A stretch of DNA of 54,803 nt, the filler included, from Dirinaria sp. TL-2023a (taxonomy: Eukaryota): NCBI GenBank assembly GCA_051941275.1. It is 5 parts of 5 records of this genome, joined end to end, with 100 filler letters (N's around TTAATTAATTAA, not from the genome) between each part and the next. Parts side by side here need not be neighbours in the genome. Positions count along the whole stretch, not along the records: positions 32,988 to 43,846 come from JAVEBF010000899.1; 4 more parts are not named here. One strand, given 5' to 3'. Each line of letters opens with the position of its first letter. The stretch's first letter is position 1. Made by a program: the position numbers and the translations under genes. Shown piece after piece: positions 1 to 54,803 of the stretch. The notes below the pieces were generated by a model. It ran no database searches and was not told where the DNA came from. It saw only the letters and a program-made list of their open reading frames with translations.

Positions 1-16
1 CCGATGTCCTATCCCG

Positions 17-1873
17 TCATCCCTCCCCATCAAGCTCCTCAATCTCCCTCTCTTTCCGCCTCAGCGCCTCCCGCATCTCGTCCGCTTCGCGCCGCAACCG
101 CGCTTTCCTGGCTTCTTTATCACCCCATCCCCCCGGATCCCCGTTGCCAACACTGCGACTCCTCGTCTCCAGCTGTGGGGGTGGCAGTTGTGGAAGCGAG
201 GCACCGGACAATGAATGCACGGAGTGGCGCTGCTGATGCTGGTGCTGTTGTGGGGCTAATCCGGCGAGGCTGGGATCGATGGGCATATCCTCCGCACCTT
301 GAGATTGTGGGTTGAGGATCGAGGAGATGGAACTGAGGCGGTTGGCACGGCCGGAGTCAGGGGTCGAGGGGGAGGGGTGATCGCGGTCGGTGGCGGAAAA
401 GCTGCGCTTCCGCGAGTGCGAGGATAGAGAGCCAAGGTTGTAGGGGGGTTCGGAAGGGGAGGAGAGCCCGCCAGGCTGCGGATGAGTGGAGGATCGTCGG
501 TGCGGATCTAGTTGGTAGCCGGTGAAGTCAACTCCGATGAGGGGAGCGTCGAAGTGCTGTTGCGAATCGGCTTGTTGTTGGTCACGGAGACGGAGGTTCA
601 GATCGAGTGCTTCGTCAGAGTCGGTATTTTGCGGCGGCTGCTGTTGGTGTTCTTTGGAATTGGGGGTTTCTTGACGCTGTACTTCTTGATACTGCTCATC
701 GGGCGTGTGCGAAACTGGGAAAGAGGTGACGTGCGAGCTGCTCGGAGACGGCTCTTGCATGGCCGGCACAACCCTTTTTCTGCGTTTGATGATCGATTTC
801 TTCATCCCTACCGGTCGGTGCACACCATGGAGCTTGTGATATAGCCCTTTACAATGTTAGCTTGGAAATCTCTCAAACTTAAGGCTTGCGTACCACAAGC
901 ATTGCATATCGTTCTTCCGCTCTCGTCTCGTCTCCACAACGGAGTTATAGTAGTCCCGCAGTTCTGACAGGAAAGGACCATGTTGGCCGTACTCGGATTC
1001 GCACCTGGAGCGAGCTGAGGCAATGACCTCGGGCTAGTATCTTCCTGATACTGTTGGGGAGGCCCCGCGGCACCGGGAGATACTTGGGATATAGATACTT
1101 GAGCCGCCTTTGATATCCGGTTATTGTATGCTGGGCATCCGTTGCAGCCACTGGCGCCGCCGGTCCCGTTGCATCTCCCACCCCCGGGACATGTACCTGT
1201 GGTAACCTGACTGGCAGCTACATAAGTAGGTCTACCAGCCGATGTCGAACCGTCTGCAGTGGCTGGGGATAGGCTTCGTGGAGGCTCCGTGGAGTCGAAA
1301 TCCGAACCAGGCGCAGATATAGAGGGAGGCCGCTTGAGAGTAGTAGGGCGTGAGGTATTGCGCGCCTTGTAGTATAGTCCACAGGCGTTGCATATTGTAG
1401 AGCCCGTGGGCGATCTCCGCCACAATGGAGTAGACGTGGTTCCGCAATTGCTACAACTTGTCATTTCTTGATCAAGATTTGCGAGATGATAAGTTGATCT
1501 TGGAAACCTACCTGCATTTCTGGCCGTTCGTAGCCGGAACATTAAGCGGCGAGTACTGAGATTCTCCAGTGTGATCTGGTGATGACGACTGCCGAGATTC
1601 CGGCGGAGGTTCCATATGATTGTGACCATTTTTTGTGCCATTTTGAGGCGCGTTATCATTCTCGCTCAAAGCTGGATTATTCATCGTGTCCCTCTCTGAG
1701 CGCGTCGAACCAGACTCACGTCGGCCTTGCGCGTGGTGTATCAGCTGGGCAGCAATCTCGTAATCAGCCTGATCGAGCCCTGATTGCCTCGGTATTGAGT
1801 CTTGTGGTTGCTTTTGGCCAGGATGTCCTTGTACTCCCATACTGAAACTCTCGGAAGATGTGGCGTTGGTCAT
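17..1873 (-). CDS. sreA: SreA/SRE/Urbs1-type GATA transcription factor (iron-responsive repressor of siderophore genes); 3 exons, introns 1451-1511 and 847-893
   Basis: Two GATA zinc fingers ([14 protein letters not shown]...CNACGLY and [14 protein letters not shown]...[12 protein letters not shown]) flank the Cys-rich [22 protein letters not shown] segment. C-terminal coiled coil. The GT-AG introns restore the frame. Confidence 0.93.
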
Positions 1874-2899
1874 TGCTGCATCCTTACTAATTTTTCAGTA
1901 GGGTAGATGGCCTGAGGTTTCGGCTTGCTGACTTCCATCCGACTGCTAGACGGAATACAGGCAGAGAAATGATTTTGAAAGCCTCATTTGGAAGATTATC
2001 AATACAGGTTTATCCGTTGTCGAATATCGATTCCCTATCTGACAGGATTAGTCACATTCGATACAAGGCGTAGCAGCAGCACAGGAGAGACCTTGGAAGA
2101 AAGAGTTTTGAATGCACCGAGACAATTCGGAGCGTTACTTTGCGCGACCAGCTATTGAGAGATGAGGTAATGATCACAGGCGTGGAAAGTTGAGTGGGGA
2201 GGGCTTGTGTTTCGGCAACAAACCACGATAGCTAGGATCAGATCGCTTCGGACAGATCGGTTCGACGGTAATCGCGCTTCGTATGCTTATGTGGGAGCCT
2301 GGCCTGCAAACTCAAACTCCGGGGTAAAAATGAGTGCAGCACTTGCAGAGTGGGCGACTGAGGCTTTCGAGAAGAATGACTAAGCCGCTTTGGCTTAAAT
2401 GCCATTGGGTGAAGTGTCGCTTAGCGGCAGTTTCCAAGCTTCACTTTCGTTCCCCAAAGAACCAAGCTCCTCCCCCCAGGGCCCCAGTTCTTCCCCTCTC
2501 AGAAAACCCAGACTGTTGAATGCTAAGGTCCATTAGTAGTCTCAGCTTTTCGCTTGGACCTCGCTGAAACATTTCATCGTAATTTTGCAAGCGATTGATA
2601 GGTCAAAGGCGATTGCAGAGGATGTTTTTCGACTTGCCGCGACGTTGTGAGCAGTGGGGCTCAACTACTTCGTAGAATTTTCATGTATATCCAAAATAGA
2701 ACCACCAATGACCGCCGCCGAACAGGGATGCTCTTCTCAGAGATTGGATACCCGCTACAAATGACCATCAAAGAGCCTCTAGATACGACCTTTCCCTGTA
2801 CTGATACAAATCCAAGTGAACTGTGCTGATGTACATTCCGCTCTTCCGACCGTTGCTGCTGGCGCACGACACACCCAGGGAGCCGAGGCTGATACCCTA

Positions 2900-3710
2900 T
2901 CATATCTGCTCGGCACCCCATTCCGCATTCGCATCCCGCATGTTTTGTGGCGGCTCAATTTGTGGGATGTACTCTAGAACTACATAGCCGAGACCTACGA
3001 TGCCAACCGCTGAACCAGCAATAATTCGTATGACGGGTTGGTGAAGCAGGATAGACCCGACGAAGATGTAGACTATCCGTATCCAGTCAGCGAAAGGATG
3101 AGTGGAGTGATTCGAAGGCCTTACATATCCCTCTGCCAAGAAAGCTGAAGAGGAACGGGGCCCATCGGGACACTGAGACAGTCGAGAGTCAGCTTGTGCG
3201 TCATGGAAAACAAGGCAAAAGCTGGGCCAGGGCTGCAAAGGACTCGTTGATGGGGTTCCGGAATGAGACTCCGGACTTCGCCCGTAATGGGCAAGGAAGG
3301 GCCGCATAAGAACGTACTGTATGGAGGGATTTGGAATTCTAGGAGTAAAGTCGCTGCATAATCATGTCAGTCTATGCTCGAGCGTATTCAGAATATTGTC
3401 CATCTGCTCACCAGCTCCGAAAATAATGACATAGCATCCAATGATTGTACTCTGACTGTCGCTTTTGTGAGAAGCTGCCCTGGCGGCATTTCAAGGCGCG
3501 CGATGCTTGACTCACAATCCAATGGGGAAAAACTGGCCAATGCCGCCCACTATCATCAGCCCCCCGACAGCCAAATTGACGAGGCGACTGTAGGAGAGCA
3601 GTTTTAGATTAGCATTGGATGCGCAGAGCCGATTTACTGCTGGCGCAACGCTTTGCGCGCCCATTCAGGGTAGATGGAAACAGCGCTCACAAGATATTGG
3701 ACAGATCCAT
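2900..3710 (-). CDS. TVP15: Golgi membrane protein Tvp15 / COPI-associated family; multi-exon
   Basis: Spliced product reads MDLSNIFRLVNLAVGG...LEFQIPP..SRWAPFLFSFLGRGI.YIFVGSILL...EPPQNMRDANAEWGAEQI: small, hydrophobic, with canonical introns. Confidence 0.85.
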
Positions 3711-4158
3711 AGTGATTAGGCGGTGTATGCCAATCGCGTAGCTTCAGAAGAGTTCGAGCAGCTTCGAAAGTGCCTGTCAAAGTATCAAGGACTGGGTATA
3801 GCGAGGCTTAAGTACTGTAGGAAGACGATGCTCACAGCTGGCAGAGAGCTTTTGGCGACAGCTTTCCTACTCCCTTTAGTCGGAAGACAGGGCGCCAAGA
3901 CTACTAGCGTAAACCAAACCCCTTTCGTCCTAGCTGCCTCGGTGCCAGGATGCCATCGAGGTCACTTAGTGTACTGTACATCTACTTGAGGTAGGTTACT
4001 TAACTATGTACACAGGTACTGGCATGATGCTTCAGCGACTGGCAACAGTTTGTAATTACATATATGAATGCTACCCATCTGTTGAAGATCTTGCTATGCC
4101 GATAATTGATGCTTTTACAACGTTGATATAATTGGCCGCCGGAAAGCCTCCCTGTACC

Positions 4159-4920
4159 TTATGCGACAGCGAGTTCCTTTATCATGGTCACCATATGAAA
4201 TCCCTTCACGCTTCCAAATAAACCTGCCTCGAAGAACCGAGCTTCGACTGTTCTAAATCCTTGTCGCTTCCAAAAGCGTTCATTGATCTCCTTCGCCGTT
4301 CGTGCCCAGAGTTTGGGTTTTTGGTTCCTGTCATTGTGGGTCCTAGCTTTGTTCTTGACTTCGTCGGCGATTGCCTGTAACAGTTGCGAAGCCAGTCCAT
4401 GCCTCTGCCATTCAGGGGCGACTACAACGGCTACAACCTCCATCTCTGTAGCATTTTCCTGGCCCTCGTCTGAGGTTCTCGTTTTCGAAGCGTCGAAGAG
4501 CGCTGACTTGCTCTCGCTCGACAAGTGTACTGCTGGCTCGCCTGTTTCTCTCGGTTCGGCAGTGTCTGAGGTGTTAAAAACTCTCTTTTATTTGGCATCA
4601 TATTGGTCTTGTAGCAGCCACTTTTCCTTGTAAGGCTTGTAGCTGGCCGTAGCGACGATGCGTCTGAGGTTCGTGCTGCTCTCCTCACTTTCGACTTCTT
4701 CCGTCACAAGGAAGAGGATGATGTCTGAGCCTAGTTCGTCCAGCAGCTGCTGTTCGCTGTTGAAGCGTTCCTCTTTTGGCCTGAGGATGTCTGGATGCTT
4801 TTTCCTGTTCTCTCTAAAGGCGCGATTGATCATGTGGTAGAGCTCCGGTAGCCTAGGGAAGTTTGCGAGTTCCTTGGCGTCAAGTCTTTCTATTCCGAAT
4901 TTCGGCTGTGGTGCCGTCAT
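4159..4920 (-). pseudogene. GNAT-family acetyltransferase interrupted by a single in-frame TAA at 4590-4588
   Basis: ORFs 4588-4920 and 4159-4524 share one frame and the 63 nt between them are open. GNAT motif A (VVVAPEWQRHGLASQLL) and NERFWKRQGF are present. Confidence 0.65.
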
Positions 4921-5297
4921 GGTTCCTAATTTCTTTCAAGCAGTGTCCACTGGTAGCCACCGTCATGAACTTTTTCGATAAAATGATTGTGTGTGTTCAG
5001 GAAGCCTCGTCCGCTGCCTAATGTGTCAATCTATGCCGGATCCTGGGCTATCTATACCTGGTGGCCGTAGTGTTCAAGTAAAATGAATAAGCGATTTATG
5101 GCGGAAACATTCCTAGAGATGACGAGCCTCTGATAATAGCAGTAGCGAGAAAACCTGGATGGGGAGGATAAGTACATCAAATGCTGCAGCCCTTATGACT
5201 CATTTGACGTTGCCGATCAAAAACGGACAACTTCGGACCAATCTGCTAGTATATCTCATCGCAAACTGTAATTCTACCAACTTTATCCTGTGAATAT

Positions 5298-6866
5298 CTA
5301 CAAACGTGGGCGAATGCTCAATGCCTCTTCAAGCAACTTAATTGCTGCTTGTGAACAGCCATAGCTCGATTGATAGCCGTAACCCGCATGACCATAATTG
5401 TGGATGATCCAGACCCCATTGATACTTTCCTTTTCGATTCTGGGACCTCCCAAACGCAACGGCCGCAATCCAACACCATGGCGAATGACGCTTAGGTACT
5501 CGACACCTTTACCGCCGGTCAACGCAGGACACAGCTCCACGGCTCTTTTCATGATTCGGTTCGCCAGATTGGGGTCAATCTGTGAATCCCAATTGCCTTT
5601 CTGGTACGAGCCGCCTAGAAGCGTACCACCACCTGTTTAAAGTGAGAATGTGGGTGGTTGTGAGGAGAAGAGCGGAAATCTACCTGCAGCACGCTGCATA
5701 GTATAGCAGACCTCATCATCGCCATCATCTGTCCCAGAGTTAGAGCACATAACGTCGGCTTCATTCCTCACAAGAACGGTTTGGCCGCGTGCAGGCATCA
5801 TCCCCTGGTCTTGGACACCTCCAAGCTTTGCAGCTGATAAGCCCGTGCAATTGAGGACCACATGCGCTTTTCGACCCGAAAAATGGACATTGGCTGCCTC
5901 GGCAACGTGTTTGAAAATGTGTCTTTTCACGATGACACCGTTCTTCAGGCATTGAGAGACAAGCCAGGGCAGGTAGATGGCAGTGTTGATACACACTGAA
6001 GTGAAAGACTGACCCCCTTCGAAGCCTGGTGGCAGCTCTCGCTTCTCAATATGCTTGAACTTTAATTATAATTCAGTTAGTAGGTGGAACAATGTTGCGG
6101 GGTTGGGTCCATCTACATCAGGTACGGTATCTTTGTACCTACTCAGATCTCGGGGTCAGTAAACCTGCTATAGGACATACAAACGTCTGAAAAGCAATCC
6201 CAAGAATAACGCTGCCTGGAGCGTATTTCACTACGCTAACAGTGAAGTATATGAAGAGATTTCAGGTATGCACCCAGGGACCTCGTACCAAGGGTCAGGA
6301 TCCACTAGTTCAGCAAGCCATTCTCCTGTAGCGACTTTGACGTCCTTCGAGCGGGTATATATGGCTGCCTCTGCTGATGATCAATTGAAAGCATACTCTT
6401 CCAATCGAATCTGGATTTACTTTGGAAGTGGACTCCAGCTTCGGGGTGGAGTCTAGCCAACCGTTCAAGCTCTGTCCAAGTACTACTGCATTCCGTGCTT
6501 AGTAGACTTTCCTCGAAGAGATCTGTCGTGCAAGAGAGCAATGCCTACCGATCCCATTCTGCAGCAGGAGTTCCTTTCTTCGATACTCTGGATTGGCATT
6601 AACTTCTGCGTATTGGGGGCCTCGGAGTAAAACGGACGGCAGGTAGGTCGCACCCGCCCAAGGCGAAGCGTATTCAATATCATAATCACCGGGCATATGC
6701 TTAGCTGCGACTGTGACTTGGTGATTAGGATTCTTAGATAACAAGAGGGCAGTGGTAAGCCCAGCAACGCCGGCTCTGAGAACATGGTTTGCATCAGTGG
6801 CACATTGCAGCGGTGTGCCAGTCGCAATGCTCACCCGATTACGACAATTCGAACGTCCGTCATCAT
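5298..6866 (-). CDS. DAO1: D-amino acid oxidase (FAD-dependent), about 8 exons
   Basis: IVVIG|AGVAGLTTA dinucleotide-binding motif, YASPWAGA, NCTGL, RGQ, GLRP and HNYGHAGYGYQSSYG. The C-terminal PRL is a PTS1-like peroxisomal signal. Confidence 0.9.
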
Positions 6867-7461
6867 GTCATGCCACGAGTCAGCTTGAGCTCAGCCTTAC
6901 CCCTGCATTGGCAGTCAAGGCGCCAAGGAAGCTGATGTATGTATGTACAGCACACAGCCCCCAGACTACTGAACAATGGAAGATCACGCTCTGTGGAGCA
7001 GTAGACGGGCGAAGAGAAGATGAAATCTCGTGAGCGAATACTCTGCGCAGTGTCCCTCAGTAAAAGCATCACGAGGGATCTACTCCCAGACTTTGGCTAG
7101 CGATTAGTAAGGGGGCCTAGGGGCTTTAGAAGCCTGATCAGGAGTGTTAGCAGCATGACGCACCACCAACGGAGAAACCTCGGCCGGCAGCCTTGGCGTA
7201 TCCTGCTTCACTGCTCGCTTTGAACCAGCATATTCACTCCTCTACAACAATGGAATGATTGTTTTAGCTCGATAAGAGCTTCCAAATCTTCCCAGCCACT
7301 GCATTTCCTTATCTTTCTCTATTTGCCCACGTCTCCCTCTCAATTTTTTCTTCGTAGAGCTCAGAAAAACCACCACTATACACACAACTTCTTGCTTCCA
7401 CAATTCCACTTACCTCCGCATACGTTCGCCTGCCTTACCCTACTCGAGAAACCCGCCCACA

Positions 7462-8890
7462 ATGGGCTACACTTCTGAATTCCCATTGCTTAATGCTTCA
7501 GGATTGTACGTCGTAGATACTGCTGGAAACGGTATGCTATGCTTCTCCTTCTACATTGGATCTGAATTATTTCTCCTTTCGTGTTGCCCGAATGGCACTA
7601 ATACGTAGCGTGTAGGCAATTGCCTATTCAATGCGCTCTCTGATCAACTGTATGGGGATCAGTCCCGGCACGCCGAGATCCGCGAAGCAACAATCCAATA
7701 CATGCGTGAGCATGGCGATTTCTACAAACAATTCGTAGACGTGAATCCAGGGGGTGGTGTGCGTCGGAATCCCAAGCGTAAGAATGCTGGCGCTTTCTCG
7801 ACGGCGTTCAATGCCAAGGGACCGACTCCAGAAGAGATCAATCGAGTATTCGAGAGCCACTTAGCCCAGATGGCTCGTGGAGGTACATATGGAGATAATA
7901 TGGAAATCAGTGCATTCTGCTGTGCTTTTAATGTCGATGTCAAGATATACCAGCAGAGCTTTGCCTACATGGTACCTGTCGATCATGCTCGACCGGCAAC
8001 TCAAGTGGCACATGTTGCATATCACGCATGTCTCCGGCATTCTTTACTATTTGAACCATAGCTAATGGGTATCTCAGACCTGGGAGCATTATTCCTCCAT
8101 CCGGAACCTTGCTGGACCGCACAATGGACCTCCCATGGTCAAGGACAGCACAGCAGTGGAGGAATTCAAGAGCGATGTCGATTTTGCCTATTCAAAACCT
8201 CGCAGCATTGAGATTGAAAGCAGCTGCTCTTCCCGTAGTGGAAGCGTGAGCGTTGAGCGTGATCCGGACAGCGAGGATGAGTCTTTATCTGCGCCAAAGA
8301 AGAAGCAAGACCGACGCCTTAGCCGTGCCAAGCGCATCAGCAACAAGGAGCAAGATTCTCAATCCAACTCGCATCTCAGTGTTCGTATCAAAAGCCCTCC
8401 CGTTAATTTTAAGCGCGAGTCCTCCTCGGCTTCCGAATCTTGCAATCACTCAACCGGCATTAAAGATGGATATGAGACCGAAGACGCGAATTGGACTAGC
8501 AGTTCGCCACTCAAGGACTCAGAATCTGCCTCTGTCACAACCTCAGCTTCCGAGTGCTCTATTCCAAGCAATTCAGGCTCGGGTTGTACTCGTGTTAAGC
8601 TTAGTCAGCCCAAGAAGCGGGATGATAAATCTCTCCCTCTTCCAGGAACTCGTCCCGTCAGTGACCTTCCCTTCCGGAATGGCATTCCTCAAACTACTCT
8701 CAGTACCACTCAGCAACGTACAACAAGCCACAGGAAGCGTCTCGTGTCCCGGAATGAACGCGACATGTTGAAGAAGGCTGTGGCCCCAAAGCGGTACCGA
8801 GAGGCCACTGCTCAATCTCTACCAAACATCCAGAAGGGCAAGGAGAACACTCCTGCTATCGAGACGCACATCAAAGTGCTTGTCATCTAA
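7462..8890 (+). CDS. OTU-domain cysteine protease (deubiquitinase-like) with a Ser/Lys/Arg-rich C-terminal tail; introns about 7532-7615 and 8026-8077
   Basis: GNG|NCLFNALSDQLYG catalytic Cys box, GTYGDNMEISAF, and the HVAYH|TWEHYSSIRN His box after splicing. Confidence 0.88.
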
Positions 8891-10267
8891 ACATCAGTCA
8901 CCTATTTGCAGAGCTTACAACCATGCTCGACACCCAACAACGCTTCCACATACTGGATAGTGGCATAATTTACTTGGCTCAGGACTACCCGCTGCACACA
9001 AGAAAACATCATCTTGGGGTTCGACACTGCCAACCATATCTTTTGACTTTTTTGTACTTTGGACCGATCTAGCGAGCATTTTTAGGCGTGGAATTTTGGT
9101 GCATCAGCGAGGGTGATGCAGCATAGCATATGGCAGCGTCTGGAGGCTAGGAAGTGCTCCGAACCCTCCAGTCTCGCCGAGCCATCGACTCAACGACCAG
9201 CGACGGAGCATACAGGCGTTTTCGATTTTCACCCACGACTACGATCGAGCATTACTATCGGTTGGTCATTGTATGAACCGCAACCGACATGCGCCAAATA
9301 TTAGATCGAGCTGCTGCAGCACCTCTGGCCTTGCGAAAGACTCTGTTCGAAGATCTCACTGGTTGAGTAAGACCCGGGTTGTAGCTGGCCGACAAAGAGG
9401 AATGTATGGAGGTCTACGTAATAGCCTCACGTAGACTAGGACTGCTTGAAACCACTTAGGATAGAATATGGCTTAGGCAGTCTACAGATCGATCCATCAT
9501 CCATTGCGTGCACATTATACGGAGCTCAGGATTCTGGAATCGTGATCCGGGAATGTATTGCAGAGCTTTCGTCGAGCTTCCACTGTTCGATGCCCAGCTA
9601 CCGTAATACGTGAGCATGTCTTGTTGTGCCGATGATCCGAAGTGCTATATTCCCAATTGAATCGCACAACCACAGCTCTTTTGCCCTGGACCACTCACCA
9701 CTAAGGTCAGTCAGATTACGATGTAGATAAAAAGTCTAGACTTTCGGCCTCGGCTCCAGATAATACTCTAACGCAAGCGTGTTTCTGCGTCTTCCGTACA
9801 CGTGTAATTCGTCCCTGCAGGCTCTCTCGGCTGCCACCGGCGCCCCCTCGCCCCCTCCAGTTTACAAGGTATTTGATTATTCATGCACGATCGCGTCATC
9901 GTCAGAGTCCGGTGGAGGGGTGGGAGACCCCTCTGAGCCCTCCACCTGGAATAATTCGAAATCTCCCGCTCTTTCGATTTGATTTTACTTTAATTGTCAT
10001 CAGAACACACCTACCCTAAGGATTCCAAATAATCACCCTTTGTTCTCTCACTCGCGACTCTATAAATTCCCTCCCAGAGTCTCTCGTCTTTTCCTCATCC
10101 TGGCATCTGCACTCAGACCGTTCATCGCACGAAGACTCTTCTACCCAGTTGTTGCCACCACAAAACTCCCTTCACCAACCGCGAAACCAACAACTTTTGC
10201 CCCCCGCCTCTTCCTCACACGACCACCCAACAACACTCCCCGATTCCTCTCCACAACCACCGCGAAA

Positions 10268-10670
10268 ATGAGCAAAGAAGGTGTCCACAACCTCAAGAAG
10301 TGAGTCTGCCCTTCTCCCTCAAAAAAATAATTGACACTCAAAAAAAGCTAACCAAAAATCCGTCAGCTCATCGGACTTCAAATCCGCCATCTCGGACTCC
10401 GGGCCCCTGGTGATCGACTGCTTCGCGACGTGGTGCGGGCCGTGCAAGACGATCGCGCCGAAAGTCGTCGAGTTCTCGGGCGCCTACCCGTCGGTGCGCT
10501 TCTACAAGCTCGATGTCGACGAGGTGGCGGATGTGGCGCACGAGCTCGGCGTGCGCGCCATGCCGACGTTCATCATCTTCAACAACGGCGAGAAGGTTGA
10601 CGAGGTGGTGGGCGCGAATGTGAAGACGCTGGAGGCGGCCATCAAGAAGCAGGTCGATGCCGCTGCGTGA
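10268..10670 (+). CDS. trxA: Thioredoxin; intron 10300-10366; possible N-terminal extension from CTG at 10100
   Basis: [16 protein letters not shown]...[12 protein letters not shown] active site and AMPTF. Intron GTGAGT...GCTAAC...CAG. Confidence 0.95.
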
Positions 10671-10923
10671 TTGAGCTACAAAAACCGGAGGGGGGATCTT
10701 TTCCCTTTTTTTTTTTGGCCCTGGCTTCCTTTGTACGGGTGGCGGGGATGGTGTGGAGTCGACGGTCGGTCATTGGCATTCTATGGTAGTTGCTACTTAT
10801 CATAGTGATAGAAAGGGTCACCAAAATATCAATCGGAAAGTCATCATCATCATCGTTTCCTCTTAAGTCGTCCACTCTTGACACAAAATTCCCTCAATAC
10901 AATCCCCTTCCCACCTCACCTCC

Positions 10924-11023
10924 NNNNNNNNNNNNNNNNNNNNNNNNNNNNNNNNNNNNNNNNNNNNTTAATTAATTAANNNNNNNNNNNNNNNNNNNNN
11001 NNNNNNNNNNNNNNNNNNNNNNN
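10924..11023. other. Artificial contig-joining spacer
   Basis: N44-TTAATTAATTAA-N44; stop codons in all six frames. Confidence 0.98.
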
Positions 11024-11632
11024 CCCCCACATACCCTTCCCGGATATACCCAAGACCTGAAAAACGAAAGAACGGACGAGAAAGGAAAGAGAGAAAAAGA
11101 ATACATTTACTCGGTATATCAATCACCCCAAAATTCACGAAACCACCACCACGCTTTTGTTTTATTGCCACAGTAGCAAGCAAGCAATTACGAAACGATA
11201 AATTTTTGTTTATGCTTCAATTTTCATCAGTTTTTTTTAAAAAAAAATCAGGCTATCTCACTGTCCCCCTTTCCCTTTCTCTCTCTCTAAGACCACCTGC
11301 CTGCGCGCCCTTCCCATGCAGACAGAATGAGGAGAAAAAAACAAGGGGGGTTTGGGGAGCTAAAAAGAGAAAGAGGTGAGGTTCGCTTTCATATGGCGAA
11401 GCCACCACCACCATCCTCTACGGAACATGTGGAAACTCTGTACAAAACATCGCATCATCTCTCTGCTCGTAGGTACAAGGGGTGCACAACGCTAGCCGCT
11501 ATGCAACGCTTGTCGTCGAATGCAGCTATTGCAGATTTTTTTTTTCCACACTCTCTCTCGGTTTACAATGCTTGCTTGGACGGTTTCGGTGTCAACGTCT
11601 TCGAACCACTCTTTTCAGAGAGACCATGCAAG

Positions 11633-13970
11633 CTACTGATAGCCTCCCCGCTCGAGCTGTTCTGCTCTGTTAAGAACTCGCTCGCGTCTTATTCGTGCGG
11701 CCTCGGTGCCGTCGTCGGTGATCGATTCTCGGAACCATTTGTGCTGGAGGGCTTCTTTGGCCTTGATGCGCTTCTTGGGGTCGTACACAAAGATCTTCCG
11801 AAGGAGATCCAGGAAGGCTTTGTTGAAATCTGTGGTGGGGGGGATGATCTCCTGGAACTATGTGAGCATAGGACATGGAGGGAAGACGGATGATGTAGTG
11901 TTCGTACATTGAGGTGTTTCATAGCCCTCACGTATTTTTTGCTTGCTTTTGAGGTTTCATTATTCGGGTAGTCGAGCTTTGATACACGGCTGAAATACCT
12001 ATTTGAAATTAGCGCATTGTACACCTGTAAGAAGCAAAGAGCTTGAAGCTTCGGGACACGTACTTTGCAGCTGAATTAGAATTACTTCCTCGTCCACCGT
12101 TTTGCACTTGTTTCACAATTCTAGTATCGATCTTGCCATTGCACACCGCCTCCATCATGGCCAAATGCTCGAGGTTATCATGCGTTTGGAAAAGCGCATC
12201 TCCTGTGAAAAACTCAACTAGTATGCAGCCAATACTCCAGATATCACATGGATAGCTCCAACCAAGATTGAGGATGATTTCCGGGGCGCGATAGTGCCGT
12301 GTAGAGACAACGGAGGAATGATACTCATCGTTGAAGGTGGCTGAGCCAAAATCAATCAACCTGATTTCGGTGTCGAGCAAAACCCGCCGTTGTCGGGCTA
12401 CACGAGCGGTGGTAGTAGAAGATGATGGTATCGTCCGATTGTAGGTGAACGTTTGGTAGCTGTTGCCTACGAGAAGGATATTTTCGGGCTTGAGGTCGGT
12501 ATGGATTAGGTCGAGGTCATGTAGGACTGATATAAGCGTGAGCGTGGGTGCGAACACGAGACAGTATGCTAGATATGAAAGAACAAGATATCGACTTACA
12601 GGCAACACTTGTCAACAGCTGTCTTGCAAAACTCTGGATTTGACTGCTTGGAAATGGTACGAACTGGTTACTCTTTAGGAAATCGAAGACACTTTGGCCA
12701 AGCAGATCGGTGACGATGCATATATGGTTGCGGAAGTCGAAGCAGTCGCGCAGATGGATGCATTTGTTGCGATTCTCTTTGTCGTTATGACTGAGTGTGG
12801 ACAGAACACGCAGCTCAATTCTTGACGCATCCCTATATTTTTGAACAGATCGAATGATCTTAATAGCGCATCGTGTTCGTAATCGCTTGTCGTAGGCTTC
12901 GACCACCTTACCAAAAGTACCTTGTCCTAGGAGTCGCTGAACTTGATCTAGGCGTTATGAGTGAGACATTCTTCCGGCTTGACCAATGATTACGCGCTGA
13001 TACTTACATCGATCACCCAGCTCTGCCTCTGGCAGCACGATGTAATGCCCGTCTTCATCATCGATCTTCTGGCCACGAGTAATAGTCTGCAATTCGATTA
13101 ACTAATGAACTTTTCTGGACCTAGAGAACCTACATCTTGGACCTGCGGTACGTTGACATCTTTGGCCTTGATGGTGGGTTTGGGCGGAGGCACGTAAGAC
13201 GCATATGCCTCACCAATGATCTCGATGTCCTTTCTCTTCTTCTCGTCAGCTACCTGCTGGCGTGTCACTCTCTTTCTCTTCTGTCCGACGACAGTATCAT
13301 CTACGTAGAGACCGGCACTACCATGGCTTGTATGAGAACCTAGTGAAGTGGGCGCCGTGGTTTGTAATGAAGTCGTTCGATCTGTGGACACAGTGTTGGC
13401 TTCTCTTGAATCGTCATGGCTACCACTATGATAGGAGTATGCCGGTTGGTGGAAATGCTCCGGCTGATAGGCATTACCTTGGCCCGTCCTTCGCTTCTTC
13501 GCAGCATGTTCGTACGAGCCATCTCTTGGGGGAACCCTCGTTGCGTGAGTGGGCTGCTCGTTATCCATTCTTCTTGATGGAGCCTTGCCCACGGGCGGCG
13601 GCGAGTCGTCGTCGTCTATTACTATTATCTCTTTTGGAGGGCCGTTCTTGTAGAATTCGTTCCAGTCGGGGCCCCGACTGCGTTCCCGTTTCCTCGAATT
13701 TTGCACTGCAGAAGCAGGTTGTGGTGAAGGCACCTTCTGAGGTTGATGTTGTCGGGAAGATGAATTTTGGGAGGAATTGCGAGTGACCGAGGTCGGGGTG
13801 TTGTTGGAAAAGCTGTTGTACGACTGGGCTAAGCGCGAAGCGCCATTAAGTGTATGATTATTGCCCATGTATCCATGGGGACTGGCCTGATAAGGTTGTC
13901 CTCTGGATAATGGGTAGTGAGAGGTATGGGGATGCGGAAGGGTCTGTGTAATTGTCGAGGGTGTGGACAT
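11633..13970 (-). CDS. lkh1: LAMMER dual-specificity protein kinase (Lkh1/Kns1/CLK family), multi-exon
   Basis: [30 protein letters not shown] and the signature EHLAMMEAV. Long disordered N-terminus. Stop after ...LERGGYQ at 11635-11633. Confidence 0.95.
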
Positions 13971-15061
13971 GATCAGCCAGCCTTCCGAGGCTCGGGCTTG
14001 GGCGGCGTGCGTTTACAGACTCCCAATAGCTTTCTAAAGCTTTGAATGAAGATGTCAAACGCAGTGCGGATTCTGGTAGCACTTCAATGCCGTGCCTAGA
14101 GAATGTTTCTGGCATAAAGAACAGAAAGCTGGCGGATTGGAGGGTTTCGTGGGTGTTTCGGTCGCGTCAGGCAAAGGCGGAGTAAAGGGATTGGATGCCA
14201 CTTTGTCAAAGCCCAAATCCTGCCAGCTTGGGGGGATAGAGGGTCATGAATGGCCTTGTAAGATAGCCATAGATCTCACATGTCTACGAATGAAGTCGAC
14301 ATGACACTAAGCGTCGAGTGAGAAGAGATTGACAAGAAGTGAGGTTGACAATCACATCCTGCATCAGCACCTCAACTAGGAACGCTAACCAGCTACAGTT
14401 TAGCCGGGCACTTTTTGAGGCCGAAGAATGACGAAGGCGGTCTTGGCAGCACACAGCACTCACTGAGCAACTCACTGGAGTCCTGGACCCTGTGGGGGGA
14501 AAGGAGCCATCGGATGTCGATCACTGCTTCCGTGAATCACTACGACATTCCATAAGTGCACTGTCTACATAAGGTACAGTAGTGCTGTACAACCGCGGAG
14601 AATCAAGTTATTGACAGGTGCAGGAATAAAATAAAGGAGCTTGGACGATCCATCAATTCACATGCATGTGCTGTATACAGTCAGTAGTCTAGCTGAATAT
14701 ACGGTCAAAACGATATATAGTAGTTACACTTGGTCTTTGCCCCCCCTTCTCTGCCAGGGTTAGATACATATGCAATACAGGAGCCTTATGCAGAGTAAGA
14801 GCATGGATTGTTGACCAGCCTTGTTCTAGTTACCACATCAGTCGGACACAATCTTGAAGGAGTCACTCCCACACAATTCAAACTGAGAAGCTACCTGAAT
14901 GTAGTATTACATTGGAGCTTGCTTCGCCGGCAAGCGGAGAAAGTGCCAGGGTATAACGAGGTACAGTACATAGAGTGCCCACATTGGGTATCATAAGGTA
15001 CCTTATGCCTTAAGAGAGCCTTGGCTCCAGTCAATACGGAATCAGCTAGAATGCGGGTATC

Positions 15062-18000
15062 TCAGCCCCTTTTCTGACTCCAAAGAGGAGCCACGGTCTC
15101 CACCGCCCTCTCTACCACCGCCTTGACCCGATCTCGGAGGATACCATAGGCACATTCCACCTCCAATGTCTCGAGCCAGATCTTGGCGACGTGTTTATCC
15201 ACCTGGACTTCTACTCCCGGAACGGGGATGCCAACGCTGTGCAACCGCTCCATTTCCTCGGCTTCCAATTCCTCCATCTCGTCATCTCCAGGCTCGGTTT
15301 TGATTCCCTCCGGGTCAACATCAGGTTTGGGCGCCACTTTCGGGTGGCTGATGGGCCTTATCTGGTCGCCGAACTGAGCTTCTAGGAACATGCACAGGCG
15401 AGAGAAGCGCTCTTCGGGAGTTACATTGCTGTGAGGATTGTGTTTCCCATGGTGATGATGCTGGTTCTCGGAGGATTCTGAGCTACGTTAGTCGCACGAA
15501 ACGAGGTAAAGATACTGCATCGCTTACGCTTGACGGCAGCTGGACTCCGCTCAACTGTGAAGAGCACAGCAAGCACTGCGTCCGCAATCCCGTCGTTGAG
15601 TACGTTGCCTTCCCATTCAACTTCAACTTCACCCCTGTTCTGATACCTTACGGTCACACAGCCCATGACAAGGTAGGCTACCGGATGTGGCGAATGATCG
15701 ATCTCTTCCTCCGCATTGTGCTCATGGTCCGTTCCATTGCCGTTGACGACCGACAAACCGTTGGACAATGACTTGTTCTGGGGTCCCAGCTCTTCTATAG
15801 CACCAAAGGTCCCTTCCAACGCCCAACGCACTAGGTCGATACCGGCCGCGCTGAGAGTAAGTTTTTGCTTACACATGATACTAGTAGTGGTAAGGCCAGC
15901 GTATTCCCTTAGGTCCTCAGGCGCCATCAGCGACATCTTGAAGTCATTTTGAACCAACACTCCCGTCATCAGTTGTGTGTCATCTGGATCAAGAGTGGCC
16001 GGTGGAGGAACCTGAGCGAGCTTACCGACTACTTTAGCAGTCTTCTCGGTTTTGAAGGGTATACGTAATTCTTTGGCGTTCTCAGGGCTAAAAACCTTGG
16101 TCTTGACAGTTTTCTCCGAATTCAACGACAGAAGCTTGGATTTCAAGCGGGCCATATTATGTTTCTCGCCGTGAACAAGGATCTGGTATGGTCAGATGTA
16201 TAGCATATACGCAAAAACTTTTCATACTTACCACAACCGGAGCATTGATTTCTTCGATAAACTCCCTGTTCTCCTGGCCATCCACATGTGCAGCGAAGCT
16301 GTATTCCTGTATGCTACACCTTCTCGGAATCATGGTCTTCTCCGGCTCAATGTTTGAACCAAGCGCCTTACGGCCCATCATTGCAGCATTTCGATTGCCC
16401 ATGACCGCCGGTATACTGTCAGGCTCATTCATGATGGACTTCGCCATCGTTCCCTCAACACTATATCCAGTAATGATGACACCGTTCCTGTCATTTGGTG
16501 CCCAGCGTTCGAGGAGCTCTCGGCTCACTCCATTCTGCATCATTCCAGGACTAGCCAACATTACACATTCTCCGAGATCATCGAACCGCTCCAAATTTTT
16601 CAAGCTCCGAACGAATCGAAAGTCCCAAGGCCCACCCCTGTCTGTATTACCACCCTGCTCTGACTCTGCCATTCGCTGCCTAAATAACCGCTTGATGTTG
16701 TCGTTCATGGCTCCAATATACGTCTGGTAAACGACCATGCATTTCCTTGCAAGATTCGACGCGTAGTAGATAGGTATTCTCTGGTACTCGGGATGCCGTG
16801 CCCAATACTCGTCCAATATTAGCAGTAATTCTTGCGCCCTGCCCAATGCGAAAACGGGCATAAGGACTCGGCCTCCTCTATTTAGTATGCTGGTTATACT
16901 TCTCATCAGAGCCGTTTCTCGCTCCGTCCTAGGTATGTGAGATGCAATACCGTAGGTGCTTTCCGTTATCAGTACATCGATTTTAATACCCCTAGGTATC
17001 TCCGCCGATATCAAATGTCTGTCAGCTTCTCGTGAGTAGTCGCCAGTAAAGAGAATCTTAAGGCCGGCAATCTCGATGACGAACATTGCGGCGCCGAGCG
17101 CATGACCCGCGGGGTAAGGAGTGAAACGGATAGATGAGACAGTATGTGTGGTGTAGTAATCAACGGCCTCAATCTGAGGAAACGTTGAGAGATGGTCGGC
17201 TTCGGTGTAGAGCTGCGTCTGCTGGTCGGACGACGAAGAGGTGTTCCTACATCCTCCGTCAGCACGTTCATCGGTGGCAAGGCTAATACAGCGCATACTG
17301 CACTCGGACGCTGTCTTGTATCAGCCATTTATAGATAGCCTTTGTTGGATGCGTCATAAACACGCGGCCACGGAAATTGGTCTTCGCCAGAACAAAGGGC
17401 AAGCCCATAGCATGGTCCAGATGGAAACTGCGAACAACAAATTAGCCTTGAATGTACTTAGCTTGGGAAACGCAGGGTAAAGGCATCCGAGGGGGTGGAA
17501 CCCATGGCGGCAAGCGTTGGCTACTCAAAAATATCACATCAGGAGAGTGTGAGGAGAGTGAAGCATCAAGATGATCTCAATTCTATTGATGACTCTTGTA
17601 CAAAATTGGTGATGCGACCATCCAGGAGAGGGCAGCAGGACTGGGGCATAGCGGATGCGAAACCCAGCTAAGATCCTCCAAAGCGCCCGTACAACATGTA
17701 CATCTAGGCATCCAGCCTGTCCACCAATTCGGCTGTCCGAGCAAGAGCACCTCCACCAAAAGAAGAAAGCAACGCCGCTCTGATCGAAGTGTACGGTGGA
17801 GAGGTCTGACTCACTGGCTGATGAGGAGCACATCGACTGTACTTAAGTCAAATTCGTCGAACCACGGCAGAGCAGCTATGCCATCAAGTGCAGGATGCAT
17901 TCCAGCATCGAGCTAGATAGTGATTAGCAAGATCTCCCCATCCTGAGTGCCTGCGCATGATGACGAACCATGACCGTCTTGCCCTTATATTGAATGATGT

Positions 18001-18118
18001 GACAGGATCTGCCGACCTCATTCCCACCCCCCAAACAGAGGAACATGAATTCATCTGCAGGGTCTACTGGCTCTTCAGGTTCCAGCGATAGCGCCGAGAG
18101 CTTTCGTTTAGATGACAT
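15062..18118 (-). CDS. YSH1: mRNA 3'-end cleavage endoribonuclease Ysh1/CPSF73, multi-exon
   Basis: [25 protein letters not shown] metallo-beta-lactamase motif, [32 protein letters not shown], and a CPSF73 C-terminal domain. Confidence 0.96.
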
Positions 18119-18614
18119 TGTTTGAAGCACCCGTAGAGCTCGCCTTCAGCGCACTTCATCACATCCTTGATGTAGACCTCTGTAAATCCGTCAAGTGCTT
18201 GTAGTTCAGCGACACGCACAGTTCGGAGTGAGAGGAGTTGTAAGTATCATATCTGGAAGAACAATGAGAAAGGCGCTGCTCCATGTTCGACCTCTACCTT
18301 AACGATCTGAAGTGAACGCACACTTACGTAAGCTCCTTAAAGCCGGCCGATACACTTCATTCCGATTCCTTTTGCACAATCAACTTCAGGAAACAGACCA
18401 CCGGCATCTGCACACACATCGCATAAGGGACCTGAACAAGCTACTCATAATCTGTAGTCTCTAAGGTACCTGTGTATGCGCGCCACCAATTGCGATAGGT
18501 GTCACGGGAGCAGAGGTTGCTCCGGAGGGCACCTGCCTCAGGCTGCCTCCAGTATTTGGAGGTGATGAGCAATTGCTGAAGGCCTTATAGACTACACTTA
18601 AAGCGTCTTTGGCT

Positions 18615-20463
18615 ATGTCTCATCCGCATCAAGCACATCAGCCATATGCGCAGCGGCCATGGTCGCCCATCCAGGGAGTCGGCTCCCCAATGCCGGGAGC
18701 ATTTGGACAACCCCCAAACAAACGCCAAAGGTTGTCGCCCGGTGCTCAATCACCTTACGGCTCACCCGGCATGGCGAACATCAGTCTTCCTAGTCAAGTT
18801 TTCAGCAGACCCTACTACGATGCTCAGACTAACGGTCCCCCCAACAACATCAACAACTACCACAATACCATCAACCTGTCTCCTCAACCTCCACATCCAC
18901 CACCTGCTCCAGCTTCGAACACAGCAGGTACCATGGGTCCCCCTTCGCGTCCGAGTGACAAGCCTACAGATTTGAATGAGCTGTCAGATGTATTACAAGG
19001 GTCTGGGATCGACCTTCGCGAGGAGGAGGCTGCGATGTTAAGACCTCACGCTGCCCCGCAGCAGCCGTATCATCACCAGGATACGTCCTTTAGCTCGCAT
19101 TTCTCAAACTCTTTCAATTCTTCAGGATCTGGAAGCCCAACCACCTCTTCGTTTCCGAGGAACGATTTCAATGTCTACTCCCACAACGCGCCGGGAGACA
19201 GGAAAAGCTTCTATGGCGCAGGAACGTTCAATCAACCCCCAGTGCCATATCAGTCTACCGAGGAGAGGGCTAAACAAGAATTGGAACGGGCGGATCGTAG
19301 GAGAGCGGAAACCTTACAATATCATTTGAATCACCCCTTCCTCTACACTGGTCCGCTTCAGAAACGAATTGATAAGCACGCGAATTCACATCACCTGCAA
19401 AAGATCACCTATGGGCATTATGTTGTTAAGAAAGGGGCTCAGCCAAAAACGATGAATGTTGCAGGACCTGATGGGCATGAGAAGCTTGTATTGCTGGATG
19501 GTCAAGATCTAATTACTAACGATTCCAACTGGGTCGAGCTTCTGACTTTACTCTCCTTAGCAACTCAAGAGCGGATACGTGGCTTTTTGGAGGATGCAGC
19601 CGCGCTTGCCAAAAGCAGAAGCATTGCATCGAATGGCATTGTGCCCGGGGAATTGCAGGACCTGGCTATTGGGAATGGGAAGGCAGAGACAGTGCCTGCT
19701 TTGCCTACTCCAAGCAACAGCGCTGTTTCTCCGCAGATCCAACCCCTAAAGCGTATGCCCATCGTTATGCGAACTTCAAGTCTCAAGCTGACATTACTAA
19801 GGATCTTATGCTGATGTCAATGCCCCACCGACTCCAGTGTCCAACGGCAATCAGTCGCCAGCCACCACGATCGCATTTCCAAACCGTGTCGCCGAGTCAC
19901 TCCGTGAATCCGCCTTGCAGGAAAGATCATGGGAGGAAGAGCGAATTGCAAAGCGTAGACGCCGCGCCGCAACGGCAACCGCAGCGCCTTCCGAGGACGC
20001 CAGCAGAGCGGGCTCTGTGGCTCCCGACGCAGCCGCGAGCGGCGCAAACCAACGAGCGCCCGATCCAGAGCCGAAGAAGGCAGGAACCAAAAAGGAGCAG
20101 CGGAAGAAGGAGGAGGCAAAGGCAACCGAAGCTCAACAGCATGCAGCGACCAACAAAACCATGAACATGGCTCTCGGCATGGGAGGGGCTTTGGGCGGTA
20201 AGAAGCTTTCATGGATGACTGGTGGTACGGGGGGAGGCTCCACAAGCTTCTCACGACCGACCTCTATTAACGCAGGGGCTAAGGCGCCTTCGAAAAGTGC
20301 TGCACCGGTCGGCTCCTCGCTGCCTGCCGGCCGCAAATGGGGCGAGTTCAAGGAAACGGGTTCAGGTATCGAGATGCGGGATGTGATCGCTGCGCTCGAG
20401 AACGATGGCAAGGAGAAGAAGGCTATGCAAAAAGCCTATACGAGACTAGGGCGGAAGTACTAA
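18615..20463 (+). CDS. TAF4: TFIID subunit Taf4; intron about 19754-19801; head-to-head with YSH1
   Basis: LSDVLQGSGIDLREEE, LLSLATQERIRGFLE histone fold, QHAATNKTMNMALG...KKLSWM, IEMRDVIAALE. Confidence 0.88.
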
Positions 20464-21584
20464 TACAAGCCAGCACCTCTCGCAGGAAGATTGGCTTGAT
20501 AGGCGAATACTGACTGGCTGTCACTTTAAGCGCGGCGCTGGAGGGAACCTGCGTTTAGCCAGGTACATGACTTCATTTGCTTCCAAGTTTTGACACATGC
20601 TTGCATTACTAAATTGATCATAGCATCGTTAGCTACAATACAGTATGCTTTATCCTTATCCACTTGCACACACAATGCACATTGATTAGTGGGGTAGAGC
20701 TGATGCGGGAAATAAGAGTTGAGTTCCTACTGTCAGGAATTCTGTCAGATAGAGTAAGCCAAAGATGAGATGCTTCCAGAAGTCCCCAAGATATATCTAC
20801 TTGTAAGATTGCTTTGAGAAGGTCACATGTTATAGATACCTTGGGTGCTGTATCTCAGGTGGGATAGGAGGGAGTACCTCAAGAGCTAAGGTACCTACAT
20901 GAAGTACCTTAAGGTAGGTCTAATAAGCTTAGCTCAATGGAGGTTTCAAGAATGACTCTGTCCAATATCTGCCGCTAAGGTCCGATAGTTCACAAGAAGC
21001 TCAACAGGATTAACTCAATCGAGGTTTTGCGGAGAAAACTGTTCAATATCTGCCGCTAAGCTCCAACAAAAGCATAAAAACTCTAACCTAGGAGAGGCTT
21101 CCCGATAATCTTCTTTCAACAATCATTAATTTGTTGCAGATTCTCCACATGAACCTTTCTGTTTGTGCAGTGAGACATCAAAAGCTTAAGGTGTCTCATA
21201 CACCTTTAGGGTTATATAAGGGTTGAGGCTAAAGAAGGTAAGGTAAATCCCGATTGAGATTCTCCGAACCTTCAGTGTGTGCCCAACACACAGTTGGCAA
21301 TCTTTGCTCTTGGCAATATTTGCCTTCAAGGTCCCTCAACTGCCTCAAGTGTGTACCGAGTCTTCAAATCGGTGATTCCCTACCTTGCGTAACTTTGTGG
21401 AATCTTGCAGCCTTTTTCCTGTGTCACGGCGGAACCTCATCACCTCTATCGTATGGTTCAAAGAATGTCTGTCCTGCCGTTCTGCTTTCTGCCACCTTGA
21501 AGTCACTGCGTCGCGGAAATCCGCTGTTACATCCTTTTCCTCGCCTGGCAGGACGAATCGGGCTGCTATTGTTGCTGATCGAAA

Positions 21585-21920
21585 ATGTCTACCCCCTTCA
21601 TCGATCTCCTCCATCCGCCAGGCCCCTCCGTCTTCCAAGCGCCTCGTGCTCCACCTTTCGATCCTGAGTCCAGTCCCACCGTTCCACCCATCTTCCTCTC
21701 CGCACTTTCGGTGCGTTTTCCCGTGTTCATCGACGAACAGAGTTGCTCCGCGGAGGAAGAAATCGACAAAGACGATCCGAACAGCTGGCATTGGGTCGTC
21801 TACGTCAGCGTAGGGAGCAAAACCGGCAACAATAAAGACGGGAAGGTCGCGGCTGGCACGATCCGGCTTGTGCCCGTGACGCCGCTAGCCGGGCATAGCC
21901 AAACCGAAGAAGCGGTAAAA
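21585..21920 (+). CDS. GNAT (ElaA/YjcF-like) acetyltransferase, 3'-truncated by the contig end
   Basis: ALSVRFPVFIDEQ...EEIDKDDPNSWHWVVY...AGTIRLVP is a typical N-terminal half of this GNAT subgroup. Confidence 0.75.
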
Positions 21921-22020
21921 NNNNNNNNNNNNNNNNNNNNNNNNNNNNNNNNNNNNNNNNNNNNTTAATTAATTAANNNNNNNNNNNNNNNNNNNNNNNN
22001 NNNNNNNNNNNNNNNNNNNN
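21921..22020. other. Artificial contig-joining spacer
   Basis: N44-TTAATTAATTAA-N44. Confidence 0.98.
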
Positions 22021-22149
22021 GGGTTAGTACTGGAAGGAAATGCATTATCAAGATTAGTCTCTACTTCGGCTCAGTGGGGAGCTCGCAGAAAACGAGAGGG
22101 GGTTGAGTCTTCAAATTTTACAAGAACATCAATCAAATGGATTTGATCC

Positions 22150-22152
<3 letters not shown>

Positions 22153-22183
<31 letters not shown>
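22153..22183. repeat. (AC)n microsatellite
   Basis: About 15 uninterrupted AC units. Confidence 0.95.
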
Positions 22184-22187
<4 letters not shown>

Positions 22188-22216
22188 TATATCTAGACAC
22201 AAGAACGCACCTCCCC

Positions 22217-23721
22217 TTATCCTTGATAAATAGCAGCTTCACTTTTAGTCTGCGGCAGCCTCAATTTCTCATCCTCACCGAGCTCATGACTCTGAATCGC
22301 AAACTGATCCGTCCTCAAAATCCCGCCCTCCCACGGCAAATGATTATCATTCGGATCGTACAGCGTATCGTCGCCCGAGTTCTGGGAGGCTTTCTTGCCA
22401 ATCACTCTCCCTTCCTCCGCAAGCTCGATATCGTTCTTCCCCTGGGTTGTTGATTTCTTGGAGCGATTGGATTTGCTCATGACGCTGTGGGTGCTGAAGA
22501 GCGAGCGGAGCGATACCGGTAAGTAATCCTTGAGCGCGGGTATGCGGCGCAATAGCGGATGGAGGATGGGCTGAGTATATATAATGTGAGCTTTGTGTGA
22601 TGGAGTATGATCTGGGTAGGTTTTGAGCTTACCAAGCAGCCGCAAAATATGCCTAGGTTCAATTCGAGAGAACTAGGGGGATTTAGCTTGCACCTTAAGA
22701 TACTAGCACGAAACCGATTACTCACAACCAGACGTAGTTGGTAATCTCAGTCCATGTCCCGTCAGTCTCTTGCGCACCGTTTGCGCTGTTGTTGTAGAAA
22801 ATAACCTGCCGAATGATGGAAATGGCACAGACACTGTTCAATCAGCCGCACACACTAGTGGCTTTAGAAAGCAAACACTTACAGTCCGCCTGTAGCAAAA
22901 ACGAACGCTAGCCCGCCCTTTTTGCGCCAAGAGAGATGCATCTTCCAGAGCATGGGCATGGGCAGTAGGAATAGGATGAAGTCTGTAATGATGTTGTACC
23001 AGCCGAACACGGCAGTAAGCAGGATTCTGTTCAAGCATTTGTAGCCATCAGGATGCGCGGATTGATACTGCATACTCCATGTAGCGATGAATGGACGGCA
23101 GCGAAGAATGGTGATGAGCATGCTTATGAAGGCCCAAAAGTAGATGATGGGACCCAAAATGACACAGATCAATCGAAATGTTCGGTCGACGCTGAAAATC
23201 CGGAAGAGTAGTAGAAGGACTGCGAGTTTGGCGAAAGCTATTCCATTGAGGTACATTACTTGGTCAACGCCGAGGAACTGAGTTTCTGTCAGTGTTTTCA
23301 ATGCGGAGAGGTGGATGACTCACGATCTGGAAGCCGGGAAAGTTCTTGGGGTTCACGTCCCATATGTGACGCCCGTATCCTAGGTCAACCACTGCTTCTG
23401 TAAGCTCAAGCGCCTCTCAAGAGGTGTATGATGAGCACCTACGATGGTGAATTAAGCCAATTCTTGGAATAGCGAAGCACAAAGCCAGCACGGAGCACAC
23501 TGGAAATCTTTTTAGCAAAGCTCCACACATTGAATACGAGATATCTAACAGTCATCCCACCCTGCAGCGTGTGTTATCCTGAGTTTTGTGAAGAGCCGAG
23601 CGCCAACAGCCAGAGCAGCAAAGACAAAGGAGACAATGGCAGCATCGGTAGCTTGCCACCCTCTGGATACAGGGTTGACATAGTTCGGAACGACCCCGGG
23701 GGGAATATCCACCAATGCCAT
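22217..23721 (-). CDS. PTH11-like / fungal rhodopsin-domain 7-TM integral membrane protein (no CFEM domain), multi-exon
   Basis: PPGVVPNYVNP...ARLFTK...GWDD, GYGRHIWDV, AKLAVLLLLFRIF, RCRP, NIITDFILFLLPMPMLWKMHLSWRKK, ELNLGIFCGCL|P. Confidence 0.88.
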
Positions 23722-25639
23722 ACCTCTTCGTTACTGGTATAATAAAGAAATATGGATTGCTAGGAATGTGCTCAAAAAGCTGGCAGGAAGAGGAAGAACT
23801 TTAAAAAATGAAAAGGCTCGGACGCCCGCATTATTTTATTATTTGTCTGAAGGACATCCCAGAGGGCTGTGATCTTTCGTACTCTGGTCAAAGAACCCTG
23901 CTTTTCTAAAGCTATGGACGAGCAGAAGATGCTTAGTCGCGACGGCGCAAGGTACTAGAGCCCATTGCACTTGTGCCGAGGGGGCCAATCAGTCTTTCGA
24001 AACGTCATTGGCCAGCAATAGAGCGGTTTGCCAAAGTCAGGAGGGGCATGAACTAAAGCGATGGCACGCGCAAATATTTCTTTCGTTGTGACTGAGGCTC
24101 GCCCAGATCATTCAGGAGTAGCAGGAGCCATATAATTCACCCCACAGTCGGAGAATTATTGTCGATCGTTACCACGTTACGCCTGCATTAGCAGCAGCAA
24201 ATCCTCCGATTGTCGTGCATGAGCATGGATGAGCGATGTTGCAAGAACGTCTAAGAAGGTTCTAGCTGCCAGCGGACACATGGCCGGCGTGGAGTAGCGT
24301 CATAATACCGGACAGTTTGCTCCAAACGTGATGGATCAAGCTTGAAGCTACCGGCCGTGTGAGCAAGATAGCTTCGATCGGTCCTTGGCCGAGTCATCGG
24401 CGATCTGGGAACCACAGTGCTGGGTTCTGGTTCCTGGGTTCTGGTTACTGGCTTCTGGTTCCTGGCTTTCAAAATATTAGTAAAGGATAACAAAATGTTG
24501 CTCTGCCTTGCACTGCTTTCCTGGAACCAATTAATATTGACCAGGCGATGACTAAAAATCTCAATCGAGTTTAGGCCAGGGGTTGCAACTGAGGGGTACC
24601 CTGGCTTAATCTTGGCATTTCTCCGGCCCGAGGTTTTACCACAGACTTTCGAAGTCGGACCCTTCCTTTACGGAGTTCTAGAAGAAGGAACGTACCAAAG
24701 CCACCATCGGATAAGGTAGTGACGTTGCCCTTTACTCTACCATGGCTTCCTGCATTTCGATTCGTCCTACTCTCTTTTGTCTCTCCTCCGAGGCTCATCG
24801 CACTTCATATTATTAGCCAATGATGATTCGCTCGAAGAGCTCTTTTGAAACGGCTCTGAGCTCAAGACAGGTCAAGAGTCCATCTTGGCAAAACCGCTAT
24901 CCATGATTCCCGGGCAAGGACGGTTCGTGACCACGAGATGCCCTTGGTGTACGGCAAATGCAAAGATCGAATGAGGATAAACAACCCCAGATGACCTGAC
25001 TGATGAGGCCAGGGTTCAATGACGAGTTTGAAAAGTATCATTGGAGCCTGTGCCTCTAAAGGCAGAAGAAAGTGATGGAGCACAGGGCTCCAACAAGAGC
25101 TGGTTCGTTGGTTGGATTTCCGTCCAGTGAGTTTAAACTGTCACGTGTTATTATCATCATCATCATCAGGTAAAGAGACACCAGAACTCAAATCTGAATC
25201 ACCGATCAAGTAAGGTCAGGTATGAAATAACGATGCTTCGAATGTAGAAGTCGCTCTTCGCACGTTATCGATTACACACAGTACCTCCGAGATGAAGATC
25301 GAGATTGTCCGACCATGCGGGCTTTCTCGGGACGAGCAATTCTTACCAGCAAAATTGCTTCCTCGAGAGAGAATCAGGCGGATCGAAGGCCAAATCTGTA
25401 ACTTTTCTACGAGAGGTAGGATCCAAGTCCGACCACTATTAGGACTATGACGAGGGACCAGGCCAGGAACCTACGGCACGAACGAAACCCAATACTTCTA
25501 TTTTCTACACCGCCACTCGTCCCATTAGTCGTAGTCAAGTTCGACAACAAGTATGCGCCGACATCGCAAGTTCTCTTCACCCTGCAAAGCTCCTTGTTCC
25601 TCCCAACCTAGACCGGTAGGTTGTCTGGCTTCGAATGTC

Positions 25640-27603
25640 CTACCGCCACCCGGGAGGCTCAGGACAACACTGAGTCGAATCATCGCCAGCACAATAGCCA
25701 GAGATGTAGCCGCCAGCGCAGTACTTGTCAGTGGACTGGCAGTCACCAGTCTTGCCAGGCGGGTAGCATTTCAGAGGCGAAGCTTCTCGGGGCTTTACAT
25801 TCCTACTCTCATAGAGCCCCGTCCCGGTCGCCATGGGAGCTGTAGCGGTTATGAGCGGTATTGATGACGCGGTGGTAGTGTGGTCACTGGGCTCAAGGCC
25901 TGGAATCTTGACCTCGTAGCATTTCGGTTCGAGGGGATCAATGGTTTCCTTGAGCGTCCACTCCTTTTCAGGCTCGTGATCCTCTGTGTCGAAATCCATC
26001 TGAATTTCTACCTTATAGGTGTCAACTTTGTGGCTTTCCACTTTGACTCCTGTGTTTGAGCCGCCTGGATGACAGACGCCATTTTTATCTGCATAAATCA
26101 TATCAGCAATTGCCCAGACGAGGGAAAGATTCGGGGTACCGTAAGTCGCCGTCAAGCTAGCCTGTCTCTCCGGATATGTATGAACGAAAGAAGTCTCCCA
26201 TTTGCCAACGTATTTCAAGTCAACACCGAATGTCACTTTGTGCTTAATGTATGCCGCTAAATCAATTGAAGCAGACAATTCTTTGACTTCAAAAGAATGA
26301 TCAAGCGTCGACTCATTCCAATGTTGAATAGCGCTTTTCGACGGATCCACGATATCCGCGAACACCTTGGCGTCCTTGGGAATCTTCCCTTCAACCTTGA
26401 AACTTGCTTTAGCTTTGCCGGCAATTGCTGCGCGCGCCCCTGCCCAGGCCGACGTGGTGCACCCGAGTCCGCCGATTTGCCAGTCGAGCCCGGCCCAGGG
26501 TATTGCTTCCTTGTCGATTTCTTCCTCGTGTTCAATAGACTGCGAGTCCGAGTCGGTGAAATCAACCGTCGCTGAAAGCTCTAGTTTGGCATCGAATTCC
26601 TCTGGCGAAAGCTCAAGCGTGAGCTCTTGGAGCTTCTTTTGGTCGACCCTAACATAGCCGTAGACCTTCCATTTACTCTTGATGTAGCAACTCTCGCAAT
26701 CAAGGGAGAAATGTCCGTCGTCGTCGCGAAAGATATTCTTCGGTTTTCCTTCATCTCCTACATTAATTTCGATACTCTTACTCGCATCCCAATCGACATT
26801 TTTCCCATTGTAAGCGTCGTAAGCTCCTTTTAAAACGTGCCCGAGGTCGTCAAAGAAGCCTCGAGCTTTGATTGTCCGGGCTTGATTGAGCTGGCCAAGG
26901 TGAAGCTCGTAAGTACCAGCGACGTCTTCCCACTCTGCGACTTTTGATCTCATCTTGATTGTAAGGTCCGCCGCGTCTTTCTCTACGCTGGAAACTCTGG
27001 AGAACACAGTCAGCGGAGTCGACAGGCGCAAATGACAAAACGCACTTGTAGGGCTGCCTATGATCGTCAGCTCCACAACCATCGTGATTAGCGATGACTA
27101 AGAGCTGTTTGGCATCATCCTCGTTGATTTTACTCCAAACTGTCATTGCATAGTTATAGACTTTTTTGGATTTAAAAGTAAGCGACATGGCTCCATCATC
27201 CCCTTTGCAGTCCACACTGGAGGTGAGATCGTCGAAGCGCTCCAACAGGACAATAGGGAGTCCGTCTTCTGCATAGAGTGTCATGTCGGCTATATGGCCC
27301 TGACCATTCTCTAAGTGTTCTGTAGTGAGTAAAAAAAACCGGCAACGATCTCGAGGATTGCTTACTGCCTGGATGTCCGTAGATGAGTTGCGCTTGGTCC
27401 GCAGGATCCAGATGGGAAAAATCATCATGCGCTCTGCGCCGTAGTCCCATGGCTGCTTCATACCGATTCAGGCTTATCGGTTTAAGGTAGATTGGACCAT
27501 CTTGCCGCGGTGTCAACTTCGAACGGGGATTAGGATGGCATAGCACTGATGGTAGAATTGCTGAAGCCAGCAGCATCGAAAGAAACATCATGTGCCAGCA
27601 CAT
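25640..27603 (-). CDS. Secreted protein of the fungal 'LLERFD...VIANHDGCG...RQPY' family (DUF7029/DUF7223-like) with a Thr-rich linker and a C-terminal 6-Cys module; about 3 introns
   Basis: Hydrophobic signal peptide (MMFLSMLLASAILPSVLC), FSHLDPADQAQLIYG, LDCESCY, a beta-rich body, and the tail CYPPGKTGDCQSTDKYCAGGYISGYCAGDDSTQCC. Confidence 0.75.
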
Positions 27604-28770
27604 GTTCGTAAAGCACTAAAAATTGGCGATAATAATAAGAAGAAGAAGCAGATGTATGAAGAAAAGGAATGTTCTCTTTAATGCTCCGTACTATAAAACG
27701 ACCAACAAAAAGTAGATTGCTAGTGCCATACGTGGCTGATCCTGGGTGATACTCAGATATGGGGCTATGGGTTGGATGCACAACGAAGCAGACTGGGGTA
27801 ACGGCCATGACAGAAAGTTTTTCACGGCTCCTGAACAATTGAATCGACTTGTTACGATTAGCCTGACTGACGTTGAGTTCCAGTTCTACGATGTCCTGGG
27901 CTGATGATGGGAGAGGCATCAATTCAAATGCTTCTGGAGTGATAGTTCGAGAGGTAGCCATTGTAGAACAAGAGTCATATGATGACGTAGAACTGAAACA
28001 AAATGTCTTGTATCTCTCGTTGGTTGCAACATCGAATCACATAAGTCGAAATGGACGGTAATGACACGTCGCAGAGCAATATTTGTACCCTGGTCAATTT
28101 GGCCCTCCAAATGCTGACTCATCAAGCTAGCTTCTTGGCGTTACAGTAGAATACGTTTAGTAGCAGATAAATAACGAGATCGTGATAAGCGTCCAAAATC
28201 GCCAAGTAATCACCTCAAAAATTCATCTCTAGCTGCTTTTCTCTGAAGCGAGCGGAATATAGTGTAAATGTGTCGGATACTCAAGCATACTAGAGAGTCA
28301 AATTGCTACGAAGGGGCAGAGAGACACGAACAGGGTGTCAAGCCGCAAACATCAAGGCTTGCCATGGGACAAAACCATCCAGACAGAGAGGCAAGCGAGG
28401 TTTCGTGCACCGTCAGTGGGTATAGTCAACATTGCACTCACACTTCATACTGCGGGAGGTAGGTAGTGCGAGTAGTCCGAGGAAGAACGATGATGATGAA
28501 GAAGGAAAAAGGGTGGATGGGCTTGACCCTACACTACCTCTGTGTGGCCAGACACATCATAGTTTGCTACACTACCTGGGTCATTCTCGAAGCAACCATC
28601 GTCTCTGGCCTTAGACTGGACGTCGTGTATGCCTCTTCTTAGACTGAAAGATGCCATTGAATGTAGCGATTACCAATGTCAGAAAGATCTCGGCATTATT
28701 CGGCCGATTCGAAGAGAGGTCTGCTGGAGCGCCCCAAAAGGCCCCGAGTCCAGAGACAATCCCACACCAC

Positions 28771-28796
28771 AAAAAAAAAAAAAAAAAAAAAAAAAA
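28771..28796 (+). repeat. Poly(A) tract
   Basis: About 26 consecutive A. Confidence 0.9.
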
Positions 28797-29354
28797 TTGA
28801 ATAAAAGGCGAAAGAGGCTACTGTGTCTTCAGTCCCTGCTTTGAGAGCTGCTTGCACGACGTAGTAGGTTCTGATTATGAAATTTCCACGCATACTGGAT
28901 GCTAGCGATGGACCGCGCAGACCTTCAGACCCAGAGATTGCACGTTTCTTCATTTTACAGCCATCCAGATGCCTACATGGTGCCTGGTTGAGATATTCTC
29001 CACTTACAAGGCAACAGGAGATAGTACACCGACACCAATGGTGTACGATGTGCATCGCATAAAAGTCACACTGTTAGAAATACTGGCTGATGGCGTTTTC
29101 GAGTTGTCGGCCATCCATTGGGTCTCACGTGCACTTTCGCTTAAAATGCGAAGGAGTTGCGCATTACGAGGAGCATAAGGAGTGTAAGATGTCCCAAAGC
29201 TATTGGCGTAGAACCCGAAATCGCAAAATTATAAGCACCCAGTCTGATAGTAAGGAGTTGCCTTCACCCTCGATAAAAATCTCGCCGAGAGCGGTAACAC
29301 AAAACCAGTCTCTTCCAGAGGCACGCGCTACAGGCTCAAGTTCAGTGCGTCCAG

Positions 29355-30044
29355 TCAGCTCGCAAACTCTGTTTCAGCTATCTGTAGCGCACTAAAAGCG
29401 GTCTCCGTACTCTCTGCTAGGGCATCTCTGATGTCTTGGCTTTCGATAATTGCGGCAAGTTTGGATTCGTAAGTCTGGTAGACGCAGAGGTCAGCAGAAT
29501 TCCCGCCCAAAGCGAACCACGACAATCTCACCAGAAGTCCCGTGCGGATTTTCGCCAGATCGTCATGAATCGTCGATTCGTCAAGGGCTAACTTGTAGTA
29601 ATTCTTTTTGCTAATAAGGTCCCGCGAAAGTGCTTGCAGCTCAGCTGTGAACTTCGGAGGTCAGCTAAGGTTGCTCTATGACAGGCATGAACAATCTACT
29701 TGGGAAAATGACTCCTCGATATTATCCTCTTCCCCTTCATCGCCTGTCTTTGGGGCCTGCGCTGCAACAGCTGTCGCGACTCCCAGGGCATTAATAATGT
29801 CCTTGAGATCGTTCTCTTCGGCCTGAGCATAATAAGCCGGTGCTGTGGAGAGTAGATCCTAGGAGACAAATACCTTCGTTTGCATGAGACTGTTGAGGGC
29901 ATTAATGTTGGTGTCATCATTGTCGGCATTCTCAGTCTGCGATGTGAGGTCTTCGTTGGAAGCGACGACCGGTTGATCGTCCTGAGTGACAACAAATTGT
30001 AAGAAAGCCAAGCTGAAAATCAAAGAGATGATGAAGGCTTTCAT
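29355..30044 (-). CDS. Small secreted acidic, probably alpha-helical protein of unknown function; 4 exons
   Basis: Signal peptide MKAFIISLIFSLAFLQFVVTQ. Three GT-AG introns join ..LMQTK|AEENDLKDII..SFSQ|LQALSRDL..RTGLL|TYESKL..ETEFAS*; exact acceptors are uncertain. Confidence 0.7.
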
Positions 30045-32887
30045 CGTGACTACAGCCTGGGAAGCACTGTCACGAAGCTTGTATCGTACTCAGGAGTCGA
30101 GAGACAACAGCGATTTGATATGCGATACGATCCTTAGCAGAGTCGGACAAACGGTGAGTGATGAGGCAACGAGTGTTTGCCAGCTTTATATTCTTGATGT
30201 CGATCGACCCGTTTGGATACAGAGTGGAACTCAAATAGTGGATCATGACTAAAAAGATATTTGGAATTTCGGAGACTATCGGCCGAATTGACACATATTC
30301 ATGACTCTCGGAACAAGATCGTTGAGGTTACTCTGAAAAAGGATTCTGGCAAACCTAAACTTCAAACGCAAGCCTTTGAAGACGAGTAGAGACTTCGATC
30401 CCTCCTCTCTATACATGCCGAGCATTTCGGAACAGAGGAGGGACTGTTCCTGCAACTCTCTTTAAGTCCGCAGATTGGCTTAGCTCGAAAGTATCAAGGA
30501 TTGAAATGTTGCCCACCCCCACCAGTTACGCTACTCCCAAAATCTATGAAGGCGAAAGCCACTTCCCAAGGACTACGGCACCTTGGTGCCTAGCGTGAAT
30601 AGGGCAAAGTGTATAGGGTCCAGAGCCTGCATGCCATTACAGGCATACCGATGCCTTCTTGAGAAATACCATTGAAACCATTGACACCGGTACCATTTAA
30701 AGATGCCAGGAACCGGTAGAAATGGTAGAATGGGGATGTCACGGCAAGTATGTTCATGAGGTTTACTGATTACAAAAGCTTCTCCCTAGATGCAAACGCG
30801 AGAGCATTACATGATCAGTTTCAAAGCCCTTAATCCGTATCTTTGGGTCTCCCAGGAAGGTTCCCTTCAAATCTCCGTGATACATTTCCCAAAAACTCTT
30901 GGGACAGGTATGTCCCTTTCACGCAAATCGGCTGACCCAAGGGCGGCTTTATCTCGGCCCTTTTTCAGAGATTCCAGCTCTACGACCTAGCGGCAAGATC
31001 GTATGGACCAAGCCTAGATGGCACAATCTCATGGCCTCACAAGCCTTGTGATGCTGTTAATTGTGCAGGCTGGCGAATCGACTAGGCCCGACACCATATA
31101 TTAGTTCGAAAAAAATCAAGCGATGCAAACCTCAGCGAGCATCCTTGAGGTTGGTTCTCGTAGTCTTTCTGGTTCGACCTCTTGCTCATGGAGCTTTCGA
31201 GTGATTTTCCCATGAGACTTCAAATGAAGAATCTGCCGTATGGCGTGACGATCAAGATCTGTGATCGAAAACATGGAGGCCGTGTCATAGCGGAAAGGAA
31301 ATGGAAGGATTTTACTTCAAGCTTCGCTACTTCCGAGCTAAGGCTGAGAACTGGTTTTACAACGATATCCAAACGCCAGCACTTTATGCAATGGGTTTTG
31401 ACTCTTACTCAGAGCACAGATTTGAGTTCCAGATGGTGTAGGAATTTTATATCTCCTAGCTCATATTAAGATACCAACTCTTCTAAGACTTGCTGCAATA
31501 CCTCGTTATGAATCGTTGAGAGCTGTTATACTTACCTTTGAGTGGCTTCTACCTCGCTAAGCCTCATAAGCAGACTTTTTCTGTTTTATTGAAACGTGAT
31601 CATTCATCGAGCCCGCGGAGACTAGAGTGGTTGGTGTAGACTGAGTGAAAGATTCACGGTGTATGGATGCAATAGCGCTAATGGCAGTTGGATAGTCTGA
31701 GTACCAGCATGATCCGTCTACTACGGTAATGTACTTACAGCGTAGTTAATAGCGAGAGGAGAAAGTGAGAAAAGTCTATTTGCTCGGCAAGACCGACGCT
31801 AGGCCTGACCCGGTAGCCGAGGCAAACCCACCAAACATCTCCGAACTGATATAAACACATTTTCCTACACCAATGAATCCATGGCTGATGTGTTTTCTCT
31901 AATACACCAACGATAGCCAGCCTCAATGCTAGCTTGACCGAGGTGCTACGAATCAGTACAATCAGCTGCTCATATTACGTTTCGGAAACCATGACGACAG
32001 TGCAATTTGCCCTCCAGCGAAATGCTAAGCTGTTGCGACTTAGACAGAATAATATTGGTGTTTCTTTATTCCCAATGAGCCACATAGTTATAGCACGGCA
32101 ACCGCACTAAAATGATGTGCGAAAGCTTGGAATTAAAAGAGATAGAAACTGCGTAGCTCACAAGTCATTTCGTTTGACGGAGATAGCATCCAGAAGGTTG
32201 CCGGACTCGCTACGTGCGCCATAATCGCATCAAGAAGCTCAGCCATCTTATGTCACTCTTCTGGCATCCCGATCAATAATGGTCATCACCGTCTGGCGAA
32301 ATGTAATGAAGCAGAATTCAAGTCCATGATCTCGAAATTTTTCAAAATTGAGCTCCTCGCCTGCGCTTTCACAAAGGCCCATCTCACCATCTTTCCCAAC
32401 TCATTTGTATTCTCGAGACAATCTGAACGCTCTATCTCTGATTGAAAACATTCACATTTTTCCCATCTTCTTCGATGACCGATGTCAATACTTCAGCCTT
32501 TTCAGCTGTAAATTCCAACTTGCCGGTCTTAGTAATGCTGGCAGCAGCATTTGGAACTGCTTCCCGACTACTGGAGCCCTGCATTCCTCTTACATAGAGA
32601 AAAGCAGCTATTTTGTGCTGGCTTGCGCAGGCTAAGGAGTGGGACCAGAGCCAAGAAAAATAAGTCTTTCAAAGAGAGCGACCTCGTGGAGAGTCATCCT
32701 TTTTGACACCAAAGCCAGTGCTATCGACCCATTCCTCTACTACAGTTGATTATGGCAAAGCGTCTGGAGCTATATGATCCATTCCAAGATACATGAATGA
32801 GCTGAATAAAGTATAGATTTTCTTTAAGTGTGGTCAGGGCGTTGTCATACCGAAAAGTGGCAGAGCTTTTTGCAAGGCCGAGGAGAG

Positions 32888-32987
32888 NNNNNNNNNNNNN
32901 NNNNNNNNNNNNNNNNNNNNNNNNNNNNNNNTTAATTAATTAANNNNNNNNNNNNNNNNNNNNNNNNNNNNNNNNNNNNNNNNNNNN
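32888..32987. other. Artificial contig-joining spacer
   Basis: N44-TTAATTAATTAA-N44. Confidence 0.98.
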
Positions 32988-33810
32988 GCCCCCAAACTCC
33001 CCCAAGTCCCAAAAGTCCCAAAGCATATTTTAATGCTTCCATGCAGCTCATCACCACCACCGTGGAAGGCTATCGTTGGCTCTGCAGTCTTGCTCCGGCC
33101 AGCTGCCTTTTCCTCCCACGCGTGTGCAGTCTGTCGTGCTTTGGGCTGATATGTGCCGGGTTTTGATTCGCCCAGCTCATCTGCACAATGTCGTCCGCGG
33201 CTGCCGCTGGGAGGCAGAGCTGCAGCGCCGGATCCTGGTTCAGATCTGCCTTCTTTTGCACACTGCATATCGTGGGATGTATGGAAGAGGCAGAATATCC
33301 CTCCTTGGAATGGAATGGTAGATGGAAGATACTGCTTCTACGAACTACCCAGATTCGCGCGTCATTGCGGGCTTTGGGGTATCCCAAGGACTTGAGTCAC
33401 TATTTTGACACGGAAGGAAAATCTATGGTCGAGTGCATTGATAATTGCTTCTCTACGTGTTTTGAAACGCTTAGCTCTAGCTACAGAGGGCCCCTTAGCA
33501 GGAGCACAGAGGGGGAAGAAAGGCACTCATTCCCGACGCTGGGGCCCTGGCAAAGCAAATGGTAATAACCGCCAGTCGATACGAGTGCTCCCCGTGCAAC
33601 TGCGTACAGCATTTCCAGACACACTTCTGGCAAAGTACGTGTGGTGTCGACAGTGCTGTAAGGAAATCACAAATGTAAAGTGACGCTTCATGTATGCCCG
33701 TATCTTATCCACCTCTTATCGGTAGACTAGCTATTCCCTTCTATGGCACAGGCTGGCAATCATAGTGCAAGGTCTGTAGTCCGGATATGGGGGAGATGAA
33801 GGCGAGCCAC

Positions 33811-36000
33811 TTAGTGGAATCGACGACCCGTGGGGCCTTGTCCGCCACGGCGATCCATCTCTTCAAACACCGTATAGCGACCCTCGTGGAAGGTAGGACG
33901 ATATCTCGGATCGCGCCCAAGGCGGTTCGGCGGCACGCCCCAATCCCCGAAGAAGCTCTCGTCTCCCCTTGGCCCTTTATCAATGCACCACTCTGGAACC
34001 GGCGCGTAGCGGGCGAAATGATCGCTCTTTCCGTTCTCGCGGTCGCTGACATAGCTCGCGAAGTTGAGGCAAACCTGCTTCAGCATGTCGTCGATGTCAT
34101 TGGATGTGGCAGTCGAGTTGGCGGAGAGATTGGATTTGGCAGCGCGTTCGGCACCAATTGCAGCGATGGGACTGCAGGTTTTGGCGCTAATGGGGCTGGT
34201 AATCGTGCTGAAGGAGTCCGTGGAGCGACGGTAGCCGGGAGGTTCCTTAGAATAGCATGCGTCCGAAAGCTCGTTGAGTGTGGCGCGAGGGATACCGTGG
34301 GCACGCGTGTCGTTGTGCCACCAGGCTTCGAGTTCTTCAGTGGAGCGCTCGACACGCTTGGGCGGCTGAGTTAGAGAGTGGATGTACTCATTGCCAGGGC
34401 AGAGTCCGGGTGGAAAAGTAGGACGGGCATGGTACTCCTGTTCCTGCGTTTCGTCAAAAGTGTAGGCAGTGGGACTGTTGAAGATGCTCACTGGACGATT
34501 GTGCCACGGAAGAGGGTCGCTAGTTCTGAGAGCCTCTTTCTCCGCTTCTGGAGCCTCTGCTGTAGTATCCGGGTGATTCGACTGTGGTTGGCCCATACTG
34601 CTTTGAGCGAGTGGATCGTATAATACCGTGCGAGTAGCCCTCGGTAGATCGCCACGAGCTTCGGATTCAGCGACTTGGCGGTCGAGATTCTGAAGAAGGA
34701 ACTCTTTCTTGCTAGCCGAGTAGCTGCTGTACGGTCTAGAGTCACGAGTGTAGCTGCTGCTGCTGGGTGGTGTGAGACCCGGCGTCACAGTGGGGACAGA
34801 GACTCTAGGAGTCGTGACCGGCTCGTCCAGGTTGTAGGAGGGCTGAGGACTCATGTGAGGTTGGGATGGCTGAGGAAAGCGGAAGTTGTAATCCATGGTG
34901 CCCTTCACTACAGCAGGCTGCTTTTGTGATGCAATGCTGGAATGAATGTTTCGTGGATTGTTGGCATACTCAGCAGCTGAGACGGGCTGATTGTGAGATG
35001 CAAAGCTCTCGTGAATGTTAGACGGATTGCTGGAGAGCGCGTAAGCTGCACGCGGCTGCTTCATATTTGGCTGCTCCGTGAATGGGTCCTCGTTTCCGCT
35101 AAGCTTGGACTGGTCAGACATAGTACTAGCATTTGAGGCTTTCGATGGATTGGTGGAGGGCCGGACTGAGTACTGGTAGCCAGAGAAATTATCGTGAGCT
35201 CGAAGCTGATTGCCTGAACTAGCTAAATGGCCTTGAACTGGGTACATGCTGGAGGATTGATGAGACGAATTAGGGACTTGCATGTTGACATCCAATTCAT
35301 TGGAGACGTTGTTGTAGTTTCTGAGATCACTAGGAGTCGATCGGCCAAGACCTGGAAGAGGGAACTGATGAAGATAGTCTTGGTTGTACAGTGATGCAGC
35401 ACGGGAAGTGGAGGGATCTCTAGAAGTCACAGCTCGCTTACCCTCCTTGACCTGTGGATTACGAGCATGCTCATGAGAAGACACCTCAGATACTGCAGCC
35501 GACATCGCAGGCGAGGAGTGCAGAGTAGATTGTTTCTCTCCTTCGAGCACTTGGTCCGAGAATTCACTCAGGTTCAGCGGCTTCCAGGCTTTAGATCCTC
35601 GATTACCAGGTTTAGAAAGCTTGACAGTTCCAAGCGGTACTGAAGTCGAAGCCGAAGCTTCATACTCGGATTGCATGGCTTGGATCGCTTTTTGTGCTCT
35701 TACCGCGTTTAATTCTGCAGCTCGAGCTTTGGCTGCAAATGTTGTGCCAGAGGTTAAGTTGGCTAGGCTAGCCATAGTAGGGAGTTGCCCCTGGAAAGGA
35801 TCCATCTCCTCTAGCTCACGACTGTAAGAAAACCTCTGAACACCCTCAGGTGTTGATCCCCCAAGAGATGCTTGTTGCTCCTGAGAGTCTCGAGGAATGG
35901 TTCTGATATGGGATTCTGTCTGATGAGTGACAACGTCTCTTACCGCTTCTGCATTTGTTGCTCCTTGTCGAGGTATAAAACGGAACTGATTATGATCTCT
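33811..36000 (-). CDS. Hypothetical protein, mostly Ser/Pro-rich and disordered, with a conserved-looking C-terminal motif; true 5' end uncertain
   Basis: Open frame of over 2 kb. The C-terminal FARYAPVPEWCIDKGPRGDESFFGDWGVPPNRLGRDPRY resembles a motif in uncharacterised Pezizomycotina proteins. The first ~90 codons of the computed ORF look non-coding or intronic. Confidence 0.75.
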   Translation of the reverse strand, partial: RDHNQFRFIPRQGATNAEAVRDVVTHQTESHIRTIPRDSQEQQASLGGSTPEGVQRFSYSRELEEMDPFQGQLPTMASLANLTSGTTFAAKARAAELNAVRAQKAIQAMQSEYEASASTSVPLGTVKLSKPGNRGSKAWKPLNLSEFSDQVLEGEKQSTLHSSPAMSAAVSEVSSHEHARNPQVKEGKRAVTSRDPSTSRAASLYNQDYLHQFPLPGLGRSTPSDLRNYNNVSNELDVNMQVPNSSHQSSSMYPVQGHLASSGNQLRAHDNFSGYQYSVRPSTNPSKASNASTMSDQSKLSGNEDPFTEQPNMKQPRAAYALSSNPSNIHESFASHNQPVSAAEYANNPRNIHSSIASQKQPAVVKGTMDYNFRFPQPSQPHMSPQPSYNLDEPVTTPRVSVPTVTPGLTPPSSSSYTRDSRPYSSYSASKKEFLLQNLDRQVAESEARGDLPRATRTVLYDPLAQSSMGQPQSNHPDTTAEAPEAEKEALRTSDPLPWHNRPVSIFNSPTAYTFDETQEQEYHARPTFPPGLCPGNEYIHSLTQPPKRVERSTEELEAWWHNDTRAHGIPRATLNELSDACYSKEPPGYRRSTDSFSTITSPISAKTCSPIAAIGAERAAKSNLSANSTATSNDIDDMLKQVCLNFASYVSDRENGKSDHFARYAPVPEWCIDKGPRGDESFFGDWGVPPNRLGRDPRYRPTFHEGRYTVFEEMDRRGGQGPTGRRFH

Positions 36001-37668
36001 GTGTGCACGCGCGACTAAGATGAACACTTTCAGTCTCAGGCATACAAACAGATGAATACCTTTGCTTTGTGTGAATAGATTTTCACTTACAGTAAGCAGA
36101 ACCGGGCTGAAACCCGTAGAATGGATACATGTTTTCAAAAGCCAGTTTGCTGCTGATATTGATGCCGAGCAACTAGGAAAGCGCGATATGAATGAATGAA
36201 TGTTTGAGCGGCAGGAAACATCTTTACACGATCTTTGTGCGGAACTCGCGTCTTTGCATTCACTACTACGACGCGCCTGCACACTTTACAATCCTTACTT
36301 TGGACTTTGCTGTAAAAGCTCGCCAATAGCAGTCTTTAGAAGATCTGGATCAGCACCTACAATACTTCCAAGCCTATTGCTACTGTGCTTAGATTTCGAG
36401 CTATGAAATATCCATGCAAATGATCCATAGATCATTTAGAAGCTAGAAGAGATGTCTGTTCAGCTACCTTGGTACAAACTCCGCTAATTATCCTAGATTA
36501 GGCCTTCTCTTTAGCAGCCGCAGTGTACTTCATCGACACAATGGGATCAGAACAGCGTTGGAGAAACTTTGAGCCATATTTGCGCTTGAGCTGAATCTCT
36601 ATGTTTGTATGATTGTCAGCACAAGGCACAGATGTGGAGGCGCTATCAACAGTCAAAAAAGAGAAAGCCATGCAGCTACCCATACTCACAAAGGGATCGC
36701 TTTCTGTAGAAGTTTCCATGCAAAGTATAAGCAAAAAAGTTCTCTTCCACTCACCATACTCTCTCCTTATCTTAAAATGATGATACCCTCTAGCTCTGCT
36801 CTTACTCCACGAATCTCTTTAATGGCATAAGATAGAGACTTCTCAAAGACCATGAGCAACCAACACATCTGGCAACCCAATAACTAATCTCCAGAACTCC
36901 GCATCGATATACCCTGTGGCAGCTAGACACAAATATTAAGGTGGCCAGAGCCTCGGTGGCCGGCACTCACTATTCACACCCGGCCATCCCCTCATCAACG
37001 ATCCAAATAAACCCAAACCTCTTTCCCAAAAATCCCATTCCGAACCAAAACATCCAATTATCCCAACCATCCTCATCACTAAAAATCCCCGTCTATCATA
37101 TCTCTTCCAAAATCTGGTAACAGCCCGAAGGCCATGGTGCCAAAGGTAAGGGATTTTCCCAACCCCGCCTGGGTGCTGAAGTGGTATCCATGATCAATCT
37201 GCGTACGCTCGGAGAATAATATTTGCTGGCAGCGATAAGTCTAGAATGTGAGGGATTTATAGGCGCGTTTTTGTATGCTGGGAGGCGTTCAGAGGACGTA
37301 TTGCCCAAGTCTTTGATGAGAATTGACTGTCACATCGCTGTCCACCTCACTGATCACGGAGCGCTGTTGAAACCCTAGGGAAGCCCTAGTTGTGCAGCTT
37401 GTACATTTCGAAAGGGCAAAGGTCCCGTCGCTTCCTTTACTACAGGTACGAGCTCCGTCCTCGCAATGCTTCTCTCACATGATGCAGATCACATCGATTA
37501 CAGAACACTGTATTGGAAAGGGCAAAAGTCCGTAATAGGTATACTTTTCGTTACTGAAGCTAATAATGCTAATCACTGCCGAGAGCTATTTCATAGCAAG
37601 GAAAGACTCGCTGAGCAGAAACAAGCCCAGCTCTTCCGCTCCCGTTTCATTGGATAGCCGCCGGCCAA

Positions 37669-38819
37669 CTAGAAATTGGGATCCAACTTGTTCGCAGTGT
37701 CCGTGTGATGCTCGCCTCCATGGACAAGGTCGTCAACAGCTCCCTCAGCGCGCCTCAGACCGCTCTGGCCACCTCGGCTGTCGTACTCGCCTCCGCCAAT
37801 CCCGGTAGTCGAGCTGTCATTACCGTAGCCCGACCCCAATCCGGAAGAAGAATTATCGTATCGGGAACCCGTCCCACTGCCGGTGGTATCGTCATAACCC
37901 CCGCCCAAGCCTGAACGGTCGGAACCGATCCCAGATCCCAATCCCCTGGAGCCGGTGTTGTCATCGTATCTGCTGTCTGTGCCCCCACGGCTTGAAGAGG
38001 TTGTGTCGCCGTAGTCAGAGCCGATGCCCCCGCGTTCGGAGGAACCGGTGTCGTCGAGTCCTGAACCAATGCCGGTTCGGGAAGTGGTGTCGCCATAGCC
38101 CGAGGCGCCTGTGGCCCCACGACCAGACGAGACGTTGTCGTCGTAGCCAGATGAGCCCACTCCAGAGCCCATGTTGGTCCGATCACGGCCTGAGGAGGTG
38201 GTATCACCGTAACCGGAACCGCCCAGATCAGAGTCGATGTTCCGACGACCTGAAGGAGTATTGTCGTCGTAGGTCGACGAGCCAAAGCCGGTCCCAGCAC
38301 TTCCACGGCCTGAAGTAGTGTTGTCGTAGCCAGAGGAACCAGTCCCGGAGCCAATGCTCCCGCGGCCAGAGGAAGTATTGTCATCGTAGGTCGACGAGCC
38401 AATGCCCCCGCGGCCAGAGGAAGTGGTGTCATCGTAGCCAGACGAGCCAGTGCCGGAGCCAATGCCCCCACGGCCAGAGGAAGTGGTATCGTCATAGCCA
38501 GACGAACCAGTGCCGGAGCCAATCCCTCCGCGGCCAGAGGAAGTGGTGTTGTCGTAGCCCGAGCTACCGGAGTAGCCACCGCCTAGACGGCCAGTGTTGT
38601 CGGCGTCGGTATTCGTGAAGCCAGCATTGCTATCGCCACGGATGCCTTCAGCACCTTCATAGTCGCCTGTTCCATATTCTAAATCCTGTGTCAGTGGAGG
38701 TGGCAAGGCAATTGAAGTGGAACTGAGATACCATTGGAACCCTGATTGGCAGCTCGTGCTGACGGGGTGTTCTTCTCACCCGTGAGGGCGTCTTTGACTT
38801 TGTGCATCACTCCAGACAT
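37669..38819 (-). CDS. Gly/Ser/Thr/Asp-rich hydrophilin, fungal dehydrin-like; intron 38679-38731
   Basis: MSGVMHKVKDALTG N-terminus, tandem SSGYDDTTSSGRGGIGSGTG repeats, and C-terminal HHTDTANKLDP resembling the fungal dehydrin DPR motif. Confidence 0.8.
37790..38575 (-). repeat. Coding tandem repeat (about 60-nt / 20-aa unit, degenerating toward the 3' end)
   Basis: Repeated ccagaggaagtggtgtcatcgtagccagacgagccagtgccggagccaatgccccc-type units at 38290-38570. Confidence 0.9.
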
Positions 38820-39756
38820 GTTGGAGGAAGATGAGATAGTGGTGAAGTATGAGTAGGGGAATAGTAATGGACTTTTCACTGGTGGGTTAGATGATTGACT
38901 TGAGAGAAAGAAGAATGGATATTGAGTGGAAGAATTGAGGAGAGCAAAAAGAGGAGATGGTTGGGTCTTTAATAGACAGACTTGCCTTCCTGACACGAAA
39001 CTTGGCGGCAGCTCGGGGCAGGTACAAGTCGTACCTGACGTACTCCGTACTTTCCCTGTTTTTACCCCACAATCACCCCGCGCTACCTTAGGGTAGTGGC
39101 GGTGCGCTGCTGCACCGCCACATATCGAATTCTTGAATCGCTACCTAAGGTACCAGCATCGCAAAAAGGACTGGTTCTACAAGAGGCACGTATTGGCAGA
39201 TCCCGTGGCTCTCGACTGCCGGTTTTTGTACTGAATGTCCAAGTATTCTTGCAAGTACTGTAGCACTGCCGCCACAACACGCTACTCTACTGGCACAATA
39301 ACCCTCCCAACTAGGTAGGTAAGGTACTTTAGGTACTCCTTTCCAATCACATGATCATGCATCCGACCCCCTTGATGCCTCCGAATCAAGTATATCCATT
39401 ATTTCGCTATTCTAGGGTGCGAATTTCAAGCAAACACGGTTTAATGAAGTGACGACTGGACTGATTGACTCCGAAAGTACTGCTGTCAAATGGGCAATCC
39501 GTCAATGTTTAAAGATGCTAGGGGAAAACCAATGAGAGCGGTATTGCTAGATGAAAATGAATCGTGAGAAGGGACCCTTGGCGGTAGATTGGAGCTTAGG
39601 TAAATTGTAGGACTCAGAGTGCTAAGGGAGTCTTACCTAAGGTACCTTAAGGTATGATGTAGCAGGACGGTACCTTATTCCTTACGTCCATGCGATATGC
39701 GCAGTAAGGTATAGGTACTATGGAAAGTACTCCCCGAAAACCTCGACCGAGAAGAA

Positions 39757-40557
39757 TCAAGCACTACCACCCCACCGCAGGTTGCTGATTGTTCCCGCGT
39801 TGTGGCCAAGCTGTAATCCCGAGTTGTGACTGCCCGAGAAGACTATATTGGGCGTTGGAGCCTTCTGACCCATAGCTTTCACGACAGCCTCTTCCAGAAG
39901 CTTGTCCTGGCTCTTTGCCGCACCCTCTAGCATCGAGAGAGCTTCAATTCCATTCATGTCAGCCACCTGAGCCACCTCAGCGTTGCAGAGCTTTTTCTGC
40001 GATTCTTGAGCGGCCGGAAAGAGCTCAATCAAGTCGTTGACGAGACTCGTGATGTCCTCAATCAGTCTTTTGAAGTGTTTCTCCTCATACAGTGCCCATT
40101 TTGCCTTCTGTCGTAACCCTGTTTGGTTCTGGCGTTTGATCGATAGATCGCGCATTCGGTTGTGCAGAGACAAAGCGGTGGGCTCGAGGTCTGTCTGGTT
40201 ATCATGTACAAGCGACTCTTGCTTAGATCGTCCGGCTCGGGTTTTGAATTTGGTTGATATGCCTTCTGCATCAGCAAAAAGTTCCAGGATTTGACCCAAA
40301 ATCTCCTCGGCCTTTGTCACACTCTGTGCCGATCCTAGGACTTGAGGCAGAGACTGTGTATCTTCGAGCTCGCCACTCAGACCAACGGATTGACCCCACC
40401 GTGATAGGCGAAGTCTTGCGCCGTCGAGTTTGAGCAAGCCATTTTGATATCTCTGGCCGAAACTCCGACCAATTTGGACATATTCGAAACAGTCTACGGC
40501 GTTGTTGAAAAGACCAGCAACGGTTAGAACGCCGACAGTGAGGCCTGCGGGTTCCAT
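39757..40557 (-). CDS. HET-S-like HeLo-domain cell-death effector (266 aa, intronless) with a C-terminal PP-type amyloid signalling motif
   Basis: N-terminus MEPAGLTVGVLTVAGLFNNAVDCFEYVQIGRSFG..LKLDGARLRLSRWG closely matches HET-s/HET-S as I recall it. KWALYEEKHFKRLIEDITSLVNDLIELFP marks the HeLo end. Tail IVFSGSHNSGLQLGHNAGTI. Confidence 0.93.
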   Translation of the reverse strand: MEPAGLTVGVLTVAGLFNNAVDCFEYVQIGRSFGQRYQNGLLKLDGARLRLSRWGQSVGLSGELEDTQSLPQVLGSAQSVTKAEEILGQILELFADAEGISTKFKTRAGRSKQESLVHDNQTDLEPTALSLHNRMRDLSIKRQNQTGLRQKAKWALYEEKHFKRLIEDITSLVNDLIELFPAAQESQKKLCNAEVAQVADMNGIEALSMLEGAAKSQDKLLEEAVVKAMGQKAPTPNIVFSGSHNSGLQLGHNAGTISNLRWGGSA

Positions 40558-40822
40558 ACTGAAGGAAATGTCGAATTCGTCTTCAGATACAGGAGCAGAT
40601 AGTACAAGAGCCGGAAGTGCAAGATGTTGCTCTGATTCGGTACATGCACGAGGCGGGGCAAGGCTGTGCCCGATGCAGCGCCTGCTCGTACGACCTCCTA
40701 CTCGTGCAAGCACTACATTATATGATAGTCAGTGAAGACGGAAGTACCATGTTCACTTCTGAGATGACATTGCCTAGCTATTGCTACTAAGCGCTCGATC
40801 CTCAGTCTATCAGTCGCCATGA

Positions 40823-43393
40823 ATGGCGGAAAAAATCTCCAGCGCGGCATTCTCAGGCGACAGTAACCAAGGCTTCCAACTGGCGTACAACTCGGGCCGC
40901 GTCGATCTCAATTACCATGTTACGCAATCTGGTGTGTTCTGTCGTGTGCCGTTTTTGGAAACCGTGCTAACATTGGTCTGCTCCTGCCAGCGCAAAGACC
41001 CAGCTCTCGTCCTTGCTCCACCGTGCCGTTTCGGCGAGACAATGGCTTTGTCTATCGCGACACACTTGCTGAAATACATGCACGCTGTGCTCAGCCAGCC
41101 GCTCGAGTAGCACTTGCTGGCCTAGGTGGCGTCGGGTAGGAATTGGCTTAAAAAAGACGCCCGAGATGCAAGCTGATATATATGGTGAAGAAAGTCACAG
41201 CTGGCGATCGAGTACTCCTACCAAGTCAGAGACAGTTCATCCGAGACTTGGGTATTCTGGGTTCACGCGAGCAGCAAATCCAGAATCGAGGAGGGATACA
41301 GAAGAATTGCTGAAGCGACCAGACTCTCGGGATGGGATGATCCAAAAGCCGACATTCTGCAGCTTGTTCGTGCTTGGCTTTGTGATGAGTCGAATGGTAG
41401 ATGGCTTGTAATTGTTGATAATGCAGATGAGTTGAACGTGCTTTCCGATCTCTCTGGAGGTAGGCAGACGTGAAATTGACTATTGTTTAGAGAGACCCGA
41501 CAGCTAATGAGCCGCTAGATATTCTTCCAGAATCATCAAATGGGTCGATCCTAATCACGTCACGAAGCCGAGAGGCAGCGTTCGAGCTGATCGGTGAAGA
41601 CGAAAATATCATTACGATAGAGCCAATGAACGAAAGCTATGCTCTGGCACTCTTCCGAAAAAAGTTCAACGACCAATGTGATGACGACGACGTTTTGAAG
41701 CTGCTACGGAGTGTTGATTACATGCCGCTAGCGATCAGCCAAGCTGCAGCGTGCATTCGGCAAAGGAAGCCACGCATTACAGTCTCGAAGTACTTGCAAG
41801 ACTTTCAGCGCAGCGAGAAGGATAGAGAAAGCCTGTTGAACATAGCTGTACGAGATAGGCGTAGAGACGGCAAGGCATCAAATTCGATACTTGCTACCTG
41901 GCAGATATCGTTTGAATACATTCAGAAGACCCGGTCGTCGGCTGCCAGATTGCTCTCACTGATGAGCTTTTTCGATCGACAGGGGATTCCCGAGGAACTA
42001 ATTACTTCTCGATATGAGGAGAATGATGACTGTGTGAATTTCGAGGAGGATATTCAGATGCTGCGAAACTACTCCCTTGTCGCACTAGGCAAAGAGAATG
42101 ATGTTTTCGAGATGCACCGCCTCGTGCAGTTTGCAACAAGAAAATGGTTGGAACAGCATAAAAAGCTGGAGCGATGTGGAAATACTTATATCGCAATCAT
42201 GGCAGAAGCTTTTCCTTTTGGCAGGTATGAGAATTGGGAAAGATGTCGGATGTTGTTTCCACATGCAGAGTTAGTTATAGAGTATCGACCTATAGATGAG
42301 GTTTTCTTGCAACAGTGGGCAGAGGTCCTTACCAACGCTGCTGCATATGCGCATGGGCAGGGGAATTATGAAGAAGCAGAACAGATGCAACGACAAGCAT
42401 TGGATGCTCAGGAAAAGGTATTGGGAAAAGAGCATCCCGGCATTTTCTCATATGTCTCTAATTTAGCTCTATCACTCGGACATCTCAAAAAACACGAAGA
42501 AGCAGAGTCATTGCATCGACGAGCCCTGTATGGCTCTGAAAAGGTGCTGGGTAAAGAGCATCCTGGCACGTTACACAGCATTGGCGGTCTAGCAATTTTG
42601 CTCCGAGACCAGGGTAAATACGAAGAAGCAGAGCCGATGTTTCGACAGACACTGAACGGGTTGGAAAAGATGCTAAGGAAAAGAGCATCCTCACACCTCG
42701 AGAAGCGTTCACAATCTAGCAGTTGTGCTTGAAAATAGGAGTAAATATGAAGAAGCAGAGACGATGAGTCGACGAGCGATGTATGGCCGTGAAAACGTGC
42801 TAGGAAAAGAGCATCCCGACATATTGAAAAGCATTCAACTTCTAGCAATTGTGCTTCAACATCAGAGTAAATACGAAGAAGCAGAGGCGATGTGTCGACG
42901 AGCGATGTATGGCCGTGAAAATGTGCTAGGAAAAGAGCATCCCGACACATTGAAAAGCATTCAAAGTCTAGCGATTGTATTTCGAAATCAGAGTAAATAT
43001 GAAGAAGCAGAGACGATGAGTCGACGAGCGCTGTATGGTCGTGAAAAGGTGCTAGGAAAAGAGCATCCCGACACATTGCAAAGCGTTCAAAGTCTAGCAG
43101 TTGTGCTTCAAAATCAGAGTAAATATGGAGAAGCAGAGGCGATGAGCCGGCGAGCGCTGTATGGCCATGAAAAGATACAGGGGAAAGAGCATCCCAGCAC
43201 ATTGGCGAGCTTTTACTATTTAGCGTATCTACTGCATCGACAAAAAAAATATCAGATGGCTAAATCTTTATACGAAAGGGCGCTTGATGGCCTCAAGAAG
43301 ATATATCGACCAGATCATCCTGTAACCAAAGCATGCTCCGAGGAATATTCTTCTCTGCTACAGGAACTCGATCAAATCAAGACTCCTTCATGA
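40823..43393 (+). CDS. Fungal NLR: N-terminal PP-type amyloid motif + NB-ARC + TPR repeats; introns about 40932-40990, 41136-41190 and 41438-41490; +1 frameshift at about 42675
   Basis: FSGDSNQGFQLAYNSG N-terminus. STVPFRRDNGFV, Walker A GLGGVG|KSQLAIEY, FWVHAS, Walker B WLVIVDNADE, SILITSR, MPLAISQAA, MHRLVQ. 42-aa LGKEHPDTL TPR repeats follow. Confidence 0.92.
42350..43330 (+). repeat. 126-bp TPR-encoding tandem repeat array (about 8 units; those starting at 42740, 42866, 42992 and 43118 are near-identical)
   Basis: agtaaatatgaagaagcagag...ggaaaagagcatcccgac recurs every 126 nt. Confidence 0.93.
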
Positions 43394-43846
43394 ACCTGGA
43401 CGGCGCTACGCATTTTCAGACTTTCATTCTCGATCTTATGAAGGGTCTCTGCAGGTTTTTATGACTTATATAGATATATATATATCACTTAGCCTGATCA
43501 AAGAATGATCCGATTATAAGACAAACAGAAAAGCATATATCTCAGCTTGCTACTCGAATCTCCTGCAAAAACTATCCAAGTATATCAAACACCCACGTTC
43601 CCATCCACCCAGCAGAACCATCAAAATCTCCAGCCTTACCGAATAAAAACCCCAAACCTTATCCATCCCAAAAAAAAGATTTTCTCCTCGTCCCTACTTC
43701 TATTCCGGGGCTTTCCTTCCACAGCACTCTTACTTATTCATATAAAATAGCCAAAACAGGGGGGGTTGTGCTAGATTTTTGAGTAGATTAGTTAGAAAGA
43801 TGGTGAGGGATGAGGGATTTCGTTTTTATGTGCGGATTTATGAGAG

Positions 43847-43946
43847 NNNNNNNNNNNNNNNNNNNNNNNNNNNNNNNNNNNNNNNNNNNNTTAATTAATT
43901 AANNNNNNNNNNNNNNNNNNNNNNNNNNNNNNNNNNNNNNNNNNNN
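43847..43946. other. Artificial contig-joining spacer
   Basis: N44-TTAATTAATTAA-N44. Confidence 0.98.
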
Positions 43947-43947
43947 G

Positions 43948-44496
43948 TCCTCCACAACCCTAAAACAACTCTCCGAAAAATCGCCCACGAGCCTCAAAGT
44001 GGCGCTGCGCGCCCTGCAGCTCGGAAGGGGGTGGTCCATCACGGAGACGTTCCGGCGCGAAGCCCACCTCGCGGCGCGATTCATGGAGCACCCGGACTTC
44101 GTGCACGGCGTCTCCGCGCGCCTGATCCACAAGCCGGCCTCCACACCCGTCTGGCAACCCGCGAAAGTCGAAGATGTCCCCGACGCCGAGATCGAGCAGT
44201 GGTTCGATATGAGGGGCCAGGTCCGCATGCCGTTGCTGGCCCCGGGCGATTATCGGCAGTATCCCTACGGTGGTGGGTCGTTGGGCTTGCCGGGGGAGAG
44301 GGAGGTGCAAGAGGCGGTGCGGGCGAAGAAGTACAACAATCGGGTTGAACTGGTTCAGGCGATTGTGAAAGGCCGTGGCGGCAAAGCGGGGGTGAAGGAG
44401 AAGGTCGAGGATATACTTGCGAGGAAATGCTCCGTTGGGAAAAAGGGTATGCCGGTGTGGCAGGAGTCAGATTCCGAGCAGGAGGAGCAAGCCTGA
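43948..44496 (+). CDS. EHD3: 3-hydroxyisobutyryl-CoA hydrolase (Ehd3/HIBCH), C-terminal part; 5'-truncated by the contig start
   Basis: TLKQLSEKSPTSLKVALR...WSITETFRRE..ARFMEHPDFVHGVSARLI..P.WQP, DYRQYPY..GLP, KAGVKEKVEDILARK. Confidence 0.85.
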   Translation, partial: SSTTLKQLSEKSPTSLKVALRALQLGRGWSITETFRREAHLAARFMEHPDFVHGVSARLIHKPASTPVWQPAKVEDVPDAEIEQWFDMRGQVRMPLLAPGDYRQYPYGGGSLGLPGEREVQEAVRAKKYNNRVELVQAIVKGRGGKAGVKEKVEDILARKCSVGKKGMPVWQESDSEQEEQA

Positions 44497-44885
44497 GATG
44501 CATGTAGAATAACATATAATAAAACCATGTTGGAATTATCCTATTGGGTGTATCTTATGTGAAATTCCCTCATCGTTTCAGGCGTGGGGAAAGACACTCG
44601 ATGAAAATCATCGAATTGGAGCAGACTTTTGGACTATCGACTCAATGATGATGCAATCACCATAGTGGTATAAGGTAACATAAAATCTCGCCCGACAGTA
44701 GTCACTGTGACCATGCTTGTCGGCCCCCCGCTTCAACATATACACCATGCTCCTCTGACGCCCCCTTCCCATGTGGCTATACCGGGTCCCGAGAGCTATT
44801 CCGAGACGCCTTGCAATTTAAAGACGATTAAAAGGGAGTCAGGGTAATACACAAAGAATACCTTTCAGAATTGTAGCACGAAAAC

Positions 44886-46943
44886 CTAACCTTCCACAAG
44901 CGTCTGCCTTCCTCCGGACGGAGCGTGTGTTTCCCTGGCTCCTGACTGTGGCTCGGGACCATTGCCGAGCAGTTCCAGAGATCGTTTCGCAAGTGCGATA
45001 ACTTCTCCTTCTCCGTCCTCTCCATCCTCCTCGTCAGAGTCAATATTCTTCTCAGAGATATCTTTGATCATCTTGATAACATCATCGGCCTGCGAGACGA
45101 GATCAACGAGCTTTTTGTCTTCCGATTCGAGCAGTTGAAGCAACGTCCAGATAGCAATGTGCTGAAAAGTTGGATCACCGCTCGCCAGGAATCGATTCAT
45201 GTAGCCGTGAATACCGCCATTTGGCTCTGTCCAGTCCTTGATAAAGATTGAATAATCTCCAACTATTTTACCCATTAGTGTTGCATATCTTTAAATTACC
45301 AGTTCAAAGCCTACCTTTCGATGACAGGTTACCCAAAGCAGCGGCACTATTTCCTTGGACTTCGATCGATTCGGAATCAGTCAGCGGAATCAGAACATCA
45401 AAAACGCCCAGGTTTAGGAGGTGAGTCTTCAGCTCATCGCTTAATGCCAGTACTGCGATGGCAGCAGTCATTTCCGACTGTACGCTCAGCGGCACTTTGA
45501 GTACGAGTTCCTTGCATTTCTGCACGGCACCTGCCTCCAAGACCAGCTGCTTGTTGCGATCGGAGCTTGCTGCAAGATTGCGTAGGGTTGAGATAGCGTG
45601 ACACTGGATCTCCTCGTTGTCTGTAGAGCCTAAAAGCTCTACAAGAGGCTTCAAGAATCCAGCTTCGATAATAGGTGATTCATTCATAGGATGTATGGAG
45701 ATGTTACGGATACATGCCACAGCGGAGAGTATGAGGGGTAGATAGGATGATTGCAGGAGTCGAAGAAGAGGTGGCAGGCCCTTAGCTCGAACAATTTCTA
45801 GTTGGTATTTCTCGTCTGAAGCCAGATTTCGAAGGGCTAAGGCAGCCTGACATTGTACTTTTGGCGACGGCAGGTCTTGCTGCTTGTTGGAGCTTGAGTC
45901 CATCAAGTTTACCAGCGACTGGACTAGGCGAGATTCGGTCTGCGCGAGCTTCTTCCTGTTACCCGCGTCGACTGCAATGTTGCTAAGCGCCGTTGTACAG
46001 TAGTACTGGACATCCACATCAGGGGATGACAATAGTTGGACCAAGACAGGTATGGCTCCTGCATTAACGAGTTGCTGCCGATTCTCATCTGTGCTTGGTT
46101 ATTAAGACAATCTTTGGCGCTGCAATCCTCATCGCCTACCTGAGTGTGTCATGTTCAGCAGAGCTCCGGTTGCGTTCCTCTGCACTCTCATGTCCTTTGA
46201 CTTGGCCAGCTTCGTCAAAGGTGCCAGTGCTCCAGATCTCGCTATCTTGGCTTTATTCTCCTCGTGTGTTGCTAGGTTGGTGATACAGCCTACTGCGTTG
46301 CACTGAACCTCAACATTCTGCGAGTTCATTTGGCGTATTAGGGGCGAGAGGCCTCCAAGCCTAACAATTGCAACCTTGTTCTCGGCTAATGTCATATTAG
46401 TGTTCCATCTGCCAAACTGTTAGAGCCACATACTGTTCACGGCCAGGTTACCCAATGCTGCACTGGCCGCTCGCTGGACTTCCATGTCGGGGCTTGTCAG
46501 GAGGGATAGAATAGGCTCGAGGGTAGCAGGACCGACTTCACGAACATCTGAATAACCACGTCAGGCACGGAAAGTGGAAACGGCGTGGAAGACTCCTACC
46601 TCGCTCCGTAATCTCCGCGAATGTCAGGCTTGCGCTTCGTTGGAGGTCGACATTCTCCGAGTAGACCAAGATGCTGAGTGCTTGCAGCGGTGCACCAGAG
46701 AAGAAGTCGGTCTCGCCCCGCTAAGGCTCAGGTTGAGTAGGTGTTCTGTACAAGCTGTGAAGAGCACATACATTCTCCAGATATTGAAGCAAATCGGCCA
46801 CAGCCTCTCGTTCCGTGTCGGCCAATGCCGGCTCATAGAGTCCATCTCGAGGGCGGCCAAGGAGACCTTTAGGGGTGAGTAGGCTACTGTGAGAGTAAGT
46901 CGAGTCTTTACTCACCTCTGCAGCACGAGACGCAGACTCCCAT
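44886..46943 (-). CDS. VAC8: Vacuolar armadillo-repeat protein Vac8, multi-exon
   Basis: MGVCVSCC acylation N-terminus, [13 protein letters not shown], and ARM repeats ([62 protein letters not shown]). Confidence 0.96.
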
Positions 46944-48624
46944 GTCTCAGCTCGGGTGCCAAAGGGCACCGAAGACTGGACAGAGAGGCCTCAAAGGACT
47001 CCGTTTACGCTCACGGGAGCTATCTTTAGGTCCGGGACTGAAGATGAGGACCACAAGTATGCGAAGCCTGCTCAGTCCAAATGCAACGTAGAAAGCGTTG
47101 AGGGGGTAAAAAAAAGCTTACGAGTCGTGGGAGGTTGGAATTACAGTATCATGTGCATCGCTCGAGGTCTCGAATAGAGGAAGCAACGACGACGATCCCT
47201 GCCTCGCCGGGAATCTCCCCTCGCCTGCTCTGCACCTGGCCACGCCAAGCTTTTTGGTCGGCGGAAGGAGCTAGTGGGGGTGCCAAGGAGCTAAGGTAGG
47301 CGAATCTCACCTGCCGCTAACTCAGTGTGGTCGGGTATTTCTTAAGAGAGGTTCAGTAAGGTAGTAGTAGTAGTAGTGGCATAAGGGAATAATCAATATT
47401 CACTGTTGAACAAAGACGGGAGCGTCAATTTTGTTAGTCTCGAACTCGGGAAAGTCTATTCTAGCTCTTAATTGCAACGACATCTCTTGAAGCACGGGTT
47501 GTGCATCGGCTGCAGCAATCCTATCATTTTGGACTAATTTCAACATGTTGACAGAATCAGCAATTCTTATGGGCTTTCATACACAAATGGTGGCTTCCGA
47601 GGCAGCAAATCTAGCCAGAGACCTGGTCGTTCAAACGCTGGTATCATCGCTGCCTAGCGTGCCGCGGTAGACATGATATTGCTTTCAGTGACAAATGTTG
47701 CTCGAATTTTGCCGCCTAAAATGCTGGCTTGACTAGCTATGTCCAGACAGACCTCATGGCTTTCGGCCAAAGCCGTTCGACAAGCCATTGACTTCATGAA
47801 AGCAGTTTTCCATGGACTGGCGAGCTAAGATAATGCTTGGCTCAGACGACCTGACTTCACAGCACTGACCGTTCGGTCTTGCTCTTGGGTCATTAGTTCT
47901 CCGCTTCGACAGGACCACGAATTTCTTTACTTATCATAGCGAAACGATGGGTTTCAATCCCATGCTTTGTTGGTTCAAGACTCTCGTGACTGACTTTGAC
48001 GAACACTCGATGCGTTCCGTGCTTGATTACAACGACGAGAGTCGTGCTTATCATTCCTCGTCAGCCTTGCTCTAAGGTAGGTGAGCTTTCCCTGAGTAAG
48101 CACGGCAACATTCCGTCTGGTACGTGGCAGAAGCGCCTCATCCGGGGCCAGGGCATCGCACGCACGCAACCAGTGTCTGACCAATACTTGCTGGCAGTCA
48201 ATTGTACAATCTCAAGTCCAAGATTCGCGGCCTTCGCTCGCCGATGTGCGACGCAGACGGTTCTGCGTGGCGCACTGTTGGGCCTCATCGAAGTTGTGTG
48301 TATGGGGCCCTATCCATGTCGCCGGCAAATCAAAAAACACAGGCTGTTGCCGAAAGTCAGATGCGCCGGCTTACTGCTGCGGGTAGATTCAACCGTTCGT
48401 CTGTTGGTGCTGGCCCCCCGCAGACGCTAAATGGTGGGATTTTCAGCTTTGGCAATTCAGCTGCTGTTTGCTTTTAGGCATCTTCTCAAATGTACATTAT
48501 TGAAATTGCCTGATCTCAAAAAGGTCCTTAGGCTTCTGCATTCTTGGATATACTGATTTTAAGTCGTCTGTTTTCTAATTCCTCTATCATATCTACCACT
48601 TTCGGAAGCTCTAACGCTCTCACC

Positions 48625-50991
48625 ATGGGTGTAAGCTCGTATTCCTAAACCATGCCCAACCGTGCAATTCTCCTCCACGGATACTAGCACAGCAGCTGCA
48701 CCAGATTACTGACTTTTCATTCAGCTTGCTCAGAAACTTGCTGCGAGCCAACCTCCGGGCGGGCCTTACGGAGCCCCTCAAGGAGGTCCTCCGCCACAAC
48801 TGCAGCCAGGCCAAACCCCTGCTACATATGTAGGATAAGTATAGACCGAGGAATTGGATTTACAACGCTAAAGTGTAGCAGCCTGGGCAGACTCAATATC
48901 AGGCTTATCCTGGGGCAAATGCGGTAAGATCCACCCCTCGCAACTTCCATCCCTACTGTCATGAGATTTACATTGGTTCCTGCCTTTGGTTAGCGTTATC
49001 CTCAATGCTACTGCACTTCTCTTGACGCTTGTGTGGTACTCTCCATAGAGCCCTTACTCTATTAATCATCATCCCAACTTTATCCTCTCCTTTACCTATT
49101 GATTAAGGGAAATCAAGATGCGGTCGTAGATTTGGCTTCTACGATGTCATCTCGTTAGCGATGGCTATGCTCAGCCAAAGATTGGCTCGTGCCTCGCCAC
49201 CTACTCTTTATCCACCGTCGAATGACCCAACTTCTGTGCAGCTACAAAGCGGGAAGAACGACGGCTCTTTGCCTCTCTCCTCTCAGCAGTACCTTCAGTC
49301 ATTTGCACAAAACCCTCAATAGCAAACTGCAATACCTGCTTTTGTTCGCAGCTTTGGACATTGAGTGGGACATTCTAGGGTCTTTCAACTGTGTGCTGAT
49401 GCTTTTGGGTTCAGGGACAGCCAGGACAGTATCCCCCACAGCAGCAGTACAGCCAATATAACCAGCAACAATACCATTACAATCAGCAGCAGCAGGGACA
49501 GTATCCACCTCAATCATCAAGTGGGCCTTCACCGGGCTCCAGACCCCCAGTACAGGCCAGTCCACAGCAACTCGCAGTATACAAGTCCATGTTTCAAAGC
49601 GTAATCAGAGAGAAAGGTCTGCATAGTTTTTACCAGCCCAATGACCCTAGGTTGGATCAATATGCTGCGAAAGCCGCCGCACAGGTCGAGCAATTATGTG
49701 CGCGTTGGCAAGTGCCGCTAGAGGTCGGTCAAGATGTTGCAAAATTAGCCTTGTTCGATATCATACTTTATATTGGTGAGTTCTGCAACAAATAGAAGTC
49801 AGTGTGAAAAGTTCATGTTAACTAACTGTATCAGACGATAGTGGATCCATGGTATTCGATGAGGATGGCCAGCGTGTAGATGACTTAAAAGTCATTCTTT
49901 CACGGGCTGTCAATGCAGCGATGCTCTTTGATGATGACGGTATTTCCGTTCGATTTATGAAGTGGGTTCCTGGCAAAACCAATTATGACAGGACGAAAGA
50001 CCTCAGGCTCGACAACATCAACTCAGAGGAATATCTTAACATGATTATCTCGAATGTCGAATTCTCTGGGATAACCCCACTTGGAACCAGCCTTCAGCAG
50101 AGGATATTGAAGCCTATGGTCATTGATCAGATATCTAGGAATGGGCTCAAGAAGCCAATCCTGATAATCACCATCACAGATGGCCGCCCGACTGGCGAGG
50201 AAGGGAACAATGACCGAGCACTCCATAACGCAATCAGTAGCGCTGTAGCTGCTTGTTCCCGAAGCCGATACGGTGCAGGCGCAGTGTCGTTCCAGATTGC
50301 GCAAGTGGGAAATGATAGACACGCCAGCGAATGGCTTGCCAAATTGGACAATGACCCAGAAATCGGCCATCTTATTGACTGTACATCCAGTAAGTTACGC
50401 TTCGAGAATTACCAAATATGCTCACCAACCTGTGAACCTCAGCGTACGAAAAAGAATCCCAAGAGATGGCAAAAGCGAATCCACCCGTGACACTTACTCC
50501 ACAACTCTGGGTGAGTGTACGACAGATACCTCAAGTTCTCGGCTGAATTGTTGTAGGTTTTGAAGATGTTGATGGGCGCAATCGACTCTTCCTATGACAC
50601 CGCAGACGAGCAGCGTTCTCGTCCCGCAGGTGGCTTCCAATATGGGACGGCCCCTCCCCAAGGTCAGTATGGGGGACAACAATATCAGCAAGGTTATGGT
50701 GCTCCATCTGGACAGCCCCAAGGCTATAATCAACAACAGGGCTACCCACCACAAGGACACTATCAGCAACCTCCATACCCAAACCAGCCACCGCAACAGT
50801 ATGGTTACGGACAACAACCACAGCAAGGCTATGGACGCCCTCCGCAGCAGAGTGGCTATCCACAGCAGCAAGGGAACTATTCTCAACAACCCGGTGGCTA
50901 TCCGCCCCAACAAGGCAGCTACTCCCAACAGCCAGGCGGCTATCCACCGCAACAAGGAGGCTATCCACCCCCACCTGTCCGGCAATATTGA
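48625..50991 (+). CDS. vWA-domain protein flanked by Q/P/G/Y-rich low-complexity regions (RfeF-like), multi-exon with a 6-nt first coding exon
   Basis: ATG GGT|GTAAGC...[73 protein letters not shown] repeats at both ends. Confidence 0.85.
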
Positions 50992-51946
50992 CCCCGTCAT
51001 TTTGGACTGTTCATGGTACGAGTACGAGTACCTTCAAATCGGAAATTGAGGCGCTAGGCGAAAGACTGATGGTATTGACTAAGAGAGTTATGTACAGGAG
51101 TACATGAAATTGAATAGGAGAAGAGAGCCTTAAGGCTGATCATACTTGGCCTGGAAGTCATCTTCCTATGTCTGTATCACTGGCATGCGCTTACAACGCT
51201 CGTTTTTTCTCTTTCTCCCAGTCAGACAATTCGGAGGCACCGTAAGGGTTAGGAAGGTTCAAGAAATTCTCTCCAGCCGCTACACTTCTGAAAGGAACCA
51301 CTATACTAAATTTCTATTCATTGGGTTTTGCACGCTCTCTGACAGTGTTCTTAAACGCTATAACCAGGTACTCCCTGGACTTTTAACCTGGGAACAATAG
51401 TGTGTCGCATACTTTCAATGGGCAGCATGTAATCTTCCCCTTAATTATTTGTTTATTGAACTCCAAAACATTGACAGCCTGGCGCTAAAAAAACCCGAGA
51501 ATATAGATAGGTGCTTTTTTTACTAATAAGATGGTTCACCGTCCACCACAGGACATGCATTGGCAGGCATGGGAGGAAATACGAAACAACAACAGTTCCG
51601 GTGAACTGCGCCGATCTTCGAATAAAGAAATTACCATCGGCGATCCGGCTCTCAATTGGAATACGAATTATAGACTCGTGTATGGCTCCAGGAAGGATGG
51701 GTTGTGCGTCGCCATATGCAGCCTACGGCTCGGAATCACAACCCTGTGGCACGATTGGCTGCCATTCTTTCCTCCTCGATAAGTATCCTCCAATTGTTTG
51801 AAAGCTATGGCCCGCGGGAAAAGGTACTTCCCGTCTCACCCACACTTTAGGGAAATAATTCGATTAGTTGAAAGCATGTCCAACTCACTAATTCGTACTA
51901 TCTTCACTTTACCCAATATCTCTCTAGGTTCTCTGTGCGTCCTTAT

Positions 51947-54229
51947 ATGCTGTCGATGGCACCCTCCAGTCAATTTTCGCTTTCGGTTGAGCTGACAAAG
52001 CTAATCCCTCTGGGTCCCCTTGCCAGTATCGCTGGAAAAAGTATCGTCCAGTTTATTCGCGAATTACAAGCATCTGGATCAGATATCGTAACGGAAGAGG
52101 GTCTTGCTGAGGTTTTCGGACGAAACAGAATAGATTCACGGTTCGAGAGTACTTTTCGAACTGCTGTCCGACAGTCAGCAATCCACCATGTTGCTGACAT
52201 CGCGGAGCTTGTGATCGAAGGCGGTCCAGGACCGACTGTAAGGCGAAGTCTCAAAGATCCCATCTACTTCCGAACTATCGTGCAGCTTAGCCTACTCACA
52301 TGGGCGCACGAGCTCAACCAATTCGCAAAAGCGCTAGCGCAGGCTCTGGATCGTAGAGCTACCGAGAATGGTCAGGCTGAAACACCCCCAAGACTTGATG
52401 GCCTTAAAGGTACATTGAGGGCGGTCCGCGAGCAGACTAGTGGCTTTATGTGGGAATTGATCTTCTCTGCTGTCGATGAGCAGCTAGAACCTTTGAGACG
52501 TTGCGAAACAAAGGCTCATATGAGGCTTCTGCCAGTCTCTATACTACAAGCGTTATTGGATGCTTTAACTGCTGTTCAGAACCTTCCGGAAGCTAGACTG
52601 TTAAAAATCAGAAGTATCGATGGAATTACCACGATTGTAGTCTGGGCCCACTTTTTGCTTGGGTTGACCGTCGTGGTCGAATCTCAAGATGGAGCCTCAG
52701 AACGCTTTGGCAAAGGTCCAGAATCCGTTTACGTGGACTGCGGAAATTATAATGGTTACGATGATCCTTACGCAAATGCCTCGCTATTTAATGAAACGGA
52801 TGATCTACTATTCAACATCGATCAGAGTTCTGCTGACTCCGTTTTAGCTCCCGGTGTGCGACGGCATCAACTTCTTGGTTTTAGGCTTAAGCTGGTCACC
52901 ATGAATCAGGGGAAATACGTGTTGATCCAAAGCTTGGTTCATGCAGCCATTACATCGGCGATCTCGCTCGTGAAAGAAGAACTTACCACCAACCCAGATG
53001 TCTTGCGTCGGCTCGGCAAGCATGTGTATCCTTCGAGTCAGAAAATATTAGCTGTAGCTTGTTTGCTCTTCCCCGGCTACGAGCGTGTTATTGATACAAT
53101 AAATCCAGAAGAAACGTACCCTTGCCTGGTTCGCTCAGCGTGGACGTTGGCGATCCTTCCTGAACAAGTTGTCAAGCATATCACTGAAGGAGAATGCACC
53201 CTTAAAGACTTTCGGACAGATACGCGGCGCCTAACACATATGATCCTTATGATGGCCTTAGTTCATAACATCGAAAATTGCTCTGGCCTCGCGCTTGATT
53301 ATCTCTGCGCCCCTAAACTGGAGGCTCGATTCGGGTTGATTGAGCGATCCACTTTGGGTGAAGAAGCTTATAAGGCTAAAATCTTGAAAGATTGGACGAG
53401 CCCACTACTGATGCCCACCGCATCCGAGGCTTTCGGCTCGATGTCACTCATGATGATGGGCCAAGACTTTCTAAAGCATGAGGAGGATTTGGGCACTTCA
53501 CGAATCGCAGTCATCAGCACGTGGGGCTGGACGCTGTGCACCAGCTCAATCGTGGCGAACGACCCAAGTAATCTGTATCCTGGGCTTTCTGTGTTCCAAG
53601 GTGTACCCATGCGGAAAGGCGAAAGAAGACGGCTCATATGCGACAGTGGCTTGAGAAATCCGTGGCCATATAAAGCTGAAAACAGGAGAAGGGATGAGCT
53701 GGGGAGATTCAGGGCTATCGCTGGTCCAGGCGAAACGAAAACATTGAGCACTTGGACAAGATCCAAGCAGACAAAATACTCCATCGCTACTACAGAAGAC
53801 GCGTTTGAAATTTTGAAGGTTTACCAATGCCGATCCTTTGCAGATCCGCAGAGCACGTGGGAAGTGCGAGTTGGCTTCCACGATATGCAGTCCATATACT
53901 GGAACTTCGGGCATCTGCCACCCTGCGAACATGATGCAGGACTTGATGCTGCCGTTACCCTACCCGAAAACACATGGGCATTCGAAGGCTTCACAGATGT
54001 GGAACTCGGTCCCCAAGCAGGCCAGGTCTACGTTGCTTTACTAGCCGGCGATAAGGCTGCTCGCTGGATCATGACTAAAACTCCACCCCGATACGTAGAC
54101 GAAGTTCCCAACAGTCTAGCCAACATGTCGAGTCCTATATTCCTGAGGCCCCCAGAATGCTGCTTCGAATGCGCTATCAGCATGGTCAGGAATGCAAATC
54201 TCCCTCAGGCCGTGTTACTGATCCTTTGA
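51947..54229 (+). CDS. Intronless hypothetical protein (about 760 aa), function unknown
   Basis: Long uninterrupted ORF with globular composition. N-terminal QFSLSVELTKLIP..RELQASGSDIVTEE.LAEVFGR; C-terminal C.H and CCFECA. Confidence 0.8.
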   Translation: MLSMAPSSQFSLSVELTKLIPLGPLASIAGKSIVQFIRELQASGSDIVTEEGLAEVFGRNRIDSRFESTFRTAVRQSAIHHVADIAELVIEGGPGPTVRRSLKDPIYFRTIVQLSLLTWAHELNQFAKALAQALDRRATENGQAETPPRLDGLKGTLRAVREQTSGFMWELIFSAVDEQLEPLRRCETKAHMRLLPVSILQALLDALTAVQNLPEARLLKIRSIDGITTIVVWAHFLLGLTVVVESQDGASERFGKGPESVYVDCGNYNGYDDPYANASLFNETDDLLFNIDQSSADSVLAPGVRRHQLLGFRLKLVTMNQGKYVLIQSLVHAAITSAISLVKEELTTNPDVLRRLGKHVYPSSQKILAVACLLFPGYERVIDTINPEETYPCLVRSAWTLAILPEQVVKHITEGECTLKDFRTDTRRLTHMILMMALVHNIENCSGLALDYLCAPKLEARFGLIERSTLGEEAYKAKILKDWTSPLLMPTASEAFGSMSLMMMGQDFLKHEEDLGTSRIAVISTWGWTLCTSSIVANDPSNLYPGLSVFQGVPMRKGERRRLICDSGLRNPWPYKAENRRRDELGRFRAIAGPGETKTLSTWTRSKQTKYSIATTEDAFEILKVYQCRSFADPQSTWEVRVGFHDMQSIYWNFGHLPPCEHDAGLDAAVTLPENTWAFEGFTDVELGPQAGQVYVALLAGDKAARWIMTKTPPRYVDEVPNSLANMSSPIFLRPPECCFECAISMVRNANLPQAVLLIL

Positions 54230-54803
54230 TACCCGTTGAATCCAACATCGTCTCGGTCGAATGGGAAACCCTCTTGAATTGCCGACTAATAAACGGTCCT
54301 TGATTCACAGATAGTGGAATCAACCGCTCAATCTGCGAAGGAAAACACGTTCTACAATCAGCCTCTACCATTTTACACGAGAAAAACCAACAATGCTCTT
54401 GCTGAGCAACGAAGTTATTCCATAAAGCAGAGAAGCACACCGTAGGACACTTCGACGCGACAGACAGGAACCGGTTCTCTTACGAAACCTGAAACCATCA
54501 GTCAGTCCTACTTCCGTTCTCAACAACCTCTACAGCCATATCGCACAGGGCCCTTACCAGACAAGAAACCAGTACTCATATCGCCCAGCAACACGTCGAA
54601 CCATGTCGAGCCTATAAACCTATCTAGTCCTTCTGCAACTTTTTCTCAGCGAAAACAAATTAATAACCGATAAGGATCTGTGCGACAGCGACAAAGCGGC
54701 GGGCCTCGTATAAAAAAAATGAGGGCCCGGGCGCCGGCCTCTGGCCTGGAAAACAACAAAAGTCGCTCTTAACGAAATCCAGTACTACAACAAACAAGTG
54801 GGA

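Follow-up and report, generated by a model that had tools for sequence, protein, structure and literature searches.

The 54,803-nucleotide stretch of Dirinaria DNA analysed here (the window) very likely carries, on the contig of a lichen-forming ascomycete, a two-gene amyloid signalosome of PP type made up of an NLR and an effector, in which amyloid formation, templating and toxicity would be expected by homology. The domain content, the shared motif and the conserved adjacency of the two genes are directly supported, and RNA contigs of a close relative show transcription and splicing. A single piece of the window, 10,859 bp long (32988..43846; the N spacers were located), carries both genes, and the nearest proteins of the effector in the homologue listing come from Teloschistales. 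As the preliminary description had reported, the genes are divergent on one contig, and 265 bp (40558..40822) separate the start codon of the effector on the minus strand from that of the NLR on the plus strand. This intergenic region, delimited by the two start coordinates, is a candidate shared promoter, and it is plausible that it works in both directions.

Domain content and expression of the gene pair

The effector gene occupies 39757..40557 on the minus strand as one exon of 266 codons (coding 40557..39760) followed by a stop codon at 39757-39759, and is supported by its translation, by Pfam, by a PDB match and by the RNA of a relative. Its 266-aa product ends in NIVFSGSHNSGLQLGHNAGTISNLRWGGSA. 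The HeLo profile PF14479 matches residues 5-206 at E 4e-54 (184 bits, cut-off 23.2) and is covered from position 1 to 204 of its 205 positions, while Helo_like_N gave no match at E <= 0.1. Solved HeLo structures of HET-s/HET-S were also matched (2wvn at E 9.3e-40, 2wvo at 4.7e-38 and 2wvq at 3.9e-35), the alignment to 2wvn, the 'small s protein', running over residues 2-226. The N-terminal segment GLFNN.VDCFEYVQ.GR.FG is conserved between the effector and these structures. The claim of a true HET-S-type HeLo domain is thus borne out by the PF14479 score, the lack of a Helo_like_N match at that threshold and structural matches in the E 9e-40 class, and the protein may act as a membrane-permeabilising cell-death effector. 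Pfam gave no PF11558 match on the effector; the same profile does find HRAM-bearing relatives (L056, L076 and L079), and the HRAM-bearing HeLo relatives that were recovered are only 36-42% identical to the effector.

Close to its C-terminus the effector carries a single copy of the Ses_B/PP profile PF17046 (E 9.4e-13, 48.2 bits, cut-off 23.2), a profile described as 'aka PP-motif' in the available text of bioRxiv 10.1101/2020.01.06.895854. The matched stretch, residues 233-258 (39784..39861, minus strand), has the core FSGSHNSGLQLGHNAGTI; an alignment of 34 homologues shows no variation at F240, G242, N245, G247, Q249, N253 or G255. The pseudopalindromic PP core is given as NxGxQxGxN in the accessible part of PMC9815663, and the effector fits it exactly with NSGLQLGHN.

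The NLR starts at 40823 on the plus strand with the N-terminus MAEKISSAAFSGDSNQGFQLAYNSGRV, and its terminal stop codon is at 43391-43393. A four-exon model is open through three GT..AG introns. Exon 1 (40823..40931) encodes the N-terminal PP motif, matched by PF17046 over residues 5-25 at E 4.5e-8 (33.2 bits, cut-off 23.2); in the core NQGFQLAYN an A replaces the second G of NxGxQxGxN. Intron 1 (40932..40990, 59 nt, GTGTGT ... GCTAAC ... CAG) comes from the open-frame splice model, and the RNA contigs join ~40930 to ~40990. Exon 2 (40991..41135), predicted by the splice model and covered by RNA contigs, encodes a linker followed by the beginning of the P-loop (…VALAGLGGVG). Intron 2 (41136..41190, 55 nt) lies inside the P-loop, and its borders are the sole splice choice restoring GVGKS and with it the P-loop GLGGVGKS. 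Exon 3 of the model (41191..41459) runs from the rest of the P-loop to the Walker-B-like LVIVDNAD, with tblastn matches of 44-60% identity in the NLRs found upstream at related loci, and is followed by intron 3 (41460..41518, 59 nt), also from the splice model. The first frame of exon 4 (41519..42732) contains the rest of the NOD, DUF7779 (E 1.3e-11) and the first TPR units (TPR_10 at E 5.3e-29, TPR_12 at E 3e-24), and is cut short by a premature stop codon at 42730-42732; further TPR units follow in the +1 frame at 42677..43393, up to the terminal stop (TPR_10 at E 1.5e-50, TPR_12 at E 9.2e-45). All of these features are on the plus strand.

With single exons as queries, and not the spliced protein, NB-ARC (PF00931) stayed below its cut-off of 23.5 bits, exon 4 alone scoring 12.9. 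Two homologues that align with the NLR from residue 1 (P0219 and P0236) reach 26.9 and 28.4 bits and pass the Pfam cut-offs for both NB-ARC and Ses_B. Spliced in our script to 560 aa without stops, the NLR aligns from residue 1 to three PP-NB-ARC-TPR proteins (P0236, P0153 and P0174) with 42-46% identity in local blastp. The proposed sensor partner is present as a P-loop NOD, with GLGGVGKS across intron 2, followed by a TPR_10/TPR_12 array.

Transcription was followed in Logan contigs from four runs, all of one lichen metatranscriptome sample of one study. Since these contigs are ~93-96% identical to the window, they come from a relative and not from the Dirinaria genome itself. Both genes are covered. 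Over the effector the contigs are unspliced (39719-40602), whereas all three NLR introns (59, 55 and 59 nt, each with a GT..AG joint) are absent from them in every one of the four runs, so that the relative's RNA connects the motif exon with the NOD exons. Splicing of the N-terminal exon to the NB-ARC exons had been singled out beforehand as a point on which the idea could fail, and it is seen in the contigs of this one sample (4/4 runs). Between the end of coverage on the effector side, at 40602, and its start on the NLR side, at 40720-40734, ~117 bp are uncovered; contigs of this kind cannot reveal the true transcript ends of the genes that flank the spacer.

A frameshift in the TPR array as assembled

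As assembled, the NLR has a single surplus base in its third TPR unit, located between 42556 and 42683, which interrupts the reading frame. Because of this base the NOD frame stops at 42730-42732 and the TPR array resumes in the +1 frame, and the sensor as assembled would stop after ~2.5 TPR units. The anchors of the TPR units in exon 4 are spaced 126, 127, 126, 126, 126 and 126 nt apart, and the tandem array at 42496-43204 has a period of 126 with 5.6 copies and an 81% match between copies. An unrecognised intron was considered and excluded as the cause: the two frames overlap by 56 nt only (42677-42732), the shift falls inside one of the conserved TPR units of 126 nt, and the anchor spacing is longer by exactly one base.

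It may be that the sensor is inactive in this Dirinaria genome, or that the repeat array is mis-assembled. If the former, the module would be decaying, with the NLR a pseudogene by the +1 frameshift and the HeLo-PP effector orphaned, either inert or under the control of another PP-NLR elsewhere in the genome. We regard this as a serious possibility, although we lean against it. It would agree with the premature stop caused by the extra base, and signalling between non-adjacent NLRs and effectors is suspected in the part of PMC9815663 available to us. The RNA of the relative also bears on the question. From 42437 to 43400 its contig measures 458 nt where the window has 963, and as these lengths differ by 505, or 4x126+1, NOD and terminal stop would share one frame in the relative, and the extra base would be private to the window contig. 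The apparent lack of four TPR units in the relative may be a repeat collapse in contig assembly, and we have therefore relied on the frame arithmetic alone, which hints weakly at an uninterrupted NLR frame there; the relative's contigs do not span 42438-42965 and so give no direct evidence on the frameshift site. Against decay, a single-base error or a mis-join is a plausible artefact in a 126-bp array with this degree of copy match on a short, metagenome-type contig. Furthermore, the rest of the NLR is intact (the start codon, three splice sites, the P-loop and open TPR units past the shift), and the effector ORF is both intact and highly conserved among the 34 aligned homologues.

Conserved pairing, shared motif and proposed function

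PF14479 and PF17046 occur together on 101 of the 119 effector homologues listed, a count that an independent regex reproduced, and HeLo+PP is the commonest architecture among these listed relatives. An effector-side PP motif was found at 19 of 80 metagenome loci. The synteny proposed for examination in the preliminary description is conserved: of these 19 loci, 15 had enough flank, and at 14 of the 15 a PP motif adjoins the effector on the NLR side (the exception being L011), and an NB-ARC-like match lies beyond that motif wherever the sequence of the related loci extends far enough.

By homology to NWD2/HET-S and PNT1/HELLP, the TPR array would bind a ligand, upon which the NOD module would oligomerise and the clustered N-terminal PP motifs would nucleate an amyloid fold. 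[quoted passage not shown] Amyloid templating and cell death are in this way predicted for the HeLo/NLR pair from homology only.

A more far-reaching version of the orphan-effector idea is conceivable for Teloschistales. In its lichen-forming members, a conserved HeLo-PP executioner and its PP-NLR would be co-expressed in the thallus and the number of TPR units would vary between close relatives. The Dirinaria sensor would be truly frameshifted and its intact effector an orphan, which other PP-NLRs would trigger in trans or which would be free to act as a prion-like element in the style of HET-s. We consider this unlikely, but if true, lichen mycobionts would be a natural setting in which to see an NLR-amyloid module leave immune sensing for allorecognition or the control of symbionts.

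It is less likely still, and in our view quite improbable, that the pair is an allorecognition system (heterokaryon incompatibility or prion) like [Het-s]/HET-S instead of an NLR response to a foreign ligand. The HET-S type of the effector HeLo would suit such a role, and a frameshifted sensor beside an intact effector would suit the loss of NLR control. In the available text of PMC7885112, the PP regions of HELLP are propagated as prions and, in artificial set-ups in Podospora, lead to incompatibility; the same text leaves exaptation of HELLP/HELLF for allorecognition in natural strains still to be surveyed. [quoted passage not shown]

That the motif shared by the two proteins is the PP motif, as first suggested, was upheld, with both partners passing the PF17046 cut-off. 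The motif is C-terminal in the effector (residues 233-258 of 266) and N-terminal in the adjacent NLR (residues 5-25), and 9 of 18 positions are common to the two. When all 54,803 bases were scanned in six frames for NxGxQx[GA]xN together with FxGx(1-3)NxGxQ, these were the only two sites. On the 10.9-kb contig the PP hits were likewise these two only, with no SBP-type lipase bearing a PP motif. Co-variation of the motifs within pairs, which had also been proposed for study, gave no signal: in 12 distinct pairs, cognate motifs agreed at 9.83 of 18 positions and non-cognate motifs at 10.08 of 18 (permutation p 0.87). A chance or low-complexity (G/N/Q-rich) match between unrelated neighbours might be argued from the shortness of the motif, the limited number of residues in common and the mere E 0.092 at which a tblastn of the effector against the window reaches the NLR exon, but it is refuted and has practically no probability left given the curated PF17046 scores at both sites, their uniqueness in six frames of 54.8 kb, their placement, C-terminal in one protein and N-terminal in the other, which is the family pattern, and the recurrence of the pairing in related loci.

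Relation to known amyloid signalling systems

The design of a HeLo+PP effector with a PP-NLR has been published since 2012 and is common, and the locus leaves the knowledge of this system class unchanged. What it adds is an example of a PP-class NLR/HeLo amyloid signalosome in a lichen-forming fungus, transcribed in a close relative. For Xanthoria parietina, up-regulation of NLRs and HeLo/HET genes in thalli is reported in the available main text of a preprint (10.1101/2024.08.16.608140), in which the word 'amyloid' does not occur. As that text lists NLR and HeLo/HET genes without the term, the present locus could serve as a concrete candidate for non-self recognition in lichens.

Like HET-S/NWD2 of Podospora anserina, the window pair combines a HeLo PF14479 executioner (E 9e-40 to HET-s 2wvn) with an adjacent NLR that carries a copy of the effector's amyloid motif. 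The prion domain of HET-S is of the HET-s/HRAM kind with two repeats, and NWD2 is a NACHT-WD protein. The window pair, in contrast, has one PP motif, no PF11558 match and a TPR NLR.

The experimentally characterised PP system is PP/HELLP/PNT1 of Podospora anserina and Chaetomium globosum (available text of PMC7885112 and PMC5485727). In common with HELLP/PNT1 as described there, the window pair has a PP (RHIM-like) motif, a TPR-bearing NLR whose NOD is probably of the NB-ARC type found there, an adjacent two-gene layout and one copy of the motif in the effector. HELLP is HeLo-like (Helo_like_N / 4HB-MLKL-like, PF17111), whereas the window effector has the HeLo domain PF14479; it is predicted to work like HELLP/PNT1, yet it is no HELLP orthologue. 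With mammalian RHIM (the RIPK1/RIPK3 necrosome), PP shares a G-x-Q-x-G core and amyloid-based signalling, according to the accessible part of PMC5485727. The proteins, the domain context and the position in the pathway are different, and Pfam gave no RHIM match on the window proteins.

The preliminary description saw in the locus a mixture of two characterised architectures that was perhaps unreported. This does not stand, as the same architecture was described in 2012, and it is the commonest one among the effector's listed relatives. Daskalov et al. (2012, PLoS One, PMC3321046, section 8) gave the PP motif its first definition, using HeLo proteins of Arthroderma otae and A. gypseum, whose HeLo-PP genes adjoin NB-ARC-TPR STAND genes with a homologous N-terminal extension (PMC3321046). 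Unlike Arthroderma, a dermatophyte, the host of the window is a lichen-forming fungus with its nearest proteins in Teloschistales; compared with the Arthroderma pairs, the core of the window NLR has A for the second G, and the TPR array of this NLR contains a frameshift in the assembly. By published description, both nevertheless join a HET-S-type HeLo domain with a short C-terminal PP motif to an adjacent STAND/NLR gene with an N-terminal PP motif, a NOD (of the NB-ARC type in Arthroderma, and probably so in the window) and TPR.

Domains and motif of the effector and the NLR

The effector open reading frame (40557..39760, minus strand, stop at 39757-39759) translates to the 266-aa protein P0001, in which residues 5-206 form a complete HeLo domain (Pfam PF14479, E 4e-54, 184 bits) and residues 233-258 match Ses_B (Pfam PF17046, E 9.4e-13, 48.2 bits; cut-off 23.2). 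Neither a HeLo-like nor a HET-s_218-289 profile was found in the Pfam scan of P0001 at E <= 0.1. The effector is a true HET-S-type HeLo protein, as proposed in the preliminary description. Among PDB structures, P0001 matched the HET-s/HET-S HeLo structures 2wvn, 2wvo and 2wvq (E 9.3e-40 to 3.9e-35), in an alignment that starts at residue 2 and takes in the N-terminal hydrophobic segment. The PP motif is what PF17046 describes: bioRxiv 10.1101/2020.01.06.895854 writes 'Ses_B (PF17046, aka PP-motif)', and although its introduction gives this accession to the sigma motif, its methods and figure legend give it to PP.

The divergent NLR gene starts at 40823 on the plus strand (exon 1 sequence MAEKISSAAFSGDSNQGFQLAYNSGRV...). 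Scanning GT..AG choices for an open frame placed three short introns at 40932-40990, 41136-41190 and 41460-41518 (plus strand), across which the frame stays open; only the second intron choice restores the P-loop GLGGVGKS. The spliced product is 560 aa long and stop-free. Exon 1 by itself matches PF17046 (Pfam, E 4.5e-8, 33.2 bits), and exon 4 matches DUF7779 and TPR_10/TPR_12 (Pfam), with NB-ARC reaching 12.9 bits on exon 4 scanned alone, under the cut-off of 23.5. From residue 1 onwards, the spliced protein is 42-46% identical to the database NLRs with a PP N-terminus P0174, P0236, P0153 and P0219, and the two of these that were scanned both exceed the Pfam cut-offs for NB-ARC and Ses_B. The NOD-TPR module (40991-42676) is closest to those of all-in-one NLRs whose N-terminal domain is SesA (PF17107), at 49-54% identity over residues 29-560; PP-type NLRs reach only 41-46%. 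Such a pattern fits a swapping of N-termini between NLRs that share a NOD-TPR chassis.

The PP motif is common to both proteins, as had been claimed: PF17046 matches each, and the core occurs at two sites only in the window (regular expression, six frames). On the contig, the same two sites were also the ones matched by an HMM made from the motifs of 34 effectors. The two motifs are identical at 9 of 18 positions, with side-specific signatures (FSGSGNxGLQLGHNSGTM in effectors, FxGxxNQGLQVGxNSGxI in NLRs), and the effector side is the better conserved. Co-variation between partners, which the preliminary description had suggested looking for, was absent (permutation p 0.87), mean identity being 9.83/18 for cognate versus 10.08/18 for non-cognate partners over 12 distinct cognate pairs.

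The window is made up of five contigs, each about 10.9 kb long, with N44-TTAATTAATTAA-N44 spacers between them (10924-11023, 21921-22020, 32888-32987 and 43847-43946), and therefore features on different pieces have no physical linkage. The pair lies entirely inside the fourth stretch (32988..43846), whose length of 10,859 bp is also that of the 'longest contig' on record for the effector protein, and the remaining stretches carry ordinary fungal genes (GATA factor, kinase, CPSF73, TAF4 and armadillo-repeat protein). Two further minus-strand open frames share the contig of the pair: one of 824 aa (33814-36285), for which Pfam gave nothing at E <= 1e-5, and one of 368 aa (37672-38775), about 1 kb past the effector gene on its 3' side. 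The latter is rich in Gly/Ser/Thr, consists of tandem repeats about 20 aa long (…GYDDTTSSGRGGIGSGTGSS…) and has no Pfam match.

Transcription, splicing and the TPR array

Logan contigs from four RNA runs of one lichen-metatranscriptome sample of a single study were aligned to the window at a likeness of at least 90%. Their source is a relative about 93-96% identical. The effector gene was covered by one unspliced contig per run (39719 or 39769 to 40542-40602), differing from the window by 27-34 letters. The NLR gene was also covered by one contig per run, starting at 40720-40734 in three runs and at 40887 in X4. In all four runs its joints skip 59, 55 and 59 nt, each bounded by GT..AG, and coincide exactly with the three predicted introns; thus, in the relative and in this single sample, transcripts join the N-terminal exon to the NOD exons, as the proposed gene pair demands. 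Between the contig ends, which have no power to show transcript starts, about 117 bp of the 265-bp spacer lack coverage, a gap that would fit a compact divergent promoter.

TPR units repeat in tandem over 42496-43204 (period 126, 5.6 copies, 81% matches), and the anchors conserved in successive units are spaced 126, 127, 126, 126, 126 and 126 nt apart. The single 127 places one extra base between 42556 and 42683, and as a result the NOD frame ends at the stop 42730-42732, while the TPR units past it continue in the +1 frame as far as the stop 43391-43393. The base may be a true lesion, or else the repeat array was misassembled. Positions 42437 and 43400, 963 nt apart in the window, have counterparts 458 nt apart in the RNA contig of the relative; because the difference of 505 equals 4x126+1, and the NOD frame and terminal stop of the relative share one frame, the sequences suggest that the extra base is private to the window contig. 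Compared over 42437-43232, the NLR contig of runs X1-X3 is shorter by those 505 nt, or four units and one base. This suggests that TPR copy number varies between close relatives, unless contig assembly collapsed the repeats, which may account for the apparent loss of four units.

Conservation of the pair among relatives

A threshold of E <= 1e-5 gave 433 homologues of the effector. Among the matches listed, 101 of 119 non-self homologues carry PF14479 with PF17046 and 18 carry PF14479 only; a regular expression on the last 45 residues also found the motif in 101/119, most misses being near-variants or truncated models. Proteins of the lichen fungi Flavoplaca, Xanthocarpia, Gyalolechia and Letrouitia are among the nearest (73-79% identity, matches listed), and remoter homologues, from Dothideomycetes and further classes, bear the annotation 'small s protein'. 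F240, G242, N245, G247, Q249, N253 and G255 are invariant in a 34-member alignment.

Scanning metagenome contigs gave 80 loci, of which 19 have the effector-side motif and 15 of these sufficient flank. A second PP motif stands at the expected NLR N-terminus in 14 of the 15, and an NB-ARC-like match is then present wherever the sequence is long enough. The orientation is head-to-head upstream in 12 and downstream on the same strand in two (L019 and L020, which have identical coordinates, 7790-7858 and 8544-8594 on the plus strand, and identical motif sequences). In the remaining locus, L011, the NLR is present and no PP motif was detectable beside the effector. Three loci with truncated effectors (L018, L030 and L038) also have the NLR-side motif. 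In L007, NLR-type PP N-termini flank a HeLo-PP effector on both sides (1203-1265, minus strand; 4882-4941, plus strand), and thus two neighbouring NLRs may act on one effector.

HeLo homologues at 36-42% identity have a HET-s/HRAM domain in place of PP, PF11558 exceeding its cut-off in L056, L076 and L079 (12 loci scanned). Homologues 47-59% identical (L013, L017 and L021-L045) gave no PP match in any frame. Their open frames stop at 232-249 aa, and therefore they may have a different motif on a further C-terminal exon, or no motif.

Proposed mechanism and known systems

Domains, motif, adjacency and conservation are observed for the locus, and expression and splicing in the relative; amyloid formation, templating, toxicity and a ligand are proposed by homology. 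The TPR array would sense a ligand, after which the NOD would oligomerise and the clustered N-terminal PP motifs would seed an amyloid. This would template the single PP motif of the effector, and the HeLo domain would convert to a membrane-permeabilising form.

The preliminary description regarded the combination as a possibly unreported mixture of architectures. It is instead the architecture on which the PP class was founded, since section 8 of Daskalov et al. 2012 (PMC3321046) describes this layout for HeLo proteins of Arthroderma otae and A. gypseum: STAND genes adjoin the effector genes and have a homologous N-terminal extension, named PP motif, an NB-ARC NOD and TPR repeats. Later PP experiments used the HeLo-like HELLP/PNT1 (PMC7885112, PMC5485727), which is probably why PP has seemed to 'belong' with HeLo-like effectors; according to sections 22 and 24 of PMC9815663, PP goes with both pore-forming and enzymatic effectors. 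The locus is genuine and was well read, and it belongs to an already known, common class. Only three points set it apart: its host is a lichen, RNA supports it, and its TPR sensor is frameshifted or variable.
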